A DNA stretch of 37,012 bases from Aquificaceae bacterium. Lineage in GTDB: Bacteria > Aquificota > Aquificia > Aquificales > Aquificaceae. Shown here one piece after another: positions 1 to 37,012 of this stretch. The translations under genes and the position numbers were made by a program. The stretch spans positions 1 through 37,012 of the forward strand of contig JAXSMZ010000014.1 in the NCBI GenBank assembly GCA_037924335.1, written 5' to 3'. Within the stretch, counting starts at the first letter, position 1, and each line of letters opens with the position of its first letter. The notes beneath the pieces are model-generated. The model ran no database searches and was not told where the DNA came from. It was given only the letters and a program-made list of their open reading frames with translations.

Positions 1-84
1 AACTGTCCGAACTTAAGCCTGTGGAGAGGTGAAAAGCCTCTATGAAGCAGGAAGCTCCATCTTCTATAAGATGGAGTAGTTCAC
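1..84 (+). mobile_element. IS200/IS605-family right end (3' end of tnpB plus omegaRNA/RE hairpin), truncated by window start
   Basis: Subterminal hairpin GCTCCATCTT-CTAT-AAGATGGAGT (54-77) followed by AGTTCAC, the typical ...GAAGC..GAAGCTCC..GGAGTAGTTCAC end. Upstream hairpin AGAGG/CCTCT (25-41). GTGAA (29-33) is complementary to the terminal TTCAC (80-84), giving a pseudoknot. Frame 3 reads LSELKPVER* (3-32), resembling TnpB C-termini. Confidence 0.8.
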
Positions 85-809
85 TCTGATAGTCTATAAT
101 TTACAGGTAATTTAATAACAACTTCCACATGTGGCTTTGGGAAAAGGTGGGCTAACCTTTTTATAGTATCTACAGCGTTATTGTCCAACACATCATAACT
201 TGAGCTTCTTTCTATATGCATATTCTTTATGCTTCCATCGGCTGTAAGAACAAAGCACACCACTACTTTACCCTCCCATCCCATCCTACGGGCTATAGGC
301 GGATAGCTTATATTCTTTTGAACCAGAGAGGAAATGACAGAGAGTTTCTCTCTTAGGTAGAGCTCCTGGGCTTGTTTCTTTTCATCGTTTTTTATACCTT
401 CCTTAGTTTCCTCAGAACCCTTTCCAGACCCTGTATTGGATGAAAGGGTCTTGCCTTCCTCTTTTCGATTTTCCGATGCACCGTTTAATGCAGGTTGTAC
501 TGTATTCTGTGTTTCATCCAAAAATTTGTCCGATAGGTTCTCTTTTGGCTCTTCCTTAACTTCAGAAGTCTGTTCTTTGTTTCTTATTGCAGGAGCTAAA
601 GCAGTTTGAACTTTTCTTTCTCTTCTTTTCTCTTCTTGTACCAAACTTTTTTTCTGAACTTGTATCTCCTCCTTAGGATAGTTCAAAGTCAGGTCTATCT
701 CAATCACTCTTTTATGCTCTACCTGATTACCTAAAAAAAGAATAACAGCAAGAAAGAAGAGGATGTGGATAAAAAAGGAAGTAGTATAGGCTTTAAGTCT
801 CAGATTCAT
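81..809 (-). CDS. tonB: Energy transducer TonB
   Basis: N-terminal TM with SxxxH (SFFIHILF), charged linker, TonB_C motif YPPIARRMGWEGKVVVCF...SSSYDVLDNNA. Start placed at ATG 809 (MNLRL), just after the upstream stop. Confidence 0.88.
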   Translation of the reverse strand: MNLRLKAYTTSFFIHILFFLAVILFLGNQVEHKRVIEIDLTLNYPKEEIQVQKKSLVQEEKRRERKVQTALAPAIRNKEQTSEVKEEPKENLSDKFLDETQNTVQPALNGASENRKEEGKTLSSNTGSGKGSEETKEGIKNDEKKQAQELYLREKLSVISSLVQKNISYPPIARRMGWEGKVVVCFVLTADGSIKNMHIERSSSYDVLDNNAVDTIKRLAHLFPKPHVEVVIKLPVNYRLSE

Positions 810-810
810 C

Positions 811-2220
811 TCAATGTCCCCCGTGATGATGTTCAGGTGGAAAAGCAAGCGTTACTATAAGGGTCAAGAGAGATAGTGATAGGTAAAATACAGGTAAGGC
901 AGAGGATAGAAGAAAGATAAGTACTCTTCTTTCCTCTGTTAGCATCTGAACCCTCTTCCATAGTATGTGAAGGCTCCAGAAACCTGCAATAAAGGGGAAT
1001 ATTCTAAAAACATGAAGCCATGACTCCCCCCTCTTTGCCAGAGGCTCTACCCTTAAAGCAAAACCAAAAGCCTGAGAAAAGCCGTTAACTATGTTATGGT
1101 AGTACTCTGTGAAGAAAAACTCAAGAGCATGAGAAAGCCCACCCACTATCATAAGAGGTGCAAAGGCATAGCCAAGAGTTGTGAGAACCTCCCAGAAACC
1201 TTTCTCTAAAACTCTGGAGATAGCTTTAAAACTAAAATAGACTGTAAAAAGTACTAAAGTTAAAGCCATAAGCATAGCAACGAGGCCTGTAATATCTACA
1301 AACTTAGGCAAGTTCAAAGATCCCTGCAGATACTTTCCAACAACAACCCAAGGCATGTACTCGCTCAAGCTACTGCGTGAAAGCCCATGGTGGAATCTCA
1401 TGGTAAAGGTTATAACGGCAACAAGCAAAACATATACAGCAATTTCAATCACCTTCGGATTTTTTATGCTCTCATAAAGGGAGTATCCCCATCTCCTTAT
1501 GTCAAACCTGACCGCATCACAAACCTGTGCACACTCCATGCAAAGAGTACAGTTTAACATGCTATTCTTTTCCTCAAACTTAGAAGGGTTTAGCTCATAG
1601 GGACAGACAAGGGCGCATTGGGGCTTTTTACAGCCTTTGCATTCCTCCTGGTAGGTAGAAAGCCATGTAAAGGATGCCCTTGAAAAGGCAGTGTTTACTG
1701 AGCCTATAGGGCATATGTATTTACAGTAAGCCATACCTCTAAAGAGAAAGAAGAAAAGCATAGAAAGGAAGGTAAAGAAGAGGAAGAAGCTTGCAGTGGC
1801 AAGTGGATGTCTGAAAAATCCTGGAAAGGTATACAAAACAAACCAGTAGGCTATTATGTTGGAACCTATAAAGCCTATGTAAGGATTAGAAAGCCGTTTG
1901 GGTGGTCTCAGCCTTAAGCCAAATCTGGTTATATATCTTCCTAGGAACCCATGGGGGCAAACCATACAGAAGATACTCCCTAAAGTAGGGAGGCTTATGG
2001 TCATAAAGAAGGGCCAGAAGATGGACCAAAAGACCGCCTTGGTAAAGATGTTATCCTTGGTTGGGTTTATGAAGCCGTAAGCTATGGCATATAGGAGAAG
2101 GAAGAGAGTAAAGAGTCTGTAGAAGGTTAGCATGTATCTGTTTTTGAAGAGAAAGGCAAGGATGGGTATGCCAAAGATGTCTGTGTTGGCTCTTTGTTTG
2201 ATAAGTGTAAGCATCCTCAT
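811..2220 (-). CDS. Polytopic membrane protein with 4Fe-4S-binding motifs (Fer4_5/YccM-NosR-NapH-like polyferredoxin)
   Basis: CMVCPHG and CKYICPIG (CxxxCP/CxxCP motifs), CKGCKKPQCALVCP and CTLCMECAQVC ferredoxin motifs, many TM segments, C-terminal HHHGGH. SD GGAGG upstream. Confidence 0.85.
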   Translation of the reverse strand: MRMLTLIKQRANTDIFGIPILAFLFKNRYMLTFYRLFTLFLLLYAIAYGFINPTKDNIFTKAVFWSIFWPFFMTISLPTLGSIFCMVCPHGFLGRYITRFGLRLRPPKRLSNPYIGFIGSNIIAYWFVLYTFPGFFRHPLATASFFLFFTFLSMLFFFLFRGMAYCKYICPIGSVNTAFSRASFTWLSTYQEECKGCKKPQCALVCPYELNPSKFEEKNSMLNCTLCMECAQVCDAVRFDIRRWGYSLYESIKNPKVIEIAVYVLLVAVITFTMRFHHGLSRSSLSEYMPWVVVGKYLQGSLNLPKFVDITGLVAMLMALTLVLFTVYFSFKAISRVLEKGFWEVLTTLGYAFAPLMIVGGLSHALEFFFTEYYHNIVNGFSQAFGFALRVEPLAKRGESWLHVFRIFPFIAGFWSLHILWKRVQMLTEERRVLIFLLSSALPVFYLSLSLLTLIVTLAFPPEHHHGGH

Positions 2221-2231
2221 GACTCACCTCC

Positions 2232-4331
2232 TTAAAAGCTGTAAGTCAGCCTGACAAGGAATGTCCTCGGTGGTGCTGGAGTGTATCTTTTTACACCAGT
2301 TGTGTCTTTTGTGACCTCGTTGGCATACTTTTTGTCAAAGAGATTGCTGACCATAAGGGCAAGATCTAAGTTTTTCCTCTGATATCCTAGTGTGGTACTT
2401 GTTAAAAACTCATAACCTTTATATTTTTCACTGTTGGCATTGTCTATATAGTACTCCCCCCATGTGTCAGATTGCACCAAAAACCTAAAGCCTGAAGGGT
2501 GCCTGTAGGAGACAAACATAGAATATTGATGTATAGGTATGTAAGGTAGCCTGTTTCCATTCCTGCTTACATTCACACTTTGATTTCCTATCTTTACTAT
2601 CTCAAAAAACTCCTTAAACTTATAGTCCGAGTAGGTATAAGAGAGTCCCAAGCTAAAATTTTCAAAAAGTTCATAAGATGTGGAAATTTCAAAGCCTTTC
2701 TTTTCTGTCTTACCAGCATTTGTAAACTGTGTATACCCATCGGGTTGTATAACCCTTACCACTTCATCTTTAACATCCATTAAATAAAGGGCTGTGTCTA
2801 AGGAAAGCTTTTTGTGTCTTACCTTAAAGCCCGTTTCGTAGTTTATAACTTTTGTAAGCTTTAGGTTTGGATTGGAAGAAAGCTCACTACTGGAGGGTGT
2901 ATTTGCTCCTGTTGCCACTGTTGCATAAAGGTTTATCCAAGGTGCAAGCTTATAAAGCAAGCCTGCCCTTGGGCTCACCACCGTATAGGTCTTTTCCCTT
3001 TTGTAAGAGAAGCAGTTTTCTATCTGTGAGTTTGGACAGGACGTATAGTCGCCAGCAGAGAAGGAATAGTCTCCCCACTTATACCCGCTTATATCAAACT
3101 TGACCTTATCTGCCCTTGCACCTATGTCCAATATCCACTTATTCTTCTGAAAGGACTCCTGAAGGAAGACACCCATAAGGGTTGTCTTTTGATTTTGCCT
3201 TTCCAGTAGGTCCCCCCTGTTATCTGAAAGGGTGCTAACTATCCTACCGCTTACAACCTTAACATCCTTGTACTTGAAATAATCGGTGTCTTGGTCATCA
3301 TGTCTGATAGTAATGCCACCGGTAAGTATGCCCAAGTTATGCCTGTAGTTTGTCTGAAGGTCAAAGCCGTATACCCAAGTGTCCGCATCGTTTATCCTGC
3401 CAGTTACAGGGTGGTAGTGTTGCCAATGGTTTAAGTAGACCAAAGGTATAAGCTCAAGGCTTCCTACGTTCTTTGTAAGCTTTGAACTAAGGAAGAAGAT
3501 CTCTGAATATCTTCCCATATGCTTCCAAGGGTCTGCAGTTTGAGATGCCCTTCCAGTTTTCAAAAGCTGGGACCATTGATCTATGTTCCTTTTTGGATCC
3601 ACTACAAGAGACCCAGGAAGCTGTAGACTTGCTTTTGTGTAGCTTATATAGTTTTCCCATGTGTCTCCGTTTTCAAAGAGGTAAGAAGGCTGAAAGGTTA
3701 TCTGATTTGTCCAGAATTTGTTCCAAGGTCTCCAAGAGTTATCCGTCTGTCTTCTGCTTGCATTAAAGCCAATATAAAAACCCTTTCCTAAAGGAGTAGA
3801 ATAGTAAAGGTTATGGTTTTGAGAGTTAAAATCGCCAAAGCCAAGCCTTATGAAACCACCCTTCCTTTCAAAGGGGCTTCTTGTTATAACGTTTATCACA
3901 CCACCCGCAGAGTTTACACCCCATAGGGTAGAGTTAGGTCCTTTTACCACCTCAACCCTCTCTATCAAGGATGTATCAACAAAGTCAAGCCTTGTCAAAC
4001 TATCTGGGTCTGTTATTGGAACACCGTTTAAAAGCACCATTATTTCTCTGACCCCATATGGAGCCTTAAGCCCCGCACCCCTTATTATCAGCCTTGTATC
4101 ATAGCCTTGATTTCTTGAGGTGATGTTTACACCAGGAGTTCCAGAAAGGGCATCCTGAAGGTTGAACATGGGCGTTTGACCTATCTTCTCTTTTCCTATC
4201 ACAGTCACGCTTGCCGGCACATCCTTTGTTTCCCTTTCTGTCCTTGTGGCTGTAACACTAACCTCTGGAAGCTCCTCAGCAAAGGTTAAATTAAAGAGAG
4301 CCACTCCGACTATTCCCACCGTGCGCTTCAT
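2232..4331 (-). CDS. TonB-dependent outer-membrane receptor
   Basis: Signal peptide, TonB box (EVSVTATR), plug motif IERVEVVKGPNSTLWG...GGVINVIT, NLFDKKY, terminal aromatic YSF. SD AGGAGG. Confidence 0.95.
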   Translation of the reverse strand: MKRTVGIVGVALFNLTFAEELPEVSVTATRTERETKDVPASVTVIGKEKIGQTPMFNLQDALSGTPGVNITSRNQGYDTRLIIRGAGLKAPYGVREIMVLLNGVPITDPDSLTRLDFVDTSLIERVEVVKGPNSTLWGVNSAGGVINVITRSPFERKGGFIRLGFGDFNSQNHNLYYSTPLGKGFYIGFNASRRQTDNSWRPWNKFWTNQITFQPSYLFENGDTWENYISYTKASLQLPGSLVVDPKRNIDQWSQLLKTGRASQTADPWKHMGRYSEIFFLSSKLTKNVGSLELIPLVYLNHWQHYHPVTGRINDADTWVYGFDLQTNYRHNLGILTGGITIRHDDQDTDYFKYKDVKVVSGRIVSTLSDNRGDLLERQNQKTTLMGVFLQESFQKNKWILDIGARADKVKFDISGYKWGDYSFSAGDYTSCPNSQIENCFSYKREKTYTVVSPRAGLLYKLAPWINLYATVATGANTPSSSELSSNPNLKLTKVINYETGFKVRHKKLSLDTALYLMDVKDEVVRVIQPDGYTQFTNAGKTEKKGFEISTSYELFENFSLGLSYTYSDYKFKEFFEIVKIGNQSVNVSRNGNRLPYIPIHQYSMFVSYRHPSGFRFLVQSDTWGEYYIDNANSEKYKGYEFLTSTTLGYQRKNLDLALMVSNLFDKKYANEVTKDTTGVKRYTPAPPRTFLVRLTYSF

Positions 4332-4344
4332 TGTTAGCCTCCTT

Positions 4345-4397
4345 GTAATTTAACGTAATTTAAAGTTATTATATCGTAAAATGAAAACTCATATTAA
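4345..4397 (-). promoter_or_regulatory. Promoter region of the TBDR operon (-10 TATAAT at 4373-4368) with direct repeats and a weak Fur-like box
   Basis: ATTATA at 4368-4373 reads TATAAT on the minus strand. GTAATTTAA is repeated at 4345-4353 and 4355-4363. 4377-4395 matches 11/19 of GATAATGATAATCATTATC. Confidence 0.45.
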
Positions 4398-4428
4398 CAT
4401 AAATGAGAAAGGTGTTAAAATTAAAAAG

Positions 4429-5145
4429 ATGCTCATAGCCAAAGGAATAAAGAAGAGTTTTAAAGAAAGAAGGGTCCTGGACGGTGTAGACTTGGCCATA
4501 GATAGGGAAGAGGTTGTTGGTTTGCTTGGTCCTAACGGTGCTGGTAAAACTACACTCTTTAACTGCCTCATTGGTTTTATATCCGTTGATGAGGGTACTA
4601 TAAAACTTGGCGAAAAAGACATAACCCATATGCCACCTCACAGAAGAGCAAAAGAGGGTATAGTTTTTTTACCCCAAGAGCATACTCTCTTTGATGACCT
4701 GAGCCTTTTGGAAAACCTTCTTATTTTCCTTGAGTTCTTTGAAGATAGCAAGGAATCAAGGTATGCAAGGGCTGAGGAACTTCTTGCAGACTTTGGTCTC
4801 TATGAGATAAAGGATATGAAGGCTGGGCAGATATCTGGCGGTCAGAAAAGAAGGCTTGAAATAGCAAGGTCTATGATACCAAAGCCTAAGTACATACTTC
4901 TTGATGAACCTTTTGCTGGTGTAGACCCTATACTGGTGGCTGATATAAGGTCAATGATCGCTGGACTTAAGTCTCAAGGAATAGGTATCTTGATAACAGA
5001 CCATAATGTGAGAGAAACGATAAGGATAGTGGACAGGGTTTACATAATATACGACGGGAAAATAATTGCAGAGGGCAAACCCGATGAGGTGATTCTAAAC
5101 AGAGATGTGAGGACCATGTACTTAGGTAAAGATTTTTCCCTTTAG
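4429..5145 (+). CDS. lptB: LPS export ABC transporter ATP-binding protein
   Basis: GLLGPNGAGKTT, LPQE, SGGQKRRLEIAR, LLDEPFAGVDP, GILITDHNVRET, C-terminal YLGxDF. Start at MLIAK, 7 nt after extended -10 TGtTAAAAT (4413-4421). Confidence 0.93.
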   Translation: MLIAKGIKKSFKERRVLDGVDLAIDREEVVGLLGPNGAGKTTLFNCLIGFISVDEGTIKLGEKDITHMPPHRRAKEGIVFLPQEHTLFDDLSLLENLLIFLEFFEDSKESRYARAEELLADFGLYEIKDMKAGQISGGQKRRLEIARSMIPKPKYILLDEPFAGVDPILVADIRSMIAGLKSQGIGILITDHNVRETIRIVDRVYIIYDGKIIAEGKPDEVILNRDVRTMYLGKDFSL

Positions 5146-6243
5146 GAAGGTTGCACTAAAAAAGAGGAGCCAAAGAAGTAAATAGGGAAGAGATGAGAAA
5201 TAGGAAAACACGCCACCCATTGCATCGCATAAAGCCATCCAAAAAACGCTCATTGGCACAAAAGGAAAGACCCTTTTGACCAACCTTTCATCAACAAAGT
5301 CTTTTATGCTTGCGTTTATCCCCTCTGATTGCTTCCATCCATAAACTATCCGTGGAAGGAGGTGAGCCAACCCACCCATGACAGTTATGGATGTAAAACC
5401 ATAAACCAAAAGGTCCACGTGTACGTTCACCAAGAAAGATACTAAGTTTTTGCTTGCCATCAAAATCCCCGTAAGCATGCCAAAGGGTAAAAAGACCATA
5501 GCCAGCAGAAAGTACCTGACAACTAAGGGTATCTCTTTTGGCATCCGTCTCTCAGAAAAAAGTGTGTAAAGGGTCCAAAGAAAGTAAGCCACAAGGGATA
5601 CAGGTAAGAAACTGACCAGAGAGATAAGTTGATAGTTCATAGCGTAGAAGGTAAAAAGAAAGGGAGGCAATGCTATAAGGTTCATATAGAAAAGTCTTTT
5701 GGCATGCTTTACGTTGAGAGGTTCCATGTAAAGCATAGGTATCCAAGCGAGCTGGGTCCCCATAACTACGTTTAGCATAAATCCTAAGGTGTTGGTATGA
5801 ATGGCCAAAGCTAAGGGGATGTATCCCATCTCAGACAGGACTAAGAAGATGGAAGAGGTAAAAAAGTAAAGCGTCCCAAGCCCTAAAAACTTTACCGTTA
5901 TTGGCTGCCAGTTTCTTATGGAGAAGAGTATGTGCAAAGAAAAAACAAGTGAGGTCAAAGCGTAAAGGTAGCTTGCGTAAAGAGTCCATCCTATATAAAA
6001 GAGTAAGGAGCAGATAAAACTGAAGAGAAACACCAAGTAAGATAGGTATGAAAATTTTAGAGCTTTACCTTGAGAATTGGGAACTATCTGATACATGGCG
6101 GACATTATGGTGTGAGCTATAAAACCAAAAACAGCTATCGTCCAAGCGAGCTTTGAATCTAATGGCTTGTAAAAGAGAGATGCAAGAAGGTCTATCAGTG
6201 CCAACGTAAAGAAGAAAGGACTTACCTTTGAAACGTAGTACAT
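5122..6243 (-). CDS. Multi-pass membrane protein, NnrS-like (repeated H..xGF....xxG...xP motif)
   Basis: About 12 hydrophobic segments. Repeats FGFIAHTIMSAMYQIVP, HTNTLGFMLNVVMGTQLAWIP and HVDLLVYGFTSITVMGGLAHLLP. Confidence 0.55.
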   Translation of the reverse strand: MYYVSKVSPFFFTLALIDLLASLFYKPLDSKLAWTIAVFGFIAHTIMSAMYQIVPNSQGKALKFSYLSYLVFLFSFICSLLFYIGWTLYASYLYALTSLVFSLHILFSIRNWQPITVKFLGLGTLYFFTSSIFLVLSEMGYIPLALAIHTNTLGFMLNVVMGTQLAWIPMLYMEPLNVKHAKRLFYMNLIALPPFLFTFYAMNYQLISLVSFLPVSLVAYFLWTLYTLFSERRMPKEIPLVVRYFLLAMVFLPFGMLTGILMASKNLVSFLVNVHVDLLVYGFTSITVMGGLAHLLPRIVYGWKQSEGINASIKDFVDERLVKRVFPFVPMSVFWMALCDAMGGVFSYFSSLPYLLLWLLFFSATFLKGKIFT

Positions 6244-6250
6244 GCTTTTA

Positions 6251-6279
6251 ATAGTAAGTAATTATTTATGTATTGTCAA
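6251..6279 (-). promoter_or_regulatory. Sigma70-type promoter TTGACA-17-TACTAT, probably giving a leaderless mRNA
   Basis: TTGACA at 6279-6274, 17-nt spacer, TACTAT at 6256-6251, 7 nt before ATG 6243. No SD. Confidence 0.75.
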
Positions 6280-6289
6280 GGGATAAGGG

Positions 6290-6319
6290 CTGCTGTGTCA
6301 AAAATATTTTTCATAGCAG
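6290..6319. repeat. Imperfect inverted repeat downstream of uvrA (terminator or operator)
   Basis: CTGCTGTG-tc-AAAAATATTTTT-CATAGCAG. Confidence 0.45.
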
Positions 6320-6333
6320 ATGGTGGTTTATCT

Positions 6334-9135
6334 TTACACACCCTGGGTCTTAAAATTTAACATCCTTTCTAAATACCTTCTAAGATAGACCCCAGTGTAA
6401 GAATCTCCATTTTTCATTATATCTTCTGGTGTTCCAGTGGCCACTATGTAGCCACCTCCATCTCCACCATCTGGCCCAAGGTCTATTATCCAGTCAGCAC
6501 ACTTTATCACATCCATGTTATGCTCTATAACAACAACTGTGTTCCCTTTATCAACCAACCTTTGAAGCACGTCTATAAGCTTTTTTACATCATCCATATG
6601 AAGGCCTGTGGTTGGTTCATCCAAAAGGTAAAGTGTTCTGCCTGTGTCCTTCTTTGACAGCTCTCTTGTAAGCTTTATCCTCTGAGCTTCACCACCAGAG
6701 AGCGTCGTAGCTGGCTGACCAAGCTTTATGTACCCAAGCCCCACATCCTTTAGAAGTTCCAACTTTCTTCTTATGGCAGTATGATGATAAAAGAACTCAT
6801 GAGCCTCATCTACTGTCATATCAAGCACCTGTGCTATATTCTTACCTTTGTAAAGTATATCAAGGGTTTCTCTGTTGTACCTCTTTCCTTTGCAAACATC
6901 GCACGTTACGTAAACAGGCGGAAGAAAGTGCATCTCTACCTTTATAACGCCCTCCCCTTGGCATGCTTCACACCTTCCACCCTTTACGTTAAAGGAAAAC
7001 CTACCTGCACTGTAGCCTCTGGCTCTTGCCTCTTCAGTGCTTGAAAAGAGATCTCTAATAAGGTCAAAGACTTTTGTGTATGTTGCTGCGTTGCTTCTTG
7101 GAGTTCTACCTATAGGGGACTGGTCTATGTTTATAACCTTATCTATATGCTCCAAACCTTCTATCCTTTCAAACCCATTCACCGGTGCGTTGCCACTGTA
7201 AAAGAGGGACCTGGTGTAAGACCAAAGTATGTCATAAAGTAGTGTGGATTTACCGCTTCCGGAAACTCCAGTTATGCACACAAAGAGGTTAAGAGGTATT
7301 TCTACCGTTATACCCTTTAGGTTATGCTTTCTTGCCTTCACTATCCTTATCCATTTTCCCTTAGGTGTTCTCCTCTTTTCAGGCATGCTGATGGAGAGTC
7401 TTCCAGATATGTAGGCACCGGTAAGAGAATTTGACTCTTTTATAATGTCTTCAACAGTACCTTGAGCCACAATAGTTCCTCCTTCTTTTCCTGCTCCTGG
7501 ACCCATATCTATGATCCAATCTGCAGCTTCTATGGTTTCCGGGTCATGCTCAACTACTATGACAGTGTTGCCAAGGTCTCTAAGACTTTTTAAAGTTTTT
7601 ATGAGCTTGTGAGTGTCTCTCGGATGGAGGCCTATGGATGGCTCATCCAAAACGTATATTATTCCTGTTAGCTTGGACCCTATCTGAGTTGCTAACCTTA
7701 TCCTCTGCATCTCACCGCCAGAAAGGGATGTGGCACTCCTTGCAAGGTCAAGATAATCAAGCCCCACATCCAAAAGAAAGCCAAGCCTCTCTTTTATCTC
7801 CTTTAGGAGTTTTTCAGCCACAAGGTATTCCTTTCCGCTTAAACTATTAGAAAGCTCCACAAAGAAGTTCATTGCCTGTCTTATCTGCATACGGCAAACT
7901 TCCCATATGTTTCTTTCACTAACTAAGACAGCGAGAGCTTCATCTTTCAACCTTGCCCCCCTACATGAAGGGCATGGCATCTCCCTTATGTACTCTCCTA
8001 TCTCTTCCCTTATCTTTTCAGCATCTTCCTCCATAAACCTTCTTTCAAGATGCTTTACTATACCTTCAAAGCTTGCACCTTTTACCGTTCCACCGTATAG
8101 AAGTAAGTTTTTTACAGAATCTGGCAGGTTCTTGTACACGGTCCTCGCATCATATCCCAAGGTCCTAAGAAGGTTGGAAATGGGATATTTAAGGTAGTTA
8201 AAGAGCCCGGAGGCTGTTATTTTGAAAGCATCGATAACCGGTTCATCCTCGTCCACAAGCAGCCCAGTATCCACCTCCCACCTTACACCGAGACCTTTAC
8301 AGACTCCACATGCTCCATAGGGAGAGTTAAAAGAAAAGAGTCTGGGGGAAAGCTCTTGTATGGAAAAACCATGCTCTGGACACGTAAGCCTCTCGCTGAA
8401 AACATCCTCTATATTTTCATCCACATCCTGAACAACCAAAAGACCCTTAGAAAGCTCAAGGGCTTTTTCTATTGCAGTTAAAAGCCTTGCCCTCTCTTCA
8501 GGTTCAAGCAAAAGCCTGTCTATGACAACTTCTATGTTATGCTTCTTGTTCTTCTCAAGGGGTGGAACATCTATGACTCTTTTGTACTCACTATCTACTC
8601 TGACTCTTGAAAATCCCATGTTGTATATATCTTTCATGACTTCCTTGAACTCTCCCTTTTTACCCCTTACTAGGGGCGAGAGTACAGTTATCCTTTTTCC
8701 CTGATGCCTATCCCAAACCTTTTCGAGCATCTCGTGCGCCGAGAGCCCCTCTAAAAGCCTTCCACACGTTGGACAATGAGGCTTTCCTATGTTTGCCCAA
8801 AGCACTCTCATATAATCGTATATCTCTGTAACTGTACCAACAGTAGAGCGTGGATTCTTTGACGTGGTCTTTTGGTCTATGGCTATTGATGGGGAGAGGC
8901 CTTCCATAACATCCACATCAGGCTTTTCCATCACACCCAAAAACTGCCTTGCATAAGAGGAGAGAGACTCTACAAACCTTCTCTGTCCCTCTGCATAGAT
9001 GGTATCAAAGGCAAGGGAAGACTTACCACTACCGGAAGGGCCAGTTATAACAACAAGCTTGTTTTTTGGTACATCTACATCTATGTTCTTTAGGTTATGC
9101 TGCCGAGCTCCTCTTATTACTATCCTATCGTACAT
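6334..9135 (-). CDS. uvrA: Excinuclease ABC subunit A
   Basis: [13 protein letters not shown], two Walker A motifs ([18 protein letters not shown]), zinc fingers, LSGGE, LDEP. True start is MYDRI at 9135; the longer ORF start overlaps the tRNA. Confidence 0.98.
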
Positions 9136-9141
9136 GTTCTG

Positions 9142-9232
<91 letters not shown>

Positions 9233-9301
9233 TTATTAATAAATTATAAGCCGGAGTTGAGTGGTTCGATGATAATTGGTTTCGTTTTATAATTATCAAA
9301 C

Positions 9302-9676
9302 ATGAACCTTTTATTTTTTCTTTTAATCCTTCTGAGTTTTTCTCATGGCGGTGATGTTGAGAGCATAATGAAGAAGGATGTTTTTCCTATGCTTTCTGGA
9401 AAGGCAAAGGCAGGCAAGGAGATTTTTGGATACGTAAAGGTTGGCGGCAAAGGATATGTCTTTTATGAAGACGGCGGAAAACTTAAAAAGGAGCCTTTTG
9501 GTCAAATATTGGATATAAGAAGAGGGAAGATGTACATAAAGGGGGATAAAGGAATAGAATCTGTAAAGTTTAAATTTGCGAGAAGGTCTTCTGGAAAGGA
9601 GCAAAGGCAAGAGACCCTAAGTGCACCACCCCCCCTGAAAGAACTGCTTGATAGTAAACCATCGGGTGGGTTTTAG
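9302..9676 (+). CDS. Hypothetical exported protein
   Basis: Signal-peptide-like N-terminus, TATAAT at 9288-9293, directly upstream of nfi on the same strand. Confidence 0.65.
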   Translation: MNLLFFLLILLSFSHGGDVESIMKKDVFPMLSGKAKAGKEIFGYVKVGGKGYVFYEDGGKLKKEPFGQILDIRRGKMYIKGDKGIESVKFKFARRSSGKEQRQETLSAPPPLKELLDSKPSGGF

Positions 9677-9686
9677 ATAAGGTCTT

Positions 9687-10349
9687 ATGAGAACGGAGCA
9701 GTTGGAAAGGGTTCAGATAGAGTGTGCAAAGAAGGTTATACAAAGAGATGATTTTGGGAAAGTACAGACTGTAGGCGGGATAGACCTCACCTTTGAAGAG
9801 GTGAGGAGGAATCCAACAAGAGCTTGGGCATGTATGGTTGTCATAGATGTGAACACAATGAAGCCCATATACGAGTACGTGGTGGATGGTCTGGTAGACT
9901 TTCCGTACATACCAACCTTTTTGGCTTTTAGAGAACTCCCCCTCATGCTCAAACTTTACAATGAAGCAGAGGTAAAGCCGGATGTATACTTCATAGACGG
10001 TCAAGGGGTTGCCCATCCAAGAGGTTGCGGTATAGCATCCCACTTTGGAGTAAGCACTGGAACTGTAAGTGTAGGTGTGGCTAAGAAAAGACTCTTTGGT
10101 TTTCATACAGATATAGGACAGAAAAGGGGAAGCTATGCCTACCTAAAATACAAGGGTAGCATAGTGGGTGCTGCACTCAGGACTAAGGATTCAACAGAGC
10201 CCATCTACGTCTCGGTAGGACACAGGATAAGCCTAAAAACAGCCATAGAATTAGTTTTAAAAACTTCCCTATACCGTATACCCGAACCAACAAGGTTAGC
10301 ACACAACCTTTTGCAAAAGGTAAGAAGAGAATCAATGAACAATTCTTGA
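9687..10349 (+). CDS. nfi: Endonuclease V
   Basis: [16 protein letters not shown] (PYIP wedge), [39 protein letters not shown]. Confidence 0.96.
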
Positions 10350-11012
10350 AATAAGACTGTTTACTAAGCTTCTAAGAAAGTATATATGCTTACCATTTAC
10401 GCTGAGAAGTTCTTTAGGGCTTAAACCTTCTCTATCAAGCTCATCCTTGTATGCTCTTGCCCATCTGCCAACCATATCTTTTGTAACTTCTATGTGGAAC
10501 TGCAATCCAACAGCCTTACCATAAACAAAGGCTTGGTTTTCGTACCTTTCCGATGAATAGATTCTAACTGCACCCTTTGGAAGCTCAAAGGTATCTCCAT
10601 GCCACTGGAAAACAGTGATCTCTTCTGGAAAATTTTCAAAGTAGTTGTGTGTGCCCCTTTTGAACACTTTAAACCAACCAATCTCCTTACCCTTTTCTCC
10701 TCTGTATACTTTAGCTCCAAGCACTTTTGCCAGCATCTGAGAGCCAAGACATATACCGAGCATGGGAATATCCCTTTTTATTGCTTCCTCCATAAGCCTA
10801 AACTCGTAAGAAAGAAAAGGGAATTTATCCTCTTCGTAAGCTCCCATATAGCCACCCAAAACAGCAACAAGGGAGTAATCTTCCAAGGGTCTTTTGAGAA
10901 GCTGTCCCTCAGCAGTATCTACATAATCCACTTGAAAACCTTTCCTTTTTAGCAAAGGTTCAAGCATTCCCAGATGCTCTATCTTTACATGTCTAATAGC
11001 CAAGGTTCTCAT
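10332..11012 (-). CDS. Type 1 glutamine amidotransferase (GuaA-like, stand-alone)
   Basis: LGG.MG, GICLGSQ nucleophile elbow, [18 protein letters not shown]. Confidence 0.9.
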
Positions 11013-11212
11013 GTTCCACCCATAAGCTTTTCTATAACCTCTTTCAGGACCACGGCATTATTATACTCTTTATCCCTTGCTGAGTAAACAAGGGTTATGT
11101 TCCTACTTTTTGCTTCCTCTCTTTTTACCCCTCTTGGCCATAGCCTTTCAATGAGTACCCTTTTTCCATCATCTTCCTGTATTTTTTCGTACACACGCTT
11201 TACCTTTATCAT
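11009..11212 (-). pseudogene. DUF488/YeaO-family gene with a large in-frame internal deletion (67 aa)
   Basis: N-terminus IKVKRVYE..DDGKRVLIERLWPRGVKREEAK is joined directly to the C-terminus NITLVYSARDKEYNNAVVLKE. The central W.KxxAPSxxLRKW..H...F..RY..EL block is absent. ATGA overlaps at both ends. Confidence 0.75.
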
Positions 11213-11727
11213 GCTTTTTGCATGTAAGAGTTTTTGTACCTTACGTAGTTCAAAGAAGATTCCTCTATCAGCTTTATCTCCTCTGGCCGTAGCTCTCTTA
11301 TAACCTTTGCGGGAAACCCAGCAACAAGCACCCCAGATGGTATCTTTTTGCCAGGTGTTAGAAGGGCACCAGCTCCCACTATCACATAGTGATCTACTTC
11401 CACACCATCCATTACCACAGCACCCATACCTACAAGCACATGGTCTTTGATGATACATCCGTGAAGCACCACTCTATGCCCAACTGTAACATCATCCCCT
11501 ACGATTGTTGGGTATGTATCATGCGTTACGTGAACAACGGAGTTATCCTGTATGTTCGTCCTTTTCCCTATCCTTATGTAGTTCACATCCCCCCTTATTA
11601 CGGCCCCGTACCATACGCTCGAGTCCTCACCTATCTCTACATCTCCTATGACAACTGCGTTTTCGGCAAGAAAAACTGAAGAGTCTATTCTTGGGATCAT
11701 GTTTTTATAAGGTTTTACTGTTGCCAT
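11209..11727 (-). CDS. Gamma carbonic anhydrase family (YrdA/PaaY-like hexapeptide protein)
   Basis: IGDVEIG..SSVWYGAVIRGD, TNIQDNSVVH, VTVGHRVVLHGC (three His ligands). Start at MATVK, 11727. Confidence 0.92.
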   Translation of the reverse strand: MATVKPYKNMIPRIDSSVFLAENAVVIGDVEIGEDSSVWYGAVIRGDVNYIRIGKRTNIQDNSVVHVTHDTYPTIVGDDVTVGHRVVLHGCIIKDHVLVGMGAVVMDGVEVDHYVIVGAGALLTPGKKIPSGVLVAGFPAKVIRELRPEEIKLIEESSLNYVRYKNSYMQKA

Positions 11728-11728
11728 C

Positions 11729-12916
11729 TTACTCTTCCTTATTGTCAAGAACCTCTATGCATGGAAGGGTGTTTCCTTCAAGAAGCTCCAAAAAGGCACC
11801 CCCACCAGTGGAAACAAAGTCTATGGCGTTGTATACACCGGCTTTGTGTATGGCATGGTCTGTATCTCCCCCACCGGCTATAGTAAGGGCTGGTGAACTT
11901 GCAAGCATCTTTGCTGTTTCATAGGTACCATCTTTGAACCTATCAAGCTCGAAGGCTCCCATGGGACCGTTCCATATGATAGTTTGCGCATCGGATATTA
12001 CTTCCCTCAAAAGGCTGACTGATACTGGACCTATGTCCAAACCCATCCAGCCTGAGAGAATATCCTGCCATGGAACTATCTTCGTTGGCGTACTGTCAGA
12101 AAACTCCTTACCAAGAACAAAGTCAACTGGAAGATAGAACTTTACACCGAGCTTTTTTGCAACATCCATTATATCCATTGCAGTGTCAAGAAAACCATCC
12201 TCCAAAACTGAGTTCCCAACGTCATAACCCATGGCCCTTATGAAAGTGAAAGCCATCGCACCACCCACGAATATCTTATCTACTCTTTTGAGGAGGTTTT
12301 TTATGATCCCTATCTTGGATGATACTTTAGCACCGCCCAGTATGGCAACAACAGGCCTCTGTGGGTTTACCATGGCCTTTTTAAAGTAGGATATCTCTTT
12401 TTCAAGAAGAAAGCCCATTACAGCAGGCTTTAGGATCTGCGGTACTGTGTAAACAGAAGCATGCTTTCTATGACATGTTCCAAAGGCATCGCTCACGTAC
12501 ACATCGCCAAGGGATGCAAGCTCCCTTGCAAAGTCCTCATCGTTCTCTTCCTCCTTATGAAACCTCAGGTTCTCAAGGAGGATAATATCACCCTCCTTCA
12601 TGCTTTCTACCATCTTTCTTACTTCTTCTCCCACACAATCGTTGGCCATCAGTACTTCTTTGTTTAGATACCTGGAGAGCCTTTTGGCAACTGGAAGGAG
12701 GCTGTACTTTGGATCTCTCCCCTTTGGTCTTCCAAGGTGAGACATGAGTATAACCTTTCCGTTTGCATCTAGGATATACTCTATAGTAGGAAGGCTTGCC
12801 CTTATCCTTGTGTCATCCTCTATGTTTCCCTGTTCATCCATGGGTACGTTAAAGTCAACCCTGACCAAAACCCTCTTCCCAGATAAGTCTACGTCCCTTA
12901 GGCTCTTCTTTTCCAT
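11729..12916 (-). CDS. pgk: Phosphoglycerate kinase
   Basis: RVDFNVP, SHLGRP, LLENLRF, GGAKVSSK, WNGPMG, GGGDT, STGGGAFLE. Confidence 0.98.
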   Translation of the reverse strand: MEKKSLRDVDLSGKRVLVRVDFNVPMDEQGNIEDDTRIRASLPTIEYILDANGKVILMSHLGRPKGRDPKYSLLPVAKRLSRYLNKEVLMANDCVGEEVRKMVESMKEGDIILLENLRFHKEEENDEDFARELASLGDVYVSDAFGTCHRKHASVYTVPQILKPAVMGFLLEKEISYFKKAMVNPQRPVVAILGGAKVSSKIGIIKNLLKRVDKIFVGGAMAFTFIRAMGYDVGNSVLEDGFLDTAMDIMDVAKKLGVKFYLPVDFVLGKEFSDSTPTKIVPWQDILSGWMGLDIGPVSVSLLREVISDAQTIIWNGPMGAFELDRFKDGTYETAKMLASSPALTIAGGGDTDHAIHKAGVYNAIDFVSTGGGAFLELLEGNTLPCIEVLDNKEE

Positions 12917-12917
12917 C

Positions 12918-13253
12918 CTAAATGTCTAAGTCTGTGTCTTCGTCATCGAGCTCCATGCTCTGGTCCGATGAGAATATACCCCTCAAGCTCAAAGCTAAGT
13001 TTTTTAAAGTCTCAAGATAAAAAAGAACATCATCATAAATGTTTAGCTGCGCTTTATACTTACTAACCTCAACGTAGGATAGTCTTTTGGACCTTAGGAT
13101 TTTTCTTATGGCCGTCTTGGACATGTAAGCTCTTGAGAACTTTTCTTGCCATTCTTTCCAAAATTCTAGAGTATTTATAGGGCTCTTGACTATAAAGTAC
13201 TCAAGATTGGACACCTCCTCCAGAAGATGAACGTCAAAGGATAAGTTTTTCAT
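12918..13253 (-). CDS. Hypothetical protein (111 aa), first gene of the pgk operon
   Basis: SD GGAGG at 13265-13261; stop 1 nt before the pgk start; acidic tail. Confidence 0.75.
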   Translation of the reverse strand: MKNLSFDVHLLEEVSNLEYFIVKSPINTLEFWKEWQEKFSRAYMSKTAIRKILRSKRLSYVEVSKYKAQLNIYDDVLFYLETLKNLALSLRGIFSSDQSMELDDEDTDLDI

Positions 13254-13324
13254 AAAAACACCTCCGTCTTATATTATCTTACAACATTCCATTTTTATCA
13301 AGAACCATCTTAGAATATTCCACA

Positions 13325-13410
13325 AGGCAAGGTAAGGAGGCAGGGACTTATATTATTGGGAGGCTTTTACGCCCCCAGAGTTTTATAATCCTGACCTTCA
13401 AGCCTTGCCT
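13325..13410 (+). ncRNA. Candidate IS110 bridge/seek RNA hairpin
   Basis: Outer stem AGGCAAGG/CCTTGCCT, inner stems GGAGG-CAGG/CCTG-A-CCTTC and TGGG-A-GGC/GCC-CCCA enclose an AT-rich internal region. It lies in the non-coding region 5' of an IS110-type ORF. Confidence 0.55.
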
Positions 13411-13440
13411 ACCTGAGAAAAAGAAGAGAGGAGGAGAGAA

Positions 13441-13782
13441 ATGAGGATAATAGGAGTAGACATAGGAGCAAAGTATATTATAGCCCATGATGGAAGCAAA
13501 GCAGTAGAGATAAGCACCCCCTTAGAAGCACAGGCATACATTAGACCCAAGGATATCGTAGTTTTAGAGCAGACAGGAGCATATGGGATGAGGTGGGCTG
13601 AGATATTTAGCTCTTTGGGTGCAAAGGTCTACATAGCAGACGGAAGGGATTTCAAGAACTACAGACTGGCACACAGCAGGAAAAAACATGCGGATTTCGT
13701 AGGAGCAATTAATATCTCTTTCAAAGGGCTGCAGTCAACAAGCCTTATGCCCCCAAGAGGGGCAAGCTCCCTAATTAATTAG
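13441..13782 (+). pseudogene. Truncated IS110-type (DEDD RuvC) transposase N-terminus fused in frame to a TnpB C-terminal fragment
   Basis: IIGVDIG (D7) and VVLEQTGAY (E43) are typical of the IS110 N-domain. After ...RKK the sequence switches to HADFVGAINI, the TnpB RuvC-III xADxxxAxNI motif. Strong SD GGAGGAG. The IS110 coiled-coil and C-terminal Ser domains are missing. Confidence 0.75.
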
Positions 13783-13794
13783 GGAGTAGTTGAC
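13725..13794 (+). ncRNA. TnpB omegaRNA 3' core / IS605-type right end
   Basis: Stem AGGGCT/AGCCTT whose loop GTCAAC (13734-13739) pairs with the terminal GTTGAC (13789-13794). Stem TGCCCC/GGGGCA. 20-bp perfect palindrome CTCCCTAATTAATTAGGGAG (13767-13786). Confidence 0.75.
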
Positions 13795-14630
13795 GAGAGT
13801 AAGCTCAGGCTCAAAAGAAGTGAGCCAATAAGCATCAGAAGAGTACCTGGTATTATATGCCTTACATCTTCACCAAAGAAAACCTTTCCATAGTATAGTG
13901 AGAGAAGGATTGACATCCTCTCCACAGCAACCACATAAGAAGTGGGAGCATACAACAGAGCTACATAATAAAGTACACCACCAAGGGCAAAGAAGACACC
14001 TATAAGCAGTAAGCTAGATTCTCTGTAGCTTTCACACCTTAGTAAATGCTCAGGTTTCACAAAGGGAAGCGTCCCAACGGACATACACGCTGTGTAATAC
14101 CAACTGAAGAAGTAAGGATTGCTTTCCAGAATAACCATCTTGCCTATCACTACGTTAAGACCAAAGAGAAGGGTAGATGCAATCATGTAAATAGACCCTA
14201 TATTCCTTCTAAAGAAATCCTTGAGAGAAAGACCCGTTATGAGTATGGCTCCGATCACAGTCAAAAGTATTCCAACAAAGCCTAAGGGTGTTATCCTCTC
14301 ACCCAAAAGTAAAAAGCTAAAAAGTGCTGAGAAGAAGGGCATTAGAGAGTAAAAGGACATGGCAAGTGAAAGGGGGGCATGTTTGAGAGCTTTTATGAAG
14401 AGAACACCACCCAAGATCTCAATGGGAAGCCAGAGCAGGGTGGACACCAAGATAAAACTGTTCATATCCCAAAAGAAGATGCTAAGAGGAAGCAGCAGGA
14501 GAGAAGATACGGGAAACCTTATCCAGAGTATAAAGTACTCATCAAAACCCTTATAGATGAGTTTTTTGCTGAAAAGGTCGTTTGTAGCCCAAAAGAAGGA
14601 AGAAAGAAAGGCAAGCAGTATACCAAGCAT
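13779..14630 (-). CDS. EamA/DMT family transporter
   Basis: About 10 TM segments, FFWATNDLFSKK, ALKHAPLS, LLGERIT, FFGE. Start at MLGILLAF (14630); the extension in the ORF track overlaps the divergent gene. Confidence 0.9.
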   Translation of the reverse strand: MLGILLAFLSSFFWATNDLFSKKLIYKGFDEYFILWIRFPVSSLLLLPLSIFFWDMNSFILVSTLLWLPIEILGGVLFIKALKHAPLSLAMSFYSLMPFFSALFSFLLLGERITPLGFVGILLTVIGAILITGLSLKDFFRRNIGSIYMIASTLLFGLNVVIGKMVILESNPYFFSWYYTACMSVGTLPFVKPEHLLRCESYRESSLLLIGVFFALGGVLYYVALLYAPTSYVVAVERMSILLSLYYGKVFFGEDVRHIIPGTLLMLIGSLLLSLSLLSSTTP

Positions 14631-14649
14631 TGAGATAAAATAGTTTAAC

Positions 14650-15774
14650 ATGCGAAGGGAAAGGCTCTTCACACCGGGACCCGTTGAAATACCGGAAAGA
14701 GTAAGGGAGACCTTAGGAAGACAGATAATACACCACAGGACAGATGAGTTTAAGACAGTTTTTTTGGAAACTAGGGAGCTTGTAAAAAGGCTTCTGGATG
14801 ATACTTCCGAAAACTTTGTATTTTTCTGCTCTTCTGGTACTGGCGGAATGGAGGCAGCCATACTTAACTTTTTTGAGTATGGGGATAAGGTGCTTGTTGT
14901 AAACGGAGGCAAGTTTGGACAAAGGTGGCTAGAACTTGCAGAGCATTGGGGTCTTAAGGTAGTTGACTACAGCATAGATTGGGGTAGGTCTGCTAGGGAT
15001 GAAGAGGTAGATGCCCTTCTCAGAGAACATCCAGATTGTAAGGGCATCCTTATGCAAATGTCAGAAACTTCCACGGGTGCTTACCATCCAGTTGAAGAAA
15101 TAGGCAGGCTTTGCAAGGAGAGGGATATCCTTCTTGTCGTCGATGCAATAACTGCCTTGGGTGTTTACAGGGTAGAACCAAAAGAGGTTGGCATAGACGT
15201 GCTGGTCGGAGGCTCCCAGAAGGCTCTCATGCTTCCACCTGGACTTTCTCTGCTTTGGTTTTCTGAAAAAGCCAAAGGGAGGCTAAAGGATAGGGCCTTC
15301 TACTTTAGTATAAAAAGGGAGATAGAAAAGCAGGCTATGGGACAGACGGCATGGACTCCTGCCATAAATCTAATAATAGCTCTGAAGGAATCTCTTTCCA
15401 TGATCCTTGAGGAAGGTATGGAAAAGGTGGAGAGAAGACACAGGGCTATGTCTGAGGGGACTATAAGGGCAGCGAGGGCGTTGGGTCTTACCCTTTTCCC
15501 AGAAAAACCGTCCATATCTGTAACGGCACTGGAGAGCGACCAATCAGAAAGGATAAGGAGAGAGTTAACAAAGCTTGGTATAAGAACTGCGGGTGGGCAG
15601 GACCATCTAAAGGGAAGGGTCTTTAGAGTATCCCATATGGGTGTCAGTGCAGAGGATGGCCTTATGTTTGTTGGGATGCTGGAGGTTGTCCTCAGTAAGC
15701 TTGGTTTTGATGTAAAGCTTGGGGAAGGCATTGCAGAGTACTCAAAAACGTTGATGGAAGCAGGAGTATGGTAA
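14650..15774 (+). CDS. Class V PLP aminotransferase (alanine-glyoxylate/phosphoserine aminotransferase type)
   Basis: LFTPGP, HHR, SSGTGGMEAA, GKFGQRW, SETSTG, VDAIT, GSQKALMLPPGL (PLP Lys), FRVSHMG. Overlaps the pspA start. Confidence 0.9.
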   Translation: MRRERLFTPGPVEIPERVRETLGRQIIHHRTDEFKTVFLETRELVKRLLDDTSENFVFFCSSGTGGMEAAILNFFEYGDKVLVVNGGKFGQRWLELAEHWGLKVVDYSIDWGRSARDEEVDALLREHPDCKGILMQMSETSTGAYHPVEEIGRLCKERDILLVVDAITALGVYRVEPKEVGIDVLVGGSQKALMLPPGLSLLWFSEKAKGRLKDRAFYFSIKREIEKQAMGQTAWTPAINLIIALKESLSMILEEGMEKVERRHRAMSEGTIRAARALGLTLFPEKPSISVTALESDQSERIRRELTKLGIRTAGGQDHLKGRVFRVSHMGVSAEDGLMFVGMLEVVLSKLGFDVKLGEGIAEYSKTLMEAGVW

Positions 15775-16403
15775 AGCTCATCTTGGTCCGTCATGCTGAG
15801 AGTGAGTGGAATCCAGAGGGTAGGTATCAGGGGCTTCTTGACCCAGACCTTTCGGAGAGGGGAAGGATGCAGGCAAAACTCCTAGCAGAGAGACTATCCA
15901 AGGAGAATATAGACTTCATATACTCTTCACCCCTAAAAAGAACCTATCACACGGCAATCAAAATAGCTGAATCTAAGAACCTTGACGTTATAAAGGAAGA
16001 AAGGATAAGGGAGATAGACCATGGTCTTTGGTCTGGTATGCTAGTGGAAGAGGTCATGAAAAAGTACGCAGAGGACTTTAAAAGATGGATAGAGGAACCG
16101 CACACTGTAGAGTTTCCCAACGGTGAGAGCTTAGTTTCTGTACAGAGAAGAACGAAGGAATTCCTTGAAGATATCAGGAGAAGGCATTGGGGACAGACTG
16201 TGGTAGTTGTATCTCATACAGTTCCAATGCGTGCCATGTTTTGTAGCCTTTTGAGCATAGACCTTTCCAAGTTTTGGAGCTTTGGATGTGATAATGCAAG
16301 CTACTCAGTTGTACACATGGAGGAGAGGAGGAATGTTATACTAAAGCTTAACATAACCTGTCATTTGGGAGGTTTTTATGTGGAAGCTCATAAGGCTCTT
16401 TAG
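15768..16403 (+). CDS. pspA: Metal-independent phosphoserine phosphatase (histidine phosphatase family)
   Basis: LVRHAES, EIDHGLW, VSH, C-terminus NITCHLG.FYVEAHKA. It closely resembles Hydrogenobacter PspA as I recall it (211 aa). Confidence 0.85.
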   Translation: MVKLILVRHAESEWNPEGRYQGLLDPDLSERGRMQAKLLAERLSKENIDFIYSSPLKRTYHTAIKIAESKNLDVIKEERIREIDHGLWSGMLVEEVMKKYAEDFKRWIEEPHTVEFPNGESLVSVQRRTKEFLEDIRRRHWGQTVVVVSHTVPMRAMFCSLLSIDLSKFWSFGCDNASYSVVHMEERRNVILKLNITCHLGGFYVEAHKAL

Positions 16404-18918
16404 TCTTGCTGCTTTGCTTCTTTTCCTTGTCTCGGCGGATATAAAAAGGGAGTTTGATGTCAGCGTGGAGATAATAGGCAAGACTGTAGAAGAAAAACCC
16501 AAGATGATACCACCAGAAAGGCTCCAAGAGCTCACAGAAAAGCCCAAAGACCTATCATATATGCTCTTAGAACCACCAGAGCATCTGGAGTTTGAAGAGG
16601 TAAAGCCTTTGAAGAGGGAAAGTGGAATAAGCTGCGGTGAACCAAAGGACTTTACATCTTACATGCTAGGCGTTGACTACTATCTCAAAGGTGATTATGC
16701 ATCTGCCGAGAGGGAACTGAAAAAAGTAATAGCCATGCCATCACCTTTTAAGCCTATGGCAGAGTATGTGTTAGGTACAATGTACCTAAAGAGGGATAAA
16801 AAAGAGGAAGCCCTTGAGCTTTTTAGATCCTCATGTGGCTTTTCTCACATGTATCAAAAGGCCAGCTGCGAGCTTTACTATGCCTTGAACTTTAAGCTTT
16901 ACGGAGGAGTCCCACAGAACACTGATCCTCTTTGGGGTTCTGTATTCAGCATACTCTCTGGAAAAGACTCAAAACCTTCTTGTAATTTAGCTGTTTTCAA
17001 AGATTACTGCGGATACGTGCTTGATTTCTACGAAGGGAAAGAGCAGCAAGATTACAGAGATAGCCTTAGGATGAGAAGGGCTGTGCTTCTCTTCAAGAAG
17101 GGGGATACTAAGCCGGCAGAGAGTATATTCCGTGATTACTCAAAACCTCTAAAGCCATACAGAGATGTAGCTCTTTACTATCTTGGCATCATACAGATGA
17201 AAAAAGGTGCTGAAAAGGAAGCCCTTGCCAATGCAAGCATACTAGAGACTATAAACCCAAGCCTCTCCAAAAGCCTTTATGCCATTATATCTTCGAAGGA
17301 TATTCTCCTCTCAAAGCTGACTTACTCTATCACTGAAGACAAAAGGTTCTTAGACAGGGCTGGGATATTAGCTTACAACTCAGGGGATTATTCTCTTTCA
17401 TTCTACTACTTTTCCATGTCTGGAAATGTTAAGCATGCAGTGTACTCTGCCGTAAAGCTTGGAGATTATGCTAAGGCCTACAATATACTGAAAGATGTTG
17501 AAAGGAAGGATAAGGAAGAGTACGCATGGCTTCTTGAATCTGCTTATTGGTCTGGAAAAACCCTTGGTCCAATACTGGAAGAGATAAGGGGAAGATACCC
17601 AGACCTTTACAGAGAGTATACAGGTTGGTACTTTTTCAGGAACGGTGATTGGGAGAAGGCAGCCATGTACCTTGAAGAACCGTACTATAAGGCCTTGGCT
17701 TACTTTAATATGAAAAACTACCATGGGGTTATAGAAGTCCTCAGGGAGAAAGATTCACAAAGGGATAGAATTCTAAAGGCAAAGGCAGCCCTATTCTTGG
17801 GCAAGCCAAACATATCAAGAAGCTTTCTAACGGAAAGGAGCGATGATGAACGCTACCTTATAGGACTTTCTTACTTCCTTGAGAACGACTACCAAGAAGC
17901 TTTTAAGTATTTTGATAGTGTGTCATTCACAAGCCCTATAAAACCCAAAGCCATCCTGAAGGCAGGCGATGCTCTTTATAACGCAGGAAATACAGAAGAA
18001 GCAAAAAAGTATTACTACGAACTCCTTCAAAAGTATCCCAACTCTGAGTATGCTAAGTATGCAACCCTTTCCCTCATAGGGATGGGTGGAAGGGAGGTAA
18101 GCGAAAAAGATACGGAGAAGCTCATTGAAAACTACCTTAGTGAGTACCCTCAATCCTCTATGGCTGATGAGCTAAAATACCAGCTTGCTCAGATCTATAT
18201 AAAGGATGGGAAGGAAAGTAAAGCAAGGGAGATACTCACCGAGCTCATAAGTACACCGCTCAAGTACAAGGCCATACTTAAGCTTGCAGAGTTAGAGAAC
18301 AGTACGGATAAAAGGATGATTTTACTCTACAAAGTTTACAGAGAGGGAAATGAAGAAGAAAGGAAGCAAGCAAGGAATGAACTTATAAAGATATACTCAC
18401 AGGTTGGTGATAGGAAAAGCATTGCAGACATCCTGGCTGAGGGGAGCTCTGCGGATAAAGTGAAGGCTATAGGTATGTACCTGTCCATGGGCGATGATGA
18501 AAACGCAAAAAAGCTTGCAAAGGAGCTAATACAAGGTGGTTATAGGGATAGTGAGTTTGAAAGCTACCTGTTAGAACTCTATAAGCTTTCAGGGGATGAG
18601 GATTACTTAAAATATCTTAAAAACAGCAAGGACAATAACATAAGATCCCAGGCCATCTACTTTTCTGGTATGAATGAGCTAAAAAAGGGCAACGCAAAGA
18701 AGGCTCTTGAAGATTTTGTGGATATATCCATAAATTACAAGGGTTCATCCGTGTACAATCAGGCAATAATAGAGGGGGCTAAGGTTCTTATTGATATGAA
18801 CGCAAAGCATGATGCATCATGCTTTCTTAATAAAGCCGACAAAGATACAGTCACGCGAGAGGAGCTTGATATGATAAACTCTCTAAAAGGTAAACTACCA
18901 AAGTGTGAGGTGAGGTAA
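16378..18918 (+). CDS. Large exported tetratricopeptide-repeat protein
   Basis: Signal peptide and many TPR helices (YYLKGDYASA, ALYYLG, YPNSEYA, YPQSSMADELKYQLAQIY). Confidence 0.85.
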   Translation: MWKLIRLFSLAALLLFLVSADIKREFDVSVEIIGKTVEEKPKMIPPERLQELTEKPKDLSYMLLEPPEHLEFEEVKPLKRESGISCGEPKDFTSYMLGVDYYLKGDYASAERELKKVIAMPSPFKPMAEYVLGTMYLKRDKKEEALELFRSSCGFSHMYQKASCELYYALNFKLYGGVPQNTDPLWGSVFSILSGKDSKPSCNLAVFKDYCGYVLDFYEGKEQQDYRDSLRMRRAVLLFKKGDTKPAESIFRDYSKPLKPYRDVALYYLGIIQMKKGAEKEALANASILETINPSLSKSLYAIISSKDILLSKLTYSITEDKRFLDRAGILAYNSGDYSLSFYYFSMSGNVKHAVYSAVKLGDYAKAYNILKDVERKDKEEYAWLLESAYWSGKTLGPILEEIRGRYPDLYREYTGWYFFRNGDWEKAAMYLEEPYYKALAYFNMKNYHGVIEVLREKDSQRDRILKAKAALFLGKPNISRSFLTERSDDERYLIGLSYFLENDYQEAFKYFDSVSFTSPIKPKAILKAGDALYNAGNTEEAKKYYYELLQKYPNSEYAKYATLSLIGMGGREVSEKDTEKLIENYLSEYPQSSMADELKYQLAQIYIKDGKESKAREILTELISTPLKYKAILKLAELENSTDKRMILLYKVYREGNEEERKQARNELIKIYSQVGDRKSIADILAEGSSADKVKAIGMYLSMGDDENAKKLAKELIQGGYRDSEFESYLLELYKLSGDEDYLKYLKNSKDNNIRSQAIYFSGMNELKKGNAKKALEDFVDISINYKGSSVYNQAIIEGAKVLIDMNAKHDASCFLNKADKDTVTREELDMINSLKGKLPKCEVR

Positions 18919-18919
18919 A

Positions 18920-19534
18920 ATGGACATGCTGGTCAATCTTCTCGAAAAGGGCGGTATTGCCGTTTATGTGCTTCTGTTCCTATCCCTTGTCTCATGGGCT
19001 GTGATAGTGGAGAGGCTTTTGAATCTCAGAGCATCAAGCATAATATCCAAATCCTTAAAGGACGTGAGATCTTTGCTTGCCAGCGGTGATGTTGACGGAG
19101 CCATGAAGATCATATCTTTGGATAACTCACCGGCAAGCAACATCCTGTACAGAATGCTTGAGGAGTATAAGGGCAGTAAAGTAGATAAGAGGACCCTTTT
19201 TGCGGATCTGAGCTTTGAGATATCTCTCCTTGTACCTAAGGTTGAAAAGAACTTAGCCTTTCTCTCTACGATAGCAAGCGTAGCACCCCTGATCGGCCTC
19301 TTTGGTACAATAACTGGTCTTATAAAGGTTTTTTCAGCCTTTGCTGTTGCACAAACAGAGCAGGGTATGGCGTTGCTCTCTGCGGGAATAAGCGAGGCTT
19401 TGGTATCTGCAGCAACTGGTCTTGCCGTAGCTATTCCAGCCCTTCTCGCCTACTGGATATTCAGGATAATGGGCAACAGCATCCTTGACAGAGTTGAGTC
19501 TGAACTTTCTGAAACTTTGAGGATTCTAAAATGA
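18920..19534 (+). CDS. exbB: MotA/TolQ/ExbB proton channel protein
   Basis: LSTIASVAPLIGLFGTITG and GISEALVSAATGLAVAIPA. Confidence 0.85.
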   Translation: MDMLVNLLEKGGIAVYVLLFLSLVSWAVIVERLLNLRASSIISKSLKDVRSLLASGDVDGAMKIISLDNSPASNILYRMLEEYKGSKVDKRTLFADLSFEISLLVPKVEKNLAFLSTIASVAPLIGLFGTITGLIKVFSAFAVAQTEQGMALLSAGISEALVSAATGLAVAIPALLAYWIFRIMGNSILDRVESELSETLRILK

Positions 19535-19923
19535 GAAGGAAAAGGCTTGGCTACGACGAAAGAACTTACATAGATGTAGTTCCCCTCGTTGACACACTGC
19601 TCGCAGTTTTTCTCTTTTTAGCTGTACTTGCCTTCCAATCTCCCATGACCTTCTTGGCTGTTAAGCTCCCCTTCACTCAGGAAGGAGAAAAAAAAGTCAT
19701 GTCTGTTATGAGAGTTCAGGTTACAAAGGAAGGATCTTACATCTACGATGGCAAGAGCATAGACCTGGGAGGAATAGATAGGCTCATACAGGAGAATAAA
19801 CCTAAATCTATAGTAATAGAGGCTGATGAGGACACACTGCATAAATATGTTGTAGCCCTTATGGACATGGCAAAGAAGGAAAAAGTCGAGGATGTGATAA
19901 TAGCAACAAGAACAAGAAGGTGA
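19531..19923 (+). CDS. exbD: ExbD/TolR family protein
   Basis: IDVVPLVDTLL (conserved TM Asp), VKLP, IEAD..T.H..VVALMD. Confidence 0.85.
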   Translation: MRRKRLGYDERTYIDVVPLVDTLLAVFLFLAVLAFQSPMTFLAVKLPFTQEGEKKVMSVMRVQVTKEGSYIYDGKSIDLGGIDRLIQENKPKSIVIEADEDTLHKYVVALMDMAKKEKVEDVIIATRTRR

Positions 19924-20636
19924 TGTTTCTTATAAAAAAACTTCTTTCCAACCTAATACTTCCACCCGGTCTTTTTATCTTAGTCTTCTTAACTGTAGCC
20001 CTTTTAGAAAGGAAGAGAAGGGCTACTTATTACATCTGCGTAATATCCGCCATACTTCTTTATCTCCTTTCCATAGAACCAGTAAAGGATGCTCTGCTGA
20101 CACCCTTAGAAAAAAAATATCCAGTACCAAAAAAGTTCAGTGCGGACGTTATCGTAGTTCTAGGTGGTGGATCTTACAGCAGCGGTGTTCTAAAGGAAGA
20201 TTCTATGAAGAGGTTACTAACGGGAACTTTGCTCCACAGAGAAACAGGCCTGCCAATAATACTATCCGGTGGTGCAAGTCTTTTACCCGATGCGGAGATA
20301 ATGAAGTCTTTTCTTTTGGACTTAGGAGTTGATAGGAAGAGTATAATAACGGAGGTGGAAAGTAGGGATACAAAAGAAAACGCCATGTTTGTAAAAAGGA
20401 TATGTAAAGATAGGGGTTACAGGAGGATAGTCTTGGTAACCTCTGCCTATCATATGCCAAGGGCTGTGCTTTCCTTTGAAAAGGAAGGAATGGATGTGAT
20501 TCCTTACCCAACGGACTTTAAAAGAGATATGAGATACAACCTTTTTAGCTTCCTTCCCAAAATGGGCGTTTTGGATGATTCAATTAAAGCTCTGAGAGAG
20601 TATTTAGGAACCTTAGTTTATGAATATACCGAATGA
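19923..20636 (+). CDS. DUF218 / YdcF-ElyC family protein
   Basis: IVVLGGG, IILSGG, ESRDTKENA, LVTSAYHMPRA, REYLG. TGATG overlap with exbD. Confidence 0.9.
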   Translation: MFLIKKLLSNLILPPGLFILVFLTVALLERKRRATYYICVISAILLYLLSIEPVKDALLTPLEKKYPVPKKFSADVIVVLGGGSYSSGVLKEDSMKRLLTGTLLHRETGLPIILSGGASLLPDAEIMKSFLLDLGVDRKSIITEVESRDTKENAMFVKRICKDRGYRRIVLVTSAYHMPRAVLSFEKEGMDVIPYPTDFKRDMRYNLFSFLPKMGVLDDSIKALREYLGTLVYEYTE

Positions 20637-20660
20637 CCCTTGTTTTATAATCATGTTGGT

Positions 20661-22100
20661 ATGGATAAATGGTTTAAGAACGCTTTCTTCTTTTTAGTTT
20701 TAATAGCATCAGACCTTGTCTCCTTCTATGTTTCTTTGACCCTGTCCTACTTCACCCGTCTTACGCTCAATTCCATTCTTAAAGAAAAAGTGGTCTTTAC
20801 CTTTCCATTATCTCATTTCCTCAGCATGTGGTGGATGCCCCTCATCTTTATCTTCTTCCTTTTTTACGAAGGCTTATATACAAAGAGGTACACATTTCCG
20901 GAAGACCTCAGAAGGCTGTTTAAGGTTGTTTTCCTTGGCGTTGCATCCGTATTTTTCTTAGTGGGTGTTACGAAGAAGTCTGAAGAAGTCTCTAGGCTTA
21001 TGATATTTATGCTGGGTATGTATATGTACCCAGTTCTCACCCTTTTGAGATATATCTCAAAGAAGTTGCTCTTTAAATGGAAGTTTGGAGTAAGAAGATT
21101 TGTGGTCATAGGTATGGACAGTATAGTTCAGAAGGCTGCATCCTTTCTTGATGAAGAAAAGATGCTTGGCTACAGATTGGTGGGTTTTTTTAGCGACAGA
21201 GATGCCTTCAAAAGGGTAAGCATTAACGGGAGGAGCTTTGTAGTCAGAAGGTTAAGATCCATGGATAGGTTTTTGGAAAGGAAGCTTGCAGATTGCGTTG
21301 TTATATCAGCAGGCTTCTTTGAGGCTGGCGAGCTCACTGAGTTTGTATCTAAGCTACAGAGGAAGGCTGATGAAGTTATAATAGTCCCACCTTTCAAAAG
21401 CATGAGTGTGGTCAATTCGGAGCATGTACCCGTCTATATGTTGGATGTTTTTCTTCTCAGGTTCAAGGACAACCTTAAATCTTCTGTCAACGCCTTTATC
21501 AAAAGAAGCTTTGATATACTGCTCTCTTTAACTTTACTACCTGTTGCTTTGACGACTATCCTTATCATTGCTATACTGATAAAGCTTGAGACAAGTGGAC
21601 CAGTTTTTTTCTCCCATCTACGTTTAGGGCAGGGTGGAAGGAACATAAAAGTTTACAAGTTTAGAACCATGTATGAAAACTCAGATACATACCTAAAGAG
21701 GCTTCTGCAGGAAAGAGAGGATATAAGAACAGAATGGGAGAAGTACAGGAAGCTAAAAGATGACCCAAGGGTCACAAAGATAGGCAAGTTCCTTAGGAGA
21801 TCATCCCTTGATGAGCTTCCCCAGATACTCAATGTGCTTAAAGGTGAGATGAGCCTTGTTGGACCAAGGCCTGTCACTCAGGAGGAGTTAGAGAGATATT
21901 ACGGAGATCTGGCTGAGATATATAAGCTTGTGAAACCTGGTATAACTGGTTATTGGCAGGTGAGCGGAAGGAACGATGTGGATTACGAGACGCGCGTTGC
22001 TATGGACACTTTTTATATACTAAACTGGTCTTTATGGCTCGATATGTATATACTTTTAAAGACCTTTTTTGTGATCCTTAAAAGAAAGGGGGCTTATTGA
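20661..22100 (+). CDS. Undecaprenyl-phosphate sugar phosphotransferase (WbaP/WcaJ family)
   Basis: N-terminal TMs, KRSFDI, YKFRTM, DDPRVTKIGKFLRRSSLDELPQ, GEMSLVGPRP, PGITGYWQVSGRND. Confidence 0.93.
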   Translation: MDKWFKNAFFFLVLIASDLVSFYVSLTLSYFTRLTLNSILKEKVVFTFPLSHFLSMWWMPLIFIFFLFYEGLYTKRYTFPEDLRRLFKVVFLGVASVFFLVGVTKKSEEVSRLMIFMLGMYMYPVLTLLRYISKKLLFKWKFGVRRFVVIGMDSIVQKAASFLDEEKMLGYRLVGFFSDRDAFKRVSINGRSFVVRRLRSMDRFLERKLADCVVISAGFFEAGELTEFVSKLQRKADEVIIVPPFKSMSVVNSEHVPVYMLDVFLLRFKDNLKSSVNAFIKRSFDILLSLTLLPVALTTILIIAILIKLETSGPVFFSHLRLGQGGRNIKVYKFRTMYENSDTYLKRLLQEREDIRTEWEKYRKLKDDPRVTKIGKFLRRSSLDELPQILNVLKGEMSLVGPRPVTQEELERYYGDLAEIYKLVKPGITGYWQVSGRNDVDYETRVAMDTFYILNWSLWLDMYILLKTFFVILKRKGAY

Positions 22101-22123
22101 TCAAACCATTGTATAATTTAAAT

Positions 22124-22297
22124 ATGGAGAACATAGTTATTAAGGTCAACGGAAAGGAGATAAAACTGAAGGATTTTCCTAAGAGGGTTGTTTACAACGT
22201 TACCCTTGGTCTTATAAAAAGCCTTAACCTTGATGAGAACCCAAAAGACATAACAGTGCATGTCAGAGTTGCTCAGGAAGATAACGGAAGTTCTTGA
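22124..22297 (+). CDS. Small protein (57 aa) resembling the C-terminal extension domain of long MobB proteins
   Basis: IKVNGKEIKLKDFPKRVVYNVTLGLIKSL..PKDITVHV. TATAAT at 22112-22117, 6 nt before the ATG. Confidence 0.55.
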   Translation: MENIVIKVNGKEIKLKDFPKRVVYNVTLGLIKSLNLDENPKDITVHVRVAQEDNGSS

Positions 22298-23240
22298 ATT
22301 TAAAGTAGAGAAAGAGGATGAAGGCAAGAGGTTGGATGCTTTTCTGGCAGAAGCTTATGGGGAATTTTCAAGGAGCTACATACAAAAGCTTATAGAAGAT
22401 GGTTATGTCTTTGTAAACCAAAAGGAAACAAGAAAAGCTTCAAAAAAGGTAAAAACAGGCTACAGAGTAAGCCTCTTTGTTCCAGAGCCAGAGCCTTTAG
22501 ATATAAGACCTGAGAACATACCCATTGATATAGTCTACGAGGACGATGACCTTCTTCTTCTGATAAAGCCTTGCGGGCTGGTTGTCCATCCATCCCCAGG
22601 ACATACATCTGGAACGTTGGTAAACGCCCTTCTCTTTCATGTAAAAGACCTTTCGAGCATAAGCGGTGTGGAGAGGCCCGGTATAGTGCACAGGCTGGAC
22701 AAAGGAACAGCTGGACTTATGGTGGTAGCAAAATCGGACCAGGCTCACATAAACCTTGTCAGGCAGTTTCAAGGTAGAAAGGTGCTAAAGTTCTACCATG
22801 CTCTCGTAAGCGGTATTGTAAAGGAGGATGAAGGTGTGGTTGAAAAACCCATATCGAGGCATCCAGCCGAAAGGAAGAAGTTTCGTGTGAGCGCAGAGGG
22901 AAGGTACGCGAAGACAGAGTACCGTGTTTTAGAGAGGTTCTATAGAAGTAGGATAACTTACCTTGATGTAAGATTGCATACTGGAAGGACGCATCAGATA
23001 AGGGTCCATATGTGGCACATGGGTTATCCCATATTGGGAGACAGAACCTACGGTTTTAAACGTACATGTGTGGATGAAGAGATAATAAAGCTTATGGGCG
23101 AATGTCATATGCTCGTAAGCTACAGAATAGCCTTTGAGCATCCAAGTAATGGTCAGTGGATGGACTTTAAGATAGATGACCCTCAACCCTTTAAGAGTGT
23201 TCTAAGCTTTATAAAGAAGAGTGAGGAAAAGGTCTCTTAG
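22260..23240 (+). CDS. rluD: RluA-family 23S rRNA pseudouridine synthase with S4 domain
   Basis: RLDAFLA..SRSYIQKLI (S4), KPCGLVVHP, RPGIVHRLDKGT, TGRTHQIRVH, PILGD. Confidence 0.92.
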   Translation: MSELLRKITEVLEFKVEKEDEGKRLDAFLAEAYGEFSRSYIQKLIEDGYVFVNQKETRKASKKVKTGYRVSLFVPEPEPLDIRPENIPIDIVYEDDDLLLLIKPCGLVVHPSPGHTSGTLVNALLFHVKDLSSISGVERPGIVHRLDKGTAGLMVVAKSDQAHINLVRQFQGRKVLKFYHALVSGIVKEDEGVVEKPISRHPAERKKFRVSAEGRYAKTEYRVLERFYRSRITYLDVRLHTGRTHQIRVHMWHMGYPILGDRTYGFKRTCVDEEIIKLMGECHMLVSYRIAFEHPSNGQWMDFKIDDPQPFKSVLSFIKKSEEKVS

Positions 23241-24314
23241 CTTATCAATAACACCATGACCACCAAGAATACCCCTTAGCCTTTTGAAATCCTCTACCAT
23301 AGCATGCCTTACGTCTTCTTCTAAGAACAGCTTTTTAGAATGAAGATAAAGCTCTTTCCATCCTTTTTGTATGACTTCTGGAACTGCATTTTTCTGGAGT
23401 ACCAAGTTTGTCAAGGCTATATTCTTTACCTTTGCCAACCTTTTTCCAATCAGATAGGTTATAGGATTAACTCTATAAAAGACAACGTGAGGGTTCAAAA
23501 GAAGGCTTGCCTCTAAGTCTGCAGTACCGCTTGCTATCAAGGATGCCATAGAATAGGACATAACATCGTAAGACGGCGTTGGACTGCTCCTCTCGGTTAT
23601 AAGACCAACGGGAAGTCCATAAAAAACCTCCTCCAGGAATTCCCTAAAGGTCTCAAAGGTTGGTAAAGCACCAGAGAGACCATGCTCTTGGTATATCCTT
23701 TCGTAGACCTTTCTCAGGTATGGAGCGTGCCTCTTTATCTCGCTCCATCTGCTGCCTGGTAGCAAACCCAAAAAGTTCTCCGAACCCAAGGTTTTGGCAA
23801 CTTCTTCCCTACTCAATGTAGGCTTGGCTATGTCTACGATAGGATGCCCTACATAATGGACATTAAAACCTTCCTTTATGTAAGCTTTGTAAAACTCAAG
23901 TTCAAAAGGGAAAAGAACTATAAGATGGTCGACTAAGGATGATATTAAGTTTGCCCTTTGGCTTTTCCAAGCCCAAACTTGAGGCGATATAAAGTATATT
24001 ACCTTTTTCACCTTTCCTTTTATTCTTTTCAAAAGTGGTAGATTAAAAGCTGGGGCATCGCAGAGTATGACAGCATCCATACGGGGTAAAAGGTCTTCCA
24101 GCTTCCTGTAAAGCCTAAGAACGTAAGGAACCTTTGGAAGGGCCTCCACTATACCAACAACGGATAGGTCTTCGATGGGTGCAACGCTTTTAAAACCGAT
24201 ACTATCAAGCTTTTTGTCCGTAATACCGTAAAGCTCAACACCCTTTATATCTTTGAATACATGATACACATAGTTGCTGGCAGATATCTCAGCTAAGGAG
24301 ACAAAGACCTTCAT
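23202..24314 (-). CDS. lpxB: Lipid-A-disaccharide synthase
   Basis: LSVVGIVE, DAPAFNL, SPQVWAW, FPFE, VGHP, LPGSR, SGTA.LE. Confidence 0.93.
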   Translation of the reverse strand: MKVFVSLAEISASNYVYHVFKDIKGVELYGITDKKLDSIGFKSVAPIEDLSVVGIVEALPKVPYVLRLYRKLEDLLPRMDAVILCDAPAFNLPLLKRIKGKVKKVIYFISPQVWAWKSQRANLISSLVDHLIVLFPFELEFYKAYIKEGFNVHYVGHPIVDIAKPTLSREEVAKTLGSENFLGLLPGSRWSEIKRHAPYLRKVYERIYQEHGLSGALPTFETFREFLEEVFYGLPVGLITERSSPTPSYDVMSYSMASLIASGTADLEASLLLNPHVVFYRVNPITYLIGKRLAKVKNIALTNLVLQKNAVPEVIQKGWKELYLHSKKLFLEEDVRHAMVEDFKRLRGILGGHGVIDKLRDLFLTLLYKA

Positions 24315-24727
24315 TCACTTTTTAGAAAAACCCTAAAGCTGTGTTGGTCTATGGGTTGAACCTTTGCAACCACATTATTAAAGGAAAGGGAGAAGGCATG
24401 AGATATATCAGTTTTCCCAGAACTCCACACGCTTATGTATCTATCTGCATAGCAATCCCCAGCGCCATTCCTGAAAGTTGCCTTGAGATATGCACCATCG
24501 TGATGCTCCATAACCTCAGCTGAAACAACTTCCATGTAGTTATTTCTTTCAACCCCTTCTTCCCATAGGCTCTTCAGATCGTTCCCAATTATCTCAATGC
24601 TAACTCCGTATTCTAAGTCCTCCTCGTCTATATCCTTTATAGCTTTCTCAATTCTTTCCCTCAAGACCTTCCCAACTCTTTTCACTTTTTCTATGGCTTC
24701 TTCTCTGTACCTTTGGTCTATGGGCAT
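24311..24727 (-). CDS. Hypothetical protein (138 aa)
   Basis: ATGA overlap with lpxB. TGaTAAAAT lies 6 nt upstream of the ATG. Confidence 0.75.
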   Translation of the reverse strand: MPIDQRYREEAIEKVKRVGKVLRERIEKAIKDIDEEDLEYGVSIEIIGNDLKSLWEEGVERNNYMEVVSAEVMEHHDGAYLKATFRNGAGDCYADRYISVWSSGKTDISHAFSLSFNNVVAKVQPIDQHSFRVFLKSE

Positions 24728-24739
24728 GTTTCTATTTTA

Positions 24740-25588
24740 TCACTCTATGTTTGCAGCCTGCTGCTTTAATCTGTCTATCTCAGTCTTCATCTCAACCACA
24801 AAATCGGAGAGCTCCGGTATCTTGTTGCCAAGAGTAGTTATCTCCCTGTGCATCTCCTGACAGATAAAGTCCATCTTTCTTCCCACGTCTTCTTCAGAAG
24901 AAAGCAGAATCCTCATCTTTTTTAAGTGAGCTTTTAACCTAGTTATCTCCTCATCTATATCCATCCTTGACAGCATATAGGTTATCTCGTTCAAAACTGT
25001 GGGATGAACTTCTGGTAGTCCAAGCTCTTTTGCTTTTGCCAAAACTCTCTGCCTTACAGCATTCAAAATATCATCCTTTCTTCTATTTATATCATCAACA
25101 GTATCCTCAATCTTTTTGAGCCTCAAGCTTATGTCCTCCTTTATGTGCTCTCCCTCCTCTTCTCTGCTTTTGATAAGGTCCTCTAAGGCTTCTTTGACTG
25201 AAGCATAGACGCACTCTTCCAGTGATGGGTCCATCTCTTCTACGTTCTTCTCTGAATACCTCCATGCTATCTGAAACATCATGTCATCCGAGATTTTAAG
25301 CTCAAGGTCGCTGGCTATTGCCTTTATCATCTCTACGTTCATAAGGATCCTATTTATATCAACGGGCAATTGAGCAACCTTGGGCGTTATGTCTATGTAT
25401 AGTGAAAGGGTACCTCTTGACAGAAAGTCCTTTATCAGCTTCCTTATCTTTATCTCCATGGGTGAAAGGTTGTAATTAGACTTTATAAAAACCTCCAATC
25501 CCTTTGCGTTCAGAGTTTTAGCAATAACAGATGCCTTCCACCTTTCATCCTCATATAAACCTTTCCCTACTCCTGTCATACTTTTCAT
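24740..25588 (-). CDS. yicC: YicC/YloC family endoribonuclease
   Basis: MKSMTG.G, RGTL, DIDEEITRL, GRKMDFICQEMHREITTLGNK, QQAANIE. Confidence 0.92.
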   Translation of the reverse strand: MKSMTGVGKGLYEDERWKASVIAKTLNAKGLEVFIKSNYNLSPMEIKIRKLIKDFLSRGTLSLYIDITPKVAQLPVDINRILMNVEMIKAIASDLELKISDDMMFQIAWRYSEKNVEEMDPSLEECVYASVKEALEDLIKSREEEGEHIKEDISLRLKKIEDTVDDINRRKDDILNAVRQRVLAKAKELGLPEVHPTVLNEITYMLSRMDIDEEITRLKAHLKKMRILLSSEEDVGRKMDFICQEMHREITTLGNKIPELSDFVVEMKTEIDRLKQQAANIE

Positions 25589-25593
25589 GCTAT

Positions 25594-26004
25594 TCAACTC
25601 AGGACATAATTTATCACATCTTCCAAATCTTTTGCTTGGCTGAGCTTGAAACCTTCTAAGTCTATATCACCAACCACTATTCTTTTAACATTCTTAAGTC
25701 CCTTCCACCCTTCGAGGATAACCACATCAAAGTCGGAAAAGTAGCTTTCCACTAATTTATTTGGGTTGCACTCTGTCCTGTCCCACAGGATAAACTTCCC
25801 ATTTCCTATTAGGGCAACCCTATCAAGGACGCTGAACAGTCTGTATGTATCGCTTCCCTCCTTGTCCGTTATGGCATGGCCCTTTGGGTCGTGCTTTATA
25901 TAACCAACTTTTAAGCCTCTCTCTTTTAACTCTTTGACGAGCTTCTCTATAAAGGTTGTTTTTCCGCTGTTGTGATATCCAGAGACATAGACCAGCTTAG
26001 GCAT
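25594..26004 (-). CDS. mobB: Molybdopterin-guanine dinucleotide biosynthesis protein B
   Basis: GYHNSGKTT, VGYIKH, DKEGSDT, DVVILEGWK. Confidence 0.88.
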   Translation of the reverse strand: MPKLVYVSGYHNSGKTTFIEKLVKELKERGLKVGYIKHDPKGHAITDKEGSDTYRLFSVLDRVALIGNGKFILWDRTECNPNKLVESYFSDFDVVILEGWKGLKNVKRIVVGDIDLEGFKLSQAKDLEDVINYVLS

Positions 26005-27379
26005 GTTCAAAAATATTTAAAGCTTCTGAGATGAGTCTTTTTACCTCTCTTTCATCTTGCATTTCCACATAAACCCTTATGAGGGGTTCTGTTCCAGATG
26101 CTCTGAAGAGTATCCATCCATCGTTCTCAAAAGTAAGCTTTAGCCCATCAGAAGTGTTAACTCTTCGCACTCTATATCCTGCAAACTTTTCTGGTGGGTT
26201 TTCTATCAGTCTTTCTAGCTTTTCTTTTTTTCCCTCCTCAGCATGCATGTCGTAACGCTCATAGTAGGCACTTCCATACTCTTTAAAGAGCTCCTGCAGG
26301 ATCTCAGAAAGGGGTTTTCCTTTGAGAAGCATAAGCTCAAGTATGTTGAGACCGGAGAAAAGCCCATCCCTCTCTGGCAGAAAGTGAACTATTCCATAAC
26401 CACCGCTCTCCTCCCCACCGAATATAACCTTTTCCTTTACTATAAGCTCGTTTATGTTTTTAAAACCTACGGCAACTTCTTTTATTTCAACTCCTTCCTT
26501 TTTGCATATTCTGTCGGCTAAGTAGGTGGTAGAAACAGTCTTTACTACAATTCCATCCTTCATAGCTTTGTTCTTTAGAAGATGGTAAAGAAGCATGGCA
26601 TAAACGAGCTGTGCGTTTACAAAATTTCCCTTTTCGTCCACAAGGGCTATCCTGTCTCCATCACCATCGTTAGCAAAGCCAACATGGGCAGCTAAGGCTC
26701 TTACCTTCTCCATCAATGGTCTTAGATGTTTTTCTACAGGCTCTGGTGGATGACCACCAAAGAGTGGGTCTCTGTAAGACCTTATGGGTATAGTATATAC
26801 CTTGGTTCCTGAGAGAACCTGAGCGTACGTGCCTATGGATGGTCCATACATGGCATCGTGGACAAGAACTACCTCCCTTTCACTGAAAAGCTCTGTATTT
26901 ATTAGGTCTTTGACCTTTTTTATATACTCTCCCCATACGTTCACGTACTGAACCCTCTCATCATAAATTTTTAAGTCTTTTACCCTATCTATCTCCTCCT
27001 CTACCTCTCTTATAAGCTCAGTAGTTGCGGAACCACCGAAGGAGTCCTTTATCTTGTATCCGTTGTAATTGTAAGGGTTATGAGAAGCAGTTATCATGAC
27101 ACCCCCATCAAAACCCATGTACTTTACAGCAAAGGATACCATAGGTGTTGTGCATGCTCTGTTTGTAATGTAAGCTTCAAATCCAAGAGACTTAAAAACC
27201 TTACATACTTCCTGAGCAAAATCTTCCGACATAAACCTGTTATCATAGCCTACTATCACTCTCTTCTTTCCTCTCTTTTCCAAAACCCTTGCATGAGCCA
27301 ACGCCACTTTTCTGACATTTTCAAAGGTAAAAGTATCCCCTATCGTTGCCCTCCAGCCATCTGTGCCAAACTTTATCAT
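25997..27379 (-). CDS. Phosphoglucomutase/phosphomannomutase
   Basis: FGTDGWR, TASHNP, DGDGDR, GGEESGG, RASGTEP. Confidence 0.93.
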   Translation of the reverse strand: MIKFGTDGWRATIGDTFTFENVRKVALAHARVLEKRGKKRVIVGYDNRFMSEDFAQEVCKVFKSLGFEAYITNRACTTPMVSFAVKYMGFDGGVMITASHNPYNYNGYKIKDSFGGSATTELIREVEEEIDRVKDLKIYDERVQYVNVWGEYIKKVKDLINTELFSEREVVLVHDAMYGPSIGTYAQVLSGTKVYTIPIRSYRDPLFGGHPPEPVEKHLRPLMEKVRALAAHVGFANDGDGDRIALVDEKGNFVNAQLVYAMLLYHLLKNKAMKDGIVVKTVSTTYLADRICKKEGVEIKEVAVGFKNINELIVKEKVIFGGEESGGYGIVHFLPERDGLFSGLNILELMLLKGKPLSEILQELFKEYGSAYYERYDMHAEEGKKEKLERLIENPPEKFAGYRVRRVNTSDGLKLTFENDGWILFRASGTEPLIRVYVEMQDEREVKRLISEALNIFEHA

Positions 27380-27399
27380 AACTATAGTATACTTTAAAA
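27380..27399. promoter_or_regulatory. Symmetric bidirectional -10 element for two leaderless divergent genes
   Basis: Palindrome AGTATACT (27386-27393) gives TATACT on each strand exactly 6 nt before each ATG (27379 and 27400). Confidence 0.65.
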
Positions 27400-27876
27400 A
27401 TGCTCGACTTTGTTTCTCCAGAATTCAAAAGGTATGCGGAGGAGCTTGTTAGAAACTATGGATACACAGCCATATTCCTGATCTCCTTTACCGAGTCTAT
27501 TATGCAGCCAATACCTCCTTTCCCCTTTGTTGCTGGTGCTTCTATATTTAAGCTTAACGTCTACATAGCTGGAGCTGTTGCCCTGTTTGGGAACTTGCTT
27601 GGGGCTTTGGTTGCTTACCTCCTTGCCCGTGTACTGGGTGAGGCCTTTGTTAAGCGCCTCATAGGGGAGAAACCTTATCTTAAGGGAGAGAGTTTGTTTA
27701 GCAGGTACGGCTTTTTTGCAGTACTTATAGGAGAGCCTTACAAGCTTGTCTGCTGGCTATCCGGTATATTCAAAATGCCCATTCTCACTTTTATGATAGC
27801 AAGCCTTATAGCGAGGTCTTTGAGGATAGGGGTATTTGTGTTTTTTGGAAATGTGTTAAACAACTTTTTACATTAG
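27400..27876 (+). CDS. YqaA/DedA (VTT-domain) membrane protein
   Basis: ISFTESIMQPIPP, GNLLGALVAY, PYKLVCWLSG, R.LR. Confidence 0.85.
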   Translation: MLDFVSPEFKRYAEELVRNYGYTAIFLISFTESIMQPIPPFPFVAGASIFKLNVYIAGAVALFGNLLGALVAYLLARVLGEAFVKRLIGEKPYLKGESLFSRYGFFAVLIGEPYKLVCWLSGIFKMPILTFMIASLIARSLRIGVFVFFGNVLNNFLH

Positions 27877-27882
27877 ACCTTA

Positions 27883-27954
27883 TGGGCGCGGGAGGACTCG
27901 AACCCCCAACCGGGCGGTTATGAGCCGCCCGCTCTGCCATTGAGCTACGCGCCC
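27883..27954 (-). tRNA. tRNA with CAT anticodon (probably tRNA-Ile2; elongator Met not excluded), CCA not encoded
   Basis: GGGCGCG/CGCGCCC acceptor stem, GGCGG-CTCATAA-CCGCC, GGTTCGAGTCC, discriminator A followed by TAA. Confidence 0.92.
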
Positions 27955-27967
27955 TTGTATCTTTTTA

Positions 27968-28010
27968 ATTATAATAGATGTTGACATCCTTTTCAAGATG
28001 GTGGTATAGT
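27968..28010. promoter_or_regulatory. Overlapping divergent sigma70 promoters (tRNA and M23 peptidase)
   Basis: Minus strand: TTGAAA (27996-27991)-17-TATAAT (27973-27968). Plus strand: TTGACA (27981-27986)-18-TATAGT (28005-28010) with TG extension. Confidence 0.7.
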
Positions 28011-28036
28011 ATTCTTACCAAAGTGGAGGTGGAACA

Positions 28037-28654
28037 ATGATAAAAGTTATACTGACCTTATCTTTTATGTCTTTACTCTGTAAGCCCATTGTTGATAGTT
28101 CCCCACTTGGTGTTGGCGGTCCTGCTAGAACCTCCTCCGAGTTAACCCCAAAGGAAGATGTTGAGTTTGATATAGAAGAGAACGACACTATGAAGGCCGA
28201 CCAACTTATAGCCAGTGAGCTATCCTTAGAGAAGGCAAGGGAGGAACTTCTAAATACAAAGACCGTTGAGACGACCAAACCGGACATATGGCCTGTTGTA
28301 GGGTTAGTCACCTCTGACTATGGATGGCGAAGGATGGGTAGGATCAAAGAGTTCCATCCTGGTATTGACATTTCAGCACCCTATGGTACTCCAGTCAGCG
28401 TTTCATCGGATGGCAGGGTTATATACACGGGTGGGATAGGAGGATATGGACAGACGGTGATAGTTTACCATGGGTACGGCTTTGTGACCCTTTACGGACA
28501 TCTATCTCAGATATTGGTAAATCGAGGTGAAGAAGTAGTAAAGGGGCAGATCATAGGTAAAGTAGGTATGACAGGAAGGACAACTGGACCGCACCTTCAT
28601 TATGAGGTCATAAAGTACGGTATCAGGCAAAACCCAATAGCTTATCTACCTTAG
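28037..28654 (+). CDS. M23 family peptidoglycan metallopeptidase
   Basis: WPV.G.VTSDYGWR, HPGID, YGHL, TGPHLHYEV, NP. SD GGAGGT. Confidence 0.93.
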   Translation: MIKVILTLSFMSLLCKPIVDSSPLGVGGPARTSSELTPKEDVEFDIEENDTMKADQLIASELSLEKAREELLNTKTVETTKPDIWPVVGLVTSDYGWRRMGRIKEFHPGIDISAPYGTPVSVSSDGRVIYTGGIGGYGQTVIVYHGYGFVTLYGHLSQILVNRGEEVVKGQIIGKVGMTGRTTGPHLHYEVIKYGIRQNPIAYLP

Positions 28655-29199
28655 AGAAGGCCCCTCCTTTTTAGGGCATCTTCGTATATCCTTCTATAAA
28701 GATGGTTCCATTCGGGAGTTCCTTCTACTATCCTTCTTGAGTAAGACCTTATCCTATCCCTCACTTCCCTATCTATCTCTTCTTCTTCTTTGAGAGCATC
28801 CATGAGTATCTGTCTTATCCTGCTCCTTATTTGATGAGGCTCCTCGTATATCTCTACGCTTTCATCCTTTAATATAAGGTCTTTTATCATTGTGGCTATT
28901 TGGTTCATTCTCTCCCTTCTGCTGATGTGTATATCCATCTCCTCTGCAAGCTTTGCTCTGACAGCTTTGTAGGCTGTTCTGTAGTCAAGGCTTGATTCTT
29001 CAATAAGGTCAAGCTTCTCCTTTAGTATCTCTTTTGTCTTTTCATCGAGCAGTCTCTCTTCCTCTTCAGCCTCTTTGAAGATGGCGATTATCTTCTTTTT
29101 AAAAGTGTAAGGGTCTTCTGCCTCTATCACCTTCTCTTCTTCAAACTCCTTTATTATCCTATCAGCTATCCTTTCTACGAGCTTTTCTGGCAACTTCAT
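28651..29199 (-). CDS. DUF507 family protein
   Basis: MKL..KLVERIA, EEEIDREVR..I..Y, GT.EW, RRGL. Two similar halves. Confidence 0.75.
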   Translation of the reverse strand: MKLPEKLVERIADRIIKEFEEEKVIEAEDPYTFKKKIIAIFKEAEEEERLLDEKTKEILKEKLDLIEESSLDYRTAYKAVRAKLAEEMDIHISRRERMNQIATMIKDLILKDESVEIYEEPHQIRSRIRQILMDALKEEEEIDREVRDRIRSYSRRIVEGTPEWNHLYRRIYEDALKRRGLL

Positions 29200-29220
29200 A
29201 AAAGCCTCCTAAATGGTTTA

Positions 29221-29943
29221 TTATATCACAAAGAAATTATTCAATACGTACTTTACTTCCCGTGTATATTCACCCGTACTTTCATTTATTATCAATGGTT
29301 TTTCAATAGTCATATGACCCTTTCCATTCTTTACACCATAGAGTCTTAAAAATTTGCCATATTTTTCAGGTTTTGGATAAAAAATACGCAGATTTGTTGG
29401 CATTACATTGATTTCTCTTAGGTATACAATGGTATCTACAAGCCTGAATGTTGTATAAAGTAGGTTTAAAGCTCCACCATCTTTGAGTAAATATTTTACC
29501 GCTTTTAGAAAATCTTTAAGTTCTGTATCCTTTTCAAAATGAAATCCGTTCTTTACATATCCGTAATTTTTAGGGTAAAAGGGGGGATTTAGAAGGATAA
29601 CGTCAAAGAACTCTTTTGGCATAAGACCCTCAATAAAACGCACATCCCCCTCAACCAAATGAACCCTATCCTCAACTTTGTTTATACAGATGTTGTGTTT
29701 AAGAAGCTCAAGCATCCTTTTATCTTTTTCAACAGCCCAAACGTTGCACCCGTACTTTATTGCAGTCAGTATGGACAGAGTACCAAAACCAGCACCCAGG
29801 TCAACAACCTTGCTCTTTCTTTTCACCCCCTTTATGTTTGCAAGAAATAGAAGCTCTATTATGGAAAGTTTATGTTCTTTAGGTTGCTTGAACTTTACTC
29901 TTCCCCAAAAAAAGGGAAATTCCTTATCCTCCAAACCTTTCAA
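29221..29943 (-). CDS. tRNA1(Val) A37 N6-methyltransferase-like (YfiC/TrmN6) SAM methyltransferase
   Basis: KQPK, VDLGAGFG, NPPFY, EKPLII..GEYT. TTG start overlaps the atpC end. Confidence 0.82.
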   Translation of the reverse strand: MKGLEDKEFPFFWGRVKFKQPKEHKLSIIELLFLANIKGVKRKSKVVDLGAGFGTLSILTAIKYGCNVWAVEKDKRMLELLKHNICINKVEDRVHLVEGDVRFIEGLMPKEFFDVILLNPPFYPKNYGYVKNGFHFEKDTELKDFLKAVKYLLKDGGALNLLYTTFRLVDTIVYLREINVMPTNLRIFYPKPEKYGKFLRLYGVKNGKGHMTIEKPLIINESTGEYTREVKYVLNNFFVI

Positions 29944-30322
29944 CTATCTCAAGGAGGGTTCTTGCCCTTTCCCTAAGCCTTTCCCACTCTTGGACTTCTT
30001 CCATGGTCTGTGTAGTGGCAAGCTTTTTTACAGCTTTGTCGAAGATCTCCTTCTCCTTTCCTACGTCTATTTCACCAACTGTATAGGCTTCCTCGGCAAG
30101 TATGATAACCCTCTCGGGTGTTATATCAACAAACCCGTATGTGACTGCTATTCCATCCCTTGGGTTTCCATCAAAGTAGACAAGCCCAGGCTTTAGAAGG
30201 GTCATAAGGTACATGTGTCTCTCAAGGACGCCTATCTCTCCCTCTGCTGTAGGTATGTTTACGGAGTTTACCTCCCTTGCAAAAACCACACCATGAGGAG
30301 TGACTATTTCAACCTTTACCAT
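29924..30322 (-). CDS. atpC: F1Fo ATP synthase epsilon subunit
   Basis: VEIVTP, IPTAEGEIGVL..H, LKPG, GFVDI..ERVIILAEEA, helical C-terminus. True start is ATG 30322. Confidence 0.93.
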   Translation of the reverse strand: MVKVEIVTPHGVVFAREVNSVNIPTAEGEIGVLERHMYLMTLLKPGLVYFDGNPRDGIAVTYGFVDITPERVIILAEEAYTVGEIDVGKEKEIFDKAVKKLATTQTMEEVQEWERLRERARTLLEIVERFGG

Positions 30323-30340
30323 GTTTAAAATTATAGCACG

Positions 30341-31375
30341 ATGAAAATATACAAGGTTGGAAAAGTGGATAACATGCGTTCTATAACAGTCTTTCATGCC
30401 ATGGCAAGGCTGAACCTTACAGGGTTGGTTATTACAGAACCAAAGGACACTTATGTGAGTGTAGGCTACTTTGACAGAGTAGAAGACATTATAGATTACG
30501 AGAAGTGCAAAAGGCTTGGCATTCCTGTAATGAGGCGTGAGATAGGGGGTGGTGCTGTCCTCCTGGCTCCAGGGCAGGTTTTCTATCAACTTATAATACC
30601 CAGAAGGCTCGCACCTTTTAAAGTAGAGGATGCTTACAGAAAGTTTTCAAAGCCTGTTATAGAAGTCTACAGAAGGCTTGGGCTTGATGTGGAGTACAGA
30701 CCAATAAACGACCTTGTCCTTAAGAAGGGGAAGAAGATAAGCGGTCAGGGTGCTGCAGACATAGAAAAGTGCTTTGTTTTCGTCGGAAACATACTCCTTA
30801 GGTTTGATACAAAGCTCATGTCTGAGCTTTTCAGGGTCTCACATGAAAGCTTTAGGAAAAGGCTTTTTAAAAGCCTTGAGGAAAACATAAGCTGGGTAGA
30901 GAGAGAATCAAGGAGAGGTTTTTCTTACGAGGAGATAGAGGGCATGCTCATTGAAGAGTTCAGTAAAGTTATAGATTTTGAGGGATTTGGAGATCTCACC
31001 GAGGATATAGTAAACCTTGCTGACAGACTTAAAGATGAGTTTACATCCACTCTGGTTCTCTTCGAAGATACTGGGAGAAAACATCACTTTCTGAAGATAA
31101 GGGAAGGGGTTTATGTGAGAGACGGAGAGAGGGAAACAGCCTGGGGCCTTTTAAGGTCAGAGGTTTTTGTAAGAGAAGGAAGGATAGTGAGCATAAAGAT
31201 CACAGGTAATATATCACAAGGTCAAAGGAGTTTTTTAAGAAAGCTGGAAGATGCCCTAAAGGGTGCAGACCTAAGCAGTGTAAAGCGTATAGTAGAAAGC
31301 TTTCTGGAAAAAGAGGGCGTAGATGGTATTAGCCAAGAGGACATTAGCTCCCTCATAGTAGGTAAGGTAGACTAA
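30341..31375 (+). CDS. Lipoate-protein ligase family protein (LplA-like with C-terminal accessory domain)
   Basis: VSVGYF, RREIGGGAV, PINDL..KKISGQG, C-terminal IKITG..LEDALKG. Confidence 0.88.
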   Translation: MKIYKVGKVDNMRSITVFHAMARLNLTGLVITEPKDTYVSVGYFDRVEDIIDYEKCKRLGIPVMRREIGGGAVLLAPGQVFYQLIIPRRLAPFKVEDAYRKFSKPVIEVYRRLGLDVEYRPINDLVLKKGKKISGQGAADIEKCFVFVGNILLRFDTKLMSELFRVSHESFRKRLFKSLEENISWVERESRRGFSYEEIEGMLIEEFSKVIDFEGFGDLTEDIVNLADRLKDEFTSTLVLFEDTGRKHHFLKIREGVYVRDGERETAWGLLRSEVFVREGRIVSIKITGNISQGQRSFLRKLEDALKGADLSSVKRIVESFLEKEGVDGISQEDISSLIVGKVD

Positions 31376-31401
31376 ACCCTTCTAAAAGTCTTTATATAAA
31401 A

Positions 31402-31431
31402 CTTGACAAAAACTAACTAAAGTTGTATCTT
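31402..31431 (+). promoter_or_regulatory. dnaK promoter TTGACA-17-TATCTT with an overlapping HAIR-like (HspR) site
   Basis: TTGACA 31403-31408 and TATCTT 31426-31431. CTTGACA-N7-ACTAAAG (31402-31422) compared with HAIR CTTGAGT-N7-ACTCAAG. Confidence 0.6.
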
Positions 31432-31458
31432 ATTTTTACAAAACGTGGAGGTAAGAGC

Positions 31459-33321
31459 ATGGCTGAGAAGATACTGGGCATTGATTTAGGAACTACAAAC
31501 TCCGTTGTAGCTGTTATAATAGGCGATGAGCCTGTGGTCATAGCCAATCAAGAGGGTTCAAGGCTTACGCCCTCTGTAGTTTCTTGGACAAAGGAGAAGG
31601 ATGTGCTTGTAGGTGAGCCTGCCAAAAGGCGTTCCATCCTTGACCCAGAAAATACCATTTACGAATCTAAAAGGTTCATAGGTAGAAGGTTCGAAGAGGT
31701 GAAGGATGAGGCAAGGAGAGTTTCCTACAAGGTGGTGGCTGACGATAAAGGTGATGCTGCTTTTGATGTACCCAACACTGGGAGAGTTGTGAGACCTGAG
31801 GAAGTTGGAGCTCATGTGCTAAAAAAGTTAAAGGAGGCAGCCGAGGCCTATTTGGGTGAAAAAGTTTCCAAGGCTGTTATAACTGTCCCAGCTTACTTTA
31901 ACGAAAGGCAAAGGCAGGCTACAAAGGATGCTGGAAAAATAGCTGGGCTTGATGTCCTCAGAATACTCAACGAGCCAACGGCTGCAGCTTTAGCTTACGG
32001 CCTTGATAAGAAAGAGAACGTGAAGATATTAGTCTATGACTTTGGTGGTGGTACCTTTGACGTATCCATACTGGAAGGTGGGGAAGGTGTTATAGAGGTA
32101 AAAGCTACGGCAGGAGATACGCATCTGGGTGGAGCCAACATAGACGAAAGGATCATGGAGTGGCTTATAGAAGAGTTCAAAAGGGAAACAGGAGTGGACC
32201 TAAGGAAGGATAGGACTGCACTCCAAAGGTTAAAGGAAGCATCAGAGCAAGCTAAGAAAGAGCTATCCTTTAAGCTTGAGACTGAGATAAACTTACCCTT
32301 TATCACAATAGACCCAAGCACAAACCAACCACTCCATCTACAGAAGACTCTTACAAGAGCAAGATTAGAGGAGATGATAAGAGACTTTGTAGACAGGACA
32401 ATAAACATAGTGAAGCGTGCCCTTGAGGATGCAAAGCTAAGACCTCAGGATATAGATGACGTTGTTTTGGTTGGTGGTTCTACTAGGATTCCACTTGTTC
32501 AGCAAAGGATAAAAGAGTTTTTTGGGAAGGAACCGCACAAAGGAGTAAACCCGGACGAAGTTGTAGCAGTTGGTGCAGCGATACAGGCTGGCGTCCTTTC
32601 CGGAGAGGTTAAAGAGATACTCCTCGTGGATGTTACTCCTCTTTCCCTTGGAGTTGAAACATACGGTGGAGTTTTCACCGTTCTCATCCCAAGGAACACA
32701 CCCATACCTTACAAAAAGTGTGAAACCTTCACAACGGCTTCAGATTACCAGACGGAGGTAGAGGTGCACGTTCTCCAAGGTGAAAGACAGATGGCAAAGG
32801 ACAACAAGTCATTGGGTAAGTTTTACCTTACAGGTATACCACCAGCTCCAAGGGGTGTTCCTAAGATAGAAGTGTGCTTTGATATAGACGTGGATGGTAT
32901 ACTTCATGTGTCTGCTAAAGACCTCGGCACTGGTAAGGAGCAGTCCATAAGAGTGCAGGCATCCTCTGGACTCACTCAAGAAGAGATAGACAGGATGATA
33001 AAGGATGCACAGCTTCATGAGGAAGAGGACAGAAAGAAGAAAGAGCTCGTAGAGGTCAAAAACCAACTCGACCAGTACGTGTATAACCTTGAAAAGGTGC
33101 TAAGGGAGAACAAGGATAAGCTACCATCTGACCTGGTCTCTGAGGTAGAGAAGACTATTCAAGAGGCAAAGGGAGTTATGAGTACTGCACAGAATGTAGA
33201 TGAGATAAGGAAGTCTATAGAGAAGGTGCTTGATGCTTCTTCTAAACTCGGAAGTAAACTCTATGAGTCTACAGGGCAAAAGACGGATGGAGGAGATGTT
33301 ATAGAGGGTAAACCTGTATAA
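31459..33321 (+). CDS. dnaK: Chaperone DnaK (Hsp70)
   Basis: [54 protein letters not shown]; start at MAEK. Confidence 0.98.
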
Positions 33322-33348
33322 CATGATGAGATAAAATAAAAAACATAA

Positions 33349-35064
33349 ATGGACAACTGTTTGAACATAACATTGGCACAGGTTGATGCCTCGCTTGGAA
33401 ACCTAAAGCTCAACTCTGATAAGATACTGACAGTATGGGAAGATGCTGATGAAAACTCTCATGTGGTTGTCTTTCCTGAGCTTTCGCTTTCTGGATACCC
33501 ACCAGAAGACCTTCTCTTGAGGGTTGACTTTTTAAAGGCATGCATGGAACAGCTGAACAATATAAGTAAAGCTTCTGAAAGCTTCAAATCTTTAGCAGTC
33601 CTTGGAACACCCTATTACGATGGAGAACTTTACAACTCCTTAGCGATTATAGGTAGAGGGAGGATTCTGGGAGTTTACCATAAGATGTTCCTTCCCAACT
33701 ACTCGGTTTTTGATGAAAAAAGGTACTTCAGGAAGGGAAAGGATGGTCTTATTCTGAGCTTCAAAGGTAGCGCTATAGGTTTTTCTATATGTGAAGACAT
33801 ATGGCACCCAGACGGGATAGAAAGAAGTTATGCTGCCCTCGGTGCAGAAGTGCTTATAAACATAAACGCATCACCTTATTACAGGGGAAAGTATCAGTTT
33901 AAAGAGGCATTTCTGAAGGCAAGGTCTGAGGACAACATCTGTTACCTTGTTTATGTTAACTTGGTTGGCGGTCAGGATGAACTTGTCTTTGATGGTAGGA
34001 GCTTGGTTATAGACCCGGACGGAAAAGTTTTTGCAAGGGCTAAGGCTTTTGAAGAGGATGTTCTGACTGTAAGCCTTGACATAGAAAAGGTAAGAAGGAA
34101 AAGGCTCACAGACCTAAGGTTAAGGGAGATATCTTCCGTAAATTACAGCATAAGTAAGATCTCTTTTTACGACGATAGAAAGCTGGCTTTTTTTGCCCCA
34201 AGGTTGGAAAAAAGCCCAGAGGAAGAGGAGGAAGTTTACAGAGCTTTGACATTAGGTATTAGTTCCTATACAAGAAAGAACAACTTTGAGAAGGTGGTTC
34301 TGGGTCTTTCTGGTGGTATAGATTCCTCTCTGGTTGCATGCTTAGCGGTTGACGCCATCGGAGAAAGAAGGGTTGTGGGGCTTTTTATGCCATCCTTTTT
34401 CACTTCCAAAGAGAGCTACGAGGATGTGGAAAGCTTAGCAAAGAACCTTGGCATAGAACTTTACCCTGTCTCTATAAGCAACATATTTGAAAGTTCAGTT
34501 GGGGAGCTTAAAAAGGTCTTTGGTTTTTCAGATTTTACTGTTGCGGATGAGAATATCCAAGCGAGGATAAGAGCCAATGTGCTCTTTTACCTCTCCAACA
34601 GGTATGGATGGCTTGTACTTTCCACATCGAACAAGAGCGAGACAGCCGTTGGGTACACTACCATATACGGAGATATGGCTGGTGGGTTTGCGCCGCTGAA
34701 GGATGTTTACAAAACGGACGTTTACAAGCTTGCCTACTTTAGAAATACCATAAAGGATGACATACCGGAGAGGGTTTTTGAGAGACCTCCATCTGCCGAG
34801 CTAAGATACGGGCAGACAGACCAAGATGTTTTGCCACCTTACCATACGTTGGATAGCATACTGAGGCTTTACATAGAGGAAGGTGTATCCAAAGAAAGCC
34901 TTGTGGAAGCTTACGGTTTTGAGAAAGATACTGTGGAAAGGGTTATAAGGATGATAAGGTCTGCAGAGTACAAGAGAAGACAGGCTCCAGTAGGCATAAA
35001 GCTCACAAAGATGGCTTTTGGGAAAGATTGGAGAATGCCGATAACGAACGCATGGAGAGACTGA
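33349..35064 (+). CDS. nadE: Glutamine-dependent NAD+ synthetase
   Basis: Nitrilase domain FPEL/K..LPNY/ICEDIW, then GLSGGIDS, ENIQARIR, SNKSE, PPSAEL, EYKRRQ. Confidence 0.96.
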   Translation: MDNCLNITLAQVDASLGNLKLNSDKILTVWEDADENSHVVVFPELSLSGYPPEDLLLRVDFLKACMEQLNNISKASESFKSLAVLGTPYYDGELYNSLAIIGRGRILGVYHKMFLPNYSVFDEKRYFRKGKDGLILSFKGSAIGFSICEDIWHPDGIERSYAALGAEVLININASPYYRGKYQFKEAFLKARSEDNICYLVYVNLVGGQDELVFDGRSLVIDPDGKVFARAKAFEEDVLTVSLDIEKVRRKRLTDLRLREISSVNYSISKISFYDDRKLAFFAPRLEKSPEEEEEVYRALTLGISSYTRKNNFEKVVLGLSGGIDSSLVACLAVDAIGERRVVGLFMPSFFTSKESYEDVESLAKNLGIELYPVSISNIFESSVGELKKVFGFSDFTVADENIQARIRANVLFYLSNRYGWLVLSTSNKSETAVGYTTIYGDMAGGFAPLKDVYKTDVYKLAYFRNTIKDDIPERVFERPPSAELRYGQTDQDVLPPYHTLDSILRLYIEEGVSKESLVEAYGFEKDTVERVIRMIRSAEYKRRQAPVGIKLTKMAFGKDWRMPITNAWRD

Positions 35065-35065
35065 A

Positions 35066-36199
35066 ATGTACCTGATGGAGACATACAAGAGGCTTCCAGT
35101 AAGGTTTGTAAGGGGTGAGGGTGTTTACCTATTTGATGATGAAGGGAAAAGGTACATTGACCTTGTTGCCGGCGTTGCCGTAAACTCACTTGGTTATTCT
35201 GACCCAGACCTTGTTAGAGCTCTCTGCGAACAAGCTAAAAAGCTCATGCATGTATCCAATCTTTTTGAGAATCCATGGCAGGAAGATGTGGCCAAGCTCC
35301 TTGTAGAGAGGTTTTGGGTAAAGGGAAGGGTTTTCTTCTGCAACAGCGGTACAGAAGCAAACGAAGGTGCTATAAAGCTGGCGAGAAGATACTTTAGGGA
35401 AAGGGGGGAAAACAGATACAGGATAATAACCTTTAAGAACAGTTTTCATGGTAGAACTTACGGAAGCATGTCAGCTACAGCTCAGGAGAAGGTACAGAAG
35501 GGTTTTGAACCTATGCTCGATGGGTTTGACTATGCGATCTATAACAACTTTGACTCTGTCCTGAAAGCCATCAAGAGGGAGACGGCTGGTATAATGTTAG
35601 AGGTAATTCAGGGAGAAGGTGGCATAAGGGTTGCAAATCATGAGTTTTTGAAGAATGTACAGGAACTTTGCAGAAGGGAGGGACTCTTGCTCATCGTCGA
35701 TGAGGTGCAAACGGGCATTGGGAGAACTGGCAAGTTCTACGCTTACGAGCATTTTGGACTCAAGCCAGATATTTTAACCCTCGCTAAGGGTTTAGGAGGT
35801 GGCTTTCCAGTTGGAGCTCTTTTGGCAAGGGAGAAAGTCTCAGAGGTTATGGCCTACGGTACGCATGGCTCTACCTTTGGCGGAAACCCTTTGGCTTGCA
35901 GATGTGCAAAGGTTGTGATAGAAAAAGTATCAGAGCTTTTGGAACACGTAGGAGACGTAGGAAGCTATTTCAGAAACAAACTTGAGAGCTTAGAGGTGGG
36001 GAAGGTAAGAGGGCTTGGACTAATGCTAGGGCTTGACATGGAAAGAGACTGCTCCAACATAGTAAACAAGGCTCTTGAACACGGTATAGTGCTCAACTGT
36101 ACTGCCAACACAGTTCTCAGATTTGTACCCCCTTTGATAATACAGAAAGAACATGTAGATGAAGCAATGAAAGCCCTTTCAAGATTACTGAGGGTTTAG
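35066..36199 (+). CDS. argD: Acetylornithine aminotransferase
   Basis: NSGTEANE, SFHGRT, IQGEGG, DEVQTG, AKGLGGG, HGSTFGGNPL. Confidence 0.93.
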   Translation: MYLMETYKRLPVRFVRGEGVYLFDDEGKRYIDLVAGVAVNSLGYSDPDLVRALCEQAKKLMHVSNLFENPWQEDVAKLLVERFWVKGRVFFCNSGTEANEGAIKLARRYFRERGENRYRIITFKNSFHGRTYGSMSATAQEKVQKGFEPMLDGFDYAIYNNFDSVLKAIKRETAGIMLEVIQGEGGIRVANHEFLKNVQELCRREGLLLIVDEVQTGIGRTGKFYAYEHFGLKPDILTLAKGLGGGFPVGALLAREKVSEVMAYGTHGSTFGGNPLACRCAKVVIEKVSELLEHVGDVGSYFRNKLESLEVGKVRGLGLMLGLDMERDCSNIVNKALEHGIVLNCTANTVLRFVPPLIIQKEHVDEAMKALSRLLRV

Positions 36200-36504
36200 T
36201 AATCTACCTTTATGCTTCCAAGGATGTTTTTAAAGTCCTTCCATTGTATGGCTGGCCAAGTCTCAGTGGTGGCGTGGCCAAAGGACCTTATGATCATGGC
36301 AACTTTTGCCGCTTCCTCATCGCTTGGAGCTTCAAAAACGTCCAGATAATCGTAAGGACCAAACACCACAAGGTTCATAAGCCACTTTACATTGGGACAG
36401 TTTTCCTCGATGAGCTTTTCAGCATGCTGCTCTATCTCTTTTAGCTTTTCCAGATTCTTAACTGCGTAAGGCGAAATCTTTGTAAGCATAACATATACAC
36501 CCAT
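36196..36504 (-). CDS. GYD domain protein
   Basis: YVML, FGPYD...FEAP.DE.A, G..TTET.PA. Confidence 0.82.
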   Translation of the reverse strand: MGVYVMLTKISPYAVKNLEKLKEIEQHAEKLIEENCPNVKWLMNLVVFGPYDYLDVFEAPSDEEAAKVAMIIRSFGHATTETWPAIQWKDFKNILGSIKVDY

Positions 36505-36550
36505 AGTACTTACCCCCTTTTTTAAAATTTAAACCTTACCCTTAACTTTT

Positions 36551-36886
36551 CTACTCTTTTTCGGTTTTCTCTTCTTTCTCCCTTGGCTGGTATCCGGCTA
36601 TGGCATCCTTCGTGAAAGTTATCCTTGTATTAGCATCCACCTTTAAGGTTACAGTGTTATCGCTTATATCTGTAACGGTGCCCCATATGCCACCGCTCGT
36701 TATCACCTTATCGCCCTTTTTAAGGCTTGCCAAAAATTCCTGATGCTTTTTCCTCGCTTTCTGCTGAGGTCTTATCATCAAAAAATAGAAGATGGCAAAG
36801 ATACCTATGAGGAAGATAAGCTGGAAGAAAAAGGCTCCCGCTGGTCCTCCTTGTCCTGTCTGCTGTGCAAAAGCTAAGTCTATCAT
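36551..36886 (-). CDS. yajC: Preprotein translocase subunit YajC
   Basis: FYFLMIRPQQK, LKKGDKVITSGGIWGTV. Confidence 0.95.
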   Translation of the reverse strand: MIDLAFAQQTGQGGPAGAFFFQLIFLIGIFAIFYFLMIRPQQKARKKHQEFLASLKKGDKVITSGGIWGTVTDISDNTVTLKVDANTRITFTKDAIAGYQPREKEEKTEKE

Positions 36887-36931
36887 AAATACCTATTATA
36901 TCAGAAACACGCCGGGTTGGAAATATCTCAA

Positions 36932-37012
36932 TTACTTTATAAGAAGGCTCTTTATTATCTCAGCGACTACAGGGTTCATAAGAGTGAGAGCTATTATAAG
37001 CAGAAGGATCAT
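36932..37012 (-). CDS. 3' end of a probable membrane protein running off the window
   Basis: Open frame ...MILLLIIALTLMNPVVAEIIKSLLIK* with stop at 36934-36932. Identity unknown. Confidence 0.5.
   Translation of the reverse strand: MILLLIIALTLMNPVVAEIIKSLLIK

Follow-up and report, generated by a model that had tools for sequence, protein, structure and literature searches.

A probable deletion scar of two adjacent RNA-guided transposons, IS110 and tnpB, in an Aquificaceae genome

A chimeric unit with two parents

The window (the whole 37,012-nt stretch of Aquificaceae DNA analysed here) contains a 517-bp chimeric unit that we regard, with a probability of about 0.8, as the immobile deletion scar of two adjacent RNA-guided transposons. 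It has two identifiable parents, defined outer junctions and a programmed target loop; it has lost all catalytic machinery and occurs as a single copy. Its limits, 13278-13794, are exactly those of the original prediction. Positions 13278-13686 derive from an Aquificota IS110 recombinase, of which they keep the left end plus codons 1-82; positions 13685-13794 are the 3'-terminal 110 bp of a tnpB element. Comparison with the parents places the deletion junction, predicted at about 13681-13690, at 13685-13686 (+ strand), where the two sides share 2 nt (AA).

In a BLAST search of the unit's own genome the region falls into two parts: 13685-13794 recurs at five further places, and the 5' part is unique. 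The IS110 part was a single copy by both BLAST and a profile search of the assembly. Its DNA (13273-13686) is 84% identical to an IS110 copy in genome G060, an alignment that includes the non-coding left end (13278-13440, + strand). Residues 1-82 have 16 longer relatives, all with PF01548 (the best, a 474-aa protein, is 94% identical), bearing out the predicted IS110 assignment of the first ~82 residues. Close relatives of this N-terminal part come from Aquificota, and relatives of the IS110 half were found in 10 of 89 other genomes of the family. The profile search proposed earlier thus succeeds for the parents, but the fusion alone matches Pfam DEDD_Tnp_IS110 only weakly (E 0.017, under the cut-off). 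No full-length IS110 or other IS110 copy was found in the 39-contig assembly. A weak PF01548 match on contig C8 was not reproduced by a search with the IS110 alignment A2. The predicted TnpB tail is equally recognisable, with 100 of its 110 bases identical to the 3' end of a 1,233-bp tnpB-only element on contig C1. This tnpB family was not found in the 89 other family genomes (E<=1e-20, four candidates scored per genome).

The fused protein is known in three variants on four NCBI contigs, with 1 and 4 residue changes relative to that of the window. The reading frame is open in all three and the RNA modules are intact, indicating that the chimera is not a one-off, which counts against reading it as a scar. 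Intact IS110 and tnpB relatives in the same hot-spring sequencing runs, evident from loose ends at 13685-13687, also weigh against that reading. The inert debris envisaged as a refutation therefore fits in copy number, but not in being unique to one strain. The junction pattern gave 0 matches in metagenome and genome contig collections, from which the unit's own and near genomes may have been left out, and 0 of 16 metagenome IS110 loci run on into a tnpB tail. Searches of a viral contig collection with P0001 or with alignment A2 found no relative.

Could the join be a mis-assembly of an IS110 copy onto a tnpB copy? Both halves are repeats in these communities, and no Logan piece among those listed (4 of 16 runs) bridges the central join at 13686. 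Yet only 2 nt are common to both sides of the join, the identical join recurs in the three protein variants on four contigs, and among the 4 of 16 runs examined, one of which may be the source sample, Logan contigs span the left junction in X1 and X5 and the right one in X2 and X5. An assembly error is hardly credible on this evidence. The listed sequencing runs carrying the unit include no RNA dataset.

The fused reading frame

The predicted 113-aa ORF with a strong Shine-Dalgarno sequence is present at 13441-13782, and its AGGAGG (13429-13434, + strand) is inherited from the IS110 gene, the parents having similar sequences. Codons 1-82 (13441-13686, + strand) derive from the recombinase and the last 31 codons (13687-13782, + strand) from tnpB, joined in frame and ending at its own stop. 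This tail is 90% identical in amino acids to the copy on contig C13 (tblastn), and its parent is TnpB by Pfam. Only these last 31 residues of TnpB remain, with no RuvC I-III body and no zinc finger.

D7, E43, D84, D87 and S252 are invariant in 13/13 full-length IS110 relatives, in which the parent motif reads K82-D83-D84-S-L-D87-A. IS110 similarity in the window ends after K82, and hence two of the four acidic residues (D84 and D87), the coiled coil and the Tnp domain are absent; D7 and E43 are kept, leaving the DEDD motif incomplete. The catalytic serine S252 is missing together with the Tnp domain, and the second core and the IS110 right end are replaced by the tnpB right end. IS621 requires the DEDD acidic residues, the catalytic Ser, the coiled coil and the Tnp domain, according to the available text of PMC11208158. 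The parents are ~450-500 aa long; a model of one shows additional C-terminal helices and a disordered tail, and matches IS621 and ISCro4 best (E 5e-8). In the parent clade, PF01548 is over the cut-off in 7/7 proteins, and PF02371 appears only under the cut-off, in 4/7.

It had been suggested that a TnpB Asp falls roughly at the position of the third IS110 acidic residue. The chimera does have one such Asp, D85, but it aligns with neither D84 nor D87, falling two residues short of the latter. On a stronger version of this idea, the 113-aa fusion would be a novel, minimal protein of RuvC-like type, with the TnpB D85 helix standing in for the IS110 D87 helix to give a D7-E43-D85 triad. The join is in frame at a roughly equivalent helix, the Shine-Dalgarno sequence is strong, the frame is open in 3/3 variants, and residues 1-70 of the fusion model form an RNase H-like partial fold. 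Against this, the RNA-/DNA-binding domain is gone, an in-frame fusion has a prior of 1 in 3, and the model has no structure match at E<=0.001. Its residues 71-100 form one long helix (pLDDT 52-55) compared with two separate helices in the parent (87-92), and the tail does not pack back, although the low model confidence is weak evidence since co-evolution signal is absent across the junction in the alignment. The alignment used for folding (A4) leaves out two tnpB rows misplaced in A3. With D84 and D87 lost, the predicted fused active site does not hold up as a meaningful one, and we consider a new enzyme very improbable.

A programmed target-binding loop

The large hairpin predicted upstream of the ORF was recovered, the left non-coding end folding with a z-score of -3.99 (0/200 shuffles as good). 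Judged from its sequence, this hairpin (13325-13410, + strand) is a bridge-RNA-type target-binding loop. The left guide and core lie at 13347-13356 and the right guide at 13379-13389, and guides and flanks covary across relatives. The 10 bases to the left of the element are repeated within the hairpin. The left half of the IS110 target, CTTATA in host DNA (13268-13273, + strand), is identical to the left guide (13347-13352), so that guide and left flank agree at 6/6 positions. The right guide agrees at 4/5 with the empty site in genome G032, predicting AAAAC where the site reads AAAGC.

We applied the guide rule to 27 loci and scored 18 chromosomal copies with a loop, leaving out six right-end/left-end junctions and three loci without a called loop. 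Left guides matched their own flanks at 63/90 variable positions, with eight copies perfect, compared with a mean of 28.5 and a maximum of 53 in 100,000 shuffles; as the copies are related, this test overstates their independence. For four copies the called register was off by 3 nt; by eye, their match is complete. The right guide predicts the right flank 5/5 (the first base being invariant) at six right ends, and fails at L049. Copies that are 91-92% alike carry different guides, each matching 4-5 of 5 positions at its own site.

Some copies depart from this arrangement. L048 and L049 (both in G060, 97-99% identical) carry guides that do not match their own flanks; the L048 left guide equals the L049 left flank in the same genome, which hints at trans targeting or a change of guide. 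In one subgroup (the right end of L051; the first 300 nt upstream in L102) the target loop lies in the right end and matches the flanks by eye, and in L053 one hairpin arm of the target loop recurs, inverted, in the right end (+1709 to +1762).

Target site and promoter

The IS110 core TTAT (13274-13277, + strand), fixed by the right ends and right-end/left-end junction loci of relatives, is part of a host -10 box that read TATAAT on the - strand before insertion. The empty sites of relatives read ATTATA in 9/10 cases, and the invariant part of the target is TATAAT on the opposite strand, which becomes GATAAT after insertion. Among 15 insertion sites with enough flank, 13 lie <=80 nt before a divergent gene start; for comparison, this holds for 386/1129 TATAAT sites and 110/978 random positions in the unit's own genome.

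The invaded box belongs to a 111-aa host ORF (12918-13253, - strand), directly followed by pgk (11729-12916). Within the IS110 end, a TTGATA lies 17 bp upstream of GATAAT, giving a putative hybrid promoter (TTGATA-17-GATAAT, 13273-13301, - strand) that faces the 111-aa ORF and pgk. It is the best of five consensus matches (10/12). A -35 within one mismatch at 17-18 bp occurs in 8/28 left ends, and is thus a feature of some subgroups only. On the other side, the tnpB right end provides the final four codons and the stop of the EamA transporter gene (13779-14651, - strand); EamA in G032 ends four residues earlier.

The tnpB-derived end

The downstream end is also structured (z -3.16; 2/200 shuffles as good). 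The omegaRNA-like scaffold and right end (13727-13794, + strand) consist of a stem at 13727-13744 with loop GTCAAC, hairpins at 13749-13763 and 13767-13786, and a terminal GTTGAC. The loop (13734-39) is complementary to the terminus, making a candidate pseudoknot. A pseudoknotted IS605-type end had been predicted; the structured end and the complementarity are present, and GTCAAC and GTAGTTGA are invariant in 8/8 tnpB-end copies, but invariant columns give no covariation. The folding tool cannot draw pseudoknots and nests the GTCAAC/GTTGAC pairing. Rfam gave a HEARO match on the - strand below the gathering score, and two chance matches. The retained 110 bp span the entire conserved scaffold of ~68 nt; in ISDra2 the scaffold requirement is put at ~116 nt in the available text of PMC10097598.

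The tnpB family has TTCAC as its adjacent motif, judging from two left ends (C1 and C6) and one empty site, empty sites being usable for 1/4 copies tried. The window has neither a tnpB left end nor TTCAC. The host flank at 13795-13810 (+ strand), which would be the omegaRNA guide, matches the G032 empty site, and the best TTCAC+guide sites in the unit's own genome have 3 mismatches in 12. The cognate TnpB copies with assembled starts, on C1 and C6, both have a TAG at codon 14. No Y1 TnpA, resolvase or serine transposase was found in the 39-contig assembly, whose breaks fall at repeats, where an intact TnpB or transposase may be concealed.

As both RNA scaffolds are complete, the remnant might be immobile yet still work as a source of guide RNA in trans, its target loop steering incoming IS110 recombinases or its omegaRNA loading TnpB made elsewhere. 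Trans use looks real in the clade, given the shared L048 guide and L049 flank, and 10 sites in the unit's own genome are <=2 mismatches from the 15-nt target. In the literature, as far as the available portions go, chromosomal loci express IS621 bRNA only weakly (PMC13626964) and trans bridge RNA has been suggested (10.64898/2026.08.14.744561). The assembly, however, lacks a full-length IS110, the cognate TnpB copies stop early, neither guide has a perfect target in the genome, and the omegaRNA's own target site was destroyed along with the left end. A trans role, already raised in the original prediction, is possible in principle, but neither an intact partner enzyme nor a perfect target turned up in the assembly, and we think it unlikely.

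In the unit's own genome (G000) the TnpB zinc-finger family has 29 matches, and small tnpB-end remnants make up several families, with one nested in another (C4:27552-27795). Another tnpB remnant (C20:10050-10226) breaks within ~6 nt of the tnpB position at the window junction, and contig C13 ends (37203) at the same tnpB base; this may reflect a breakpoint preference, or chance. Window positions 1-84 are the right end of a different tnpB-type element.

Probable origin of the unit

Genome G032 carries the same two neighbour genes, no insertion, and 13 host bases that are absent from the window. This empty site shows that 13277/13278 (IS110) and 13794/13795 (tnpB) are separate insertion points 13 bp apart. 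Host DNA directly follows the tnpB end, 13 bp from the IS110 core, which rules out a nested origin; of the deletion between adjacent or nested copies proposed earlier, the deletion and the adjacency stand.

The guide match and the empty site show that the target loop of an IS110-family element steered it into the TTAT core of the -10 box ahead of the 111-aa ORF and pgk. The empty site also shows that a 1,233-bp tnpB-only IS200/IS605-type element inserted 13 bp further on, in the last EamA codon; either order of insertion is possible. G032 has TCTAG where TTCAC would be expected, which counts against this account; motif-directed tnpB insertion here is presumed, and a TTCAC would still give EamA an in-frame Ser-stop, which fits. 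Comparison with the parents then points to a single deletion at the 2-nt microhomology. The rest of IS110 would have gone with it, as would the 13 host bases and, on the other side, ~1.1 kb of tnpB sequence. As complete IS110 relatives measure 2.1-9.4 kb, the deletion was probably several kb long. The frame would have been kept by chance (1 in 3), running on to the tnpB stop.

Its one left end comes from IS110 and its one right end is of IS605 type, and the remnant is most likely unable to move. A non-autonomous hybrid, mobilised through one-ended (half-match) IS110 recombination or TnpA, is a rival reading for which there is precedent: the available text of 10.64898/2026.08.31.748434 and 10.64898/2026.08.14.744561 reports half-match events in which partial IS110 units excise and reinsert, and the right-donor half (TTAT CTTAC) is still present. 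But pattern scans of metagenome and genome contigs and the 16 metagenome loci revealed no second locus, and apart from the missing 13 bp the flanks on either side follow the empty site collinearly. The non-autonomous element of the original prediction thus fares poorly, having one copy and ends of different families, and we give such mobility very little credence.

Under the deletion-scar reading, the surviving ends may have been kept for host jobs: the -35 box, 17 bp away from the damaged -10, would come from the IS110 end and the EamA stop from the tnpB end. We put retention for promoter and stop-codon duty at about even odds.

The parent IS110 clade

In complete elements of the clade (L047, L049-L054, L074 and L076) the TTAT cores lie 2.1-9.4 kb apart, and small cargo genes are frequent; the two cargo proteins examined match YdjM. 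We found no donor-binding loop in these nine elements under one search rule (9-nt guides with <=2 mismatches each and a hairpin between), which would miss shorter or split guides. A candidate in L047 failed the hairpin test. In four copies an outer-stem GTAAG/GCAAG tracks the left-end start by eye; being base-paired, it was not counted as a donor loop. Junctions of the form right end-TTAT-left end occur in 9/14 metagenome loci (L064, L066-L073), in which a circle and a tandem array are indistinguishable.

In L111 (2503-8864), the recombinase is followed downstream, on the opposite strand, by genes of filamentous-phage type for a Zot/pI-family ATPase and Rep ORF2/G2P. From its gene content, this locus is probably an inovirus-like prophage with a clade IS110 as its integrase. 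Unusual genes, virus-like by eye, are also found in L056, +2600 to +6200 from the recombinase start.

We tentatively propose, as an idea that is somewhat more doubtful than not, that the parents are single-loop IS110 elements. The RNA would pick a -10 box plus 5 and 4 variable flank bases, and the protein would read the donor TTAT-CTT[A/G]C, perhaps with its extra C-terminal helices. Guides would be reset from copy to copy, and some left ends would rebuild the invaded promoter; the window remnant would then be a stranded, still-programmed guide keeping a host promoter alive.

Relation to known systems and significance

The parent clade resembles IS621 and ISCro4 in its DEDD motif and conserved Ser, its best fold match, its left-end RNA loop with two guides reading both target strands, its short core and its right-end/left-end junction forms. 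It differs in its core, which is TTAT rather than CT, in its -10-box target and in its proteins of ~450-500 aa with the added C-terminal helices and disordered tail, and the window copy differs further in having the first 82 codons only. IS621 also has a donor-binding loop (PMC11208160, available text), whereas our single search rule found none in the nine complete clade elements.

The tnpB half resembles deleted derivatives of IS200/IS605-type elements, and many deleted remnants occur in the unit's own genome. We take it to be comparable to the IS1341-like and PATE derivatives of such elements. PATEs, however, keep both ends of one family, and the window remnant lacks the left end and TTCAC. 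Nor does the unit have the one-family ends and several copies at different sites of MITEs and PATEs. The right-end hairpin and the omegaRNA-like scaffold overlapping the tnpB 3' end are as in tnpB-only elements and in ISDra2, insofar as the latter is covered by the available text of PMC10097598.

Large IS110 elements (10.64898/2026.08.14.744561) and IS110-bearing inoviruses (PMC11437467) have been described, and the clade is alike in its 2.1-9.4 kb elements with cargo and its one locus with inovirus-type ATPase and Rep. The available portions of these two sources describe neither -10-box targeting nor an IS110-TnpB join, and the words 'tnpb' and 'promoter' do not appear in that of the former. 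Literature searches likewise found no IS110 clade aimed at -10 boxes and no IS110-TnpB chimera; most subscription papers and supplements, which may list the clade, lay outside their coverage.

The chimera itself is ordinary and not a new enzyme, and a scar alone is of an already known kind. It is a clear case of two RNA-guided elements decaying into a scar, with ends perhaps kept for host reasons. What is novel lies in the parent clade, which targets -10 boxes with copy-specific guides, carries cargo and showed no donor loop in our search. The clade's copy-specific guides offer a direct handle on how IS110 guides become reprogrammed. If our proposal is true, a thermophile IS110 moving 2-9 kb, aimed at -10 boxes and maybe free of a donor loop, would provide a bridge system that is both simpler and testable.
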